Assembly: GCA_964587565.1 (NCBI GenBank)
Contig: CAZPLK010000004.1
Location: 4,220 to 68,219, forward strand
Direction: 5' to 3'
Length of the DNA stretch: 64,000 nt
Source of the DNA: an uncultured Muribaculaceae bacterium
GTDB lineage: Bacteria > Bacillota_I > Bacilli_A > RF39 > UBA660
Positions 1 to 64,000 of the stretch are shown here, piece by piece. Position 1 is the stretch's first letter; each line of letters begins with the position of its first letter. The notes beneath the pieces are model-generated. The model saw only the letters and a list, made by a program, of their open reading frames with translations, made no database searches and was not told the DNA's origin. A program made the translations under genes and the position numbers.

Positions 1-590
1 ACTTTTCGTTCTTCAATAGCCCTTTCTAAAGTTAAAAAATCAATATACTCCATATCTGTACCATGTGGAATTCCTTGTGCAATTTTTGTAATCTTAACAT
101 TTATTTTTTCCAACATTTTTGATATATACAAAGTAGTTGTTTCACCTTCTATGCTTTGTTTTAATACAATAATAACTTCTTTTACATTATTGGTAATAAT
201 TCGTTGTTTTATTGTTGATATATTTATATCTGATGGGTTTACACCATCAATTGGTGATATTAATTTATCAATTACATGGTATTGACCATTATATACTTTT
301 GTTTTTTCCATCATTATTACATTTTTAGGTTCTTGAACTATACATATTGTTTCTTTTGAGCGGTTTTCATCTAAACAAATTTCACATTTTTCATTTTCAG
401 TAAAATTGTTACAAACTTTACATCTATGTATTTTATATTTTACATCTAAAATTGAAGTGGAAAATAGCTTAATAATTTCCTCATCTAAATTCAAAGTAGC
501 CAAAGATAAGCGTTCAGCTGTTTTTTCTCCTATACCGGGTAATTTTTTATAACATTCTATTAAATTATTTATACTTTTGGGATAATTCAT
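1..590 (-). CDS. recR: Recombination protein RecR (C-terminal few residues run off the window edge)
   Basis: Own minus-strand translation from ATG at 590: MNYPKSINNLIECYKKLPGIGEKTAERL... with a C4 zinc finger (CKVC...CEIC). TAATG overlap with the ebfC stop. Conserved dnaX-ebfC-recR order. Confidence 0.9.
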   Translation of the reverse strand, partial: MNYPKSINNLIECYKKLPGIGEKTAERLSLATLNLDEEIIKLFSTSILDVKYKIHRCKVCNNFTENEKCEICLDENRSKETICIVQEPKNVIMMEKTKVYNGQYHVIDKLISPIDGVNPSDINISTIKQRIITNNVKEVIIVLKQSIEGETTTLYISKMLEKINVKITKIAQGIPHGTDMEYIDFLTLERAIEERK

Positions 591-886
591 TAAAATATAC
601 CTGGCATTCCACTAGTAAATTTACCCAACTTTTTTTCGGTTTCTTCGTCTATTTGGTTTAAAACATCATTTATTGCCACTAAGAACATATCTTCTAGCAT
701 TTCAATATCATCTTTTTCAATATTATCTAAATTAATAGAAACTTTTTTTACTGTTTTATCACCACTCATTTCTACTTGAACTTCATTTAGTTTTGATTTA
801 AATATTGTTTCATCTATTTTTTGTTTTTCTTTCATCATATCGTTTTGTAATTTTTGTACTTGTTTCATCATATTTTTCATATTCAT
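590..886 (-). CDS. ebfC: Nucleoid-associated protein YbaB/EbfC
   Basis: 98 aa, MMKQVQKLQ... ending in GMPGIF, typical of the family. Sits between dnaX and recR. Confidence 0.9.
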   Translation of the reverse strand: MNMKNMMKQVQKLQNDMMKEKQKIDETIFKSKLNEVQVEMSGDKTVKKVSINLDNIEKDDIEMLEDMFLVAINDVLNQIDEETEKKLGKFTSGMPGIF

Positions 887-901
887 ATTATTTTTCCTCT
901 C

Positions 902-2554
902 TTATTTATATTCAATTATGTTATCAAATAATTTATGTATTTTACTTTGATTATTTGATTTGTTTTTTTGTTTTTCAAGAAATTCTATTATATCCGTTGG
1001 TTCTGAAATTCTTTGATAATCTTTTTTTCTTGTTTTATAAGATTCCCTATATGTTCGCCATTCTTCTTCTGTTACGGAAATTACTTTGTATTTTTGTTTT
1101 AATATTTCAAGTAGAAATTGTTCTATATTTAAAATATTATCGTTAAATAGATCAGACATACTTTTACTTTTATATGTAAATACTATATTAGTATTATTAA
1201 CTGCTGTTATTTTTGAATCTAATATTAATGATGCCACTTTGCCGTATTGATTATTTAAAATATGCTTTCTAGCTATTCCAATATTTTTTCTAACATAATT
1301 TAAACTATCCCGACTCGGTTCTATAAGTGTGTTGTTGACACGTATTTTTTTTAACTGATCAATTTTTAGAGTATCATCTTCAATAACTTCAGGTTTGTTT
1401 TTTTGTTTTTCAACTACTTTTGTTTTGTGTTTTTTAACATCAATTTTATTGTTATTTAATGTTAAATCATTTACTTTTTCTTGTTTCATTATAGTACTAA
1501 CTAATCTAATCATAAGTAATTGAAACAACAATTTAGGATTTGAATAATTTTTCATATCGATTAGATGATTATTAATATTTTTGATTAATTTCATTATAAT
1601 TGAAGAATCTACTTCATCAATATACCCTTCATATATTTCCCAGGAAATATTTTCAACATTTTCTTTACTTATATTTTTAACAATAAGTATGTTTTTTAAA
1701 AATATAAGAAGTTCTTCAGTTAACTTTAAAAAATTCTTACCATTTTTATCATAATATTCAATTAATTCGTATGTATTTTCTAAATCACCGCTAATTATAT
1801 AATTTATTAATTTTTTTATTTTTTCCTGAGGTAAAGTCCCATTTAAATCATGTACATCATTTATTGTTATTTTGTCATCACTATAAATATGTGATTGTTC
1901 CAACAAATTAATAGCATCACGCATTCCACCTTGGGAAAAACGCACTATTTCAATTAATGCATCATTATCAATATTAATTTTTTCTTTTTCTGCTATATAT
2001 TTTAATCTTTCACTCATACTTTGTTCACTAATTCTTTTAAAATCAAATCTTAAACATCTTGAAAGTATTGTGTCTGGGATTTTATGTGGTTCTGTTGTAG
2101 CTAAAATAAAGATTACATGGGATGGTGGTTCTTCTAGTGTTTTTAACAATGCATTAAAAGCACCAGTTGTCAACATGTGAACTTCATCTACAATATATAC
2201 TTTATACTTGCTAATTGATGGTACTAAAGATACTTTATTACGTATTTCTCTTATTTCATCAACACCGTTATTTGACGCTGCGTCTATTTCAACAATATCT
2301 ACTGTCTTTTCCTCTTTTATTAGTGTACAACTAACACATTTATTACAAGGTTTTTTAACGCTTTCACAATTTACAGCCTTAGCGTATAATTTTGCAACAC
2401 TTGTTTTTCCTGTTCCTCTAGGGCCAGTAAATAAATAAGCGTGCGGTATTTGATTTGTTTTGAGCATGTTTTTTAATATAGTTATTATAATTTCCTGACC
2501 AACTACATCAGTAAATTGATTAGGTCTATACTTACGGTATAATGACTGGTACAT
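902..2554 (-). CDS. dnaX: DNA polymerase III subunit gamma/tau
   Basis: 550 aa. Walker A GPRGTGKTS, DEVHML, SRC motif, zinc module CxxCxxC. Synteny. Confidence 0.95.
   Translation of the reverse strand: MYQSLYRKYRPNQFTDVVGQEIIITILKNMLKTNQIPHAYLFTGPRGTGKTSVAKLYAKAVNCESVKKPCNKCVSCTLIKEEKTVDIVEIDAASNNGVDEIREIRNKVSLVPSISKYKVYIVDEVHMLTTGAFNALLKTLEEPPSHVIFILATTEPHKIPDTILSRCLRFDFKRISEQSMSERLKYIAEKEKINIDNDALIEIVRFSQGGMRDAINLLEQSHIYSDDKITINDVHDLNGTLPQEKIKKLINYIISGDLENTYELIEYYDKNGKNFLKLTEELLIFLKNILIVKNISKENVENISWEIYEGYIDEVDSSIIMKLIKNINNHLIDMKNYSNPKLLFQLLMIRLVSTIMKQEKVNDLTLNNNKIDVKKHKTKVVEKQKNKPEVIEDDTLKIDQLKKIRVNNTLIEPSRDSLNYVRKNIGIARKHILNNQYGKVASLILDSKITAVNNTNIVFTYKSKSMSDLFNDNILNIEQFLLEILKQKYKVISVTEEEWRTYRESYKTRKKDYQRISEPTDIIEFLEKQKNKSNNQSKIHKLFDNIIEYK
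1635..1648. promoter_or_regulatory. Noc-binding-site-like palindrome ATTTCCCAGGAAAT inside dnaX (13/14 to NBS consensus)
   Basis: One central mismatch to ATTTCCCGGGAAAT. The 19-nt segment 1633-1651 is identical to 18497-18515 in rsmG. Confidence 0.45.
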
Positions 2555-2601
2555 AAATCACCTCACTATATAATTATAACATTTTACAGAGATTTTTTAA
2601 A

Positions 2602-3048
2602 CTACCTTTTTTCCTCAAAAAACGTCTTTAACATCAGTTTATTTTCCTTTTCACTACACCCACCTAATTTCCTAACCTTAACTTTAGGATCATCAATAAA
2701 ATTAGAAAAACCATACTTAGGTGAATCCACAGCATACACTATTTCTTTTATTCTAGACTCAACTATTGCTCCATAACACATTAAACATGGTTCTAAAGTA
2801 ACGTATATCACACAACCATCTAATCTAGAACTTTTTAATTTTGCACAAGCCTTTTCTATCGCAACAATTTCAGCATGATGAAAAGAAACACAATTTTTAT
2901 ATTTTTCATTTTTACCTTTTGATATCACTTTTCCTCCTTTAATTATTACGGCTCCCACAGGTATATCACACTTTTTCATTTTACCTTCTTTGTTATTTTC
3001 TAAAATAATTTTCGCTTCATTTGTAGCCAACTCCATGTATTTAAACAT
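2602..3048 (-). CDS. tadA: tRNA-specific adenosine deaminase TadA
   Basis: HAE...PCLMC deaminase zinc motifs. Start moved to MFKYMEL (3048), which is preceded by AAGGAGGAAAAAA. The upstream ORF extension overlaps the ffs RNA. Confidence 0.9.
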   Translation of the reverse strand: MFKYMELATNEAKIILENNKEGKMKKCDIPVGAVIIKGGKVISKGKNEKYKNCVSFHHAEIVAIEKACAKLKSSRLDGCVIYVTLEPCLMCYGAIVESRIKEIVYAVDSPKYGFSNFIDDPKVKVRKLGGCSEKENKLMLKTFFEEKR

Positions 3049-3064
3049 TTTTTTCCTCCTTAAT

Positions 3065-3144
3065 AAAAAAACGCACACATACAGAGGGTTTTAAGGCTGC
3101 TGTCTTCCGACCCTGACCTAGTTCAACCATATATGTTGCGTCAC
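3065..3144 (-). ncRNA. ffs: Small (4.5S-type) signal recognition particle RNA
   Basis: The minus strand reads ...CUAGGUCAGGGUCGGAAGACAGCAGCCUUAA..., close to the SRP domain IV consensus (AGGUCAGGUCCGGAAGGAAGCAGCC) with a GGAA tetraloop. The 5' ACGCAACAUA pairs with the 3' UAUGUGUGCGU, followed by a U-run. Same tadA/ffs/dnaX neighbourhood as B. subtilis. Ends approximate. Confidence 0.8.
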
Positions 3145-3148
3145 TTAA

Positions 3149-3177
3149 ATAATATTATATCCTCAATATAATTGCAA
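3149..3177 (-). promoter_or_regulatory. Sigma-A type promoter for ffs (TTGCAA-N17-TATTAT)
   Basis: -35 at 3177-3172 and -10 at 3154-3149 on the minus strand. A G start lies about 6 nt downstream. Confidence 0.5.
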
Positions 3178-3256
3178 GTTTTTTTAACATTGATATCTCA
3201 AAACATTTCACTCAAAATATTAAATCGTGGTATTGCTCTATAATGTTGTTTTAAGT

Positions 3257-3272
3257 TGTTTCACACGGAACA
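3257..3272. promoter_or_regulatory. parS: Degenerate parS (TGTTTCACACGGAACA, 2 central mismatches)
   Basis: First unit of the array. Confidence 0.5.
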
Positions 3273-3296
3273 TTAGTTTGTGATATTGTTCTGTGA

Positions 3297-3312
3297 TGTT
3301 TCACGTGGAACA
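3297..3312. promoter_or_regulatory. parS: parS centromere site TGTTTCACGTGGAACA
   Basis: The reverse complement TGTTCCACGTGAAACA equals the Bacillus Spo0J/ParB parS consensus. Confidence 0.85.
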
Positions 3313-3336
3313 TTAGTCCGCGATGTTGTTTCAAGA

Positions 3337-3352
3337 TGTTTCACGTGGAACA
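3337..3352. promoter_or_regulatory. parS: parS centromere site TGTTTCACGTGGAACA
   Basis: Perfect consensus match, unit 3. Confidence 0.85.
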
Positions 3353-3376
3353 TTAATCTGTGATGTTGTTTCAAGA

Positions 3377-3392
3377 TGTTTCACGTGGAACA
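3377..3392. promoter_or_regulatory. parS: parS centromere site TGTTTCACGTGGAACA
   Basis: Perfect consensus match, unit 4. Confidence 0.85.
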
Positions 3393-3416
3393 TTAATCTG
3401 TGATATTGTTTCAAGA

Positions 3417-3432
3417 TGTTTCACGTGGAACA
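3417..3432. promoter_or_regulatory. parS: parS centromere site TGTTTCACGTGGAACA
   Basis: Perfect consensus match, unit 5. Lies 7 bp beyond the gyrA stop. Confidence 0.85.
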
Positions 3433-3438
3433 TTGTTT

Positions 3439-5895
3439 TTAACTGTTTGATTGATGTTCTTTGTGATCTTCGTTATTATCAGAATTTATTAGTGCTATTG
3501 AACTAACTGTTTGATCGTTTTTTAAGTTTATTAACTTTACACCTTGTGATACACGGCCAGTCTGTGAAATTTGTTCTGTAGGTATTTTTATAATTATACC
3601 TGAATCAGTAATTATCATTAAATTTTCTGAGTTATTAATTAATCTGAATGAAATTGGTTTACCATTTTTTTCAGTTATATTTAATGTTTTAACTCCTTTT
3701 GTGGCCCTATGTGTCGTTCTATATTCATTTATACTTGTTTTTTTACCATATCCTTTTTCTGTTACAACTAACACTAGTTCTTTGTCAGTTATAACTTCAC
3801 AACCAATACAATAACTATTTCCTATGTTTATTCCTCTGACTCCACTTGCTGTCCTTCCCATAACTCTAACTTCACTTTCATGAAATCTAATCATGCGTCC
3901 ATCAGATGTTGCTATCATTATTTCGTTTTCGCCTGATGTTTTTTTAACAGATATTAATTCGTCATTATCTTTAAGAGTAATTGCAATTTTTCCTGTTACT
4001 CTTATATTATTAAATTCACTAATTTTGGTTCGTTTTACTAATCCGTTTTGTGTACAGAATACAACATAATCTTTTTCTTCTTCTTCACCCATTTTTAATA
4101 ATACGGTAACCTTTTCGTCTTTATCTAATTGTAATAAATTTACAATTGGTATACCTTTCGATTGTCTACCAAAATGCGGAATAGTATATCCTTTACTTCT
4201 ATATACTTTTCCCTTATTAGTAAAGAATAATATATAATCGTGTGTTGTTAATGAAATTAAATTTTCTACAAAATCTTCTTCATTAATTCCCATTCCTCTT
4301 ACACCAACACCACCCCTATTTTGGGTTCGATACGTTTCTAAATCTACTCTTTTAATATATCCTTCACTAGTCATCGTTACAACAATATCCTCAACAGGTA
4401 TTAAAGATTCATCTTCTATGTATTCTATTGCAGTCATATCAATTGTAGTTCTTCGTTCATCACCATATTTATTTTTGATTTCTAATAATTCTTCTTTTAT
4501 TACATTTTTTATTTCTTCATCACTTGATAATATTAATTTTAATTGTGCAATTAATTCTTTTAGTTTTTCTAATTCATCTTCTATTTTTGCTCTTTCTATA
4601 CTAGATAATCTTCTTAATTTCATTTCTAATATAGCTTCTGATTGTATTTCAGTTAATTTATATTTTTCCGCAAATTTTATTTTAATTTCTTTTTCATTTT
4701 TTGATGTTTTAATTATTTGGATTATTTCATCAATATGATCTGTTGCTATTTTTAACCCTTCTAAAATATGAAATTGTTTTTCTGATCTATCTAAATCAAA
4801 TTTTGTTCTCCTATATATAACATTCATTTGATGTTCTAAATAGTATTTTAATATTTCTTTAAGTGGTAGTGTTCGAGGGCGACCATCTACTAACATTAAA
4901 AAATTAACACCTATTGATGTTTGCAATTGGGTATATTTATAAAGGTTGTTTAATACAACTTTAGGATTATAACCCTTTTTAACATCAATTACTATTTTTA
5001 TTCCCTCTAAAGCTGACTCATCAGTTAAGTTAGAAATTCCATCTATTTCTTTATCCCTTACTAACTCTGCTATTTTTTTGATTATATTAGTGTAATTAAT
5101 TTGATAAGGTATTTCCGTAATGATTAATTTTGATGAATCACCATGTTCTTCTATTTCTACTTTACCTCTAATTACAATAGTTCCCCTTCCAGTTTCATAA
5201 GCTTGTTTTATTCCACTGTTACCTAAAATTTTTCCACCAGTTGGAAAATCTGGTCCTTTTATATACAACATTAATTCTTCTAATGAAATTTCCTCATTAT
5301 CAATGTATTTTATTAAACCATCGATTGTTTCAGTTAAGTTGTGGGGAGGAATATTTGTAGCCATTCCAACAGCTATACCTATATTACCATTTACTAATAT
5401 ATTTGGATATCTCGAAGGTAACACTCTAGGCTCAACAGTTTCACCATCATAATTTGGAATGAAATCAACACTATTTTTATTGATATCTCTTAATAATTCA
5501 GCAGATATTTTTGATAATCGTGCTTCAGTATAACGAGATGCAGCAGGGCTTGAACCATCAGGAGCCCCGAAAGCTCCTTTACCATCTATTAATGGGTACC
5601 TATATGAAAAATCTTGTGCCATTCTTGCCATTGTATCATATATAGCAGCATCACCATGAGGGTGATATGCCATTACTTTACCACAAGTAGTTGCTGATTT
5701 TTTATATGTTTTATCGCTTGTTATACCTTCTTTAAAAAATGTATATAATATTCTTCGGTGAACTGGTTTTAAACCATCCCTAACATCCGGTATTGCCCTA
5801 GAAACAATAACACTCATTGAATAATCTAAAAACGAATTTTTAATTTCAGTAGATATATTAATATCTACTGTTTTATCTTTATCAATATATTCCAT
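3439..5895 (-). CDS. gyrA: DNA gyrase subunit A
   Basis: 818 aa. AAMRYTE-like ASRYTEARL active-site Tyr region, QRDR HPHGD, C-terminal beta-pinwheel repeats. Confidence 0.97.
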
Positions 5896-5908
5896 ATATT
5901 ACACCACC

Positions 5909-8949
<3,041 letters not shown>

Positions 8950-9044
8950 TTTACCCTCTTTTCAATTTTTAATGTTATAATTGCTAATTAATTTAATAAT
9001 AGGTCCCCCTATACAGACATATATATTATAACACATTTCAATGC

Positions 9045-9078
9045 CAAAAAATTAAAAAAAGCGTTTTTAACGCTTTTC
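9045..9078 (-). terminator. Intrinsic terminator after the comK-like gene
   Basis: Stem AAAGCG/CGCTTT followed by a U-run on the minus strand. Overlaps the stop codon. Confidence 0.5.
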
Positions 9079-9525
9079 TTGAGTTTTTCTTTGTCTTAAA
9101 ATAGATTCTAATCTTGATGCTCTTAATATTTGATTTTCAAATGAGGAATATGAAATTGGAAATTTTAATGTTTTTCCATTTTTAAAAAATATAATTGTTT
9201 TATCATCAGATTTTTTATAATGTGAAATCTTATTTAATGAGATCCAAGAACATTCAGTTGAGCGAGCTGAACCTGTTGGAAAAAATATTATTTCACGAGT
9301 TTCCTCAATTATAATTGGACATTTGTATACCGTCCCGCCTAAAAATGTTTTGCTTCCTTCAAATCTTCCTAAATAAGAACTACCAAAATAACGACAACTA
9401 TCATCAATTATTTTAGGAGTAGTTCTATTTACGATAAAGCTACCTTCCTCTTCTATAATTTCACTTTTCGTATCATCAATTGCAAGCACTGCAATTGTTG
9501 AAGGATTGATTTCGTATTTCTTCAT
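9067..9525 (-). CDS. comK: ComK-family competence transcription factor homologue
   Basis: 152 aa. It aligns by eye along most of B. subtilis ComK (from memory): SCRYFGSSYLGR vs SCRFFGSSYAGR, FFPTGS vs LFPTLS, C.WIS, NGKTL.FPISYSSFENQ vs NGKTMELPISYNSFENQ. Own RBS AAGGAGGTG. Confidence 0.8.
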   Translation of the reverse strand: MKKYEINPSTIAVLAIDDTKSEIIEEEGSFIVNRTTPKIIDDSCRYFGSSYLGRFEGSKTFLGGTVYKCPIIIEETREIIFFPTGSARSTECSWISLNKISHYKKSDDKTIIFFKNGKTLKFPISYSSFENQILRASRLESILRQRKTQEKR

Positions 9526-9547
9526 TATTACACCTCCTTACTAATAT

Positions 9548-9569
9548 AATTCGCTAAATGTTGCGAATT
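9548..9569. promoter_or_regulatory. Perfect 7-bp inverted repeat AATTCGC-N8-GCGAATT in the comK-like 5' region
   Basis: A GC-containing palindrome in very AT-rich DNA, about 20 nt upstream of the RBS. It could be an operator or a leader hairpin. Confidence 0.3.
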
Positions 9570-9652
9570 TCCTTCTATATTACAACAGATTTTTAAATTT
9601 ACTGTTTTTTTGTTTAAAAATATAATATTAATGTTTAAAATACTTATTTTAA

Positions 9653-9680
9653 TAAAAAAAACACTTATAAAAAGTGTTTC
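9653..9680 (-). terminator. Intrinsic terminator after dnaN
   Basis: Minus strand reads GAAACACUUU-UUAU-AAGUGUUUUUUUU. Confidence 0.6.
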
Positions 9681-9690
9681 AGGCATTGGT

Positions 9691-10815
9691 TTAATATGTT
9701 CGGATTGGTAAAATTAGTTGAGTTAATGTTTCATCTGTGCCATTTTTTAAAATTATAGGTTTTAATTCACCATTTAAATATAAGTTAATAGTTGGTTCAT
9801 TCATTGATCTTAAAGCTTCCAACATATATTTTGATGAAAATGATATTGTCATATTCATATTATTTTCTTCAGTTAGTAATATTTGTTCTTCTACTTTACC
9901 AATTTCAGGAATGTTTGACAGTATTTTTATTAGGTTGTTTTTTAAATCTAATGTAATTATATGTTTATCGTGTTCGTTTGTTAAAAGTGAAGCCCTATCT
10001 ATAGAATTAAACAGCTCTTGTCTATTAATGTTTAATTTTATTTTATAATCATTTGGTATTAGTGCTGATGTATCTGGATAACTACCATTTATTAACCTTG
10101 ACATAAATTCAATATTATTAAACCTAAATATTACATTATTATTAAATATATGTAGTTCAATTTCTGTCTCGTCATCTTCAGTTATAATTTTATTTAATTC
10201 TTGAATATTTTTACTAGGTATAATTATATTTATTTCATTAGATACTTTGTTTTCTATTTGGATTTCTTTTGTTGATAACCTATACGAATCTGTTGCTGTA
10301 CATTTTAATACATTATCCTTAATATATATGTTTAAACCTGTCAATATTGGTCGCGATTCTTCCATTGAAGTTGCAAAAATGGTTTGATTAATTATATTTT
10401 TAAGTACTTTTTTGTTTATTTTTACTGGGTCTGTGTTTTCTTGTAAATCTAATATAGGAAAATCTTCCACTTTATTACAATTTAAGAAAAAAGAAGATTT
10501 ATTTGTATAAATATTAATCTTGTCTTCTAAAACTTCTTCAATAGTTATAGCTGTGTCTGGTAATTTTCTTATTATTTCATATAAATATTTCCCATAAACT
10601 ACAATAGTACCATAATTATTTACTTTCTTAATTTTTTCTTTAGGAATAAATGACTTTATTGCTATATCATTATTAGTGCTTAGCAAATAAAGTCCTTTTT
10701 CTGTTAAATCCATTTTTATACAATTTAATATAGGAATTAAATTTTTATTAGATATTCCTTTAATAACATTACTTAAATGTTCAATAATAACTTTTTGTTC
10801 TATTTCAAAATTCAT
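9691..10815 (-). CDS. dnaN: DNA polymerase III beta sliding clamp
   Basis: 374 aa, three-domain clamp pattern, ends LILPIRTY. Directly downstream of dnaA. Confidence 0.95.
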   Translation of the reverse strand: MNFEIEQKVIIEHLSNVIKGISNKNLIPILNCIKMDLTEKGLYLLSTNNDIAIKSFIPKEKIKKVNNYGTIVVYGKYLYEIIRKLPDTAITIEEVLEDKINIYTNKSSFFLNCNKVEDFPILDLQENTDPVKINKKVLKNIINQTIFATSMEESRPILTGLNIYIKDNVLKCTATDSYRLSTKEIQIENKVSNEINIIIPSKNIQELNKIITEDDETEIELHIFNNNVIFRFNNIEFMSRLINGSYPDTSALIPNDYKIKLNINRQELFNSIDRASLLTNEHDKHIITLDLKNNLIKILSNIPEIGKVEEQILLTEENNMNMTISFSSKYMLEALRSMNEPTINLYLNGELKPIILKNGTDETLTQLILPIRTY

Positions 10816-10964
10816 AAAAAATCACCTCTTGATATATTATTTTTAATTATTATTATTATTATAGTTGTGAATTGTGTGGATAACTTTAAAATGTATTGAA
10901 TAATAAGACTTAATGGAGGGTTTTAAAATGTGGATAACTCTTGTAAAATTTAATGTTATTCACA
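10816..10964. promoter_or_regulatory. oriC: oriC sub-region (dnaA-dnaN spacer): DnaA boxes plus trinucleotide tract and AT-rich unwinding candidate
   Basis: Perfect TGTGGATAA at 10875-10883 and 10929-10937. TTATTCACA at 10956-10964. Weak box at 10866-10874. (ATT)5, which is TAA x5 on the minus strand, at 10846-10863. AT-only stretch at 10831-10845. Confidence 0.8.
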
Positions 10965-12314
10965 TTATTGTAATTGTCCTATAATTTTGTTAATTTCTTT
11001 TTCAAGTTCATTATTAGTTTTTAATTCCCTTTTAATTTTATCAACTGAATGTATTACGGTTGTGTGATCTTTTCCGCCAAATAAAAGTCCTATTTTGGCT
11101 AATGGCTCATTATAAACAGTTCTACAAATATACATAGCAACTTGCCTAGGAACTGCAATTGCAGCAATTCTTCTTTTTCCTTTTAGATCTTCAACTGTTA
11201 TATTATATAAATTAGCAACTAAATTTTGTACATGTTCAATTTTATTTTTCACATCTATACAATTACCAAAATAATCTTTTAGTGCATCAATTGCTAAATT
11301 TAAAGTAATGTCGGAACCATTCATCATAGTTGCATAAGCTACAACCCTCGTAATAGCACCTTCTAATTTTCTAATATCGCCAACACAATTATTAGCAATA
11401 TATTCTTTCACATCTTGTGGAAAATTAGTTTGAAGTCCATTTCCTTCAATTTTTTTATTGATAATACCTAATCGAAGTTCAAAGTTTGGAGGCATAATAT
11501 CAACCATCAATCCCCAAGTAAACCTAGTTCTTAAACGATCTTCTAACTGTTTCAAATCATCTGGTGATCTATCCGAAGAAATAATTATTTGTTTATTATT
11601 AGTATGTAGTTCATTAAAAGTATTAAAAAATTCTTGTTGAGTTTTACTTGCAATTTCTAAATACTGAATATCATCAATCATTAAAATATCAATATTACGA
11701 TATTTATTTTTAAATTTTTCTACTTCCTTAAAGTTATTGTCAAATTTGTTTTTTCGGTATAATTCAATAAAATCATTAACAAATTGTTCACTAGTTACAT
11801 ATAAAACCTTTTTTTCACTATTTTGTACAATATAATTACCTATAGCATGCATTAAATGAGTTTTACCTAATCCACTTTTACTATATATAAATAATGGATT
11901 GTACATAACACCTGGTTTTTCTGCAACTGCTAAAGCTGTTGTTTTAGCAAATTTATTACTTTCCCCTACCACAAAATTTTCAAAAAGATAATTAGGATTT
12001 AAATTAGATCTAAATATATCGAAGTCTTCTTCAATAATATCTATCTCATCATCTTTCATTTTTTCAATTTCTTCTTCCGTTAAAAAATCAAAGTTAAAAT
12101 TAGAACCAGTTACTTCATTAAAAACATTATCAATTAAATTCCCGTAATTTTCCTTTAAATGTTTTTTATGTATAATCATAGGGACCATAATTATGGCTTT
12201 ATTATTTTCTAAAGAAATCAATTTTGTATCAGCAAACCATGCTTCAAATAACATTGGTGCTAAATTCAATTTCATTTTATCTAAAAATTTATCCCAAATA
12301 TTATTAATATCCAA
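10965..12314 (-). CDS. dnaA: Chromosomal replication initiator DnaA
   Basis: 449 aa. AAA+ GKSGLGKTHL, IDDIQ, C-terminal DnaA-box binding helix (DHTTVIHS). Confidence 0.97.
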   Translation of the reverse strand: MDINNIWDKFLDKMKLNLAPMLFEAWFADTKLISLENNKAIIMVPMIIHKKHLKENYGNLIDNVFNEVTGSNFNFDFLTEEEIEKMKDDEIDIIEEDFDIFRSNLNPNYLFENFVVGESNKFAKTTALAVAEKPGVMYNPLFIYSKSGLGKTHLMHAIGNYIVQNSEKKVLYVTSEQFVNDFIELYRKNKFDNNFKEVEKFKNKYRNIDILMIDDIQYLEIASKTQQEFFNTFNELHTNNKQIIISSDRSPDDLKQLEDRLRTRFTWGLMVDIMPPNFELRLGIINKKIEGNGLQTNFPQDVKEYIANNCVGDIRKLEGAITRVVAYATMMNGSDITLNLAIDALKDYFGNCIDVKNKIEHVQNLVANLYNITVEDLKGKRRIAAIAVPRQVAMYICRTVYNEPLAKIGLLFGGKDHTTVIHSVDKIKRELKTNNELEKEINKIIGQLQ

Positions 12315-12547
12315 AGCACCACCACCTTATATAAGTCTAAAAATATTTTACACTAAAAAACCAAAAAAACCAAGTTAAATACTGTTTTCCACATGAAAAA
12401 ACATAAAAACTAACACTTTTCCCCAATTTTGTGGAAAAGTTATACAATTAACAAACGATTATAATAAGTTTTCCACAATATTGTGAATAACTATTAATTG
12501 CCCAGGAAATAAAAGTATTAAATATTCACATTTTAATGTGGATATGT
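12315..12547. promoter_or_regulatory. oriC: oriC sub-region / dnaA control region (dnaA-rpmH spacer) with a DnaA-box cluster
   Basis: TTTTCCACA at 12385-12393 and 12469-12477. TGTGGAAAA at 12430-12438. TGTGAATAA at 12482-12490. ATATTCACA at 12522-12530. TGTGGATAT at 12537-12545. All are within 2 mismatches of TTATCCACA. Confidence 0.8.
12497..12510. promoter_or_regulatory. NBS-like palindrome ATTGCCCAGGAAAT inside oriC (12/14)
   Basis: Lies between DnaA boxes 12482-12490 and 12522-12530. Two mismatches to ATTTCCCGGGAAAT. Confidence 0.3.
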
Positions 12548-12576
12548 TTGACAAACAAAAAAAACATATATATAAT
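12548..12576 (+). promoter_or_regulatory. Consensus sigma-A promoter for rpmH-rnpA (TTGACA-N17-TATAAT)
   Basis: TTGACA at 12548-12553 and TATAAT at 12571-12576. Confidence 0.7.
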
Positions 12577-12623
12577 TATATAGTAATTGTTAATAAGTTA
12601 CTAAAAAATTCAGGAGGTGTATT

Positions 12624-12746
12624 ATGAAAAGAACTTATCAACCTAATAAAAGAAGAAAAAGTAAAAAACATGGATTTTTTGCTAGAATGAAATCGAACGT
12701 AATAAAAAGAAGACGTAAAAAAGGTAGAAAAAGATTATCACATTAA
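12624..12746 (+). CDS. rpmH: 50S ribosomal protein L34
   Basis: Not in the ORF track (40 aa). [24 protein letters not shown]... after the RBS AGGAGG. Confidence 0.95.
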
Positions 12747-12786
12747 ACACTACTATACCAGTGGTGTTTTATTGAATGGTGGTATT

Positions 12787-13116
12787 ATGAAAAAAAAGTA
12801 TATAATAAGACAAAATAGTGAATTTAACAGAATTATTAAATCTATAAAACCATATAGATATAAATATTTATTATTTTATGTTGAAAATACAACCGAAAAT
12901 AAATATCTTTTCGGCTTTTCTATTGGTAAAAAAATTGGTAATGCTGTTAAAAGAAATAAATTAAAACGCCAAATAAAATCTATTACTTCGAAAAATGACT
13001 ATCAAAATGGATTTAATTGTATTATAATGGTAAACAAAGGTGTTGTTAATATACCATATCAACAACTCAAAAAAGATATAAATGAATCACTAAGAAAATT
13101 AAATTTAATAAAATAA
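12787..13116 (+). CDS. rnpA: Ribonuclease P protein component
   Basis: Basic ~110-aa protein directly after rpmH. KKIGNAVKRNKLKRQ (RNR-like motif). ATG at 12787 preferred over the upstream TTG. Confidence 0.9.
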   Translation: MKKKYIIRQNSEFNRIIKSIKPYRYKYLLFYVENTTENKYLFGFSIGKKIGNAVKRNKLKRQIKSITSKNDYQNGFNCIIMVNKGVVNIPYQQLKKDINESLRKLNLIK

Positions 13117-13126
13117 GGAGAAAAAT

Positions 13127-14035
13127 ATGAAACAAAAAAAAGTTAAACTAATATTACTAACAATTCTTTTAATTATATTAACAGGTTGTACCAAAAATTT
13201 TAATCACGAAGGTAAAGTTTATACTGAAAATATTTTATGTAGACCAGAGAAAACTGAAACAATAAAAATTTATGAAGAAAACAAAATAAATATTGAAAAA
13301 TTAAAGTCATGTGATGAATTTAAAATAACAGACGGTGGATATGAGGGGTTATGGAACAGTATATTTGTAAAACCTTTAGCTGTATTATTATTAAGGATTG
13401 GTAATTTGTTAAAAAGTTATGGTTTGGCAATAATATCGATTACCATATTATTGAGATTACTAATTATGCCATTAACAGCAAAAACAATGATGCAATCCGA
13501 AAATATGAAAAAAGCACAACCGGAAATAGATAAATTGAATAAAAAATATGAAAATAAAACTGATAGAGATTCTTTAATGGCTAAAAGTCAAGAGCAATTA
13601 CTTATATATAAAAAATATAATATTAAACCAATGTCAGGTTGCTTATTTGCTTTTATTCAAATCCCGTTATTTTTTGCTTTTTTCGAAGCTATAAATAGGT
13701 TGCCGGTATTATTTGAAGAAAATTTCTTAAATTTATTTCAATTAAGAAGAACACCATTAGAAGCGTTTAAACTTAATCAGTATTATTATATTATTTTTAA
13801 CATTTTAATAATAGTGACTACTTATTTTTCTTTTAAAATGAATAAGTCACCTGGAATTACGGAGGAACAAGAAAAACAAATGCAAATGACATCTACTATC
13901 ATGTTAGTTATGATATCATTTATTTCGTTTAATCTTCCAACAGGAATTGGATTATACTGGATATTTAATAGTGGGTTTGCCATTTTTCAAAATATAATAA
14001 TGAAAAGGAGAAAATCAAATGTTAAAAATTTATAA
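13127..14035 (+). CDS. yidC: Membrane protein insertase YidC/SpoIIIJ (lipoprotein type)
   Basis: Lipobox LILTGC, 60-kDa-insertase core with conserved TM pattern. rnpA-yidC-jag synteny. Confidence 0.9.
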   Translation: MKQKKVKLILLTILLIILTGCTKNFNHEGKVYTENILCRPEKTETIKIYEENKINIEKLKSCDEFKITDGGYEGLWNSIFVKPLAVLLLRIGNLLKSYGLAIISITILLRLLIMPLTAKTMMQSENMKKAQPEIDKLNKKYENKTDRDSLMAKSQEQLLIYKKYNIKPMSGCLFAFIQIPLFFAFFEAINRLPVLFEENFLNLFQLRRTPLEAFKLNQYYYIIFNILIIVTTYFSFKMNKSPGITEEQEKQMQMTSTIMLVMISFISFNLPTGIGLYWIFNSGFAIFQNIIMKRRKSNVKNL

Positions 14036-14627
14036 TTATGAAGGTAAAAACGAAGAAGAATTAACTTCAAAATCTTTAGAAGAATTAAATACAACAAAAA
14101 AGAAAGTATTTATTAACAAAAAAGAAATAAAAGGAAAATTATTTATAGGTAAAAAAATTGAATTACAAGTCTTACTACATGATGATTTAATAAACTATAT
14201 AAAAGAATATTTTTCTAATTTATCAACTTTAATCGGGATTGAAATAAATCCAGAAATTCAAATAAGAGATGAAATTTTAAAAATAAATTTAATTACTTCT
14301 AATAATTCTATAATGATTGGAAGAAATGGAAGAACCATCAATTCAATTCAAAGTTTATTAAAACAAAATATAAATAACAATGTACCATTTCACATAAAAT
14401 TAAATGTAGATGTATCTAATTATAAATCTCAAAAAATTAACTATCTTGAAAAAAATATTATAAATATATGTAATGAAGTAATTAAAAGCAAAATAGATGT
14501 TAAATTAGATCCAATGAATTCTTATGAAAGAAGAATTGTACATAATATTATTAATAAATATGAACAATTAAAAAGTATAAGTGAAGGAAGCGAACCTAAT
14601 AGATATGTAGTAATTCAATATAAATAA
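14019..14627 (+). CDS. jag: RNA-binding protein Jag/KhpB (KH + R3H)
   Basis: C-terminal R3H (YERRIVHNII) and a central KH-like region. Overlaps the yidC end. Confidence 0.85.
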   Translation: MLKIYNYEGKNEEELTSKSLEELNTTKKKVFINKKEIKGKLFIGKKIELQVLLHDDLINYIKEYFSNLSTLIGIEINPEIQIRDEILKINLITSNNSIMIGRNGRTINSIQSLLKQNINNNVPFHIKLNVDVSNYKSQKINYLEKNIINICNEVIKSKIDVKLDPMNSYERRIVHNIINKYEQLKSISEGSEPNRYVVIQYK

Positions 14628-14634
14628 ATAGTAA

Positions 14635-14661
14635 AACAATTGCGAACGCAATTGTTTTTTT
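14635..14661 (+). terminator. Intrinsic terminator after jag
   Basis: AACAATTGCG-AA-CGCAATTGTT followed by a T-run. Confidence 0.8.
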
Positions 14662-14669
14662 ATAAAAAA

Positions 14670-14698
14670 TTGTAAAAAATATAAAAATGGATTATAAT
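14670..14698 (+). promoter_or_regulatory. Sigma-A promoter for mnmE operon (TTGTAA-N17-TATAAT)
   Basis: Exact 17-nt spacing, about 50 nt upstream of the mnmE ATG. Confidence 0.55.
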
Positions 14699-14751
14699 AT
14701 AAAAACTAAACTTAATTACGTGAGTTTATATAAACAAAGGAAGATGATAAA

Positions 14752-16107
14752 ATGGATGATACAATAGTAGCAATATCAACTGCTTTAGGGGTTGGAGCAA
14801 TATCAATTATAAGGGTAAGTGGAAATGAATCGATAAAAATAGTTAACAAAATTTTTAAAGGTACCAATTTAGAACAAGTAAAATCACACACTATTAATTA
14901 TGGTTATATTGTTGAAAACGGAAAAATTATAGATGAAGTGCTTGTAACAGTAATGTTATCCCCCAAAACATTTACAAAAGAAGATATTATTGAAATAAAT
15001 TGCCATGGAAGTATTGCAACCGTTAATAAAATATTAGAAATATTATTAAACAATGGTTGTCGTTTAGCAGAACCAGGTGAATTCACTAAAAGGGCATTTT
15101 TAAATGGAAGAATAGATTTAATTGAAGCTGAAGCAGTAATTGATTTGATTAATTCAAGAACAGACCAATCAAGAGAATTAGCCCTTAATCATTTAAGTGG
15201 CACAGTTTCAGAACAAATAAAAACATTAAGGCAGGAAATACTTGAAATAATTGCTAACATTCAAGTAAATATAGATTATCCTGAATATGATGATATAGAG
15301 GAAATGACTATTGAAAAAATAAAAGAAAAAATGAATTCTATTAAAATTAAAATAATTAACATTATAAATGAAAGTAAAAATAGCAAAATAATAAAAAACG
15401 GAATTAAAGTTTCAATTATAGGAAAACCTAATGTAGGAAAAAGTAGTATATTAAATAAATTAATTAATGAAGAAAAAGCGATAGTTACAAATATACCTGG
15501 CACAACGAGGGATGTTGTAGAAGGTACACTTAATATAGATGGACTCGTATTAAATATTATAGATACAGCGGGAATTCGCAAAACTGATGATTTAGTTGAA
15601 AGTATAGGAGTAAAGAAAAGTTTAAAATTAATTGAAGATTCAGATTTAGTATTATTCGTTTTAAATAATAATGAAATTATAGAAGATGAAGAATATGAAA
15701 TATTATCCACTCTTACAGAAAAAAATCATATAGTTTTAATTAATAAATCTGATTTACCTAAAAAAATAAAATTAGAAAATATAAAAAGTGAATATATTAT
15801 TAATACTAGTGTTAATAGTAATAGTGGATTTGAAGAATTAAAAGATACAATTAAAAAAATATATAATTTAGATAAAATAATGACAAAAGATTTAACATAT
15901 TTAAGTAGTGCTAGAAGTGTGTCGATATTAAAGAGCATTTTAAATATTATAAATGATATTGAAAAAGGTATTACGAATAACGAATACATTGATATGTTAG
16001 AAATAGATATAAAAACAATTTGGTTTAAATTAGGTGAAATAATAGGGGAAACATATGAAGAAGATTTAATTCACCAAATATTTGAACAATTTTGTTTAGG
16101 TAAATAG
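14752..16107 (+). CDS. mnmE: tRNA modification GTPase MnmE
   Basis: 451 aa. G-domain GKPNVGKSS / DTAG / NKSD. C-terminal FCLGK motif. Confidence 0.95.
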   Translation: MDDTIVAISTALGVGAISIIRVSGNESIKIVNKIFKGTNLEQVKSHTINYGYIVENGKIIDEVLVTVMLSPKTFTKEDIIEINCHGSIATVNKILEILLNNGCRLAEPGEFTKRAFLNGRIDLIEAEAVIDLINSRTDQSRELALNHLSGTVSEQIKTLRQEILEIIANIQVNIDYPEYDDIEEMTIEKIKEKMNSIKIKIINIINESKNSKIIKNGIKVSIIGKPNVGKSSILNKLINEEKAIVTNIPGTTRDVVEGTLNIDGLVLNIIDTAGIRKTDDLVESIGVKKSLKLIEDSDLVLFVLNNNEIIEDEEYEILSTLTEKNHIVLINKSDLPKKIKLENIKSEYIINTSVNSNSGFEELKDTIKKIYNLDKIMTKDLTYLSSARSVSILKSILNIINDIEKGITNNEYIDMLEIDIKTIWFKLGEIIGETYEEDLIHQIFEQFCLGK

Positions 16108-16118
16108 GTGGTGAAAAA

Positions 16119-17987
16119 ATGAATTATCAAATAATTGTTGTTGGCGGTGGACATGCTGGTTGTGAAGCAGCACTTGCATCCGCAAAAAAAGGTCATAAAA
16201 CTTTATTAATAACTAGTAATATAAAAAATATAGCAGATATGCCATGTAATCCGTCAATTGGTGGTAGTGCAAAAGGAATAGTAGTAAGGGAAATTGATGC
16301 ATTAGGAGGAGTAATGTCTAAAATAGCAGATAAATCCCAAATTCAAATAAAAAAATTAAATAGTAAAAAAGGTCCTGCTGTTCAAGCACTTAGAGCACAA
16401 ATAGATAAAGAAATGTATCCAAAAGAAATGTTGAAACTTTTAAAAAATCAAAAAAATCTTGAAATTTTAGAAAATATGGTAGAAAACTTAATAATAGAAA
16501 AAAATAAAATAAGAGGAGTAATTTTAAAAAATCAAACTAAAATTTACAGTGAAATAGTAATATTAACAACCGGTACGTACATGAAGTCAGATATATTAAT
16601 AGGTAATAACAGGACTAGGAAAGGTCCAAACAATGAAGAACCAAGTTTATATTTAAGTGATAATTTACAAAAATTGGGGTTTAAGATTATAAGACTTAAA
16701 ACAGGAACCCCACCAAGAATAGATAAACACACGATTGATTATAGTAAAATGAAAATAGAACCAGGAGATAAAACACATTTAGCATTTAGTTTTGATACTA
16801 TCCCAACATATAAAATAGAGGAACAAGAGGATTGTTATTTAACTTATACAAATAAAAAAATGCATGAAATAATAAAAGAAAATTTACACTTATCTAGTAT
16901 GTATGGTGGAATTGAGGATGTAACAAGTGTTGGTCCAAGGTACTGTCCTTCCATTGAAGATAAAATCGTACGTTTTTCTGATAAGGAAAAGCATCAAATT
17001 TTTTTGGAGCCCGAAAGTAAATTGACTAATAGTATGTATTTACAAGGTTTATCAACAAGTTTACCGAAATCAGTACAAGAAAAACTAGTAAGAAGTATAG
17101 AAGGTATGGGAAAAAGTAAAATAATTAATTATGCATACGCTATTGAATACGATGCTATATATCCAACTCAAATCAAACAAACTTTAGAAACAAAAGTTAT
17201 TGAAAACTTGTACACAGCTGGTCAAATAAACGGTACAAGTGGTTATGAAGAAGCGGCTTGTCAAGGGTTATTAGCTGGAATAAATGCATCATTAAAACTT
17301 GAAAAAAGGCAACCTTTAATTTTAAAAAGAAATGAAGCCTATATTGGTGTTTTAATAGATGACTTAGTTACAAAAGGTGTTATAGATCCTTATCGTTTAT
17401 TAACTTCTCGAGCAGAGTATAGACTGTTATTAAGACATGATAATGCAGATTTAAGATTACGGGAAATTGGATATAATGTAGGATTAATCAATGAAGTACA
17501 GTACCAAGAACATAAAACTAAAATAAATAATATCCAAAAACTAATTAAATTGTTAAAAACACTTAAAATTGTCCCAAGTGAAGAAACAAATGAATATTTA
17601 AAACATATAAAATCAGCAACAATAAAAGATGGAATTAGTTTTTATGATTTATTAAAAAGGCCTGAAATTACAATTAATAAATTACAATATTTTTTTGAAA
17701 TTGATTTTCCAAAAGAAGTAATTGAACAAGTAGAAACTATTATAAAATACGAAGGTTATATTAAAAAAGCAGAAAAAGAAGCTGAAAAAATGATAAAATT
17801 TGAAAACATGAAAATTCCTGAAAATATAAATTACGATAAAATCCATAATCTTGCTAGTGAAGCAAAACAAAAGTTAAAAGAAATAAAACCAACATCAATT
17901 GGACAAGCAATAAGAATAAGTGGTGTTAATCCATCAGATATATCAATTTTAATGGTATATTTAAAAAAGGAGAGAATTAATGACTGA
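16119..17987 (+). CDS. mnmG: tRNA uridine 5-carboxymethylaminomethyl modification enzyme MnmG
   Basis: 622 aa. FAD fold VVGGGHAGCEAA. Family-wide conservation. Confidence 0.95.
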   Translation: MNYQIIVVGGGHAGCEAALASAKKGHKTLLITSNIKNIADMPCNPSIGGSAKGIVVREIDALGGVMSKIADKSQIQIKKLNSKKGPAVQALRAQIDKEMYPKEMLKLLKNQKNLEILENMVENLIIEKNKIRGVILKNQTKIYSEIVILTTGTYMKSDILIGNNRTRKGPNNEEPSLYLSDNLQKLGFKIIRLKTGTPPRIDKHTIDYSKMKIEPGDKTHLAFSFDTIPTYKIEEQEDCYLTYTNKKMHEIIKENLHLSSMYGGIEDVTSVGPRYCPSIEDKIVRFSDKEKHQIFLEPESKLTNSMYLQGLSTSLPKSVQEKLVRSIEGMGKSKIINYAYAIEYDAIYPTQIKQTLETKVIENLYTAGQINGTSGYEEAACQGLLAGINASLKLEKRQPLILKRNEAYIGVLIDDLVTKGVIDPYRLLTSRAEYRLLLRHDNADLRLREIGYNVGLINEVQYQEHKTKINNIQKLIKLLKTLKIVPSEETNEYLKHIKSATIKDGISFYDLLKRPEITINKLQYFFEIDFPKEVIEQVETIIKYEGYIKKAEKEAEKMIKFENMKIPENINYDKIHNLASEAKQKLKEIKPTSIGQAIRISGVNPSDISILMVYLKKERIND

Positions 17988-18684
17988 AGAAGAGTTTAAA
18001 AACAATTTAAAAAACATTGGAATAATTGCTACTGACTTGCAATTAATTCAATTAAAGAAATATTATCAATTATTGTGTGAGTGGAACAAAAAAATGAATT
18101 TGACAAGGATTATTGAAAAAGAAGATGTGTATTTAAAACATTTTTATGATTCTTTAACAATAGTTAAAATAATAGATTTAAAAATGATTAATAATATGTG
18201 TGATGTAGGAACAGGTGCTGGTTTTCCTGGAATCGTAATAAAAATCTTTTTTCCTCAAATAGATGTTACTTTAATTGATTCATTAAATAAACGTGTAGTA
18301 TTTTTAAATGAAGTTATTTATGAATTACAACTAAATAATATAAATGTAATTCACGGTCGAATAGAGGATTATGCCAAAAATAACATATCCAAATTTGATT
18401 TAGTAGTAGCACGTGCAGTAGCACCTTTAAATGTATTGTTGGAATATTGTATTCCAATTGTAAAAGTTGGAAAAAATTTCGTAGCAATGAAAGGAGATAT
18501 TTCCCAGGAAATATTAAATTCGCAAAAGGCATTAAAAATTTTAAAATGTAGTGTAGTTAAAATTAAAAAATTTGAGCTACCTATTGAACAAAGTAAAAGG
18601 AGTTTAATATCAATAAAAAAGGAAACAAAAACACCTTCTAAATATCCCAGAGAATTTAAGCACATAAAAAATAATCCATTATAA
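17980..18684 (+). CDS. rsmG: 16S rRNA (guanine527-N7)-methyltransferase RsmG
   Basis: 234 aa. SAM motif DVGTGAGFPGI. Follows mnmG. Confidence 0.93.
   Translation: MTEEEFKNNLKNIGIIATDLQLIQLKKYYQLLCEWNKKMNLTRIIEKEDVYLKHFYDSLTIVKIIDLKMINNMCDVGTGAGFPGIVIKIFFPQIDVTLIDSLNKRVVFLNEVIYELQLNNINVIHGRIEDYAKNNISKFDLVVARAVAPLNVLLEYCIPIVKVGKNFVAMKGDISQEILNSQKALKILKCSVVKIKKFELPIEQSKRSLISIKKETKTPSKYPREFKHIKNNPL
18499..18512. promoter_or_regulatory. NBS-like palindrome ATTTCCCAGGAAAT inside rsmG (13/14)
   Basis: Same 19-mer as in dnaX. Lies about 270 bp upstream of the noc-like start. Confidence 0.45.
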
Positions 18685-18689
18685 AAAAC

Positions 18690-18703
18690 ATTTCCCGGGA
18701 AAT
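18690..18703. promoter_or_regulatory. Perfect Noc-binding site ATTTCCCGGGAAAT (followed by half-site ATTTCCC at 18704-18710)
   Basis: Exact match to the 14-bp B. subtilis NBS palindrome as I recall it. Located in the rsmG-noc intergenic region, about 80 bp upstream of the noc-like start. Confidence 0.65.
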
Positions 18704-18779
18704 ATTTCCCAAAAAAGATTGTAATATTAAGTAAAATATAGTAATATAAAAGTATAAAAGAATAAAAAGGAGGCAAATT

Positions 18780-20108
18780 GTGGAAAATAAAAGAAAAGTT
18801 ATTGAATTAAATCTTGATGATGTTTTACCAAATAGGTTCCAGCCACGAATTAAATTTGATGAAAAGGCAATTAATGAATTAGCCGGTTCAATTAAAGAAT
18901 ACGGAGTCATACAACCAATTTTAGTAAGGGAAATTGGAGATAAATACGAAATTATCGCAGGTGAAAGAAGATATAAAGCTAGTGCACTAGCAGGTAAACA
19001 AACAATTCCTGCAATAATAAGTAATTTGAATGATAGAGATAGTGCTGAAGTCGCACTAATTGAAAATATACAAAGGAAAGATTTAACTCCAATAGAAGAG
19101 GCAATATCATACAAAAAAATATTAGATATGGGTTATTTAAACCAAGAAGAATTAGCTGACAAATTAGATAAAACGCAATCAACAATATCAAATAAACTAA
19201 GACTATTAAATTTAGACGAGGAAGTTCAAGAAGCTTTATTAAATAATCAAATTTCTGAAAGACATGCTAGATCATTATTGAGATTAGAAAACTCAATGGA
19301 ACAAAAAGAAATGTTACAAAGAATTATTGAAGAAAGATTACCAGTTAGGAAAACTGATATAGAAATTGACAAAATATTAAATATTGAATCTTATACAGCT
19401 GATTATTCTAGTGAAAAGATAGAAAACGATATACCAGATGAAAAAGTTGATATCTTTAATATTCCTTCATCACCGATAATAGAATCGTTTGATGAAATAG
19501 AAATATTTGATGATTTTAATAACAATGAGACAAATTTTAAACCTGGATTTTTAGATATTGATAGAATTGAACAAACAGCGGAAGAAATAAATACAGAACA
19601 ACCATTAGCGGATATTCAAAAATTATTAGAATCTGATAATAATACCATTAATAATGAAATATATGAAGGTGTCGAAGAAAAAGAAGAAAATAATAATATA
19701 ATTCATGGTAAATTTTTCAGTTTTGTAGATGATAATAAAAATAATGAATTAGTTACAGAACAAACAGATAATGATAATAAAACAAATTTAAATGAGTTAA
19801 ACAGTGATTTTATAACTGATATTAAAAGTGAAGAAGTTTCATCGACATTTGAACCGGATTATAATTTTGATTTTACGCCTAGTGATGTAGAAACTGATAA
19901 ATTATTATTTGGTAATAATGATGTAGTAGATTACTCAATCCCAGGAGTTGATGATATAGAATACGGTGAAAAAACAATTACTTTAAATAATGCAATAACA
20001 GAAGCAAGGAATTTTGGACAAACATTAGAAAAAATGGGTTTTGAAATAGAAATTGAAGAATTAGATTTAATGGATATTTATGAAATTAAATTTAAAATAA
20101 AAAAATAA
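18780..20108 (+). CDS. noc: Nucleoid occlusion protein Noc-like ParB paralogue (atypical, 442 aa)
   Basis: GTG start after AAAAAGGAGG. ParB N-domain (IQPILVR, GERRYKAS). The HTH KTQSTISNKLRLL...ISERHARSL resembles B. subtilis Noc (KGQSTIANKLRLL...ITERHARAL) rather than Spo0J. Position after rsmG. Long D/E/N-rich insert, then a Noc-like C-terminal domain. Confidence 0.75.
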   Translation: MENKRKVIELNLDDVLPNRFQPRIKFDEKAINELAGSIKEYGVIQPILVREIGDKYEIIAGERRYKASALAGKQTIPAIISNLNDRDSAEVALIENIQRKDLTPIEEAISYKKILDMGYLNQEELADKLDKTQSTISNKLRLLNLDEEVQEALLNNQISERHARSLLRLENSMEQKEMLQRIIEERLPVRKTDIEIDKILNIESYTADYSSEKIENDIPDEKVDIFNIPSSPIIESFDEIEIFDDFNNNETNFKPGFLDIDRIEQTAEEINTEQPLADIQKLLESDNNTINNEIYEGVEEKEENNNIIHGKFFSFVDDNKNNELVTEQTDNDNKTNLNELNSDFITDIKSEEVSSTFEPDYNFDFTPSDVETDKLLFGNNDVVDYSIPGVDDIEYGEKTITLNNAITEARNFGQTLEKMGFEIEIEELDLMDIYEIKFKIKK

Positions 20109-20129
20109 ACTGTTAAACAGTTTTTTTTT
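20107..20129 (+). terminator. Intrinsic terminator after noc-like gene
   Basis: AAACTGT-TAA-ACAGTTT followed by T9. Confidence 0.75.
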
Positions 20130-20198
20130 GACCTAAACTTGTTAAAGATTCATATCAATGATAAAATGAAGTGAGTTTATTAAAAAAGGAGTGTATAT

Positions 20199-22148
20199 AT
20201 GAAATTCGATTTGAAATCTCCATATAAACCTTCAGGTGACCAACCGAGAGCAATAAAAGAAATAATCCAAAATATTGATTTAAATAAAAAACATCAAGTA
20301 TTATTAGGGGCAACTGGAACTGGCAAAACATTTACTATTGCTAATGTTATAGCTGAAACAAACAAAAAAACATTAGTAATAGCGCATAACAAAACATTAG
20401 CAGGTCAATTATATGCAGAGTTAAAAGAATTATTCCCAAATAATAAGGTAGAATATTTTGTATCATATTATGATTATTATCAACCAGAAGCTTATGTTGC
20501 AAGAACAGATACATATATAGAGAAAGATGCGTCAATTAATGATGAAATAGATGAATTAAGGCATTCAGCAACATCGGCACTTCTAAATAGGGAAGATGTA
20601 ATTGTTGTAGCATCAGTGTCATGTATATATGGTATTGGTGAAATAGAAGAATACAAAAACAAAATTTTAACTTTAAACATTAATGAAACAGTTGATAGAG
20701 ATTATATAATAGAAAAATTAATAGATATGTTATACGAAAGAAATGATATAGATTTAAAAAGGGGAACATTTAGAGTAAGGGGCGATATATTAGAGATTGT
20801 TCCGATTCATCAAAAAACAAACACAATTAAAATAGATTTTTTTGGTGATCAAATAGAAAAAATAAGCGAAACAGATATTGTAACAGGTAAAATATTATCT
20901 ATTAAAAAATCAGTAACTATATTTCCAGCTAGTCACTTCGTAACTAGTAAAGAAAAACTAGAAAAAGCGATAAAAAACATCAAAAAAGAATTAGATGAGC
21001 AATTAACTAATTTTAAAAAAGAAGATAAATTATTAGAGTATCAAAGACTAAAAGAAAGAACTAATTATGATTTGGAAATGCTTTCAGAAACTGGATTTTG
21101 CAGTGGTGTTGAAAATTATTCACGCCATATTGCATTAAAAGAAGCGGGTGAAACCCCAACAACACTAATAGATTTTTTTGGGGAAGAATTTTTAACTATT
21201 ATTGATGAGTCACATGTAACAATACCTCAAATTGGCGGTATGTATAATGGAGATAGAGCGAGAAAACAAAATTTGGTAAATTATGGTTTTAGATTACCAA
21301 GTGCATTAGATAATAGGCCTTTACAGTTTTCTGAATTTGAATCTAAAATGAAAAACGTAATATACGTATCAGCTACACCTGGTGATTATGAAATGAATAA
21401 AAGTAATAATTTAGTTATAGAACAAATTATAAGACCGACTGGTTTATTAGACCCAATAATTGAAGTTAAAAGTACTAAAAATCAAATAGATGATTTAGTT
21501 GAAAATATATATCAACAAGTAAAAAATAATGAAAGAACTTTAATTACTACGCTAACAATAAGAATGTCTGAAGAATTGTCAGCACATTTAAAAAAAATAG
21601 GTATCAAAGTGGCTTATTTACATAGCGAAATAGTCACATTAGAAAGATTACAAATAATTAGGGATTTAAGGTTAGGTAAATATGATGTTTTGGTAGGAAT
21701 TAACTTATTGAGGGAAGGATTAGATATACCAGAAGTAAGTTTAATAGCTATATTAGATGCTGATAAGCAAGGTTTTTTGAGAAGTTCTAGAAGTTTAATT
21801 CAAACGATTGGTAGGGCTGCAAGGAATAAAAATGGTAGAGTGATAATGTATGCTGATAATATTAGTAATGCTATGAATGTAGCAATAACCGAAACTAATA
21901 GAAGAAGAAAAATCCAAGAAAATTATAACAAAAAACATCAAATAACACCTCAAACTATAATAAAAGAAATAAGGGAAGTTGTAACAAATCAAGAAGAGTT
22001 AGAAACTGAAAACTTTACAAATATTAGTAACGATGAAAAGATAAAAATTATAAAAAATGTTGAAGAAGAAATGAAAAAAGCAGCGGACAATTTAGATTTT
22101 GAAAAAGCTATGGAATTAAGGGATATATTGTACGAAATAAAAAAATAA
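20199..22148 (+). CDS. uvrB: Excinuclease ABC subunit B
   Basis: 649 aa. GATGTGKT, helicase motifs, C-terminal UVR domain (FEKAMELRD). Confidence 0.96.
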
Positions 22149-22241
22149 CGTACAAAACACACTTACGATGTTGTTGTAAAATAACATTAAATATTATATA
22201 ATATTTAATAATTATAAGTAATATGTAATAGGAGGATTATT

Positions 22242-22661
22242 ATGAAAATAGTAGTTATTAAAAATAATTCAAAAAGATTAAATAATTTTATCGATTGGTT
22301 GATACATATGTTTGGTTATGCGTTGGTTTTAATAACTGTATCTTTAATTTTTAAAAAAACTATTCAAATAGATGATAGTTATTTTGGTTTATGGGGATTA
22401 ATAGCAGCTATAATAATTTATATATTAAATAAAACAATAAAACCTGTATTGGTATGGTTAACACTACCAATTACAGGTTTAACACTTGGATTGTTTTATC
22501 CATTTATTAATGTATTAATATTAAATATTGTTGACTTTTTATTAGGTGATCACTTTAATATAAAAGGTTTAGGAATGAGTTTTGTTGTAGCCAGTTGTAT
22601 TTCAATAATGAATATAGTGATGAATGAGTTAGTAATAAAACCTATAATAAGGAGGAATTAA
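22242..22661 (+). CDS. YvlD/DUF360 (phage-holin-4_2 superfamily) membrane protein
   Basis: 139 aa, four TM segments, KPVLVWLTLPIT motif typical of the YvlD family. Confidence 0.6.
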   Translation: MKIVVIKNNSKRLNNFIDWLIHMFGYALVLITVSLIFKKTIQIDDSYFGLWGLIAAIIIYILNKTIKPVLVWLTLPITGLTLGLFYPFINVLILNIVDFLLGDHFNIKGLGMSFVVASCISIMNIVMNELVIKPIIRRN

Positions 22662-22662
22662 A

Positions 22663-23478
22663 ATGAATGCAATATTTTTAGATTTAGGATATGTAAAAAT
22701 TTATTGGTATTCTATAATGATTTTATCGGGATTGTTGATTGGTGGAGCACTTGCAATAAGAGAAGCAAAAAAATGGTTAATTGATGAAGATTTTATGATA
22801 AATTTATTTTTTTATTTAATACCATTTTCAATAATAGGTGCTAGAGTTTATTACGTTTTGTTTCATTTCGATTATTATAAATTAAATATAAACGAAATTT
22901 TTAGAGTGTGGGAGGGCGGTTTGGCCATTCACGGCACTATTATAGCCGGAATATTATTTATAATATTTTATTCTAAAAAACATAAAGTTGATACATTTAG
23001 ATTACTTGATATAATTGTGGTAGGATTATTAATAGGACAATCTATTGGAAGATGGGGGAATTTCTTTAATCAAGAAGCATATGGACCCGCTACTACATAT
23101 AATTTTTTAAAAGGCTTATATATACCAGAGTTTATTATAAAAGGTATGAATATTAATGGAATATATCACCAACCTACTTTTTTATATGAATCATTATGGT
23201 GTTTTTTAGGTTTTATAGTAATTTTGTTTGTAAGAAGATACAAATATTTAAAAACCGGTCAATTAACATCATTTTATTTAGTTTGGTATAGTATAGGAAG
23301 ATTTTTTATTGAATCTTTAAGGACAGATAGTTTAATGTTTAAAAATTTTAAAGCAGCACAGATTATGTCTTTATTAATGATTATAGTTGGTATAATGTTT
23401 TATTTTATTAGAAATAGGGGAACAAAATTGAGCAATTTATATAATGATAAGGAGAATGTAGAAAATGTTGATTTTTGA
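22663..23478 (+). CDS. lgt: Prolipoprotein diacylglyceryl transferase
   Basis: 271 aa. WEGGLAIHG and GRWGNFFNQEAYG signature motifs. Confidence 0.93.
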   Translation: MNAIFLDLGYVKIYWYSIMILSGLLIGGALAIREAKKWLIDEDFMINLFFYLIPFSIIGARVYYVLFHFDYYKLNINEIFRVWEGGLAIHGTIIAGILFIIFYSKKHKVDTFRLLDIIVVGLLIGQSIGRWGNFFNQEAYGPATTYNFLKGLYIPEFIIKGMNINGIYHQPTFLYESLWCFLGFIVILFVRRYKYLKTGQLTSFYLVWYSIGRFFIESLRTDSLMFKNFKAAQIMSLLMIIVGIMFYFIRNRGTKLSNLYNDKENVENVDF

Positions 23479-24361
23479 TTGTGTTGTAATTGGTGGTGGA
23501 GTAGCAGGAATGACCGCAGCCTTATATTTAAAAAGATCAAATTTAAATGTTTTACTTTTAGAAAAAAGTGCTCCTGGAGGAAAATTAAACAACATATATA
23601 AAATTGAAAACTATCCAGGTTTTGATGAAATAGAAGGTCCTATATTATCAATGAACATATATAACCAAATTATTTCAAATGGGGTTGAATACAAATACGG
23701 TAATGTTATTAACGTAATAGATAAAAATGATTATAAAATTATTAAAACAGATGTAGAAACAATAAAGTGTAAATCTGTAATAATTGCAAGTGGACGTATA
23801 CCAAGAAAATTAGGACTTGAAAATGAAGAAGAATTAATTGGTAAAGGTGTAGGGTTCTGTGCACTTTGCGATGGGACTTTTTATAAAGATAAAAAGGTTG
23901 CTGTAGTTGGTGGAGGTAACAGTGCAATAACAGATGCAATTTATTTAGCTAATATTTGTAAAGAAGTTGTAATTATTCATAGAAGAGATAGTTTTACAGC
24001 TGAGAAAGTATTACAAGAAAAATTAAAAGAGTACAAAAATATAACAAAAAAATACAATAGTGTTGTTAAAACACTAATTAAAAAGGACAATAAATTAATT
24101 GGTTTAAAGTTAAAATCCGGAAAAACAATAGGTGTTGATGGTTTGTTTATTAACATTGGGTATATACCTGATACAAAATATTTAAAAGAATTAAGTTTAA
24201 AGTTAGAAAATAATTATATAGTTGTAAATGATAAAATGCAAACGAATATAAAAAATATATACGCGTGCGGGGATGTTATAAAAAAAGATATATACCAGAT
24301 AACAACTGCTGTAAGTGATGGGACTATTGCTGCTATTTCAGTTAAAGAAGATATAAATTAA
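23465..24361 (+). CDS. trxB: Thioredoxin-disulfide reductase
   Basis: 298 aa. FAD GGGVAG, redox CALCDG, NADPH GGGNSA. Confidence 0.88.
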   Translation: MLIFDCVVIGGGVAGMTAALYLKRSNLNVLLLEKSAPGGKLNNIYKIENYPGFDEIEGPILSMNIYNQIISNGVEYKYGNVINVIDKNDYKIIKTDVETIKCKSVIIASGRIPRKLGLENEEELIGKGVGFCALCDGTFYKDKKVAVVGGGNSAITDAIYLANICKEVVIIHRRDSFTAEKVLQEKLKEYKNITKKYNSVVKTLIKKDNKLIGLKLKSGKTIGVDGLFINIGYIPDTKYLKELSLKLENNYIVVNDKMQTNIKNIYACGDVIKKDIYQITTAVSDGTIAAISVKEDIN

Positions 24362-24452
24362 AATATCTTTTTTATAAGGTCAATTCCTAGATTTATTTTG
24401 CTCTATATGTTAAAATAAATAGTAGATATACTTAATAGAAAATGGTGATGTA

Positions 24453-25238
24453 ATGGGAAAAGTAATTTCACTTGTCAATCAAAAGGGTGGTGTTGGTAAA
24501 ACAACATCAAGTATCAATTTAGCAGCTTCATTGGGTGTTTTAAGAAAAAAAGTTTTACTTATTGACTTAGATCCCCAAGGTAATGCAACAACTGGAATTG
24601 GAATTAATAAAGCCGATATTAGAAAAAGTATATATGATTTACTTATTGATGAAGCTTCATTGAATGAAGTTATTGTCAAAACAAAATTTAAAAATTTATA
24701 TGTTATTCCTGCTACGATAAATTTAGCAGGCGTTGATATAGAATTAATGGATAAAAGTCGTTTAGAACCAGGTTTTTCTAAAGGTGGCCAATTAAAAAAA
24801 TATATAGACGAAATTAAAAATGTTTTTGATTATATAATAATTGATTGCCCACCATCATTGGGAATATTGACTACCAATGCTTTGACTGCGAGTGATTCAG
24901 TAATAATACCAGTTCAGTGTGAATTTTTTGCTCTAGAAGGTATAATGCAATTGTTAAATACAATTATGTTAGCACAAAAAAATTTAAATCCATCCTTAGA
25001 TATCGAAGGTGTATTATTAACTATGTTAGATAGTAGAACAAAATTAGGATTAGAAGTTGTAGAAGAAATTAAAAGTTACTTCAAAGAACGTGTATACGAT
25101 ACAATAATACCAAGGTTAGTTCGATTGTCAGAAGCTCCCAGTCATGGTAAACCTATAATAGCATATGATCCACAAAGTAGAGGAACAGAAGCATATATAA
25201 ATTTAGCTAAGGAAGTGATTGAAAGAAATGGAAAATAA
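24453..25238 (+). CDS. soj: Chromosome partitioning ATPase ParA/Soj
   Basis: 261 aa. Deviant Walker A NQKGGVGKTT. Directly upstream of parB. Confidence 0.93.
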   Translation: MGKVISLVNQKGGVGKTTSSINLAASLGVLRKKVLLIDLDPQGNATTGIGINKADIRKSIYDLLIDEASLNEVIVKTKFKNLYVIPATINLAGVDIELMDKSRLEPGFSKGGQLKKYIDEIKNVFDYIIIDCPPSLGILTTNALTASDSVIIPVQCEFFALEGIMQLLNTIMLAQKNLNPSLDIEGVLLTMLDSRTKLGLEVVEEIKSYFKERVYDTIIPRLVRLSEAPSHGKPIIAYDPQSRGTEAYINLAKEVIERNGK

Positions 25239-26109
25239 AAAACGCGCTCTAGGAATGGGTTTAGAACAATTGTTTAATAGTGAAAATTTAGATTTGGCAA
25301 ATATGGAGAAAAAAATATATGACTCAGTGAAAACTGAAGAAATAATTGATATTAAAATTGAAGATTTGCGCCCAAATCCTTATCAACCTAGAAAAATATT
25401 TGATGAAGAAGCTATAAATGAACTGTCAAACTCAATAAAAGAGCATGGTGTTATTCAACCGATAATAATTAAAAAATCGATAAAAGGATTTGAAATCATA
25501 GCTGGTGAAAGAAGGGTAAGAGCGAGTAAAAAGGCTGGCCTAGAAACAATTCCTGCTATAATTAGAAACTTTACAGATGAACAAATGATGGAAATCGCCC
25601 TTTTAGAAAATTTACAAAGGGAAGATTTAAGTGCAATTGAAGAAGCACTTGCTTACAAAATGATGTTAGAAAAATTGGAGATAACTCATGAACAATTATC
25701 AAAAAAAGTAGGAAAAAGTAGAAGTCATATTACAAATATGTTAGGTTTATTAAGGTTGCCTAAAGAAGTTCAAGATATGATTAATAATAAAAAAATAACT
25801 ATGGGTCATGCTAGGGTGTTAAGTAAACTTGATGATGAAACTCAAATAATAGAAACAGCTAAAAATATAGTTGATCATAAAATACCTGTACGTGAATTAG
25901 AACAAACTGCAGATCCAAAAAAGTTTGAAAGAAGAAACAAAATAAAAAGACCGATTAGAGAAGATAATAATAAATATAAACATATTGAAGAATTATTATG
26001 TGATAAATTGGATACCAAAATCAAAATTAGAGATAATAAATTGATTATAAATTTTACTAATGTAGCAGATTTAAATAGAATATTAGAAGTGTTAAACATA
26101 AAGGAGTAA
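25228..26109 (+). CDS. spo0J: Chromosome partitioning protein ParB/Spo0J
   Basis: N-terminal KRALGMGLEQLF ParA-interaction peptide, GERRVRAS CTP motif, HTH KSRSHITNMLGLL...MGHARVL. ATG at 25228 preferred over the TTG at 25219. Confidence 0.92.
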   Translation: MENKKRALGMGLEQLFNSENLDLANMEKKIYDSVKTEEIIDIKIEDLRPNPYQPRKIFDEEAINELSNSIKEHGVIQPIIIKKSIKGFEIIAGERRVRASKKAGLETIPAIIRNFTDEQMMEIALLENLQREDLSAIEEALAYKMMLEKLEITHEQLSKKVGKSRSHITNMLGLLRLPKEVQDMINNKKITMGHARVLSKLDDETQIIETAKNIVDHKIPVRELEQTADPKKFERRNKIKRPIREDNNKYKHIEELLCDKLDTKIKIRDNKLIINFTNVADLNRILEVLNIKE

Positions 26110-26112
26110 AAA

Positions 26113-26862
26113 ATGAAATTTTTATTAAAGAAAAAGATACTTATTCCATCTTTTAGCGTCATATTTAGTTTGGTTTTGTACTATACAATAAAAAAAATAA
26201 TTAACAAATTTATAGTGTTTAAAAAAATAGATAATCGAAAAAGAAATACAATTATTAGTATTTTTAACAATTTTGTAAGATATACACTAATTATTTTGTG
26301 TGCTCTAATTATATTGGATGCACTTGGTGTAGAAACAAAAGCAATAATAACGTCTCTCGGTGTTGCAGGATTAGTTATTGGATTATCTTTTCAAGATATA
26401 TTAAAAGATTTTATTGCTGGGATGTTTATTATTTTAGAAAATCAATATGCAGTGGGAGATCACATTACTATCGGTACCTTTCGTGGGGAAGTTATAAGTT
26501 TTGGATTAAAGACAACAAAAATTTTATCATATACAGGTCTTATTAAAACAATACCAAATAGATATGTAGATCAAGCTATTAATCATAGTATAAATAATGT
26601 AATTGTAAAGATAAAAATCCCCTTTCCAATAGATTATAATATAGAAAAAACATCAGAATTAATTATAAAAACTTGTAAAAAAATTTCTTCTAATATAAAA
26701 CATGAAATTAAATTTTACGGAGTTGTGTCTGGTACACACTTATTAAATGAATATTTACTAAAGGTGGAAACAACAGCAGCAAAAGAGGAAGATATTAAAA
26801 ACTTAATTTTTTCTGAAGTTAAAATTGAAGTTCATAAAAATAAAGAAGAATTAATATCATAA
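26113..26862 (+). CDS. Small-conductance mechanosensitive channel (MscS family)
   Basis: 249 aa. TM3-like GVAGLVIGLSFQDILKDFIAGMFIILE followed by the beta domain GD.I.IG...G.V. Confidence 0.8.
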   Translation: MKFLLKKKILIPSFSVIFSLVLYYTIKKIINKFIVFKKIDNRKRNTIISIFNNFVRYTLIILCALIILDALGVETKAIITSLGVAGLVIGLSFQDILKDFIAGMFIILENQYAVGDHITIGTFRGEVISFGLKTTKILSYTGLIKTIPNRYVDQAINHSINNVIVKIKIPFPIDYNIEKTSELIIKTCKKISSNIKHEIKFYGVVSGTHLLNEYLLKVETTAAKEEDIKNLIFSEVKIEVHKNKEELIS

Positions 26863-26874
26863 ACGAGGTGTAGT

Positions 26875-27060
26875 ATGGAAAAAAAATATAAATTAAATAG
26901 TATAGTAGAAATGAAAAAACAACATCCTTGCGGAGAAAACAAATGGACAATTATAAGAACAGGTGCTGACATAAAAATTAAATGTAACAATTGTGGTAGA
27001 AGCATTATGTTTACTAGAATTGAATTTAATAAAAAGGTTAAAAAAATAATAAATTATTAG
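26875..27060 (+). CDS. DUF951 (YyzM-like) small zinc-ribbon protein
   Basis: 61 aa. HPCG...CNNCGR. Same position (before ychF) as B. subtilis yyzM. Confidence 0.7.
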   Translation: MEKKYKLNSIVEMKKQHPCGENKWTIIRTGADIKIKCNNCGRSIMFTRIEFNKKVKKIINY

Positions 27061-27068
27061 GAGGAATT

Positions 27069-28580
27069 ATGGAAAATAAAACAAAAATAAAACAGCAAAC
27101 ACCTATAATTACAATAATATTAACTACTGTTTTTGTTATATTTATAAGTTTTATATTATCTGCTATTGGGTTGGAAGGACAAAAAACGATTATTGTAAAC
27201 AATACACTTGAGACTACACTAATAACTATTAGAAATGCCCTTTCAATTGACGGGTTAAAATTTATGATAGGTAATCCCATTACTAGTTTTCAAATAATCG
27301 AACCATTAGGTTTATTGATATTATCTATAATATCAATTAGCTACATAGATAATACACAAATATTAAAACCTCTTTTGCACCCATTAAAAAAAATAAAATC
27401 ATTTGTTATTACCTTTATTGTATTAATAATATCAATACTATTTTCTTTTATTGGAAATTATAGTTATTTGTTTTTAATGCCCTTTATAGCACTAATTTAC
27501 AAGGAGTTGGATAAAAATCCCTTAACAGGAATAATTACAGTATTTTTAGGTTTAACATTAGGTTATGGTACTGGTTTTATGTTTACATATAACGATCATT
27601 TATTAGGACAAATTACAGCTATGGCAGCAAAAATAGATGTAGATAAAAATTATATATATAATATGACTTCTAGTTTCTATATAATGTTAACCACTACGAT
27701 TTTACTAATAATGACATTAACTTACACAATAGAAAAAAGAATAAAAGAAAAATTACCAGAAATTAAAATTACCAATAATTATAATGACGAGTATAAAATA
27801 AATAAAAAATCATTTATTATAAGTTTCATAGTATTTATTATATTGAATATTTTATTACTTTTTATGTTTATTCCAGGTCTCCCATTCTCTGGTTTACTTT
27901 TAAATAATATAGGAGATACATTTTTAGAAAAATTATTTTCAGATGGTTCTCCTTTTATAGAAGGTTTTCCATATTTATTAATGTTTATAATTATAATAAC
28001 TTGTTCTATATATAATTTTTTAAATAAAAATAAAGAAGAAACAATAAATAATAATATTGAAGTTAATTTTATAAATTTAAGTTATATACTTACATTATTG
28101 TTTTTTATATCTCAATTAATTGCGGTAGTAAACTGGACTAATATTAACGAAGTTTTAAGTGCAAAATTAATTACGCTTTTAGCTAACATACAATTTTCTG
28201 GTATACCGCTGATTATTGTTTTATTTATTGTTACAATATTAATAAGTATTTTAATACCATCCACAATATCAAAATGGTTATTAATGTCACCATTAATCGT
28301 TCCATTATTTATGAGAACAAACATTACACCAGATTTCACCTTATTTATTTTTAAACTAGCGGATGGAATAGGTAAGTCATTAACTCCTTTATTTTTATAT
28401 TTTGTTGTAATGATTGGTTTCATCCAAAATTATTATAAAGATAAAACTATTTCCATTTTTAAAATTTACAAACTTTTAATTCCTAGTATAATGATAATAG
28501 CTTTTGTGTTGTTGTTAATAGTAATTGGTTGGTTTGTAATTGGTTTACCATTAGGACCGGGTACTTATCCAGCATTATAA
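27069..28580 (+). CDS. AbgT-family (aminobenzoyl-glutamate type) transporter-like membrane protein
   Basis: 503 aa, polytopic. The N-terminal pattern (TM, extracytoplasmic stretch, then ...DGLKFMIGNPITSFQ..EPLG) resembles AbgT/MtrF as remembered. Not verified. Confidence 0.5.
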   Translation: MENKTKIKQQTPIITIILTTVFVIFISFILSAIGLEGQKTIIVNNTLETTLITIRNALSIDGLKFMIGNPITSFQIIEPLGLLILSIISISYIDNTQILKPLLHPLKKIKSFVITFIVLIISILFSFIGNYSYLFLMPFIALIYKELDKNPLTGIITVFLGLTLGYGTGFMFTYNDHLLGQITAMAAKIDVDKNYIYNMTSSFYIMLTTTILLIMTLTYTIEKRIKEKLPEIKITNNYNDEYKINKKSFIISFIVFIILNILLLFMFIPGLPFSGLLLNNIGDTFLEKLFSDGSPFIEGFPYLLMFIIIITCSIYNFLNKNKEETINNNIEVNFINLSYILTLLFFISQLIAVVNWTNINEVLSAKLITLLANIQFSGIPLIIVLFIVTILISILIPSTISKWLLMSPLIVPLFMRTNITPDFTLFIFKLADGIGKSLTPLFLYFVVMIGFIQNYYKDKTISIFKIYKLLIPSIMIIAFVLLLIVIGWFVIGLPLGPGTYPAL

Positions 28581-28598
28581 AAGGCAATAGCCTTTTTT
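28580..28598 (+). terminator. Intrinsic terminator after transporter gene
   Basis: AAGGC-AATA-GCCTT followed by a T-run. Confidence 0.55.
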
Positions 28599-28661
28599 AA
28601 TTATTGTAAAATAAAACTACTTATGTTATAATACATCAGTCAAAAGTTACGGAGTGATAAA

Positions 28662-29759
28662 ATGAATTTAAAAGCGGGAATAGTTGGTTTACCTAATGTG
28701 GGAAAATCAACACTTTTCAATGCTATTACAAGTCAAAATATATTAGCTGCAAATTATCCATTTGCCACAATTGAACCTAACCAAGGAGTTGTAACAGTTC
28801 CAGATGAAAGATTAGATTTTTTAGTTAAAATAACAGAACCAGACAAAAAAATCCCAACTACATTTGAATTTATTGATATTGCAGGCTTAGTAAAAGGTGC
28901 ATCAAAAGGTGAGGGATTAGGGAATCAATTTCTATCCAACATTCGCGAAGTTGATGCGATTTGCCATGTTGTTAGATGCTTTGAAGAACCTAATGTTGTG
29001 CACGTTGAAGGAAGTATAGATCCTATTAGGGATATAGAAATAGTCAATTACGAATTGATGTTATCTGATTTAGAATTAATAACTAATAGGTTGAATAGAA
29101 TAAGTAAAAAAGCATTAACAACAAAAGACAAAGAATCTATTAAAGAAGTTGAATTATTAAATGTTATAAAAGATAATCTTGAAAAAAATGTTGCAATTAG
29201 AAATATGAATTTAAAAGAGGAAGAATTGAAAATGATAAAACATTTTAATTTGTTAACTCAAAAACCAGTTATATATGTAGCCAATGTAGATGAAGGGAAC
29301 ATAACAACAAAAAATGATTATGTTTTAAAACTTGAAGATTATGCAACATTAGAGAATTCAAAAACAATTGTTTTGTCTGTTCAAATTGAAAGTGAATTAA
29401 ATGAGTTGTGTGAAATCGAAAAGGAAATGTTTTTAAATGAATTAGGTCTAGAAGATAGTGGACTTAATAAATTAACTAAAGCAACATATGAGTTACTTGG
29501 GCTTGCTACGTATTTTACAGTTGGTAAGAAGGAAGTTAGGGCATGGACTTTTCAAAAGGGAATGAAAGCACCACAATGTGCAGGGATAATCCATAGTGAT
29601 TTTGAAAAAGGTTTTATAAGAGCAGAGGTAATGAGTTATGATGATTTAGTAAAGTATGGTAGTGAAAAAAATGTTAAAGAGGCAGGAAAACTCAGATTAG
29701 AAGGAAAAGATTATATAATGAATGATGGAGATGTTTGCCACTTTCTATTTAATGTCTAA
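28662..29759 (+). CDS. ychF: Ribosome-binding ATPase YchF
   Basis: 365 aa. GLPNVGKST, C-terminal TGS-like domain. Precedes rpsF. Confidence 0.95.
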   Translation: MNLKAGIVGLPNVGKSTLFNAITSQNILAANYPFATIEPNQGVVTVPDERLDFLVKITEPDKKIPTTFEFIDIAGLVKGASKGEGLGNQFLSNIREVDAICHVVRCFEEPNVVHVEGSIDPIRDIEIVNYELMLSDLELITNRLNRISKKALTTKDKESIKEVELLNVIKDNLEKNVAIRNMNLKEEELKMIKHFNLLTQKPVIYVANVDEGNITTKNDYVLKLEDYATLENSKTIVLSVQIESELNELCEIEKEMFLNELGLEDSGLNKLTKATYELLGLATYFTVGKKEVRAWTFQKGMKAPQCAGIIHSDFEKGFIRAEVMSYDDLVKYGSEKNVKEAGKLRLEGKDYIMNDGDVCHFLFNV

Positions 29760-29765
29760 AAACGA

Positions 29766-29794
29766 TTTACAATAATAATTTATTTTGTTATAAT
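29766..29794 (+). promoter_or_regulatory. Promoter for rpsF-ssb-rpsR (TTTACA-N17-TATAAT with TGT extension)
   Basis: 29766-29771 and 29789-29794. A 60-nt leader follows. Confidence 0.6.
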
Positions 29795-29857
29795 TATAAG
29801 CGAGTATTAATTACTCCTTGCTTTTAATAAAAGCCAAAGACCATAAGGAGGTGTGAA

Positions 29858-30145
29858 ATGAAAAATTATGAAATTATGTTCATTATTAAACCTACATTAG
29901 AAGAAGAAAAAATAAATAATGTAGTAGCACAATTAAAAAAGGTGTTAATAGATAATGGAAGCACTAATGTAGAAGAAACAGCGTTAGGTAAAAAAGATCT
30001 AGCATATGAAATTAATAAAACAAAAAGTGGTTATTACTTTTTATTTAATGTTGAAACAAATGATATTAATGCAATAAATGAATTTAATAGAATATGTTCA
30101 TTAAGTAAAGATGTTATAAGACATCTTGTAACAAAAAAGGAATAA
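29858..30145 (+). CDS. rpsF: 30S ribosomal protein S6
   Basis: MKNYEIMFIIKP... typical bS6. Confidence 0.95.
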   Translation: MKNYEIMFIIKPTLEEEKINNVVAQLKKVLIDNGSTNVEETALGKKDLAYEINKTKSGYYFLFNVETNDINAINEFNRICSLSKDVIRHLVTKKE

Positions 30146-30160
30146 CGAGGGAGTGTAAAA

Positions 30161-30649
30161 ATGAATAGAGTGTCATTAGTAGGAAGAATTACTGCAAAAC
30201 CAGAACTGCGCTATACAAATAGCCAAATACCGTATACTAGATTTACTTTAGCAGTAAATAGACCATTTGGTAATACACAGGGACAAAGAGATGCAGATTT
30301 TATCGGTATTGTTGTATGGAGAAAGCAAGCAGAAGCGATATGTAATTACTTAGATAAAGGAAGTTTAGTATCAGTTGACGGTCGAATACAAACAGGTTCA
30401 TACGATGATAAAGATGGAAAAAGGGTATATACATTTGAAGTAGTATCTGATAATGTTCAGTTTTTAGAAACGAAAGCACAAGCTCAAGCGAGAATGGCAA
30501 GCGAAGGTTTTAATACTGAATTTGAACGAAGTCCTTATGATTATCAAGAAAACAATCATCAAGGTTTTAATTTGAATAGTGCAGAAGATGCGTATAGTAG
30601 CATGGGAGATATTGTAACCTTAGATGATGCTGAAGATGAAATTGATTGA
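30161..30649 (+). CDS. ssb: Single-stranded DNA-binding protein
   Basis: OB fold [11 protein letters not shown]...RFTLAVNR. Acidic tail ends DDAEDEID and lacks the usual terminal PF. Confidence 0.93.
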
Positions 30650-30663
30650 TGAGGAGGAGAAAA

Positions 30664-30885
30664 ATGTCTGATTTTTACAGAAGAAGAAGAAGAAGAGTTT
30701 GTCAAATGTGCATTGGAAAAGATGTTGATTATAAAGATTTAGATGTTATAAGAAGATATGTAAGTGCTGAAAACGGAAAAATTTTACCTAGAAGAATTAC
30801 TGGTGCTTGCGCTAAACATCAAAGATATATTGCAAAAGAAGTTAAAAAAGCACGTCATATGGCTTTAATACCATTTGTTAAATAA
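30664..30885 (+). CDS. rpsR: 30S ribosomal protein S18
   Basis: Start at [10 protein letters not shown] after GAGGAGGAG. Contains ...[14 protein letters not shown]. Confidence 0.93.
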
Positions 30886-30933
30886 ATAAGTTTAAGCTTA
30901 TTTATTTTTATTTGAAAAAATTAACAAAAACAC

Positions 30934-30962
30934 TTGCAAAACATAAAATAACTATGTATAAT
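30934..30962 (+). promoter_or_regulatory. Promoter of the S10 operon (TTGCAA-N17-TATAAT)
   Basis: 30934-30939 and 30957-30962, with TG immediately upstream of the -10. Confidence 0.65.
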
Positions 30963-30968
30963 CATATT

Positions 30969-31087
30969 GTGTGTGAAGCAAAGATGTGTGAGGTTGTTGG
31001 TACACCCGGGTGAGTTGTCAAGAGGGCGTTATCAAGTTTTTACACGGAGCTAGTCTACACAAGATGTAGGCGAAAGGAGGAAAAGTA
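30969..31087 (+). promoter_or_regulatory. GC-enriched structured 5' leader of the S10 operon
   Basis: Local hairpins CACCCGGGTG (around 31003-31012) and CTACA-CAAGA-TGTAG (around 31056-31070). Markedly more G+C than the flanks. Confidence 0.45.
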
Positions 31088-31396
31088 GTGTCAAAATCAA
31101 AGGTTCGTATCAAATTAAAAGCGTTTGAACATAAAAGTTTAGATGCGGCGTGTGCGAAGATAATTCAAACTGTTAAAAGAACAGGTGGCGAAATAAGTGG
31201 ACCTGTCCCATTGCCAACTGAAATAGAGAAAATAACAATTTTAAGAGCTGTTCACAAAGACAAAGATGCTCAAGAGCAATTTGAAAAAAGAACACACAAA
31301 AGACTAATAGATATCAATAACCCTAGTAAAGAAACTATAGAGGCATTAACTCATTTAGACATACCGAGTGGCGTTGATATTAAAATTAAATTATAA
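31088..31396 (+). CDS. rpsJ: 30S ribosomal protein S10
   Basis: GTG start. [12 protein letters not shown]. First gene of the cluster. Confidence 0.96.
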
Positions 31397-31419
31397 GGTT
31401 ATAAATAGGAGGAAATAAT

Positions 31420-32157
31420 ATGAAAGGAATCTTAGGTAAAAAAATAGGAATGACTCAAGTTTTTGCTAAATCTGGTAAATTGATTCCGGTTACTGTAATA
31501 GAGGTAGAACCTAACATAGTGACGCAAATAAAAACTGTTGAAAAAGACGGATATAATGCTATTCAATTAGGATTTAGTAATAAAAGAGAAAAGTTAGCTA
31601 ATAAACCTTCAAAGGGTCATACTGATAAAGCTAACACAGCACCTAAGCGCTTCTTTAGAGAAATCAAAGGTGTTGATACTGAAAAGTATGAATTAGGACA
31701 AGAAGTAAAAGTTGATATTTTTACAGAAGGTGAAATTGTCGATGTGACTGGAACTAGCAAAGGTAAAGGTTTCCAAGGTGTTATAAAAAGGCATAATCAG
31801 GCTCGTGGTCCTATGAGTCATGGTTCACACTTCCATAGAAAGCCGGGTTCACTAGGTTCAATTGGGCCACTTAAGGTTTTTAAGGGCACTAAATTACCAG
31901 GTCAAATGGGAGCGGAAACAGTAACAATCCAAAATCTAGAAGTAATTAAAGTTGATGTGGAAAATAATGCATTATTGGTTAAGGGCAATGTGCCAGGACC
32001 AAAAAAATCATTAGTTAAAATTAGAACATCTGTTAAAAGTAATGGTAAAGTGAAAGAAGTTGAAGAACTAGTTTCATATTCTACTAAAACATCAAATAAT
32101 TCACCAAACAATAATTCTGATAAAAAAGAAAATAATCAAGAAAGCGAAAGCAAATAG
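31420..32157 (+). CDS. rplC: 50S ribosomal protein L3 (with ~35-aa N/S/K/E-rich C-terminal extension)
   Basis: [15 protein letters not shown]... and FQGVIKRH. Confidence 0.96.
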
Positions 32158-32169
32158 GAGGTTACAAAT

Positions 32170-32796
32170 ATGAGTAAAATATCTGTACTAAATATAAATG
32201 GTGAAAAAATAAAAGATGTTTCATTAGATAAAAATTTATGGGGAATTGAACCCAATGATGCAGTTTTATATGATGCAATTAAATTAACTATGCATACTCA
32301 AAGGCAAGGAACACATTCAACGAAAACACGTAGTGAAGTAAGAGGCGGAGGAAAAAAACCATGGCGCCAAAAAGGAACTGGTAGAGCTCGTCACGGTAGT
32401 ATAAGATCACCAATTTGGGTAGGTGGTGGTGTTACATTTGGTCCAACACCTATAAAATATACAAAAAAAATGAATCGTAAAGAAAGAAGATTAGCAATAA
32501 AATCAGCACTTGCTTATAAATATAAAGAAAACGATTTAATTGTTTTAGATGATTTTAATTTTAAAAGTCATAAAACAAAAGATATGATTAACACATTGAA
32601 AAAATTAAATATTTTAAATGAAAAAGTGCTAATTGTAGTTGAGGAATTAACAGATAATTTAATATTATCGACGAGAAATTTAGAGAATGTAATGTTATTA
32701 CATGTTAATGAAATTAATACACTTGATATTGTTAGTGTTGATAAAATGGTTATAACTGTTAATGCTGCAAAAATTATAGAGGAGGTGCTTGTTTAA
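32170..32796 (+). CDS. rplD: 50S ribosomal protein L4
   Basis: [16 protein letters not shown] motif. Confidence 0.96.
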
Positions 32797-33077
32797 TGGA
32801 AAACAAATATAGAGATATTATTAAATCACCTATTATTACTGAAAAAAGTAATGATCTTATAAAAGATAATAATACATATACTTTCAGTGTTGATATTAGG
32901 GCTAACAAAGTCCAAATTAAACAAGCTATAGAAAACATTTTTGATGTTAAAGTTGAAAAGGTAAATATCATCAATGTTAAACCAAAGAAAAAAAGAGTTG
33001 GACAATATTTTGGAAAAACAAATAAAGTAAAAAAAGCAATGGTCAAATTAAGTGAAGGAAGTTCCATTGAATTTTAA
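32796..33077 (+). CDS. rplW: 50S ribosomal protein L23
   Basis: [11 protein letters not shown]... and position in the cluster. Confidence 0.95.
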
Positions 33078-33097
33078 TAAGTAAAGGAGGATATAAA

Positions 33098-33928
33098 ATG
33101 GCTATTAAAACATATAAGCCTGTTACAGGTGGTACACGTGGTATGACATCGGTGAGTAATGAACACATTACAAAAACTAAACCAGAAAAATCACTTGTTG
33201 TCCCAATAAAAAAGAGTGGTGGGCGTAACAATCAAGGAAAAATGACTGTTAGACATCGTGGTGGTGGTGCTAAAAGAAAATATAGAATTATAGATTTTAA
33301 AAGGGATAAAGATGATATAGTTGGCACTGTTGCCTCAATTGAATATGATCCAAATAGAACTGCAAACATTGCTTTGATAAATTATGCAGATGGAGAAAAG
33401 AGATATATCATCGCACCAAATAAACTGAAAATTGGCGATAAGATCGAAAGTGGAGTGAACGCTGATATAAAAATAGGAAATTGTTTACCATTAGAAAATA
33501 TACCAGAAGGTACGATGGTTCACAATATTGAAATGAAGCCAGGAAAAGGTGCTCAAATAGCACGTTCAGCAGGTTCATCTGTTCAAATATTAGCACACGA
33601 AGGAAGATATACTTTGTTACGTTTAAAAAGTGGTGAAGTTAGAAGAATACTTGGTACTTGTCGTGCAACTATTGGTGAAGTTGGAAATAAAGACCACGAA
33701 TTAGTTAATCTTGGTAAAGCAGGTCGTAAAAGACATTTAGGGTTCAGACCATCGGTAAGAGGGTCTGCAATGAATCCAACAGATCACCCACATGGTGGTG
33801 GTGAAGGTAAAGCACCTATCGGAAGAAAAGCACCGTTAACACCTTGGGGTAAACCAACATTAGGATTAAAAACACGTAGTTCTAAAAAAGCTTCGAATAA
33901 ATTAATTGTTCGTCGTCGTAAAAAATAA
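33098..33928 (+). CDS. rplB: 50S ribosomal protein L2
   Basis: [14 protein letters not shown] motif. Confidence 0.97.
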
Positions 33929-33944
33929 TGAAAGGATGGTTTAA

Positions 33945-34214
33945 GTGGCAAGAAGTTTAAAAAAAGGACCGTTTATAGATAAACATTTAATGAAAAAAGT
34001 AAAAAAAGTAAATGAATCTGGAAAAAAAGAAGTAATAAAAACATGGTCACGCCGTTCCACAATATTTCCTGAATTTATTGGACATACATTTGCTGTTCAT
34101 AACGGTAGGGAATTTATACCAGTTTATGTAACTGAAGATATGGTTGGTCATAAATTAGGGGAATTTGCACCAACAAGAAAATTAGGTGCTCATGGCAAAG
34201 ACGCAAGAAAATAA
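33945..34214 (+). CDS. rpsS: 30S ribosomal protein S19
   Basis: GTG start. ARSLKKGPF...HNGR. Confidence 0.96.
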
Positions 34215-34241
34215 TAATGAAATCCAGGGAGGAGGACTAAA

Positions 34242-34577
34242 ATGGAAGCAAAAGCAATTGTTAAAAATATAAGAGTTGCACCTCGTAAAGCTCGTTTAGT
34301 TATAGATTTAATACGTGGTAAAAGTGTAACAGAAGCTGATGTTATTTTAAAAAATATGAATAATAAATCAGCAAGAATTATCCATAAAGTTTTAGTTTCG
34401 GCTGTAGCAAATGCTGAAAATTTACATGAATTAAGTAAAGAAGATTTATATATTAAAAGTACATATGTTGATGAAGGTCAAACATTGAAAAGATTTAGAT
34501 TTGGATCGCGTGGTTATATTGATCCGATAAAAAGAAGAACAAGTCATATTACAATAGTTGTAAGTGATAAAAAATAA
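34242..34577 (+). CDS. rplV: 50S ribosomal protein L22
   Basis: RVAPRKARLVIDLIRGK. Confidence 0.96.
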   Translation: MEAKAIVKNIRVAPRKARLVIDLIRGKSVTEADVILKNMNNKSARIIHKVLVSAVANAENLHELSKEDLYIKSTYVDEGQTLKRFRFGSRGYIDPIKRRTSHITIVVSDKK

Positions 34578-34593
34578 ATAAAGGAGGTAACTG

Positions 34594-35274
34594 ATGGGTC
34601 AAAAGGTTAGTCCAATAGGACTTAGAATAGGAATAAACAAAACATGGCAATCAAAGTGGTATGCAGACAACAAAGATTTTGCTAAGTTTTTAAATAATGA
34701 TATTAAAATTCGTGAATATATCAAAGAAAAATACAAAGACGCAGCAGTTTCAAGTATTTTAATTGAAAGAACATCTAAAAAAACAGAAGTAATTATAAAC
34801 ACTGCAAAACCAGGTGTTGTAATCGGTCATGGTGGTGAAGAGATAGAAAAAACTCGAAATAAATTATCTAAATTAGTTAATGAAAATGTTCAAATTTCAA
34901 TTATGGAAATAAAAAACCCAAATATTGTTGCGGCACTTGTTGCAGAGGATATAGCAAGACAAATAGAAAACCGTGTTTCATTTAGAGTAGCACAAAAAAG
35001 GGCTATTAGAAATACAATGAGAGCGGGAGCAAAAGGAATAAAAACATCTGTTTCTGGGCGTTTAGGTGGTGCTGATATGGCTAGGACAGAAGGATATACC
35101 GAAGGAACTATTCCATTACATACCTTAAGAGCTGATATTGATTACGCACATAAAGAAGCGGATACTAATTTTGGTAAAATTGGCGTTAAAGTATGGATTT
35201 ATAAAGGAGAAATCCTTCCTGAAAAGAAAAACAAGGGAGGTAATAACTATGGCAGTAATACCAAGAAAAACTAA
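34594..35274 (+). CDS. rpsC: 30S ribosomal protein S3
   Basis: [13 protein letters not shown] domain. Confidence 0.96.
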
Positions 35275-35689
35275 ATATCGTAAACCTCATAGAATAAGTT
35301 ATGAAGGTAAATCAAAGGGTAATTTAGAGTTACATTTTGGTTCATATGGATTGCAAGCTATGGAAGGTGCATGGATTACTCAACAACAAATAGAAGCTGC
35401 TCGTGTAGCAATGACGCGTTATATGAGAAGAGGTGGAAAAGTTTGGATTAATATATTTCCACACTTATCATTAACTAGCATTCCTTTAGAAACTCGTATG
35501 GGTAAAGGTAAAGGACAACCAGATAAATGGGTTGCAGTTGTTAAAAAGGGCAAAATAATGTTTGAAGTAGACGGAGTAAGTGAAGAAGTAGCACGAGAAG
35601 CATTACGTTTAGCAATGCATAAGTTACCAATAAAATGTAAATTTGTAAAAAAGGAAAGTGGTGAAGCAAATGAAAATGGAAGAAATTAG
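35249..35689 (+). CDS. rplP: 50S ribosomal protein L16
   Basis: Start at [12 protein letters not shown] after GGGAGG. The ORF-track N-terminal extension overlaps rpsC and is not credible. Confidence 0.94.
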
Positions 35690-35867
35690 AAAAATGTCAA
35701 GCGCTGAAATCACAAAAAAAATAGAAGAGTACAAAGAAGAGTTATTTAATTTACGTTTTAGTCAAGCTACGGGAAATCTTGAAAAGCCTTCTAGGATTAG
35801 AGAGTTAAGGAAATTGGTTGCACGTATGAAAACAGTATTACGAGAGCGAGAAATAAGTGAAAATTAA
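35670..35867 (+). CDS. rpmC: 50S ribosomal protein L29
   Basis: [22 protein letters not shown]. Confidence 0.93.
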
Positions 35868-35877
35868 GGAGGGCATT

Positions 35878-36138
35878 ATGAAGGATAAAAAAACTCATGA
35901 ATTAATTGGAAAAGTAGTAAGCGATAAAAATGATAAAACAATAACAGTACTAGTTGAAAGATATAAAGTTGATAAATTATATGGAAAACGAATAAGAAGA
36001 TCAAAAAAGTATATTGCACATGATGAAAATAATGCTGCAAAAGTTGGGGATAGAGTACGTATTGTAAGTACAAGACCTATATCAAAAAGAAAAAAATATC
36101 GTTTAGTAGAAATAATTGAAAAAGCAATAATAATATAA
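35878..36138 (+). CDS. rpsQ: 30S ribosomal protein S17
   Basis: Start after [27 protein letters not shown]. Confidence 0.94.
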
Positions 36139-36163
36139 TTATTAACGGATAAGGAGGATTATT

Positions 36164-36532
36164 ATGATTCAACAAGAAAGCCGTTTAAAAGTAACTGATA
36201 ATTCTGGTGCGCGTGAACTTTTAGTAATACGTGTATTAGGTGGCAGTGTTGTAAAAGCGGGAAATATAGGTGATATAGTTGTTGGAACTGTAAAAAAAGC
36301 GACTCCTAATGGTACAGTACAAAAAGGTAAAATAGTAAGAGCTGTGATTGTTAGAAGCAAATATGGTTTAAATAGAAAAGATGGGTCACACATTAGATTT
36401 GATGATAATGCTTGTGTTATTATTAAAGACGACAAAAGCCCTGTTGGGACTCGTATTTTCGGACCAGTAGCACGAGAGTTACGCGATAAAAAATACATGA
36501 AAATTATATCACTTGCAAAAGAAGTGTTATAG
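36164..36532 (+). CDS. rplN: 50S ribosomal protein L14
   Basis: [16 protein letters not shown]. Confidence 0.97.
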
Positions 36533-36542
36533 GAGGTAGAAC

Positions 36543-36851
36543 ATGAACTTTAAAACAGGAGATAAAGTTGTTGTTATTGCCGGTAAAGATAAAGGCAAAG
36601 AAGGAAAAATAACAAAAATATTACGCGATGAAAACAAAGTAATCGTTGAAAATGTAAATATGATAAAAAGGCATCAAAAATCAGATGGTTATAATCCAGG
36701 CAGTATTATTGAAATGGAAGCGCCAATACACGTATCAAATGTAATGATTATTGATCCGAAAACAAAAAAGAGAACAAGAATAGGGCATGCTTTTGACAAA
36801 AATAACAAAAAAATAAGAATTAGTAAAAAATCAAAAGAAAGTCTTGATTAA
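36543..36851 (+). CDS. rplX: 50S ribosomal protein L24
   Basis: [18 protein letters not shown] (KOW motif). Confidence 0.95.
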
Positions 36852-36865
36852 TTGGAAGGAGGACT

Positions 36866-37408
36866 ATGATGAACCGCCTAAAAGAAAAATATAATAATGA
36901 AATTATACCTAATTTAATGGAAAAATATAAATATAAAACAGTTATGGATGTTCCTAAGTTGGAAAAAATTGTAATTAATATTGGTGTTGGGGATGGTGCC
37001 CACAATTCAAAATTAATTGAAGGAGCAATGAATGATTTAGAACTGATAACTGGACAAAAGCCAGTTGTTACAAGGGCTAAAAAAGCAATCGCTGGTTTTA
37101 GATTAAGGGAAAATCAACCAGTGGGGTGTAAAGTTACATTAAGAGGAAAAAATATGTATAATTTTTTAGATAAATTAATAAGCATTGCTTTACCACGTGT
37201 TAGGGACTTTAGGGGACTATCACAAAAATCATTTGATGGTAGAGGTAATTTCACATTAGGAATAACAGAACAATTAATTTTTTCAGAAATAGAATACGAT
37301 AATGTTGTTAAAGTGCGTGGTATGGATATCGTTTTTGTAACATCTGCAGAAACAAACGAAGAAGCGCACGATCTCTTAAAAGGTTTCGGTATGCCGTTTA
37401 AGAATTAA
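36866..37408 (+). CDS. rplE: 50S ribosomal protein L5
   Basis: NRLKEKY...[14 protein letters not shown]. Confidence 0.96.
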
Positions 37409-37429
37409 CTCTAAAAAGGAGGAATATAT

Positions 37430-37615
37430 ATGGCTAAAAAAAGTAAAAGAGTACAAGCTAGTCGAAAACCAAAATTTAAAGTACGTGCTTATACACGTTG
37501 TCAAAAATGTGGAAGACCGCGTTCAGTTTTAAGAAAATATGGAGTTTGCCGTATTTGTTTTAGAGAACTAGCATATAAAGGACAGATACCAGGCGTTAAA
37601 AAATCAAGCTGGTAA
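37430..37615 (+). CDS. rpsN: 30S ribosomal protein S14 type Z (zinc-binding)
   Basis: 61 aa, CQKCGR...CRIC, ends KKSSW. Confidence 0.95.
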
Positions 37616-37632
37616 TTGAAGGGAGGATATTT

Positions 37633-38031
37633 ATGGTAGTTAATGATCCAATTGCAGATATGCTTACTAGAATTCGTAATGCAAATCAAATGCGATATAA
37701 AGAAGTTGAAGTACCCGCTTCAAAGTTAAAAATAGAGATAGCGAGAATATTAAAAGAAGAAGGATTTATTGTTGATTATAAAGTAGAAGAAAAAGATGTT
37801 CAAAACATAATAAAATTAAATTTAAAATATGGTAAAAATAATGAAAGAGTTATAACTGGATTGAAAAAAATTTCAAAACCGGGATTAAGAGTATATGCAA
37901 AATCATCTGAAATACCTAAAGTATTGAATGGTTTAGGTATTGCTATAATATCAACATCAGGAGGTATTCTTACTGATAAACAAGCAAGAGAAAAATCACT
38001 TGGTGGTGAAGTGTTGGCATATATTTGGTAG
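37633..38031 (+). CDS. rpsH: 30S ribosomal protein S8
   Basis: [13 protein letters not shown]. Confidence 0.96.
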
Positions 38032-38049
38032 AAAGTAAGGAGGATTATT

Positions 38050-38583
38050 ATGAGTCGAATAGGTAATAGAATAATAACAATCCCAGAAAATGTTACAGTA
38101 TCAGTAAATGGTAATATTGTAAATGTTAAAGGCCCTAAAGGAGAACTTTCTACTGAAGTTATTGACAATATTACAGTTGAAATAAATGGAAATGAGTTAA
38201 CCATAGTAAATAATGATAAAAAATTAAAAAATTTCCATGGAACTATAAATTCAAATGTAACAAATATGATAATTGGTGTAACAGAAGGATATGAAATAAA
38301 ATTAGAAACAATTGGTGTTGGGTATAGATTCGCAGTACAAGGTAATAAAATTGTTGTAACTGCTGGTTTTTCACACCCAGTTGAAGTAGAAATACCAAAT
38401 GAAATTACTGTTGAATCACCAAGTAATAATCAATTGATTGTTAGAGGGATTGATAAACAACTTGTTGGCGAATTTGCAGCAAATATACGTAAAATAAGGA
38501 AACCAGAGCCGTACAAAGGTAAAGGTATTCGTTATAAAGATGAAGTAGTTATAAGAAAAGCAGGAAAAAAAGCTGCTAAATAA
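38050..38583 (+). CDS. rplF: 50S ribosomal protein L6
   Basis: [13 protein letters not shown], ..[11 protein letters not shown]. Confidence 0.96.
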
Positions 38584-38606
38584 CTAAAGTAAAGGAGAGA
38601 TTTACT

Positions 38607-38969
38607 ATGATAAAAAAAGAGTCTCGTAATAAAATACGAAAAGCAAGACATGAAAGAGTCACAAATAAGGTAAAAGGTACATCAACTATACCTAGACTTA
38701 ATGTATATAGATCAAACAATAATATTTTTGCACAAATCATTGACGATAGTAAAGGAACAACATTAGTAAGCGCTTCATCAATTGATAAAGATTTAAAACT
38801 GGAAAATGGTGGCAATATAGAAGCGGCAAAAAAAGTTGGAGAATTACTTGCGAAAAGAGCAAAAGAAGCAAAAATAAATGAAGTAAAATTTGATAGAGGC
38901 GGACACCTTTATCATGGGCGTGTTAAAGAACTTGCAGAAGCGGCACGTCAAAATGGATTAAAATTCTAA
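38607..38969 (+). CDS. rplR: 50S ribosomal protein L18
   Basis: [30 protein letters not shown]. Confidence 0.96.
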
Positions 38970-38981
38970 GGAGGTTAATAA

Positions 38982-39488
38982 ATGGAATATAAAAGAAGAA
39001 AACCACGTCCGAAACAATACGATGAAGAAGTAATAAACATAAGTAGAGTTACTAAGGTTACTAAAGGTGGTCGTAATTTCCGTTTCTCTGCACTTGTTGT
39101 TGTTGGTGATAGAAATGGTTTAGTTGGCTTGGGCGTAGGTAAAGCAAATGAAGTACCCGATGCAATCAGAAAAGGTATTCAAAATGCAACGAAAAATATA
39201 GTTAAAGTTGCAATTGTTGATGATCATACTATACCTCACGAAGCCATTGGAGTGCAAGGTGCGAGCAAAGTACTACTAAAACCTGCTTTAAAAGGTACTG
39301 GTGTAAAAGCAGGTGGTGCTGTTAGATCTGTTTTAGAAATGGCTGGCATTAAAGATATTTTATCTAAATCACTTGGTTCAAAAACTAAAATTAACGTAGC
39401 GTATGCAACACTTGATGCATTAATGCATCAAAAAACTGCAGAACAAGTTGCAGAACTTAGAGGTAAAAACGTGGAGGAGATTATATAA
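38982..39488 (+). CDS. rpsE: 30S ribosomal protein S5
   Basis: [22 protein letters not shown]. Confidence 0.96.
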
Positions 39489-39931
39489 TGAAGTTACATA
39501 ATTTAAATCCAAACACTGGCTCAACTAAAAAAACCAAAAGAGTTGGTAGGGGACCTGGAAGCGGTTTAGGAAAAACAAGTGGTCGTGGTCATAAAGGACA
39601 AAAAGCAAGAAGTGGCGGAGGTGTAAGGCCAGGTTTTGAAGGTGGTCAAACACCGTTGTTTATGAGATTACCAAAAAGAGGTTTCTCAAATGCACCGTTT
39701 AAAACAGTATACGCAGTTATTAATTTAAGTGATTTAAATAAATTTGAAAATGGAGCAATAATTACACCAGAAATACTAAAAGAAATGGGTCTAGTAAAAC
39801 AACAGCTAGACGGTATTAAAGTATTAGGAAATGGTAAGCTGGATAAAAAATTACACGTAAAAGCCCATAAGTTTTCTAATACTGCTCGAGAAAAAATAGA
39901 AAAAATGGGTGGAAAAGCTGAGGTGATCTAA
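39488..39931 (+). CDS. rplO: 50S ribosomal protein L15
   Basis: [17 protein letters not shown] overlap with rpsE, so no L30 gene lies between them. Confidence 0.96.
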
Positions 39932-39932
39932 A

Positions 39933-41195
39933 ATGTTTGCAAATTTCAAGCAAATATTTAATCCCAAAAATAAGGATATACAAAAAAGAATAGTATTTAC
40001 CTTTTTTGCCTTATTTATATTTGAACTCGGAACTACAATAGTTGTGCCGGGTATAAACAAAGCACAACTTGGGGAAAGTAGTTTAGGATTTTTAGAGTTA
40101 GTAAACGTTATGGGTGGTAGAGCACTTGAAAAATTTTCAATATTTGCTCTAGGTGTAATGCCATATATTACAGCATCCATAGTTATTCAATTAGCACAAA
40201 TGGATATAATACCTTATTTAGCAGATTTGTCAAAAGAGGGACATACAGGACGTGTTAAATTAAATCAGATTACTCGTGTATTAGGAATTATACTAGCATT
40301 TATACAAGGTTATATTATGTCATTTGCTATGATAAAAACTGGATCAGTTTTACAATATATGCAATTTGCAATTGTGCTAACAGCAGGTACAGCGTTCTTA
40401 TTGTGGATGGGTGATCAAATAACATCAAAAGGTATTGGGAACGGTGTATCATTAATAATAATGACAGGGATAATCGCAAGTATGCCAAAAATGTTTGTCG
40501 ATGCATGGAACAACTTTACAATGGATGGTTCAGCAACGGGGATACTATTCTTTATATTATTTGTAATAATTTATTTATTAATAGTAATTGGAGTAATATT
40601 TGAACAAACTGCGGAAAGAAGAATACCCATACAATACGCTAACAAATCCACGAGTGTATTAGGAAAGCAAAACTATATTCCTTTTAAATTAAATTCAGCA
40701 GGAGTGATTCCAGTAATATTTGCATCATCATTGTTATCAATACCAGCATTTTTTGCTAGTATGATCAAAAACCCAAAATACTCACAATTTATTCAAAAAT
40801 ATATAGCAATGAATACATTGACGGGTTTTATAATTTATATTATTTTAATTATTGCCTTTTCTTATTTTTATACTTTTGTACAATTAAAACCAAAAGAAAT
40901 GGCTGAAAATTTACAAAATAACGGAGGTTATATTCCTGGTATAAGAGCTGGAGAAGAAACGGTTAATTATATAAATGGAATTTTATATAAATTAACATTT
41001 GTTGGTGCGTTAGCACTATCATTTATCGCTGGCTTGCCAATTATATTTAGTATAGTTACAAAAATGCCACCTAACATATCTATAGGTGGAACTGGCTTAT
41101 TAATTGTAGTAGGAGTTGCATTGGAAACTTATAAAGCATTAGATAGTCAGTTAACAAGTCGTACATATACTAGAAGAAGAGGTCGCAGGCGATGA
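39933..41195 (+). CDS. secY: Preprotein translocase subunit SecY
   Basis: 420 aa, 10 TM, GVMPYITASIV. Confidence 0.96.
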   Translation: MFANFKQIFNPKNKDIQKRIVFTFFALFIFELGTTIVVPGINKAQLGESSLGFLELVNVMGGRALEKFSIFALGVMPYITASIVIQLAQMDIIPYLADLSKEGHTGRVKLNQITRVLGIILAFIQGYIMSFAMIKTGSVLQYMQFAIVLTAGTAFLLWMGDQITSKGIGNGVSLIIMTGIIASMPKMFVDAWNNFTMDGSATGILFFILFVIIYLLIVIGVIFEQTAERRIPIQYANKSTSVLGKQNYIPFKLNSAGVIPVIFASSLLSIPAFFASMIKNPKYSQFIQKYIAMNTLTGFIIYIILIIAFSYFYTFVQLKPKEMAENLQNNGGYIPGIRAGEETVNYINGILYKLTFVGALALSFIAGLPIIFSIVTKMPPNISIGGTGLLIVVGVALETYKALDSQLTSRTYTRRRGRRR

Positions 41196-41860
41196 TTAAC
41201 ATGATCCTTATATCCCCGCCAAGTGCTGGAAAAGGAACGCAATCAAAAATGTTATCAGAAAAATTTAAAATACCACATATATCTACCGGTTCAATTTTAA
41301 GAGAAGAAATAAATAAAAAAACAGAATTAGGTACTAAGATTAAAGATACAATAGAAAGAGGCATATTGTTAGACGATAAAACAATTTTTGAAATATTACA
41401 TTCAAGGTTAATGAAAGAAGATTGCAAAAATGGATACGTTTTAGATGGTTTCCCAAGAACTTTAAAACAAGCAAAATTATATGATGAATTTTTGAAAGAA
41501 ACCAAAGAAAACATTAAATATGTCTTTTACCTAAGCATTGATAAAAATATTGCGTATGAAAGATTAAAAGGTAGATTAATATGTTCAAATTGTCAAGCAA
41601 CATATAATGAGTTAATTGAAGAAGTTAAACCAATAGTTAATGATGTATGTAATGAATGTGGAAGCAATTTAATAAAAAGGGTTGATGATAATTATGAAGT
41701 TTTCATTAAACGATTTGAATTGTTTTTAACCGAAATAGAGCCTTTAAAAAATTATTATAAAGAAAAGGGAATATTATATGAAATTGAAGGATCTGAAAAA
41801 GTTATGGATACATTTAGTAAAATTGTACAAATAATTAATTGTGGTGATCTAAGTGATTAA
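41192..41860 (+). CDS. adk: Adenylate kinase (zinc-lid type)
   Basis: PSAGKGTQ P-loop. Lid CSNC...CNEC. The start may be the internal ATG at 41201. Confidence 0.94.
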   Translation: MINMILISPPSAGKGTQSKMLSEKFKIPHISTGSILREEINKKTELGTKIKDTIERGILLDDKTIFEILHSRLMKEDCKNGYVLDGFPRTLKQAKLYDEFLKETKENIKYVFYLSIDKNIAYERLKGRLICSNCQATYNELIEEVKPIVNDVCNECGSNLIKRVDDNYEVFIKRFELFLTEIEPLKNYYKEKGILYEIEGSEKVMDTFSKIVQIINCGDLSD

Positions 41861-42599
41861 TATAAAAACAGAGGCTGAAATAAAATTGATGAGGATAGCA
41901 GGTAAAATCGTTGCTAATACGCATTCATTATTAGAAAAACATATAAAACCTGGAATAACCACTAATCAACTAGATAAATTAGCACATGAATATATAATTA
42001 AATGTGGTGCGGTGCCATCATTTAAAGGATATGATGGTTATCCAGCTTCAATTTGTACCTCGATTAATGAGGAAGTTGTACACGGTATTCCAAGTGATAG
42101 AATTTTACTTGAAGGTGATATTATATCCATAGACATTGGAGCTTGTTACAAGGGATATCACAGTGATTCTGCTTGGACATACCCTGTCGGTAAAATTACA
42201 GAAGAAAACAAAAAGTTATTAATACATACTGAAAAATCTTTATATGAGGGATTAAAAGTGATCAAAGATGGTACCCATGTTGGGGATATAGGCTATGCGA
42301 TTTCAAAATATATTAAAAATTTTAATTTTGGTGTAGTTAAAGAATTGGTAGGACATGGTGTCGGTAAAAATTTACACGAAGAACCAGACATACCCAATTA
42401 CGGAAAGCCTAAAACAGGCCCAATTTTAAAAAAAGGTATGGTTATTGCAGTAGAACCAATGATCAATTTAGGAGTAAGTGGTGTTTATATCGAAGAAGAT
42501 GGATGGACAATTGTCACAGCTGACAATTTACCATCAGCACATTTTGAACATACCGTACTTATTACTACTACTGGGATTGAAATTTTAACAAAGAGGTGA
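41853..42599 (+). CDS. map: Type I methionine aminopeptidase
   Basis: 248 aa, HGIP, D..DIGA, HG(V)G, EPM, FEHT metal ligands. Confidence 0.94.
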
Positions 42600-42603
42600 A
42601 AAA

Positions 42604-42822
42604 TTGTCAAAAGAAGATACAATAGAAGTTGAGGGTAAAGTTTTAGAACTACTACCTGGTGGTGTTTTTAAGGTAGAACTTGAAAACAAACATATAGTTA
42701 TTGCCCACGTTTCTGGTAAAATACGAATGAATCACATTCGAATTTCAGCAGGTGATAAAGTAACTATAGAACTCTCACCATATGATTTAACACGTGGGCG
42801 AATAACCTACAGAAAAAATTAG
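42604..42822 (+). CDS. infA: Translation initiation factor IF-1
   Basis: TTG start, 72 aa S1-like fold, [13 protein letters not shown]. Confidence 0.95.
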
Positions 42823-42834
42823 GGAGGTATTTAT

Positions 42835-42948
42835 ATGAAAGTAAAACCGTCAGTAAAAAAAATGTGTGACAAATGCAAAATTATAAGACGAAAGGGAAAA
42901 GTATACGTAATTTGTTCAAACCCAAAACATAAACAAAGACAAGGATAA
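42835..42948 (+). CDS. rpmJ: 50S ribosomal protein L36
   Basis: Not in the ORF track. [37 protein letters not shown]. Confidence 0.95.
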
Positions 42949-42961
42949 TAGGAGGTGTTTT

Positions 42962-43327
42962 ATGGCACGAATTAAAGGTGTAGATATACCAGATAATAAA
43001 AGAGTGGAAATATCTTTAACTTATATTTATGGAATAGGAAAAAATTTATCTAATGAAATATTAGAAAATGTAAAAATTGACAAAAACAAGAAAGTTAGTG
43101 AATTAAGCAATGATGAACTTGCTTTATTACGTGAAGAATTAGAAAAATATACAACCGAAGGTGACTTAAGACGTGAAACAAACATGAATATTAAAAACAA
43201 AATGGAAATTAATTCATATGAAGGTACAAGACACCGTCGTGGATTACCTGTGCGTGGTCAAAGAACTAGTCGTAACGCTAGAACACGTAAAGGAAGAGGT
43301 AAAGTTGTTGCAAATAAGAAAAAATAA
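42962..43327 (+). CDS. rpsM: 30S ribosomal protein S13
   Basis: [21 protein letters not shown]. Confidence 0.96.
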
Positions 43328-43350
43328 AATTAGTAAAAGGAGGATAACTA

Positions 43351-43734
43351 ATGGCATATAAACCAAGAAAAAGAAAAGTAAAAAAGAATGTACCAGAAGG
43401 TAAAGCATATATTCATTCTACTTTTAATAACACGATTGTTACTATAAGTGATAAAGAAGGAAATGCAATTAGTTGGGCATCAGCAGGAACGCTGGGATTT
43501 AAAGGAAGTAAAAAATCTACTCCATTCGCTGCTGGAATGTCAGCAGAAGCAGCAGGAAAAGCTGCAGCTGAAGTTGGTATGAAAAAAGTTGAGGTGTTTG
43601 TAAAAGGATTGGGTTCAGGGCGTGAAACAGCTATCCGTTCATTGCAAACAGCGGGGTTAGAAATAACTTCTATAACAGATGTAACACCAATACCACATAA
43701 TGGATGTCGTCCACCAAAGCGTCCGCGTGGATAA
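43351..43734 (+). CDS. rpsK: 30S ribosomal protein S11
   Basis: [33 protein letters not shown]. Confidence 0.96.
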
Positions 43735-43756
43735 ATTAGAAAAGGAGTGTGTTAGA

Positions 43757-44710
43757 GTGTTAAACTTTGAAAAACCAATATATAAAATAACTGAATACAT
43801 GGAAAATAATAATTATGGAAAATTTGAATTAGAACCATTAGAGAGAGGATTTGGAACGACAATAGGAAACGCTCTTAGAAGGGTAATGCTTTCTAGTTTG
43901 CCAGGAAGTGCAATAACTGCTGTTAAAATTGATGGAGTAATGCACGAGTTTCAAACAATTGATGGGGTTGTAGAAGATGTTACTACAATACTTTTAAATC
44001 TTAAAAATATTGTAATTAAGAATCATTCAAAAGAACCTAAAGTAATTCATTTATCAGTAGATAAAGAAAAAAAGGTTACTGCAGCTGATATTGATATTGA
44101 TCCTGATATTGAAATAATAAATAAAGATCAAGAAATAGCAACGATATCTAAAGGTGGGAAATTAGATATTGAAATGATTGTTACTAATGGTCGTGGTTAT
44201 ATTCCTTCAAGTGAAAACAAGAAACTTATTGAGGATGATAAAATAGGATATATTCCAATTGATGCACTTTATTCACCGATTGAAAGAGTAAATTACGAAG
44301 TAGAAGGTGCAAGAGTTGGGCAAGATGACAGCTATGATAAGTTAATTTTAAATGTATACACTAATGGTGGTTTAAGACCAGAAGAAGCTGTAGCATTAGC
44401 ATCAAAAATTTTAATGGAACACTTAAAGATATTATCAGAATTAAGTGAAATTACAGACTTAACTGGTGTGATGACTGCAAAAAAGGAAGATAGCAAACTT
44501 AAAAAATTGGAAATGTCAATAGATGACTTAGATTTTTCTGTACGTGCTTATAACTGTTTAAAGCGTGCAAACATAAATACTTTGGGTGATCTAGTTGAAA
44601 AAACAGAAATAGAAATGATGAAAATTAGAAATCTTGGTAAAAAATCATTAAAAGAAATTAATGATAAAATAAGAGAATTAGGCCTTAAATTCCGTGATGA
44701 AGATCAATAG
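43757..44710 (+). CDS. rpoA: DNA-directed RNA polymerase subunit alpha
   Basis: GTG start after AAAGGAG. PLERGFGTTIGNALRR. C-terminal HhH domain (SVRAYNCLKRANI). Confidence 0.95.
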   Translation: MLNFEKPIYKITEYMENNNYGKFELEPLERGFGTTIGNALRRVMLSSLPGSAITAVKIDGVMHEFQTIDGVVEDVTTILLNLKNIVIKNHSKEPKVIHLSVDKEKKVTAADIDIDPDIEIINKDQEIATISKGGKLDIEMIVTNGRGYIPSSENKKLIEDDKIGYIPIDALYSPIERVNYEVEGARVGQDDSYDKLILNVYTNGGLRPEEAVALASKILMEHLKILSELSEITDLTGVMTAKKEDSKLKKLEMSIDDLDFSVRAYNCLKRANINTLGDLVEKTEIEMMKIRNLGKKSLKEINDKIRELGLKFRDEDQ

Positions 44711-44725
44711 GTAGGAGGAAATATT

Positions 44726-45073
44726 ATGTATAGAAAACTAGGAAGAGATAATAAGCATAGAAGAAGTATGTTAGCAAATTTAACAAAAGATTTAATTATT
44801 AATGAGCAAATTCAAACTACTGAAGCAAGAGCAAAAGAAGTAAGAAAATTTTTTGATAAAATGATTACATACGGCAAGAAAAATGATTTAGTTTCTCGTA
44901 GAAAAGCATTGGCTTTTTTACAAAACGATAAAGAAGCAACTAAAAAAGTTTTTGATGTATTAGCCCCTAGGTTTGAAAACAGAAATGGTGGTTATACAAG
45001 GATTTTAAAATTAGATGAGCGTCGTGGTGATGATGCTATGATGGTTATTTTAAAATTAACTGAAGAAGAGTAA
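44726..45073 (+). CDS. rplQ: 50S ribosomal protein L17
   Basis: YRKLGR...HRRSMLANL. Confidence 0.96.
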
Positions 45074-45088
45074 TATACTCTTTTTTTA
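45066..45088 (+). terminator. Intrinsic terminator ending the ribosomal cluster
   Basis: AAGAGTA-ATA-TACTCTT followed by T7. Overlaps the rplQ stop. Confidence 0.75.
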
Positions 45089-45153
45089 TTAACAATTTTA
45101 ACAGTTGTTTTATGAATAAATATAATATATAATTATGTTAAGTAGGTGATAGT

Positions 45154-45909
45154 ATGACTGCTTTAATAACAGGGGCTAGTTCTGAAGTTGGAAAGTCTAT
45201 GGCAAAAATTTTATCAAATAAAGGATATAACCTTATTTTAGTATGTAAAAACAAAAAAGAATTATATAAATTAAAAAGCGAGTTAGGGAAAGATGTTAAA
45301 ATTATAATAACTGATATATCAAGCACATTTAATTGTATGAGACTGTATAATAGAGTCAAAGATGAAAATGTTGAAATACTAATTAATAATGCAGGGTTTG
45401 GCCTTTATGGTAATTTTTATAAGACAAGTATAACTAATGAATTAGACATGATCGATTTAAATATTAAAGCAACTCACATTCTTACTAAAATGTTTTTCAA
45501 AAAATTTAAAGAAAATAATAAAGGATATATATTAAATGTTTTATCTACTACTGCATTTTTACCAGTACCTCTAATGTCATCTTACTACGCTACTGAAAGT
45601 TATGTATTAAATTTATCAGAAACAATTAATGAAGAATTAAAACAAGAAAAAAGTAATGTTTATGTTGGAGTTTTTTGTCCAAAAACATTGAAACCAAATA
45701 TTAATAATAACGTTAAAACTAATTCACCACTTAATGTCACTGATTGTGATAAGGCGTGTAATTATGCAATAAAAATGATGTTTAATAAAAAAACAATAAT
45801 TATCCCAGGAATTTTAACAAAATTAGGAATTATCATAATTAAGTTATTACCACGAAGTGTAATTATAAGAATTAATTATAATATACAAAAATCCAAACAA
45901 AAAATATAA
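45154..45909 (+). CDS. Short-chain dehydrogenase/reductase family protein (catalytic Lys replaced by Glu)
   Basis: TGASSEVG, NNAG, Ser...YYATE in place of YxxxK. Confidence 0.8.
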   Translation: MTALITGASSEVGKSMAKILSNKGYNLILVCKNKKELYKLKSELGKDVKIIITDISSTFNCMRLYNRVKDENVEILINNAGFGLYGNFYKTSITNELDMIDLNIKATHILTKMFFKKFKENNKGYILNVLSTTAFLPVPLMSSYYATESYVLNLSETINEELKQEKSNVYVGVFCPKTLKPNINNNVKTNSPLNVTDCDKACNYAIKMMFNKKTIIIPGILTKLGIIIIKLLPRSVIIRINYNIQKSKQKI

Positions 45910-45929
45910 CAGTGTAAACTGTTTTTTTT
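45908..45929 (+). terminator. Intrinsic terminator after SDR gene
   Basis: AACAGT-GTAA-ACTGTT followed by T7. Confidence 0.7.
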
Positions 45930-45980
45930 GTCGAATATTTATTGTGGTAGATATCACTGTGATTTAATATTATTTTATAG

Positions 45981-48593
45981 GTGATCATAGTGAAAATAAA
46001 TGAAATAGGTTTAACAGATAAACAAGTGTTAGAGTCACGTAGCAAATATGGTAGTAATATGATAAGTATAAAACAAAAAAATTCTTTTGTAAAATTATTT
46101 ATTGAGAGCCTTGGGGAACCAATGACTAAAATATTGTTAATAGCATTAGCGGTAAAAACCTTGTTTTTATTAAGTAGATTTAATTGGTACGAAACAATCG
46201 GAATTGCTGTTGCAATTTTTGTTGCTTCATTAATATCCACAGTTTCTGAATATGGAAGTGAGGAGTCGTTTAAAAAATTACAAGAAGAAGCTTCTAAAAT
46301 TAATTGCAGAGCATATAGAAATAACAAATTAATAGAAATACCAATGGATGAAGTAGTAAAAAATGATGTTATATTATTACAAACTGGTGATAAAATACCA
46401 GCAGATGGAATAGTTATAAAAGGTACGATAGATGTTGATGAATCGGCACTTAGTGGTGAAACAAAGGAGATAACTAAAAATATAAATAATAATAAAATTT
46501 TAAGGGGTAGTGTTGTATGCGCAAATGAGGCAACTATGTTAGTTACAAGTGTTGGGGATAAAACGATTTATGGAAGTATTGGTTTAGGTTTGCAAGAAGA
46601 AAAAAGGGAAAGTCCATTAAAATATAGATTACGTAAATTAGCACAAATAATTAGCAATCTAGGATACATTGGTGCATTTTTAGTTGCAAGTTCATACTTG
46701 TTTGATGTAATTGTATTAAAAAACAATTTTAATATAGTTAAAATAAAACTATTTTTAAATAATTATCCTGTTTTAATTGGACATATATTACACGCAATAA
46801 CTTTAGCTGTAACAGTTATTGTCGTTGCAGTTCCAGAAGGATTGCCAATGATGATAACGTTAGTATTATCAAGGAATATGAAAAAAATGTTAAAAGATAA
46901 CATTTTGGTAAGAAAATTATTTGGAATTGAAACATTTGGTAATTTAAATATATTGTTTACTGATAAAACAGGTACATTGACGAAAGGAAAATTGCAAGTA
47001 ACAACATTTATTGATGCTTTAGGTAATGAGTATAAAGGAGAATTTCCCAAACAGACAAATAAGTTATTTGACATACTTAGAATATCATTATTATACAATA
47101 ATGATTCAACCTTTGATGTAACAAAAAACATTGCAATTGGAAGTAATGCAACAGACAGAGCATTAATGGAATATGTTTCCAAAACAAGTATGAAAGATAA
47201 TATAATAAAGAAAAAAATAGTGCAATTTGATAGTGAATTAAAATATTCAATAACTAATATTAGTGGGGATGAAAATATAACATTAATAAAAGGAATGCCA
47301 GAATTAATTATTGAAAAATGTAATTATTATTATGAAAAAGACAATACAAAAAGGTTGTTTTTAAACAAATTTAAACTTACTCAAATTTTAAATGATCTAA
47401 GTGAAAAAAATATAAGATTTATAGCAGTTGCAACTAGTTCTATTGAACCACTGAAAAATGAGATACCTAGCAAACTCACATTAATTGGATTAGTAGGAAT
47501 TAGGGATGAAATTAGACCCCAAGTAAAAGAATCAGTTAAGGAAGTACAAAAAGCTGGGGTTCAAGTTGTAATGATAACTGGTGATGCAAAAAAAACCGCA
47601 GTAGCAATAGCAAAAGAAGTGGGGTTAATTGAAAGTAATTCATTAATATATACAAGTGATGAATTATCAAGATTATCTGATGAAAAATTAAAAAAGGATC
47701 TTAAAAATATCCGTGTTGTAGCAAGAGCATTACCTAGTGATAAAAGTAGATTGGTAAAAATAGCACAAGAACTAAATCTAGTAGTTGGAATGACAGGGGA
47801 TGGTGTCAATGATGCCCCAGCGATTAAAATGGCTGATGTAGGTATTGCGATGGGAAGCGGAACAGAAGTAGCAAAAGAAGCTTCCGATATAGTTATTTTA
47901 GATGATAATTTTGAATCAATTTCTAAATCTATACTATATGGAAGGACTATATTTAAAAATATTAGAAAATTTATTGTACTACAATTAACAATAAATATGT
48001 GTGCTGTTGGAATATCAATTGTAGGACCATTTATTGGTGTTAATAATCCAATTACTGTTATTCAAATGTTGTGGGTCAATATGGTAATGGATACATTAGC
48101 AGCATTAGCTTTCGCTGGTGAACCAGCCTTAATTGAATATATGAATGAACAACCTAAGCGTAGGGATGAAAACATTATAAATAAATATATGTTAGGTCAA
48201 ATACTATTTACTGGTATGTATTCATTTATATTATGCTTGCTATTTTTAAAAACACCTATTATAAAAACCATTTATGATGGAAGTACAATTGAACTCATGA
48301 CAGCTTTCTTTGCACTTTTTATATTTATTGGAATCTTTAATTGTTTTAATGCTAGAACTCATAGATTAAATATATTTGCGAACTTATTAAAAAATAAGGC
48401 ATTTATAATTATAATGTTATTAATTTCAATTATTCAGTTATATATAATATATTATGGGGGTACAATTTTTAGGGTTGTTGGATTAAGTTTTAAAGAACTT
48501 ATAATAATAATAGTATTAGGATTCTCTGTTGTACCAATAGATTGGATTAGAAAAACTTGGTTAAAAAACAAAAATAAAAATATTGGGGTTTAA
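45981..48593 (+). CDS. P-type ATPase, Ca2+-transporting (type IIA-like)
   Basis: 870 aa. DKTGTLT, TGDAKKTA, GDGVNDAPA, PEGLP in TM4. Start is the GTG at 45981 or 45990. Confidence 0.88.
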   Translation: MIIVKINEIGLTDKQVLESRSKYGSNMISIKQKNSFVKLFIESLGEPMTKILLIALAVKTLFLLSRFNWYETIGIAVAIFVASLISTVSEYGSEESFKKLQEEASKINCRAYRNNKLIEIPMDEVVKNDVILLQTGDKIPADGIVIKGTIDVDESALSGETKEITKNINNNKILRGSVVCANEATMLVTSVGDKTIYGSIGLGLQEEKRESPLKYRLRKLAQIISNLGYIGAFLVASSYLFDVIVLKNNFNIVKIKLFLNNYPVLIGHILHAITLAVTVIVVAVPEGLPMMITLVLSRNMKKMLKDNILVRKLFGIETFGNLNILFTDKTGTLTKGKLQVTTFIDALGNEYKGEFPKQTNKLFDILRISLLYNNDSTFDVTKNIAIGSNATDRALMEYVSKTSMKDNIIKKKIVQFDSELKYSITNISGDENITLIKGMPELIIEKCNYYYEKDNTKRLFLNKFKLTQILNDLSEKNIRFIAVATSSIEPLKNEIPSKLTLIGLVGIRDEIRPQVKESVKEVQKAGVQVVMITGDAKKTAVAIAKEVGLIESNSLIYTSDELSRLSDEKLKKDLKNIRVVARALPSDKSRLVKIAQELNLVVGMTGDGVNDAPAIKMADVGIAMGSGTEVAKEASDIVILDDNFESISKSILYGRTIFKNIRKFIVLQLTINMCAVGISIVGPFIGVNNPITVIQMLWVNMVMDTLAALAFAGEPALIEYMNEQPKRRDENIINKYMLGQILFTGMYSFILCLLFLKTPIIKTIYDGSTIELMTAFFALFIFIGIFNCFNARTHRLNIFANLLKNKAFIIIMLLISIIQLYIIYYGGTIFRVVGLSFKELIIIIVLGFSVVPIDWIRKTWLKNKNKNIGV

Positions 48594-48635
48594 AAAACCA
48601 TAAAAAACATGTTATAATAAATTAGGAGGTAAGAT

Positions 48636-49010
48636 ATGAAAATATTTAAATGTGAAATTTGCGGTAATATTGTTGAGTTAATTAATAACGGTGGTGGTAC
48701 ATTAGTATGTTGTGGCCAAGAAATGAATGAAATTGAAATAAGTACAGAAGAAAATACGTATGAAAAACACATTCCGTTTATGACGAAAAAAGGTAATGAA
48801 TTATCAGTACAAATTGGTAAGGTAATTCACCCAATGATTAAAGAACATTACATTGAATGGATAGCAATAATTGAGGATAATAAAATCCAAAAAGTTAATT
48901 TAAATCCCGATGAAGATCCGATCGCCAAATTCATCGTAAATGGAACTAATATTACAGCGTACGCTTATTGCAATATACATGGATTATACAAAACTACTAA
49001 AATAAATTAA
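48636..49010 (+). CDS. dfx: Desulfoferrodoxin (2Fe superoxide reductase)
   Basis: 124 aa. N-terminal desulforedoxin CEICGN...CCG plus a C-terminal neelaredoxin domain (EKHIP...HPM...H.IEWI...C.IHG). Confidence 0.88.
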   Translation: MKIFKCEICGNIVELINNGGGTLVCCGQEMNEIEISTEENTYEKHIPFMTKKGNELSVQIGKVIHPMIKEHYIEWIAIIEDNKIQKVNLNPDEDPIAKFIVNGTNITAYAYCNIHGLYKTTKIN

Positions 49011-49034
49011 AACCTTAAAATTTTAAGGTTTTTT
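49010..49034 (+). terminator. Intrinsic terminator after dfx
   Basis: AAACCTTAAA/TTTAAGGTTT hairpin followed by a T-run. Confidence 0.75.
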
Positions 49035-49211
49035 ATATTTGCGTAACTAATTAGTGTTATAAAATTCATAAATGTTTTAAAAATTATAACAAATTAATTG
49101 TAACTTATGCTAAGCTTGTTTAATATAATGATGATTAATATATAATCCTCCGTAAAAAAAACATCGAAGATAAATATACTCAATTTTTTAAAAATTGTAA
49201 TTATATAAATA

Positions 49212-50093
49212 TTATTGTTTCGTTAAACGGTAGAAATTAAAAGATGGTTTATTAAAAAGTCTAATATCTAAAGTTGAGGTCCCCAAACCACTTGAAATGT
49301 ACAAATCTGTATTATCAATATTATAGTGTTCATCATAATATTTTTTGGCACCAATCGGTTTAATTAAGGCTCCAAAATAAGGTAACTTAATTTGTCCATT
49401 ATGAGAATGGCCAGCTAAAATTAAATTATAATTTTTAGTATTAAGTTCATCTATAAAATCTGGTTCATGCAATAACATGATATTGTACACAGGTTTAGGT
49501 ATCTTAGAATTTGGTAATGAAGTATCGTTTAAAAACTTATTGATTAAAGATAATTTTTTTTGAATTGAATTATTATTATCATTTAAGTTTGAACTTAAAC
49601 CTGAAATAAAAATAGGTAAATTGCCCTCATTATATATCAACTCAAAATTATTATTTAAATTAATAAAATTAGATTTTTCAATTATATACTGCCATTCTTC
49701 TAAACCATAATCAGTATCATGATTACCACTAATAGCATATTTTCCAATTTTACTATTGATATTTCCCAAAAATTTTATTAATGTGTTTTTTTCATCACTT
49801 TCTAACTTTCTATCCCTATCTAATAAATCACCGGTAAGAACAACAATATCAGGTTTTGTCATATTGATATTATGAACAACATTATCCATATTTTTTTCGT
49901 TAATAATTCTACCATAATGAATATCACTTATGTGAACTACTTTAAAACCATGAAAATAATCTGGTAATTTATTATTAATTATTTTAATTTCATTAACTTT
50001 CAATCCTTTTGTACCTAAAAAATAAGCATATATAAATAAAGTTATAAATATAATAGCAACAGAGCATAATAAAATATAAAACTTTTTTTTCAT
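49212..50093 (-). CDS. Membrane-anchored metallophosphoesterase (YkuE-like)
   Basis: N-terminal TM. Motifs HISDIHYG, GDLLD, GNHD, LLHEP, GHSHNGQ. Confidence 0.85.
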   Translation of the reverse strand: MKKKFYILLCSVAIIFITLFIYAYFLGTKGLKVNEIKIINNKLPDYFHGFKVVHISDIHYGRIINEKNMDNVVHNINMTKPDIVVLTGDLLDRDRKLESDEKNTLIKFLGNINSKIGKYAISGNHDTDYGLEEWQYIIEKSNFINLNNNFELIYNEGNLPIFISGLSSNLNDNNNSIQKKLSLINKFLNDTSLPNSKIPKPVYNIMLLHEPDFIDELNTKNYNLILAGHSHNGQIKLPYFGALIKPIGAKKYYDEHYNIDNTDLYISSGLGTSTLDIRLFNKPSFNFYRLTKQ

Positions 50094-50102
50094 ACGACAC
50101 CC

Positions 50103-50804
50103 CTATCCAAAAAATAATAAAATAAATTGTAATGAAATTAAAATTCCATTATGTAGAAAATGAAATCCTATTGGTACAAAAATATTTTGTGTTTTAATTA
50201 GTATTAAAGAAAAAGCAATAGCTGGAATAGCATAAGGTATTAAATATAATAACTCAATATAAGAATTAAGAGTACCAATAACATGAAAAGAACTAAAAAT
50301 GAATGCAGACATAAAAACAAATAAAATATCATTTGAAAATATATCTCTAAAACTTTGCCTGAAAACTAATTCTTCTATAATAGGTGCGAAAATAACTGCT
50401 GTGATAAACATAATAAATGGATTGCTTTGAAATATTTCCCTCACGATTTCCTCATTTTTTGGAATCGTATTTGGCATAAAATTTAAAAATATTAAGTTAA
50501 ATAAAGCCATAAAAAACAAAGCTGCTAACCAATATTTCAAATATTTTTTAAAATATTCTTTGTGGTTTTTCAATAAATCGTAATAATTATTTTTTAAAGT
50601 ATCCTTATAAATAAATGATATAATAATAATTAAGAAAAAGGAAATAATTGTGTTGTATATTATATAATAATTATCAGAAATTTTATCGAACCCTAAAAAT
50701 TGAATAGGAATATTTTTAAAAAATGTAATAAAAACATATACGCTAAACACTAACAATCCCCTAAACACAGATTTGTATTTATTTTTAATAGAATTAATAT
50801 TCAT
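50103..50804 (-). CDS. CPBP family intramembrane glutamic endopeptidase
   Basis: APIIEELVFRQ, FSSFH, FHFLHN motifs in a polytopic protein. Confidence 0.85.
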   Translation of the reverse strand: MNINSIKNKYKSVFRGLLVFSVYVFITFFKNIPIQFLGFDKISDNYYIIYNTIISFFLIIIISFIYKDTLKNNYYDLLKNHKEYFKKYLKYWLAALFFMALFNLIFLNFMPNTIPKNEEIVREIFQSNPFIMFITAVIFAPIIEELVFRQSFRDIFSNDILFVFMSAFIFSSFHVIGTLNSYIELLYLIPYAIPAIAFSLILIKTQNIFVPIGFHFLHNGILISLQFILLFFG

Positions 50805-50887
50805 ATAATCATCTCCACTGTAATTATACCAAAAATAATTAAAATAATATATATTATTATATAAATGTTTTAAAAACTATGTATATA

Positions 50888-50896
50888 TGGTATAAT
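50888..50896 (+). promoter_or_regulatory. Extended -10 promoter element TGGTATAAT upstream of rimP-nusA
   Basis: TGnTATAAT at 50888-50896. Only a weak -35. Confidence 0.45.
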
Positions 50897-50907
50897 ACAA
50901 TATATAA

Positions 50908-50929
50908 AAGAGTGGGGGGACCCACTCTT
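50908..50929 (+). promoter_or_regulatory. 9-bp GC-rich 5' stem-loop in rimP leader (AAGAGTGGG-GGGA-CCCACTCTT)
   Basis: Perfect hairpin just downstream of the putative start. No U-run follows, so it is not a terminator. Confidence 0.4.
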
Positions 50930-50950
50930 TACCATAGGTGGAGGAATAAA

Positions 50951-51202
50951 ATGAAAATAGAAGATAAAATTAGAGAGTTAATAGAAAAACCAATACAAGA
51001 CCAAAAATTTATATTAGATGAAATAATTTATGTTAAAGAAAATGGTGTCAATTTTTTAAGAATTGTGATAGATAAAGAAAATTCGGTAAATGTTGATGAT
51101 TGTGTCAAGGTAACGGAAATAATAAATCCGATTTTAGATGAACATGATTTAATTGAAGAAAGTTATATATTAGATATATGTTCAAAAGAGAGGGGGAATT
51201 AA
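50951..51202 (+). CDS. rimP: Ribosome maturation factor RimP, N-terminal domain only (83 aa)
   Basis: Start MKIEDKIREL after GGTGGAGG. Homology to RimP ends where LEVSSPG normally sits (LDICSKERGN stop). nusA starts 2 nt later. Confidence 0.75.
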   Translation: MKIEDKIRELIEKPIQDQKFILDEIIYVKENGVNFLRIVIDKENSVNVDDCVKVTEIINPILDEHDLIEESYILDICSKERGN

Positions 51203-51203
51203 A

Positions 51204-52340
51204 ATGGATATTAAAGCATTTAAAAATGCTATAAAATTACTTGTTAAAGAAAAAGGTATAGAAGAAGAAGTAATATATGAGGCTCTTGAATTAGCTCTTA
51301 CTTCTGCGTACAAAAAAAATTATAAATCTTTATCAAATGTTAGAGTTGTTATAAATAAAGAAACTGGTGAAATAAAAGTATTTTCATTTAAAACAGTTGT
51401 TGACCCAGAAAGTGAAGTGGAAATTGTTGTAGATCAAACATTTGATGGAGAAGATATTGTAGAAAAAACAAAATTACCTTTTGATGAAAGAATACACCTA
51501 ACATTAGAAGAAGCACAAAAAATAGTCCCAGGTATAGAAATTGGTGAAACAATTGAAGAAGAAGTTACACCAAAAGATTTCGGACGTGTTGCAGCAGCTA
51601 CTGCTAAACAAGTTGTTATTCAAAAAATTAGGGAAGCAGAAAGAGAAATTATAAGTGAAGAGTATAGTGACAAAGAAGATGAAATGATAAGTGGACTTGT
51701 TGCGATGGAAGATGTTAGAAATTATTATATTGATTTAGGAAGAGTACAAGGTATATTGCCAAAAACTGAAATAATTCCAGGTGAAGAAATAAAAATGGGT
51801 TCTAACATAAAAGTATATGTGACAAAGGTTGAAACTGGTTCAAAAGGTACGGTTATATTATTATCTAGAAAACATTACGGCTTTGTTAAAAGGTTATTTG
51901 AATTAGAAATACCAGAAATAAATGAAGGAATTATTATGGTATATAGTGTTGCGCGCGAAGCGGGTAATAGGACTAAAATATCAGTTTATTCTGAAAACCC
52001 AAATGTTGATGCAATAGGATCATGTATTGGTGAAAAAGGAAGTAGAATAAATAGAATTATAGATGAATTAAATGGTGAAAAGATAGATCTAATATTGTAC
52101 GAACAAGAACCATCTAAATTTATTGCTAATGCCTTAAATCCTGCAAAAGATTTAAGTGTATTTATAATAGATGAAGATAATAGGGAGGCTATGGTAGTAG
52201 TTAATGATGAAAACTTACCATTAGCAATTGGAAGAAGGGGTGTTAATGTGCGTTTAGCAGCGCGTTTAACTCATTACCGCATTGATGTAAAAACTTATGA
52301 TCAAGCAAAAGAAGAAGGAATAAATATAATTACTGAGTAG
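51204..52340 (+). CDS. nusA: Transcription termination/antitermination factor NusA
   Basis: 378 aa. N-domain, S1, two KH domains (GSCIGEKGSRI, AIGRRGVNVRLA). Confidence 0.95.
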   Translation: MDIKAFKNAIKLLVKEKGIEEEVIYEALELALTSAYKKNYKSLSNVRVVINKETGEIKVFSFKTVVDPESEVEIVVDQTFDGEDIVEKTKLPFDERIHLTLEEAQKIVPGIEIGETIEEEVTPKDFGRVAAATAKQVVIQKIREAEREIISEEYSDKEDEMISGLVAMEDVRNYYIDLGRVQGILPKTEIIPGEEIKMGSNIKVYVTKVETGSKGTVILLSRKHYGFVKRLFELEIPEINEGIIMVYSVAREAGNRTKISVYSENPNVDAIGSCIGEKGSRINRIIDELNGEKIDLILYEQEPSKFIANALNPAKDLSVFIIDEDNREAMVVVNDENLPLAIGRRGVNVRLAARLTHYRIDVKTYDQAKEEGINIITE

Positions 52341-52352
52341 GGAGTTGATACA

Positions 52353-52610
52353 TTGAAAAAAAGAAAAATACCAATGCGTAGATGTATAATATCAAAAGAA
52401 CAATTACCAAAGTATGAACTTATAAGGATTGTTAGAACTCCAGAAAAACAAGTTATTATCGATCCAAATGGAAAACATAATGGAAGAGGAGCATACCTTA
52501 AAAAAGATGCAAACATAATAAAACAAGCACTAAAAAGTAAAGTGTTAGAAAAACACTTAGAAGTAAAAATACCAGATGAAATTTATGAACAATTATTAAA
52601 AATTAAATAA
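52353..52610 (+). CDS. ylxR: YlxR/RnpM (DUF448) RNA-binding protein
   Basis: TTG start. KKRKIPMRRCI...ELIRIV...GRGAYL. Confidence 0.88.
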   Translation: MKKRKIPMRRCIISKEQLPKYELIRIVRTPEKQVIIDPNGKHNGRGAYLKKDANIIKQALKSKVLEKHLEVKIPDEIYEQLLKIK

Positions 52611-52629
52611 TAAGAAAGAGGTGGGTCAG

Positions 52630-54708
52630 ATGATGAGCGTAAAAGAATATGCATTTGAAATGAAAAAAACGGTTGAAGAAATATTGGTTTATTGTACCGG
52701 TTTAGGGTTTGATATTAATGACAAAAAAGCTAAATTAACTGAAGAAATGATTGTTGAGTTGGACAATATAATTAAAATAGAAGAAGAAGATGATGAAATA
52801 ACAAAAATAGTTGAAAATTTAAAAGATAATGACGAGGTACAGGAGAACAAAAGAAAAAGAACTAAAAAAAATAATACAAATAAAAATGATGTAACTAAAC
52901 AGCGCAAAAATATGTATAAAAACAAAGAAAAATTAACCTCAAACTTCGCTCCAACCAAAGACAATGTTATTTTATATAAAGAGAATATGTCAGTACGTGA
53001 ATTTGCAGAAAGGCTAGCAGTTAATCCAACAGAGGTGATAAAAAAATTATTTTCTTTAGGTGTAGTTGCTACGGTTAATAATTCTATTAGTTATGAAAGT
53101 GCGGAACTGTTGGCACTTGATTATAATAAAGAGTTAAAAAAAGAAGAAACTACTAATATATGTAATTTTGAAGAATACGAAATAATTGACAAACCAGAAG
53201 ATTTAGTAGAAAGACCCCCAATAGTTACAATCATGGGTCATGTAGATCATGGCAAAACGACTCTATTAGATACCATAAGAAAAGCTAATATTGCTAGTGG
53301 TGAAGCGGGTGGAATCACGCAAACTATAGGTGCATACCAAACAAAATGTCATAATAAACTTATAACTTTTATAGATACACCAGGGCATGAAGCTTTTACA
53401 GAGATGAGAGCAAGAGGTGCTAGTGTAACTGATATAGTTGTAATAATAGTTGCTGCTGATGATGGTTTAATGCCACAAACAAAAGAGGCTATTGACCACG
53501 CAAAAGATGCCAATGTGCCAATTATAGTAGCTATTAATAAAATTGATAAACAAGATGCTAACCCCGATATCGTTATGACGGAGTTAGCTGAATATGGTTT
53601 ATTACCCGATACTTGGGGTGGAGATACATTGTATTCAAATATATCTGCACTCACTGGTGAAGGGATAAACGAATTTTTAGAAAACATTTTACTAATATCC
53701 GAAATGCAAGAATATAAAGCAAACCCAAACAGGTATTCAAGCGGTACAGTTATAGAGTCACGTTTAGATAAACATGTGGGCACAATTGCAACATTAATTG
53801 TCCAAAATGGTACTTTAAGAGTTGGAGATCCAATTGTTGTTGGTACATGCTTTGGAAAAGTTAGGACAATGAAAAGTGATACAGGTGTAGAAATCACATC
53901 TGCATCTCCTTCTCAACCTGTGTATATAACAGGGTTAAGTAATTTACCGCAAGCTGGTGATAAATTTATGGCATTTGAAACAGAAAAAGAAGCTAAATGT
54001 ATTGCCGAAGAAAGAAAGCGAATGCTAGAAGATAAAGCGTCGGGAGCTAAAACTGCTGTAACATTAGATGATATTTTCAGCAAAATTCAAGATGGAGTTA
54101 AAGAGATAAAAGTTTTAATAAAAGCTGATCTTGACGGTAGTGCTGAAGCATTAAAACAAACGTTAGAAAAAATTGAAGTAGAAGGTGTTCGAATTAAAGT
54201 AATAAGAAGTGGAGTAGGTGCGGTTACTGAAAATGATGTATTGCTGGCACGATCTGCAGGTGCTCTTATAATAGGATTTAACATTAATGTTTCAAATGAA
54301 ATTCAAAATTATTCAAAAGAACACGATGTGGAAATAAGACAATATAATGTAATATACAAAGTAGTTGAAGAAATGGAATTGGCGATGAAAGGGATGTTAG
54401 ATCCGATATATGAGGAAAAAATAATTGGAAGTGCGGAAGTAAGACAGTTATTTAAATTTTCAAAAGTGGGAGTAATTGCTGGTTCTTATGTTTTAGACGG
54501 TAAAATCACTTCATCAGCGCAAGCTCGTATAATTAGGGATAACAATGTAATTTATACTGGTGATATTCAGAGTATACAACGTGAAAAAGATTCAGTAAGG
54601 GAAGTTAAGAAAGGTTATGAATGTGGAATAACAATTGCTAATTTTGATGATATAAAAGCCGGTGATATTATTGAAGCATTCGAAATGATAGAAATAAAAA
54701 ACAGGTGA
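52630..54708 (+). CDS. infB: Translation initiation factor IF-2
   Basis: G domain GHVDHGKTTLLD / DTPGH / NKID. ATG at 52630 after GAGGTGG. Confidence 0.96.
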   Translation: MMSVKEYAFEMKKTVEEILVYCTGLGFDINDKKAKLTEEMIVELDNIIKIEEEDDEITKIVENLKDNDEVQENKRKRTKKNNTNKNDVTKQRKNMYKNKEKLTSNFAPTKDNVILYKENMSVREFAERLAVNPTEVIKKLFSLGVVATVNNSISYESAELLALDYNKELKKEETTNICNFEEYEIIDKPEDLVERPPIVTIMGHVDHGKTTLLDTIRKANIASGEAGGITQTIGAYQTKCHNKLITFIDTPGHEAFTEMRARGASVTDIVVIIVAADDGLMPQTKEAIDHAKDANVPIIVAINKIDKQDANPDIVMTELAEYGLLPDTWGGDTLYSNISALTGEGINEFLENILLISEMQEYKANPNRYSSGTVIESRLDKHVGTIATLIVQNGTLRVGDPIVVGTCFGKVRTMKSDTGVEITSASPSQPVYITGLSNLPQAGDKFMAFETEKEAKCIAEERKRMLEDKASGAKTAVTLDDIFSKIQDGVKEIKVLIKADLDGSAEALKQTLEKIEVEGVRIKVIRSGVGAVTENDVLLARSAGALIIGFNINVSNEIQNYSKEHDVEIRQYNVIYKVVEEMELAMKGMLDPIYEEKIIGSAEVRQLFKFSKVGVIAGSYVLDGKITSSAQARIIRDNNVIYTGDIQSIQREKDSVREVKKGYECGITIANFDDIKAGDIIEAFEMIEIKNR

Positions 54709-54712
54709 TAAG

Positions 54713-55081
54713 ATGAGTGTTAAAATTAATAGATTATCTAATATATTAAAACGTGAAATAAGCAATATATTAGCTAATGAAGTAAAAGATAAAAATATAA
54801 AATTCGTAACGGTAACTGATGTTAAACTTTCAAGTGATTTAAGTTTTGCTAAGGTATATGTTACAGTATTAAATGATGAAACAAGAAATGATACAATGAA
54901 ATCTTTAAAAAATGCTAGCAGTTTTGTTAGAGGAAAACTACACGACCATGTTGAAATGCGTCATATACCAGAAATATCATTTATATATGATGAATCAATC
55001 GAATATGGACAGAAAATTGAAAGTATTATAAGTGATCTTAATAAAAAAAGTAACACCCCAAAAATTGATAACGAAGAGTAA
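54713..55081 (+). CDS. rbfA: Ribosome-binding factor A
   Basis: RLSNILKREISNIL...V.LS.DLS.AKVY. Confidence 0.92.
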   Translation: MSVKINRLSNILKREISNILANEVKDKNIKFVTVTDVKLSSDLSFAKVYVTVLNDETRNDTMKSLKNASSFVRGKLHDHVEMRHIPEISFIYDESIEYGQKIESIISDLNKKSNTPKIDNEE

Positions 55082-55174
55082 ATAAATATTTGCTCTTTTT
55101 ATTAATAAAATAAATGAAAACAATAAAATAATGATATAATGTATTTAAGTTGTAAAAATCAGGACGGTGATAAA

Positions 55175-56449
55175 ATGAAAAGGGCAATAGTTTTATCTGG
55201 TGGTGGTGCAAAAGGTGCATATCAAATAGGCGTTTGGCGGGCTTTAAGAAAAATGGGGTTAAAGTATGATATAGTAACTGGAACATCAGTTGGGGCATTA
55301 AACGGTGCTTTAATGGTGCAAAAAGAATATATAAAGGCTAGAAGCATGTGGTATAACATTAATTTTGATATGATCTTCGATGAACAATTAGATGGAAACT
55401 TTAATACTTTTAAAGGAAAAATTGAAATATTCAAAAAATACATGTCAAATTTTTTACTACATGGTGGTATGGATGTAAGCAAATTAGAAAAAACAATGGA
55501 AAAATACATTGATCATAAAAAATTTTATAAATCAAACATAGACTATGCATTAGTTACTGTTAATTTATCAAGTTTTAAACCTGTTTTATTAACTAAAGAT
55601 AATATTCCAACATTAAAACTTAAAGATTATTTAATGGCATCTGCAACTTGTTTTCCAGCATTTAAAATGAAAACTATTGATGATGATTTATTTATAGATG
55701 GTGCTTACTATGATAAAATACCAATTAATCAAGCAATCAAAATGGGCGCAACCGAAATAATTGCAGTAGATTTAAATTCATTTGGTTTAACTAGAAAAGT
55801 AAAAGAAAAGGATGTTACAATTATTTATATAACTCCAAGAAACAAATTAGACTCTTTTTTAATATTTGATAAAAACTTTTCAAGAAGAAGTATGAAATTA
55901 GGTTATAACGATGCAATGAAAACCTTTAATAAGTTGGATGGAAACAAATACACTTTTAGAAAAAATCACTTAAATAAAAACTTTAATAAATATTACAGTT
56001 TATATAAAGAAAATTTAATTAATATAATTAACAAATGTGATGATGATAGCATAATAAAAAAAGAAGTACTTACTAAAAATAAAATATCTGACATTTTAAA
56101 TAATAAAGAAAAAAAATCTTTAGCAATAATTAATGAATTAATGGAATATTTAGGTGAAAGGTATAAACTAGATGACAGTATAATTTACCGCACTGAAAAA
56201 TATAACAAGTTATTATTAGAAGCTAATAGCTTATATGAAGAATTTAATATAAAATTAATAGAGAGTAAAATAAAAAATAAAGATATAATAAAATTAGCTG
56301 ATAGGGGTTATTTTATAAAATATATATTTAATAAAATAAATTCAATAGAGCAAGATGAAAAAGTTAAAAGAGAAATATGCAATTATTTGTTAATATTTGA
56401 AAAAGATGTTTTGGCAGCAATTTATTTATATACAATTAGTAAAAAGTAG
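55175..56449 (+). CDS. Patatin-like phospholipase with ~170-aa uncharacterised C-terminal region
   Basis: GGGAKGAYQIGV oxyanion motif, GTSVGA nucleophile elbow, DGAYYD catalytic Asp. Confidence 0.85.
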   Translation: MKRAIVLSGGGAKGAYQIGVWRALRKMGLKYDIVTGTSVGALNGALMVQKEYIKARSMWYNINFDMIFDEQLDGNFNTFKGKIEIFKKYMSNFLLHGGMDVSKLEKTMEKYIDHKKFYKSNIDYALVTVNLSSFKPVLLTKDNIPTLKLKDYLMASATCFPAFKMKTIDDDLFIDGAYYDKIPINQAIKMGATEIIAVDLNSFGLTRKVKEKDVTIIYITPRNKLDSFLIFDKNFSRRSMKLGYNDAMKTFNKLDGNKYTFRKNHLNKNFNKYYSLYKENLINIINKCDDDSIIKKEVLTKNKISDILNNKEKKSLAIINELMEYLGERYKLDDSIIYRTEKYNKLLLEANSLYEEFNIKLIESKIKNKDIIKLADRGYFIKYIFNKINSIEQDEKVKREICNYLLIFEKDVLAAIYLYTISKK

Positions 56450-56458
56450 GAGGATTTT

Positions 56459-57472
56459 ATGAAAAATAAAAAAAATATTTTAACTGGTATAAGACCAACA
56501 GGAAAATTACATTTAGGTCATTATTTTGGTGCTATAACCAATTGGATTAAATTACAAGAAGAATATAATTCGTACTTTGAATTGGCTGATGTTCAAGCAT
56601 TAACTGATAATTTTACTAATCCTGATAAGGTTAGGGATAATGTTAGAGAAGTTGCTATAGATTTATTATCGTCAGGAATCGATCCAAATAAATCAACAAT
56701 ATTTATTCAATCATTAATACCCGAAATAGCGGAGTTAACAATATATTACTCTAATATGGTTACAATATCACGCCTATATAGAAATCCAACAGTAAAAACA
56801 GAAATGGAGCACAAAAAAAACTTGTTTGGAAATAAAGGTGAAAGTGTTACTTATGGTTTTTTGGGTTATCCTGTTAGCCAAGCAGCAGATATTACAGCTT
56901 TTGATGGTGAGTTAGTACCAGTTGGTGAAGATCAACTACCATTGATTGAACAATGCCGAGAAATTGTAAGGAAATTTAATAACATATACGGTGAAACATT
57001 AAAGGAGCCAGAGCATTATTTAAGCGAAACTCCTCGAATAAAGGGCTTAGATGGAAATGATAAGATGGGAAAAAGTCTTGGTAATGCAGTTTATTTAAGT
57101 GACGATCATGAAACTATTTCCAAAAAAATAATGGGTGCTATTACTGATACAAAAAAAATTAGAAAAGACGATCCCGGGAATCCTGATAATTGTATGGTTT
57201 TTTACTATCATAAATTAGTAAATAAAGAAAACATTAAAGTTGTGGATAAAGAATGTAGAGCGGGTAGTAGAGGTTGTGTTGATTGTAAAAAAGAACTTAT
57301 ATCAAATATGATAGATTTTTTGAAACCGATTCAAGAAAAGAGAAAATATTATGAAGATAATCCAGAAATAGTTGATGAAATTTTAAAAGTGGGAACAGAA
57401 AAAGCAAGAAATAAATCAAAAGAAGTTATGAAAAGAGTAAGAAAGAATATGAAAATAAACTATTTTGAATAA
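56459..57472 (+). CDS. trpS: Tryptophan--tRNA ligase
   Basis: 337 aa class I. GKLHLGHY (HIGH) and KMGKS (KMSKS). TrpRS-like size and pattern. Confidence 0.88.
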   Translation: MKNKKNILTGIRPTGKLHLGHYFGAITNWIKLQEEYNSYFELADVQALTDNFTNPDKVRDNVREVAIDLLSSGIDPNKSTIFIQSLIPEIAELTIYYSNMVTISRLYRNPTVKTEMEHKKNLFGNKGESVTYGFLGYPVSQAADITAFDGELVPVGEDQLPLIEQCREIVRKFNNIYGETLKEPEHYLSETPRIKGLDGNDKMGKSLGNAVYLSDDHETISKKIMGAITDTKKIRKDDPGNPDNCMVFYYHKLVNKENIKVVDKECRAGSRGCVDCKKELISNMIDFLKPIQEKRKYYEDNPEIVDEILKVGTEKARNKSKEVMKRVRKNMKINYFE

Positions 57473-57516
57473 TAATAATTTTTAGCCTAACATATTATTA
57501 AATATGGAGGGTTATA

Positions 57517-58350
57517 ATGGAAAAATTAGTTTTATTTTTAAAAGGATTAATGATAGGGATAGGGAAAATCATACCTGGTTTAAGTGGATCTATGATTATG
57601 ATGATATTTGGACTTTATGAAAAAACAATTGACAAAATTTTAAATTTTTTTGATGATGTAATTAATAATGTTAAATATTTAATAGTATTATCTAGTGGAG
57701 TTCTTTTATCAATAATATTTGTAAGCAAAGTAATTAAAGTTATAATTAATAAATATTATTTTTTAATTATTTGCTTTTTTGTTGGTTTAATCTTAGGTGG
57801 AATACCATCACTCCTAAAAGAGTTAAAAGGAACAACGACTAAAACAAATGTGGGTATATTTGTATTTTTTTTCATAATAATAATATCCCTTTCATTTGTA
57901 AATATAACTGATCAAAATATTACTAATGTTAGTAATAATTTCTTTTTGTTATTTATTGTAGGAGTAATTGAAGCTGCTACAATGATAGTGCCAGGTATTA
58001 GTGGTACTGCAGTGTTAATGTCATTAGGTTTATATCACATATTGCTAGATGTATTTAGTAACTTAATTAACATAAGTTTATTTATAAGTAACATAAAATC
58101 TATAATTCCCTTTTTACTAGGATTAGGTACTGGAGGATTAATTTTTATAAAAGTAATGCAAATATTGTTGTTAAAACACAAAGTAAAATCATATTGGGTT
58201 ATAACGTCTCTCGCTTTATCATCTGTATTACTTATGATAGTCAAAACATTAAAATTTAACTATTATATAACAGAAATCATATTTGGAATATCACTATTAG
58301 TTGTGGGGTATATTTTATCTAGAATGTTTGAGTTGAAATTTAATAAGTGA
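57517..58350 (+). CDS. DUF368 family membrane protein (polyprenyl-phosphate transporter family)
   Basis: Duplicated PG(L/I)SG(S/T) motif (IPGLSGS, VPGISGT) in a polytopic protein. Confidence 0.75.
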   Translation: MEKLVLFLKGLMIGIGKIIPGLSGSMIMMIFGLYEKTIDKILNFFDDVINNVKYLIVLSSGVLLSIIFVSKVIKVIINKYYFLIICFFVGLILGGIPSLLKELKGTTTKTNVGIFVFFFIIIISLSFVNITDQNITNVSNNFFLLFIVGVIEAATMIVPGISGTAVLMSLGLYHILLDVFSNLINISLFISNIKSIIPFLLGLGTGGLIFIKVMQILLLKHKVKSYWVITSLALSSVLLMIVKTLKFNYYITEIIFGISLLVVGYILSRMFELKFNK

Positions 58351-58398
58351 AGTGTATAATTTTTGTAATTGGCATACAATGATTTAGGGGGTTATGTT

Positions 58399-58731
58399 AT
58401 GAAAAAAGAATTGCCTAAAATATTTATTAATAAAATTGATAAAAAATTAAACAATAACAAGCAAGTTAGTTATAGTTACAAAGAAAAAAATAAACAAGCT
58501 TTTTATGAAAATGGAAAAGAAAACAAAAAAACAATTAGTATTAATATTAATGAAAAAATAGATAATATTTTAAACTCACCTCGATATGTTTATAAAGCAG
58601 ATGTTCTAATTGATATAAATAATAAAATTATAAAAAGGCAAATAGTTGGAAAAAATAATACACATATCATAACGATAAACAATGAGTTGATACCAATTAA
58701 TGAAATAAAGGATATTAGTTTTTCAAAATAA
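58399..58731 (+). CDS. Small Lys/Asn-rich protein, possible CotO-like spore coat protein
   Basis: 110 aa after AGGGGG. Convergent with the cotZ-like gene, as cotO is with cotZ in B. subtilis. The C-terminal ...Y.ADVLIDINNKII.R.IVG....HIITINNELIPINEIKDISF pattern resembles CotO as remembered. Weak. Confidence 0.4.
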   Translation: MKKELPKIFINKIDKKLNNNKQVSYSYKEKNKQAFYENGKENKKTISININEKIDNILNSPRYVYKADVLIDINNKIIKRQIVGKNNTHIITINNELIPINEIKDISFSK

Positions 58732-58753
58732 AAACAGGTTTAAAACCTGTTTT
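58731..58753. terminator. Bidirectional intrinsic terminator between convergent coat-like genes
   Basis: AAAACAGGTT-TAA-AACCTGTTTT, flanked by A/T runs on both strands. Confidence 0.8.
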
Positions 58754-58757
58754 AACA

Positions 58758-59183
58758 TTATAAATCAACGACTGTATCAGTTAAACATCTTATAGCACAA
58801 ACACAACTTAAATCCATTGTAAAAAATGAGTTTGTTGATTTCCAAGTGTTTGGATCGTGTTTAGAAGGTTTCAGAACCCTAAACGTAGCACAACAACCAT
58901 CTAATTTTTCAATTCTAAAGACATTAGAATTCATTTGCGGAGAGCTTTCACAAGAGGTATCATTTTTAGATATTGGCATCTCCCAAGGAGTACCATTACC
59001 AGTAGCGGTATATAACATAATTGGCCTTGTATTGTATTTCGGACAAACAACATTATTACCTAAGAATCCTTTGTCGCAAGTATCTAAACATTCATCCTCA
59101 GGTTTACTATGTTGTTGTAACATTAAAATTATTGAAAGAATTTCAGAAACACAATTGCAATTATCCTTTTTATTTGAACACAT
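58758..59183 (-). CDS. CotY/CotZ/ExsY-family cysteine-rich spore coat/exosporium protein
   Basis: 141 aa. CATFRVL and DLSCVCAIRCL match B. subtilis CotZ/CotY segments (SCATL..L, DLDCFCAINCL, from memory). 13 Cys by my count. Confidence 0.75.
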   Translation of the reverse strand: MCSNKKDNCNCVSEILSIILMLQQHSKPEDECLDTCDKGFLGNNVVCPKYNTRPIMLYTATGNGTPWEMPISKNDTSCESSPQMNSNVFRIEKLDGCCATFRVLKPSKHDPNTWKSTNSFFTMDLSCVCAIRCLTDTVVDL

Positions 59184-59323
59184 AAAACCACCCTTTCATT
59201 TGTTTTCAATATTAGGATATTCAGAACGATAAAAAGAGTGTTAACTAATACCTATTAAAAAAGGTAATAAAGTTTTTAATATTATATGTGATATAATATT
59301 GTTATGTTTGAAGGTGGTTTGTG

Positions 59324-61297
59324 ATGAAAAATTATATGTTTAATAATAAATATATAAAAAATAATAACTTTTTCATATTATTCATTATAATGTTTATTAG
59401 TTTAATTTATGTGGAAATACTATTTAAATATTTTGCATTTAAGCAAATTTATGGGTTAGAATTAATTAGGATATTTTTATTTACCATATTCACAAGCTTA
59501 ATAATATCCTTTTTTGCATCATTATTTAAAAAAATGATTGCAAAAACAATCGTATTAACAACAATATTTTTTTCAAGTATTTATGCAATTACACAATTAA
59601 ATTTTAAAAATTTTATGGGTAACTACATGTCACTTAATGCAACTAGTGATGGAATTGGAAGAGTTACGAATGAAATTAAAGCATTCATACTATACATTAA
59701 TCCTTTTTATTTATTATTGCTAGTTCCATTTTTATTAATATTTGTTTTATTCAACAAATTAAAATTAATATATCACAGACCTAAATATTTAAGTATAATT
59801 AAAAGAACACTTTTAATTATTTCAATTCATTTAATATCGTTATCCACTTTATATATTCCATTTTTTCAAACGCCTACTCAAATTAAAGATAATAAAACAT
59901 TATATAAAAACCCGGTACTAATAGAATTATCGTTAAAACAATTTGGAATAATACGCTTTTTTGTGAGAGATTTTATATATATATTTAATAAGCATGAAGA
60001 ATTTATTGTTATAGATAAAACTGAAAGCGAGGAGTCACCACCTGTTGCAATTCCAGATTACACAAGAGAAATAGATGATACTCAGTGGAAAAATATAATG
60101 AAAAATGAAAAAAATAAACAAATAAACAAATTACATGAATTTTACATTAACCAAAACATTACTATAAAAAATGATATGACAGGTATGTTTAAAGATAAAA
60201 ACTTAATTTATATTATGGTGGAAGCTTTTGATATGATTGCCATTAATGAACAACTGACACCAACGTTATATAAATTATCAACTGAAGGTATCACATTTGA
60301 TAATTATTATGCTCCTAAATATAGTTGTACAACAGGAGAAAGTGAGTTTATAAGTTTGATGTCAATAATTCCTAGTTTAACTTTGTGTACTCCAAATTCA
60401 TATAAAAACAATAATTACAGCACTTCACTTTTCCAACTTTTTTCTAATAATGATTACTTTAATACTTCTTATCATAATTATTCGGATAAATATTATCATA
60501 GGAAAACCTTGCATAAAAATATGGGTTCTTTAAAATTTTATAATGATGAAGATTTAGCAATTAATAAAATATTAGGATGGCCTAGTGATTTAAATTTAAT
60601 GGAAGAAGCACTCCCACATTTTATTAATGAAGAAAAATTTATGAGTTTTATAATTACTTCATCGATGCATTTTCCTTATGATGAAGATGGGCATGTTGGG
60701 GTGGTATTAAAGCATTGGGACAAAGTGAAAAAACTGCCATACAATAATAAAATAAAAAGATACATGGCTAAAGCAATTGAATTTGATTTATCAATTAAAT
60801 ATTTGTTAGAACAATTAAAATCAAAGAATATACTTGATGACACTGTAATTGTACTGTTTGGTGATCATCATCCATTGAACATGGAATATAAATATTTAAA
60901 TGAAGCATCGCCAATAGATAGAATTAAAGATTTTAATATCGATAAATTACCATTCATCATATATAATAATCAAATCGAACCAATGACTGTGAATAAAACA
61001 GCTAGTACTTTTGATATTGTGCCTACAATTGCTAATTTATTTGATTTAAATTATGATCCAAGATATTACATAGGTAAAGATTTGTTTTCAAAAGAGGAAA
61101 CAATTGTTATATTTTCTTCAGGAAGCTGGATAACAGACAAAGCAATTTATTATTCGAGTACTGGTCATTACAAAGAACTCCAAGCAATTGATGAAGATTA
61201 TATAAATGAGGTAAACAAAAAGGTAAATAATTATTTTTTAGTCTCTGATCAAACATTAGTGCTCGATTATTTTAAATACCGTTTCCCTAATAATTAA
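59324..61297 (+). CDS. LTA synthase (LtaS) family sulfatase-domain membrane protein
   Basis: About 5 N-terminal TM segments, then an extracellular domain with VEAFD, CTTGESEF (nucleophile Thr region) and GDHHP. Confidence 0.8.
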   Translation: MKNYMFNNKYIKNNNFFILFIIMFISLIYVEILFKYFAFKQIYGLELIRIFLFTIFTSLIISFFASLFKKMIAKTIVLTTIFFSSIYAITQLNFKNFMGNYMSLNATSDGIGRVTNEIKAFILYINPFYLLLLVPFLLIFVLFNKLKLIYHRPKYLSIIKRTLLIISIHLISLSTLYIPFFQTPTQIKDNKTLYKNPVLIELSLKQFGIIRFFVRDFIYIFNKHEEFIVIDKTESEESPPVAIPDYTREIDDTQWKNIMKNEKNKQINKLHEFYINQNITIKNDMTGMFKDKNLIYIMVEAFDMIAINEQLTPTLYKLSTEGITFDNYYAPKYSCTTGESEFISLMSIIPSLTLCTPNSYKNNNYSTSLFQLFSNNDYFNTSYHNYSDKYYHRKTLHKNMGSLKFYNDEDLAINKILGWPSDLNLMEEALPHFINEEKFMSFIITSSMHFPYDEDGHVGVVLKHWDKVKKLPYNNKIKRYMAKAIEFDLSIKYLLEQLKSKNILDDTVIVLFGDHHPLNMEYKYLNEASPIDRIKDFNIDKLPFIIYNNQIEPMTVNKTASTFDIVPTIANLFDLNYDPRYYIGKDLFSKEETIVIFSSGSWITDKAIYYSSTGHYKELQAIDEDYINEVNKKVNNYFLVSDQTLVLDYFKYRFPNN

Positions 61298-61298
61298 A

Positions 61299-61322
61299 AA
61301 AATGAGTATTAATACTCATTTT
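61299..61322. terminator. Bidirectional terminator between ltaS-family gene and UPF0316 gene
   Basis: AAATGAGTATT/AATACTCATTT perfect palindrome. Confidence 0.7.
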
Positions 61323-61839
61323 ATTTTACACTTTCTCTAAAATAACCATTTTGAACATATTTAGTTTCATTAACTACGATAAAGGCTTTGTTATCACATT
61401 TTTTTATTAAATCTCTTAAATGTTTAAAATCTTTTTTATCTACTTCCATTATTAACATATCATTTTCATTTGACTCATCAATGCCCTGTACTCCTACAAC
61501 TGATACAGCATAACCATTATCCCTTAGGAAGTTGGCAAGTTTTTTATTTCTATTTGAAACAACTTGAACGTTTAAACTTCCCTTAATAAATTTTTCAGAT
61601 AAATATCCACCAATAAGTGTACCAATTGAAAAGCCACCGGCATATGCAAAAACTATTAAAAGACTTGATACATCAGTGTTTATAGCTTCTCTAACAACTG
61701 CAAACCAAATTGCAACTTCTATAAAACCAACTATACTACCAATAATTTTTTTGCCCTTCACCACTAAAATCATTCTAATGGTCCCCATGGAAACATCAAA
61801 AATTCTAACTAAAAACACTTTAAGTGCTAAGATCCACAT
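61321..61839 (-). CDS. UPF0316 (DUF5698/DUF2179) membrane protein
   Basis: 172 aa. VRIFDVSMGTIRMILVVKG start typical of the family. C-terminal DUF2179-like soluble domain. Confidence 0.7.
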   Translation of the reverse strand: MWILALKVFLVRIFDVSMGTIRMILVVKGKKIIGSIVGFIEVAIWFAVVREAINTDVSSLLIVFAYAGGFSIGTLIGGYLSEKFIKGSLNVQVVSNRNKKLANFLRDNGYAVSVVGVQGIDESNENDMLIMEVDKKDFKHLRDLIKKCDNKAFIVVNETKYVQNGYFRESVK

Positions 61840-62041
61840 TGTTATCCTCCAGTTCTATGTTTGTTATTAATATTAACAACTTATTGAAATATATCAATAA
61901 CATCATACCATAAATAAACTTTTTTAGTCAATAATATATATAACAGCATTATAAGTTATATAATTAATTAGAAATTTTAAATAAAAATTAAATTTTTGTC
62001 ATTAAAATAAAAGACAAGTTTATAATTTAATAGGTGGTAAT

Positions 62042-62266
62042 ATGTTGTTGCGGATATTATTTTTTTTAATAGGTTTCGGTTTAACAATTATTGGTTGCGT
62101 CTTTATAATTAGTTATATGAATTTAATGGTAATCGGGTATAATTTTTATGAATATGTTAATTTTATTATTAAAAGAGTTGAATGTTATTATTCTGTAATT
62201 GGATTAATATTAATTTTTTTATCGATATTTTTACCAGGAGGAAAAAATAATGAACAATATTTATGA
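62042..62266 (+). CDS. Small two-TM membrane protein, unknown function
   Basis: 74 aa after AGGTGG. Two hydrophobic helices. Its end overlaps the next ORF by 17 nt. Confidence 0.5.
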   Translation: MLLRILFFLIGFGLTIIGCVFIISYMNLMVIGYNFYEYVNFIIKRVECYYSVIGLILIFLSIFLPGGKNNEQYL

Positions 62267-62885
62267 TATAGTTTTAAATTTTAATAAAAATCTATATGAA
62301 TTTTTTGAATGGAGTTTGAGTGATGATATTATACATATAAGAAAAATCCCATTAATTAAAGTAAATAGTAAAAATCTTTTAGAAATAAAAAACAATAAAA
62401 TAAAACTTTGTAATTCAATGTTAAACAAAATAAAATTCAAAACTGAATTATTTACAAAATTAAAAACCGAACAATTTGCATATAGTTGTTTATTTTGTGA
62501 TGGTACTAGTGTTTTAGGAATAATTTTTAATAAAAACGGAGTAAGTAAATTGAAATCAAGCATGTTACTAGATGAAGAAATGGAAGTGTTAGATTTTTCT
62601 ATTAGGTTAGAAGAAAAAGATATAGATTATAAAATAATTAAACAAGAAAACATGAATGAATTTATGACACGTGAAGAAAAGGAAATAGATGATTATATAA
62701 GAGTAGAAATTAACAAAATAACAAATGTTGAAAAACTGAAATATATATATTATGAATGTTTTGATGAGATAGAACATGATGAAAATGAAATAATAAAAAA
62801 AATAAATAATGAATTACAACATAATTGGATGGAAATTTCTGCAAAATTATATAATTTTTTCAAGTTAACATCTATAAACAAGTAA
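62250..62885 (+). CDS. Conserved-looking hypothetical protein (211 aa)
   Basis: RBS AGGAGGAAAAAATA upstream. The N-terminal IYDIVLNF....YEFFEW...D.I.HIRKIPL pattern is reminiscent of a Firmicute DUF family that I cannot name with certainty. Confidence 0.55.
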   Translation: MNNIYDIVLNFNKNLYEFFEWSLSDDIIHIRKIPLIKVNSKNLLEIKNNKIKLCNSMLNKIKFKTELFTKLKTEQFAYSCLFCDGTSVLGIIFNKNGVSKLKSSMLLDEEMEVLDFSIRLEEKDIDYKIIKQENMNEFMTREEKEIDDYIRVEINKITNVEKLKYIYYECFDEIEHDENEIIKKINNELQHNWMEISAKLYNFFKLTSINK

Positions 62886-62891
62886 AACACC

Positions 62892-62920
62892 TTGACTAAT
62901 AAAATTGCAGTATATATAAT
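62892..62920 (+). promoter_or_regulatory. Promoter for asnS (TTGACT-N17-TATAAT)
   Basis: 62892-62897 and 62915-62920. Short leader with no T-box. Confidence 0.6.
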
Positions 62921-62977
62921 TAATATACGTTAAATTAGTTATGTTTAAAAAAGTTAACAAACTATTAGGAGGATAAA

Positions 62978-64000
62978 ATGTCAGTAGTAGATGTAAAAGA
63001 ATTATATTTGAACGATTATATAGGAAAAGAAATAATTTTAGAAGGCTGGATTAGAAATCATAGAAAACAAAAAGAATTTGGTTTTATTGATTTCAATGAT
63101 GGAACATATTTTAAATCAGTACAAATTGTATATAGTAACAAACTGGCGCAGTTTGAAGAAATAACAAAATATCGTGTTGGCTCTGCAATAAGAGCTTACG
63201 GTAAAGTAATTGAATCGCCTGGGAAAAATCAAATTTTTGAAATTGAACTTATCAAAATAGAATTAGAAGGTGAAAGTCCCGAAAATTATCCAATTCAACC
63301 TAAACGTCATAGTAGGGAGTTTTTAAGAGAAGTTGCACACTTAAGGCCAAGAACCAATTTATTTAACGCCGTATTTAGGGTAAGAAGTTTAGTGGCTATG
63401 GCAATTCATAGTTACTTTCAAGATAGGAATTATGTATATTTACATAGTCCAATTATAACAGCTAGTGATGCCGAAGGTGCGGGAGATATGTTTCAGGTTA
63501 CTACATTGAATTTAAATAATGTGCCTAAAACAGATAATAAAGATATAGATTACAATAAGGATTTTTTTCATAAAAAATCATCATTAACTGTTTCAGGTCA
63601 ACTACAAGGAGAGGCTTTTGCGCTTGCGTATAAAAGAATATATACATTTGGTCCAACTTTTAGGGCTGAAAATTCAAACACTAAAACACATGCTTCAGAA
63701 TTTTGGATGATTGAACCAGAAATAGCTTTTTGTGATTTAAATGGGATTATGGATATATCTGAAGATGTTTTAAAATATATTATAAATTATCTTTTAAAAC
63801 ACGCTAAAGTTGAAATGGAATTTTTTGATAAATTCGTTGAGCCAGGCTTGTTAGATAAACTAAATATTGTATTAAATAAGAAAGCTAAGAGAATAACACA
63901 TAAAGAAGCAATTGATATTTTATTAAAATCTAATAAGGATTTTGAAAACACGCCAAAATATGACGGTGATTTAGCCAAAGAACATGAAAAGTATTTAACA
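62978..64000 (+). CDS. asnS: Asparagine--tRNA ligase (3' end beyond window)
   Basis: Own translation from ATG at 62978 after AGGAGG: MSVVDVKELYLNDYIGKEIILEGWIRNHRKQKEFGFIDFNDGT... Class IIb OB anticodon domain, then FRAENSNT (motif 2 region). Confidence 0.88.
   Translation, partial: MSVVDVKELYLNDYIGKEIILEGWIRNHRKQKEFGFIDFNDGTYFKSVQIVYSNKLAQFEEITKYRVGSAIRAYGKVIESPGKNQIFEIELIKIELEGESPENYPIQPKRHSREFLREVAHLRPRTNLFNAVFRVRSLVAMAIHSYFQDRNYVYLHSPIITASDAEGAGDMFQVTTLNLNNVPKTDNKDIDYNKDFFHKKSSLTVSGQLQGEAFALAYKRIYTFGPTFRAENSNTKTHASEFWMIEPEIAFCDLNGIMDISEDVLKYIINYLLKHAKVEMEFFDKFVEPGLLDKLNIVLNKKAKRITHKEAIDILLKSNKDFENTPKYDGDLAKEHEKYLT

Follow-up and report, generated by a model that had tools for sequence, protein, structure and literature searches.

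A tandem array of parS sites between gyrA and ffs as a probable origin-proximal centromere in an uncultured Bacilli genome

The locus described here raises the question of why several copies of a chromosome-partitioning site should stand head to tail between gyrA and the gene for the small SRP RNA, which protein would read them, and how exceptional such an arrangement is. It lies in what we call the window, i.e., the whole 64-kb stretch of DNA that was analysed, which has a GC content of ~26% and which fits the standard bacterial code, as gyrA, gyrB and dnaX are intact ORFs. By a wide margin, the top-scoring tandem repeat found in the window by TRF was the 40-bp array between gyrA and ffs (3246-3434; period 40, 4.7 copies, 87% matches, score 273). 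Read in the register of the minus strand, the whole array occupies 3233..3432 and comprises five 40-bp units, in each of which a 24-bp spacer comes after a 16-bp parS. Its upstream neighbour is gyrA (3439..5895, minus strand; Pfam DNA_topoisoIV and DNA_gyraseA_C) and its downstream neighbour is ffs (3058..3151, minus strand; Rfam Bacteria_small_SRP, RF00169, 61.4 bits). An initial annotation had described a five-copy tandem array of 40 bp between these two genes, and the repeat, Rfam and Pfam analyses agree with that description. We consider it likely, with a probability of roughly 85%, that the array is an origin-proximal chromosomal centromere, in which four parS sites are at full strength and one is decaying, and that it originated when a 40-bp unit was recently duplicated in tandem.

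The consensus used to search for parS was TGTTNCACGTGAAACA, which has exact minus-strand matches at 3297, 3337, 3377 and 3417. Counted from the gyrA side, parS 1 (3417..3432, minus strand; TGTTCCACGTGAAACA) begins 6 nt past the gyrA TAA and is followed on the same strand by parS 2 (3377..3392), parS 3 (3337..3352) and parS 4 (3297..3312), all of them exact. The outermost copy, parS 5 (3257..3272, minus strand; TGTTCCGTGTGAAACA), has two mismatches, both in the central CACGTG, and it may be a weak binder or a site in decay. The earlier count of four perfect sites and one with two changes was thus accurate. Likewise, the assignment to the Bacillus type stands, since the 16-mer shared by the four exact copies is the "optimal B. 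subtilis parS" (PMC8299390) and since ParA and ParB with the right motifs are encoded in the window. With up to two mismatches allowed, the 64 kb gave 9 strand-matches to the consensus vs. 0.03 expected, a number that none of 100 shuffles equalled, and none of these matches lay outside the array anywhere in the window. A scan with three mismatches added five matches outside the array, slightly more than chance (2.0 expected in all), none of which was in parB. The claim that the window holds no other parS, parB included, is therefore borne out at up to two mismatches for the window and at three for parB; further parS sites may lie in parts of the genome beyond these 64 kb.

All five units are distinct, with pairwise differences at 1-12 of 40 positions. 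When units 1-4 were compared column by column, variation was found at 0 of the 16 parS positions vs. 9 of the 24 spacer positions (P = 0.005). The spacers had been said to carry a conserved half-site, TTGAAACA; the motif is present, but it is intact in only three of the five spacers and is specific to this array. The "perfect phasing" of the sites, presented as a feature in its own right, did not survive closer inspection. A period of 40 bp corresponds to 3.81 helical turns and thus to a rotation of about -69 degrees between successive sites, which do not lie on one face of the helix, and the arrays of relatives have periods of 42, 44, 45, 50 and 55 bp with unrelated spacers. Because of this rotation and of the many periods found among relatives, the helical-phase argument was rejected and we see no structural significance in the 40-bp period; the regular spacing probably simply reflects recent tandem duplication. 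Small ORFs within the array (48 aa or less) are driven by the repeat and were disregarded.

The array is embedded in a series of core genes that runs, in minus-strand order, through dnaA, dnaN, a ComK-family gene, recF, gyrB and gyrA to the array, and from there through ffs and a tadA-like deaminase gene to dnaX. The series is headed by dnaA (12314-10965, minus strand). The sign of the GC skew flips at about 12-13 kb, and a box scan located two unstranded clusters of DnaA boxes that, together with the skew, define oriC, one in the dnaA-dnaN spacer (10875..10964; 7.4 kb from the array) and one upstream of dnaA (12385..12545). Because of the positions of the skew switch and of these clusters, the distance from the array to oriC is put at 7.4-9 kb, in agreement with the origin proximity first proposed. 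The minus strand showed no terminator-like site from the gyrA stop to the array, as had also been noted, which makes transcriptional read-through from gyrA into the array plausible. If gyrA transcription does read through, the residence of ParB on the array could be disturbed. The statement that the array abuts the ffs promoter needs correction in one respect: a promoter-like site for ffs is indeed found beyond the array (TTGCAA-17-TATTAT, 3149..3177, minus strand; a consensus match only), but it lies ~55 bp past the last unit.

Which protein would read the array? A soj-type Walker ATPase gene, parA (24453..25238, plus strand; AAA_31, CbiA and ParA families), overlaps at its end the start of a spo0J-type parB (25228..26109, plus strand; Pfam ParB_N and HTH_ParB), and this pair lies 21 kb from the array. 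The parB product is the presumed reader. Its closest structural match is B. subtilis Spo0J (6SDK, E 6e-62), with GERRvRA, corresponding to the CTP-binding GERRxRA motif, and ENLQRE aligned; an exact look-up of the protein from its TTG start returned no match. The initial annotation noticed only one ParB-family gene. It missed a second, Noc-like member at 18780-20108, just after rsmG, which has its best matches among Noc structures (7NG0, E 3e-59), and it also missed the NBS-like sites of the window, at 1635, 12497, 18499 and 18690 (4 vs. 0.29 expected), of which the one at 18690-18703 is perfect. Residues R173 and G201 (Caulobacter numbering) are invariant in ParBs that bind parS, and Noc has Q173, K179, K184 and R201 (PMC7383237). 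The ParB of the window reads GKSR...N-M...MGHAR and so has R and G at the two parS-specific positions; the Noc-like paralog reads DKTQ...N-K...ERHAR, with Q, K and R as in Noc. Additionally, a scan of the window with the NBS consensus, ATTTCCCGGGAAAT, found no Noc-binding site in the array, and a reading of the array as a Noc target was rejected. Because the residues differ between the two proteins and the array has no NBS, we assign it to ParB; judging from sequence, the array is the cognate target of ParB and not of the Noc-like paralog.

The parS call itself gains strong support from comparison with relatives. Searches with ParB and GyrA grouped the window with uncultured MAGs that bear the NCBI labels "Mollicutes bacterium" or "Bacilli bacterium," with best identities of 79% for ParB and 81% for GyrA. 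In 16 metagenomic relatives, with a GyrA C-terminal region 49-63% identical to that of the window, the DNA around the GyrA C-terminus was scanned for parS with up to one mismatch. The 19.2 kb directly after gyrA (about 1.3 kb each) held 65 sites vs. 0 in the other 82.9 kb. Loci with less than ~50% identity and higher GC mostly lacked such sites. The gyrA-ffs arrangement, as judged by Rfam, is conserved among the relatives, most of which have their sites in the spacer that separates these two genes; L090, L136 and L137 have them after ffs or around dnaX, in L090 on both sides of dnaX. A hairpin and T-tract that follow gyrA in close relatives are absent from the window.

The number of parS sites per relative ranges from 1 to 10, with 3-10 in nearly every one, and their layout ranges from dispersed to tandem. 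At the dispersed end, L131 carries 9 parS sites in a 1.1-kb spacer that is non-coding and non-repetitive, and no longer-period repeats were found in the dispersed clusters of L131 and L125. At the other end, tandem units of 42 bp occur in L103 (3 × 42 bp plus other sites) and L137, units of 44 and 45 bp in L090 (4 × 44 plus others), and units of 55 bp in L133. L299, the GyrA of which is 80% identical to that of the window, has at least four sites at 50-bp spacing, the contig stopping in the fourth, and L301 has five sites, with a 255-bp repeat that contains two of them. Across the lineage, the repeat units at this presumed centromere thus measure 40, 42, 44/45, 50, 55 and 255 bp. The relatives share with the window neither its period of 40 bp nor the half-site of its spacers, and the 16-mer is the only sequence common to the lineages. 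Because spacers, including those of L299, L301, L103 and L090 compared with that of the window, and unit lengths are unrelated between lineages, the arrays look independent in origin and tandem amplification looks recurrent. Taken together with the confinement of variation to the spacers among units 1-4, we regard these comparisons as a strong indication that the ParB site, and the keeping of several copies of it at this locus, are under selection.

Closely spaced parS sites are also found well beyond this lineage. We searched GTDB genomes, with a single representative for each of 185,579 species, for two consensus sites separated by 10-40 bp, and pairs or triplets with sites 26-56 bp apart were present at a minimum of 120 loci in each of two collection scans, in many phyla. 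Among the matches listed (120 loci), there were 104 pairs, 14 triplets, two quadruplets and none with five or more sites, so that runs of at least four are rare there (2 of 120). Most of the pairs among the matches listed adjoin parAB, rsmG or mnmG, and the same matches include a triplet of 3 × 39 bp beside rsmG-parAB in Collinsella spp. and a run of 4 × 52 bp in an Acidobacteriota MAG. With its four exact sites plus a degenerate one, the window array is therefore at the top of the range among the matches listed, within a common theme. The rarity implied by the initial annotation cannot be upheld, given these loci and given relatives with 1-10 parS sites at the same place, several of them in tandem. 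That annotation had proposed beforehand a comparison of copy number with related genomes, and had reasoned that if arrays were routine there, the novelty would fall and the parS call would stand; both consequences apply. In the papers listed by a full-text literature search, the phrase "tandem parS" was absent, and "parS array" was confined to two plasmid papers and one live-cell imaging paper. In the literature so searched, which did not cover Livny 2007, tandem chromosomal parS arrays seem not to have been singled out.

Since a repeat of this kind is easily miscounted, its copy number was compared with independent assemblies. Exact-protein look-ups (ParA, GyrA, DnaX and TadA) led to this genome only among the Logan short-read contigs of SRR8925797 and SRR8925798. 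Two contigs on the gyrA side (L123 and L124) contain parS 1 and end 34 and 64 nt past the gyrA stop, within units 1 and 2, with the start of parS 2 visible at the end of L123. Two contigs on the ffs side (L296 and L297) start within unit 3, with parS 3 at their start, and, after parS 4 and parS 5 of the next two units, go on to ffs, tadA and dnaX. These contigs are identical to the window, so that units 1, 3, 4 and 5 and the start of unit 2 are reproduced base for base. All four break within the array, and none spans the junction from unit 1/2 to unit 3. In the three closest relatives, too, the contigs stop just past gyrA, inside or beside their own parS runs. The repeat is thus real, and its total copy number of five or more comes from one assembly and is not fixed by the Logan contigs; the copy number first reported was accordingly reproduced as a repeat but not as a total. 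Such arrays evidently break short-read assemblies, and parS arrays are probably under-counted in MAGs for this reason.

These assembly data bear directly on the possibility that the array is an artefact or a mis-estimated repeat, with a true unit number below or above five. In its favour, four Logan contigs from two runs all end in the array without bridging units 1/2 and 3, and contigs of close relatives end in their arrays as well. We nevertheless consider a serious error unlikely, since the five units are distinct and four of them, plus the start of unit 2, recur in independent contigs; the true number cannot then be lower than four to five, and the only units that might go unseen are further identical ones of the unit 1 or unit 2 type. 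A more substantial alternative, which we regard as possible although doubtful, is that the array is a neutral copy-number variant, in which one parS is functional and the additional units are the product of slipped-strand replication or unequal crossing-over, with no selected role. It would then be a VNTR bound to decay, as unit 5 has done. The near-identical spacers and the 1-12 differences per 40 positions are as expected of a recent duplication, period and spacer differ in every relative (40, 42, 44/45, 50, 55 and 255 bp), which points to fast turnover, and the outermost unit 5 is already degenerating. A single parS is, moreover, enough in C. glutamicum and P. aeruginosa. Against neutrality, every substitution that sets units 1-4 apart falls outside the parS core (P = 0.005), and nearly every relative keeps 3-10 sites, including old, dispersed ones with fully diverged flanks, as in L131. 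The retention of such old sites argues for selection on multiplicity itself.

Two further explanations concern what the array does rather than how many units it has. It might be a regulatory or insulating element, at which ParB or another CACGTG-binding factor acts as a roadblock to gyrA read-through or controls the ffs promoter, in place of a role in segregation or alongside it. The array does lie between gyrA and the promoter-like site of ffs, and the window lacks the intrinsic terminator found past gyrA in relatives. The parS runs of L090, L136 and L137 are downstream of ffs, however, so that the position relative to the ffs promoter is not conserved, and what the lineages share in sequence is the ParB site alone; a regulatory role is accordingly quite improbable. 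Far less probable still is an RNA-level or mobile element, be it a structured 3′ UTR or small RNA, a CRISPR-like repeat, or the remnant of an integrated plasmid or phage centromere. Such readings draw on the probable co-transcription of the array with gyrA, on palindromes that can form hairpins, and on a layout that recalls sopC of plasmid F (12 × 43 bp; PMC3177203). The fold of the transcribed strand of the array was, however, not better than that of shuffles (z = -1.43), and comparison with Rfam gave no significant match to the array, with chance sub-threshold matches at a permissive threshold. A CRISPR requires unique spacers, and the 24-bp spacers here are near-identical, with whole units differing at 1-12 of 40 positions; this candidate was rejected. 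Likewise, blastn of the array against 72,556 plasmid records found no match, phage records gave two matches only, of 60 bp and roughly 80% identity, and the array is flanked by core genes, the order of which is conserved. The suggestion that the array resembles a plasmid or phage centromere consequently holds for its layout and not for its similarity to plasmid records or its flanks.

We return, then, to the array as an origin-proximal centromere, for which a conventional course of events can be proposed. For this organism, we infer ParB binding, the CTP clamp cycle, simultaneous occupancy of the sites, a benefit from multiplicity and transcription of the array. ParB dimers encoded at 25228-26109 would recognise each 16-bp palindrome through their HTH domains, and binding to parS would trigger the CTP-dependent closing of the ParB N-terminal gate. 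The closed clamp would then leave parS and slide onto flanking DNA, i.e., gyrA/gyrB, ffs and dnaX, and toward oriC at a distance of 7.5 kb. With 24 bp between sites, several ParB dimers could nucleate at once, at four to five nucleation points. In this way the array would raise the loading rate as well as the size and robustness of the partition complex that is moved by ParA and that normally also loads SMC. Multiplicity would plausibly lead to a higher loading rate and a sturdier complex, by analogy with B. subtilis ParB, for which condensation of the partition complex in vitro scales with parS number (PMC8299390). In C. glutamicum, a single parS results in less ParB per cluster than in the wild type, yet growth is normal (PMC7083940). 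Several model species manage with one parS, and the additional copies may therefore contribute little. The function is a textbook one, with a site that is the B. subtilis optimum, and no new mechanism is implied.

Viewed across the relatives, the array is probably one compact version of a "centromere island" that the lineage as a whole has in its gyrA-ffs-dnaX region, with a number of sites that goes up and down through local duplication and decay. It is conceivable, and we offer it only tentatively, that this island is the sole or dominant centromere of the whole lineage of uncultured, reduced-genome Bacilli, a fast-evolving VNTR with its dosage tuned by recurrent tandem amplification and decay and, in some members, with Noc-binding sites interspersed among the parS sites. 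If the island reading is true, these genomes provide a natural allelic series, with 1 to 10 or more sites in tandem or dispersed form, in which the effects of parS number and clustering could be tested. The analysis also places the presumed centromere of an uncultured gut or rumen lineage of Bacilli at a conserved island past gyrA. A 2020 review of ParABS systems lists as an open question why parS number varies and why sites cluster (PMC7333895), and shifts of parS number by repeated local tandem duplication, as suggested here, bear on that question. Since the 16-mer is the B. subtilis optimum, natural arrays of 1× to 5× are also suited to work in B. subtilis or with Spo0J in vitro.

Among known systems, the closest in components is parS/Spo0J-Soj of B. 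subtilis, with which the window shares the identical 16-bp site, its proximity to the origin, and a ParB that has the same domains and the GERRxRA motif and has Spo0J (6SDK) as its nearest structure. In both, ParB is accompanied by a Noc paralog that has NBS sites of its own. The parS sites of B. subtilis are spread over hundreds of kilobases, and many of them are inside genes, spo0J itself included. In the window, by contrast, all sites detectable in 64 kb are contained in 190 bp of intergenic direct repeats and none is in parB. Clusters of several redundant consensus sites near oriC are a further point of likeness with other bacterial chromosomes. Origin-proximal parS sites number 10 in 35 kb in C. 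glutamicum, 4 in P. aeruginosa and 22 in M. xanthus, with 20-23 parS in S. coelicolor and L. innocua; multiplicity has been tied to larger or more robust ParB complexes, and cells are viable with one site (PMC7083940, PMC7333895, PMC3899335). Clusters such as that of C. glutamicum span kilobases with unrelated intervening DNA, whereas in the window a single 40-bp unit is repeated head to tail. The form intermediate between these kilobase clusters and the window array is seen in the relatives with dispersed sites, exemplified by the 9 sites in 1.1 kb of L131.

In layout, the nearest counterpart is sopC of plasmid F, which is made up of 43-bp direct repeats, 12 in all, each containing a 16-bp inverted repeat to which SopB binds (PMC3177203). 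Both are tandem direct repeats of ~40 bp with one 16-bp palindromic site for a ParB-family protein in each, and sopC differs from the window array in the sequence of the site, in its type Ia ParB, in being plasmid-borne and in adjoining its own sopAB. The array described here is chromosomal, lies 21 kb from parAB, is flanked by core genes and is without similarity to plasmid records. Other tandem runs of parS differ from it in unit length and have unrelated spacers, and among the matches listed they are mostly pairs and triplets. What Collinsella spp., the Acidobacteriota MAG and relatives L090, L103 and L299 have in common with the window is a regular spacing of consensus parS sites, at 39-55 bp, and in the last three the resemblance extends to the lineage and to the locus itself, past gyrA.

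In addition to ParB, the presumed reader of the parS array, the window encodes a second ParB-family protein of 442 aa, the gene for which (18780-20108, + strand) lies directly 3′ of rsmG. The top PDB match of this Noc-like protein, which has Q, K and R at its specificity positions, is Noc (7NG0, E 3e-59), the ParB paralog that targets the Noc-binding site (NBS). The protein is nevertheless atypical in two respects: it is without the ~32 N-terminal residues that ParB has, and thus carries no obvious membrane-targeting peptide, and it bears an acidic, low-complexity C-terminal extension of ~240 aa. Approximately 75 bp upstream of the gene start, a perfect NBS match (ATTTCCCGGGAAAT) is joined by an adjoining half-site (together 18690-18710). 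The NBS consensus is enriched in the window, with four matches at ≤2 mismatches vs. 0.29 expected (1635-1648, 12497-12510, 18499-18512, and the perfect match at 18690-18703); one of these lies within dnaX and another in the oriC region. The dnaA-dnaN-recF-gyrB-gyrA origin cluster is itself canonical, except that a ComK-family gene (9067-9525, - strand; Pfam ComK, E 1e-43) is interposed between dnaN and recF.

Several relatives carry an NBS, either perfect or a half-site, that directly adjoins the parS sites 3′ of gyrA or lies between them (L018, 2050-2086; L147, about 840-860; L298, 5495-5514; L300, 5470-5484; L137, 1655-1700), so that predicted loading sites for ParB and Noc are interleaved within tens of bp. 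Unlike those relatives, the window has no NBS next to or among the parS sites of its array. The closest relatives (L298, L299, L300) also possess a clear hairpin and T-tract terminator right 3′ of gyrA, ahead of their parS sites. No such terminator occurs just after gyrA in the window (3433-3441), where the stop codon is followed by the first parS at a distance of 6 nt, and amplification of the array may have replaced it. Short-read contigs from the window's own genome (L123, L124, L296, L297) and from these three closest relatives end inside or adjoining parS arrays, indicating that MAG collections likely under-represent or truncate tandem parS arrays.

Paired parS sites were also found on viral contigs, where a scan of IMG/VR for paired consensus sites returned at least 120 loci (L176-L295). 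Among the matches listed, 42 bp was by far the most frequent parS spacing in the 120 loci, and 63 of them were contigs of ~11.5 kb with a GC content of ~0.44 (e.g., L183, L186, L221), several showing a parS match at both ends, as expected of a circular element. When the window's proteins were used as queries, no ParA or ParB homologue was detected on any of these 63 contigs, and a ParB-like gene was present in only 2/120 loci, again among the matches listed. The ~11.5-kb contigs may represent small mobile elements relying on the ParABS system of their host.

A different arrangement is kept in many Collinsella species (L045, L051, L064, L070, L078, L084, L091, L104), namely a triplet of perfect palindromic parS sites spaced at exactly 39 bp between rsmG and parA. 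Since the spacers within the triplet are non-identical, their sequences suggest that it would represent an old, maintained three-site centromere.

Follow-up and report, generated by a model that had tools for sequence, protein, structure and literature searches.

A widespread Noc-like protein of uncultured Bacilli carries a long acidic linker and a candidate relocated membrane-targeting motif

Noc prevents cell division by attaching DNA to the membrane, and an N-terminal helix is present in all Noc homologues examined so far (Adams et al., PMC4331003). The locus analyzed here raises the question of whether a protein that has no such helix at its N-terminus can be a Noc and, if it is one, where its membrane anchor might lie. 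The gene, for which we use the name NocL, occupies 18780–20108 on the plus strand of a 64,000-nucleotide stretch of DNA from an uncultured bacterium (hereafter the window, meaning that stretch at its full length). It encodes 442 aa plus a stop and was identified as Noc-like from the open reading frame list, PDB matches and the TIGR04285 model. Direct reading places the GTG start codon 15 aa ahead of LPNRFQPR, with a ribosome-binding site (AAAGGAGG, 18766–18773, plus strand) 6 nt before it. As a preliminary description of this DNA had claimed, the protein begins directly at the ParB N-domain, and an in-frame TAA (18747–18749, plus strand), also read from the sequence, excludes an N-terminal extension. 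Nearly all of 253 homologues share this beginning, starting 8–20 aa ahead of LPNRFQPR, so that the short N-terminus characterizes the family and does not reflect a miscalled start. A canonical membrane-targeting-like N-terminus occurs in none of the 253 homologues, and a search of the window and nine related loci for a separate small open reading frame with a canonical Noc N-terminus found none near the gene. A promoter scan around NocL returned a match count not above that of shuffled sequence.

Such an architecture could stem from a frameshift, a chimeric assembly or a miscalled start, or could mark a gene in decay. One observation points in that direction, in that the Logan unitigs split the gene at a 35-bp node (19239–19273) of higher depth that is shared with other sequences. 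Depth does not differ between the two sides of this node, however, and contigs of two independent bioreactor-metagenome runs match 18600–20200 with zero differences. The NocL reading frame is unbroken and preceded by a strong ribosome-binding site, over 250 clusters drawn from many sources share the layout, and the linker islands and C-terminal domain described below are conserved. An artefactual or decaying gene is extremely improbable, being effectively refuted by conservation across the whole NocL family.

Inspection of the folded regions reveals the parts of a ParB-family protein. Pfam identifies a ParB N-terminal (CTP-binding) domain at aa 6–98 (18795–19073, plus strand; PF02195, E 2.5e-31; pLDDT about 90) and a ParB helix-turn-helix DNA-binding domain at aa 100–199 (19077–19376, plus strand; PF17762, E 1.8e-30; also recognized by Foldseek), and nothing C-terminal of aa 199. 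AlphaFold2 assigns pLDDT >85 to residues 1–205 and 401–442, the second of these segments falling within a Noc-type C-terminal (dimerisation) domain of helix-strand-strand order (aa 398–442; 19971–20105, plus strand; hhalign; pLDDT 86–94). When the NocL model was used as a Foldseek query, Noc structures ranked first, with the Noc DNA-binding domain 6Y93 matched at an rmsd of 1.3–1.8 Å. CTP-binding boxes I–III are present in NocL, and LPNRFQPR, GERR and ENxQR are invariant across the family. A single conservative deviation affects box II, which reads GERRYKAS (18960–18983, plus strand; read from the sequence), where Lys66 stands in place of the Arg found in canonical GERRWR. The preliminary description had singled out this Lys as atypical; it is present, and it is universal in the family, where box II is GERR[YF]K in 202/202 members in contrast to GERRWR in canonical Noc. 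That is to say, NocL holds an intact ParB-type CTP-binding N-domain together with Noc-type DNA-binding (Q-K-N-R) and C-terminal domains.

To which branch of the ParB family NocL belongs was addressed by structure matches and phylogeny. In a phmmer search of the PDB, the best match of NocL is Geobacillus Noc (7NG0/7NFU, 204 bits, E 3e-59), with B. subtilis Spo0J (6SDK) at 153 bits. The window's own Spo0J (25219–26109) shows the opposite preference in the same kind of search, with 213 bits for 6SDK as against 167 for Noc. A neighbour-joining tree was constructed from 194 columns of the N-domain and DNA-binding core with 200 bootstraps, using 28 NocL family members, 12 canonical Nocs (NCBI-named, Bacillaceae only) and 7 Spo0J/ParB proteins. 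The split that separates the NocL family and Noc from Spo0J/ParB received 97% bootstrap support, where canonical Noc is represented by Bacillaceae only, such that the protein groups with Noc and not outside it; the NocL family itself was monophyletic in 100% of bootstraps.

The residues predicted to contact DNA were compared in the same manner. The recognition segment (19170–19271, plus strand) contains Q133, K139, N144 and R161, equivalent to positions 173, 179, 184 and 201 of Caulobacter ParB, and the two DNA-contact segments named earlier for this protein, KTQSTISNKLRLL and ISERHARSL, are both found as described. The four specificity positions read Q-K-N-R in NocL and in 160/202 family members, versus Q-K-K-R in 120/120 canonical Nocs; those of the window's Spo0J read R-M-R-G. 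Work by Jalal et al. (PMC7383237) established that Q173, K179, K184 and R201 (Caulobacter ParB numbering) dictate Noc-binding-site preference, and that Q173 and R201 require one permissive Lys only, at 179 or 184. NocL agrees with Noc at three of the four positions and differs at N144, and the requirement for one Lys is satisfied, so the alignment gives a Noc-type set of residues.

The C-terminal likeness to B. subtilis Noc, previously proposed from about 45 residues, is real. Profiles of the NocL family and of canonical Noc align over this domain with 98.5% probability in hhalign (E 3e-15), and the last 45 residues of one relative match positions 214–255 of TIGR04285, the NCBIfam model for Noc (E 7e-5). 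NocL scores 269.5 bits over positions 1–212 of this model, below the curated cut-off of 315, and in silico removal of the linker raises the score to 278 bits over positions 1–255, still under the cut-off. Because of these scores, public records name NocL proteins only 'ParB/RepB/Spo0J family', and automated annotation overlooks them.

Gene order and candidate binding sites complete the comparison. rsmG (gidB), the immediate upstream neighbour, ends at 18684, NocL starts at 18780, and the order jag-mnmE-mnmG-rsmG-noc is kept in nine loci (L001–L009). A 4.3-kb uvrB-yvlD-lgt-trxB block had been said to separate the gene from soj-spo0J; it is present here and in relatives, at whose loci the longer order jag-mnmE-mnmG-rsmG-noc-uvrB-yvlD-lgt-trxB-soj-spo0J recurs. 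A pattern search located a perfect 14-bp candidate Noc-binding site, ATTTCCCGGGAAAT, in the rsmG-noc intergenic region (18690–18703), 77 bp upstream of the NocL start codon and followed by an extra half-site, ATTTCCC (the two together spanning 18690–18710). One-mismatch candidates lie inside rsmG (ATTTCCCAGGAAAT, 18499–18512) and at 1635. Allowing up to two mismatches, the same search finds 4 candidate sites in the window versus 0.29 expected. At the same position in rsmG, six relatives have TATTTCCCGGGAAATA, a perfect 16-bp site, their RsmG proteins being 57–64% identical to that of the window, and the site sequence is contained in the Noc-binding-site duplex of the Noc co-crystal (PMC7383237). 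Judged by sequence pattern, canonical Noc-binding sites are thus present in this genome and its relatives. Since phylogeny, reciprocal structure matches, synteny, specificity residues, C-terminal homology and Noc-binding sites agree, NocL is very probably a Noc orthologue, and the orthology put forward in the preliminary description is borne out.

A survey of relatives indicates that the architecture is shared on a large scale. The NocL layout occurs in at least 250 sequence clusters of 383–848 aa from uncultured 'Bacilli/Mollicutes' MAGs. A word-indexed protein search contributed at least 120 proteins of 383–693 aa, and an exhaustive search of 50%-identity representatives contributed 150 clusters, almost all of 400–848 aa; the latter search returned 7,254 matches at E ≤ 1e-30 in all. 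Named family members belong to MAGs of uncultured organisms labelled 'Bacilli bacterium' or 'Mollicutes bacterium'. Within a very large uncultured clade this layout is standard and not a peculiarity of one gene, which the preliminary description had missed. NocL is a large architectural variant, previously undescribed and widespread in uncultured low-GC Bacilli; no description of it was found in the literature searched.

The variant is distinguished by the region that joins the DNA-binding and C-terminal domains. On the basis of composition and pLDDT, aa 201–397 (19380–19970, plus strand) form an acidic, mostly disordered interdomain linker of ~197 aa with 27% D+E, 13% N and a net charge of -42, over most of which AlphaFold2 gives pLDDT <50. 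Linkers across the family measure 291 aa at the median (range 137–604) and carry a median net charge of -42, in contrast to 15 aa and +4 in canonical Noc. This region had been described as a D/E/N-rich, low-complexity insertion of about 200 aa. Its acidity, length and largely disordered character are upheld; it is not uniformly low in complexity, however, and contains three conserved islands. Island i, [FVY]-N-I-P-x-x-P-I-I-E (aa 226–235; 19455–19484, plus strand), is defined by column conservation, with P229 at 95% and I228 at 86%. Island ii, PGF[ML]DIDxIExxAxDI..EKPxADxxxLL (aa 254–284; 19539–19631, plus strand), is likewise conserved and is predicted to form two short helices. Four linker sequences, island ii included, gave nothing meaningful when scanned against Pfam at E up to 10, and a protein search for other architectures with an artificial query, the joint consensus of islands i and ii, retrieved one 94-aa fragment only. 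The segment from island iii to the C-terminal domain is hypervariable.

Island iii, GKFFSFV (aa 310–316; 19707–19727, plus strand), was recognized from the [KR]FF count, a sequence logo and hydrophobicity, and is a candidate relocated membrane-targeting motif. An example stretch of the motif is LKPGKFFNFFDE. Its family form is G-[KR]-F-F-[NST]-[FLM]-[FL] followed by acidic residues, with the consensus PGKFFN[FLM][FL]. [KR]FF is found in 213/249 linkers, where shuffles that preserve composition predict 8.8; among the exceptions, most have degenerate forms with KYF or KFI, or others of this kind (GKYFDF, GKFINFF, GRFLNF), and about 12–15 of 253 homologues have no such motif at all. Canonical N-termini read M-K-H-[PS]-F-S-R-F-F-[GSN]-[LF]-G-E-K-E, and the internal NocL sequence reads [LI]-x-P-G-[KR]-F-F-[NST]-[FML]-[FL] plus acidic residues. 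Common to both is a core of a small residue, a basic residue, F-F, a small or polar residue, a hydrophobic residue and an acidic run, whereas the canonical conserved F at -2 and the N-terminal Met-Lys are missing from the NocL motif.

GKFFSFV has the highest interfacial hydrophobicity of all 7-mers in its linker (-2.19 kcal/mol, Wimley-White scale), as compared with a canonical median of -3.0, and the motif holds this rank in 165/249 family linkers. Its helical hydrophobic moment is 0.26–0.37, versus 0.42–0.48 for the canonical sequence. The first AlphaFold2 model, of the window protein, placed a beta-hairpin around GKFF, with pLDDT of 61–70 in the motif region; the hairpin was dropped when the AlphaFold2 model of a second family member lacked it and left the motif unstructured within a disordered region at pLDDT <50. 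Membrane anchors are usually unstructured before binding, as this second model predicts for the motif, and the lack of structure fits a membrane anchor or a protein-docking motif alike. Pro-Gly usually precedes the motif and many acidic residues flank it, both of which should weaken binding to an anionic membrane.

We put the chances at about even that the membrane anchor of NocL has moved into the linker and no longer adjoins the CTP-gated N-domain, a proposal drawn from sequence comparison. The absence of an N-terminal amphipathic helix, noted in the preliminary description, holds with respect to position, there being none at the N-terminus; with respect to function it probably does not hold, since a look-alike motif is found at aa 310–316. 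A relocated weak anchor is mechanistically plausible because the canonical helix is weak, multimer-dependent and replaceable: the Noc helix is effective only within multimeric nucleoprotein complexes, and its place can be taken by a heterologous amphipathic helix, such that the membrane-targeting sequence is modular (PMC4331003).

The same island could instead serve a protein partner, which is the chief competing explanation. Here NocL would still be a Noc orthologue, but the KFF motif and islands i and ii would dock FtsZ, FtsA or SepF, or else Soj or SMC, and the protein would act through protein contacts and not through lipid. A nearly unvarying FF is just as characteristic of short linear motifs that dock on proteins. 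The distance to the helical island upstream is narrowly constrained, with island ii ahead of island iii in 174/174 proteins (PGF before KFF) at a median gap of 58 aa, and the modest helical hydrophobic moment and acidic flanks of island iii agree with docking as well. Island ii, moreover, reaches pLDDT 65–77 in two independent models, and its acidic, strongly amphipathic helix (hydrophobic moment 0.69) suits a protein interface and not lipid. To our knowledge, the KFF motif fits no clamp-binding (beta-clamp), SSB-tail or FtsZ C-terminal peptide consensus, and all three were rejected. Partner docking is further disfavoured in that the motif resembles a validated membrane anchor of the same protein family, the linker has no Pfam match, and canonical Noc is without a known partner (PMC4331003). 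On balance we consider docking to a partner unlikely, although well short of negligible. The earlier suggestion that the acidic region is used for a different partner may now concern specific conserved islands and not acidity itself.

Distinctly less probable is that the motif acts within the molecule, docking on the N-domain or DNA-binding domain of NocL itself to tune CTP binding or clamp closure, which would make NocL a DNA organiser that does not engage the membrane. In Geobacillus apo-Noc the membrane-targeting sequence packs on I81, N104, I116, Q120 and R150 (PMC8429893), and most of these five docking residues are kept in NocL; they are, however, also conserved in Spo0J/ParB, and their presence is therefore not discriminating. 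The pLDDT of the motif region in the model of the window protein is compatible with such docking, but the second model gives the motif no structure. Docking and membrane binding are also not mutually exclusive in canonical Noc. The possibility, raised in the preliminary description, that the protein organises DNA without direct membrane binding is probably wrong, given that the linker sequence G[KR]FF[NS][FLM] resembles canonical xSRFF[GSN][LF].

The most far-reaching reading, at a probability of roughly 45%, is that a large lineage of uncultured Bacilli has rebuilt Noc by moving the anchor to the acidic linker and pairing it with a helical island at fixed spacing, such that membrane recruitment would proceed via avidity, tether physics or a linker switch and not via release of an N-terminal helix. 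NocL would nucleate at Noc-binding sites, close as a CTP clamp and spread like canonical Noc. The short hydrophobic-basic motif would lie ~110–130 residues past the DNA-binding domain, within an acidic disordered linker of 140–600 residues, and a NocL dimer clamped on DNA might thus touch the membrane via two weak anchors on flexible acidic tethers. Membrane binding would then rest on the avidity of many DNA-loaded copies, as in canonical Noc.

How such binding would be gated is where the proposed arrangement departs most from the established one. The N-terminal helix of apo-Noc lies buried against the N-domain, from which it is proposed to be freed when CTP induces engagement of the N-domains (Jalal et al., PMC8429893). 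An anchor that no longer adjoins the CTP-gated N-domain must have its membrane binding gated differently, and with the motif over 100 residues past the DNA-binding domain, the canonical form of gating cannot work unchanged. The conserved helical island 50–85 residues upstream of the motif may be involved in gating instead. The current CTP-release model derives from Bacillus and Geobacillus proteins. The NocL family allows a direct test of three points, namely whether CTP gating is affected by where the anchor sits, how DNA is recruited by weak anchors on long acidic tethers, and what role the two other islands have. If the relocation is true, NocL is a natural experiment in which membrane targeting is uncoupled from the CTP clamp cycle.

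Comparison with known systems places these features in context. Spo0J/ParB (B. subtilis 6SDK and the protein encoded in the window) shares with NocL the ParB N-domain, the helix-turn-helix fold, the CTP motifs and an origin-proximal place. The window's Spo0J has the R-M-R-G residues, an N-terminal LG-x-GL peptide of the ParA-contacting type and ParB_C, and NocL has none of these. The closest system is canonical Noc (B. subtilis YyaA; Geobacillus thermoleovorans Noc, 7NFU/7NG0; TIGR04285), where the N-domain and DNA-binding domain of NocL are 52–53% identical to those of Geobacillus Noc. The two have in common the Q, K and R specificity residues, the site sequence, the C-terminal domain, the place after rsmG and a short [RK]FF[SNG][FLM] hydrophobic-basic motif ahead of acidic residues. 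In contrast to canonical Noc, whose highly conserved membrane-targeting helix (aa 1–10) is N-terminal and precedes helix alpha2, the NocL motif lies between the DNA-binding and C-terminal domains, and a basic linker of ~15 aa gives way to a strongly acidic one of 140–600 aa. NocL also differs in its two extra linker islands, GERR[YF]K, Asn in place of Lys at 184, a score under the TIGR04285 cut-off, and the uvrB-trxB block between it and soj-spo0J.

Short membrane anchors are also found outside the Noc family. The N-terminal anchor of SepF has a similar core of K-x-F-F-S-M followed by acidic residues. In S. aureus RicO (bioRxiv 10.64898/2026.03.06.710092) the amphipathic helix is not N-terminal and, as in NocL, a sequence-specific DNA-binding module is combined with a short peripheral membrane anchor via a flexible segment. 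RicO, SepF and MinD-type anchors belong to folds unrelated to NocL and offer an analogy only. Their anchors are terminal, whereas the NocL motif is internal, set between long acidic disordered segments.

Inspection of the interval between rsmG and the gene for the Noc-like protein (NocL, 18780-20108, plus strand) reveals an extra half-site directly after the perfect predicted Noc-binding site, giving ATTTCCC-GGGAAAT-ATTTCCC at 18690-18710, an arrangement that forms two overlapping palindromes. On the minus strand, the scan tool calls this element a terminator-like hairpin, and it might serve both in nucleation and in the regulation of rsmG/noc. This perfect site just 3' of rsmG was gained in the window and not in its closest relative, L009. 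A second predicted Noc-binding site, of 16 bp, lies within rsmG itself at codons ~174-178 and is perfect in six relatives with the same gene order (L001-L004, L007 and L008, at about 5690-5740 of each locus), although sequence identity between their RsmG proteins and that of the window is no higher than 57-64%. The counterpart in the window, at 18499-18512, carries one mismatch, as does that of L009.

Sequence comparison of the 253 NocL homologues shows the family to comprise subgroups, exemplified by P0168, P0176, P0180, P0200 and P0218. About 12-15 of the 253 have no motif resembling KFF, the conserved linker island that is a candidate relocated membrane-targeting motif. At the specificity positions, 22 of 202 members carry Q-T-N-R, that is to say, they are without Lys at both permissive positions (179 and 184, Caulobacter ParB numbering), and by the published rule these members should bind the Noc-binding site more weakly. 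In some members, the stretch of linker that follows the KFF motif and leads to the C-terminal domain is lengthened by proline-rich tandem repeats; in P0065, for instance, units such as PEIPSISAEPIMPEVPQA occur many times over. These expansions suggest that the distal linker serves as a spacer of variable length.

Elsewhere in the window, a 658-aa protein (59321-61297, plus strand) carries a sulfatase domain at its C-terminal end, and this domain together with the protein's size is consistent with a candidate LtaS-type lipoteichoic acid synthase. Taken with the ORF at 22663-23478, which we presume to be Lgt-like after the name used in the preliminary description, this candidate is a hint that the envelope is of Gram-positive type, even though some relatives are labelled 'Mollicutes'.

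The origin cluster includes a ComK-family ORF (9067-9525, minus strand; Pfam E 1.3e-43), flanked by ORFs taken from position and size to be recF and dnaN. The place is occupied in B. subtilis by a small gene of the yaaA type. A tandem repeat at 3246-3434, comprising 4.7 copies of a 40-bp unit, carries a parS site in each unit, four of them perfect (TGTTCCACGTGAAACA) and one with two mismatches; no other parS with two or fewer mismatches occurs in the 64-kb window. The array is flanked by the SRP RNA gene (3058-3151, minus strand) and by the end of an 818-aa ORF, taken to be gyrA from its position and size. Whereas the parS sites of B. subtilis are dispersed, this chromosomal array is tightly phased, and in its arrangement looks more like a plasmid centromere.
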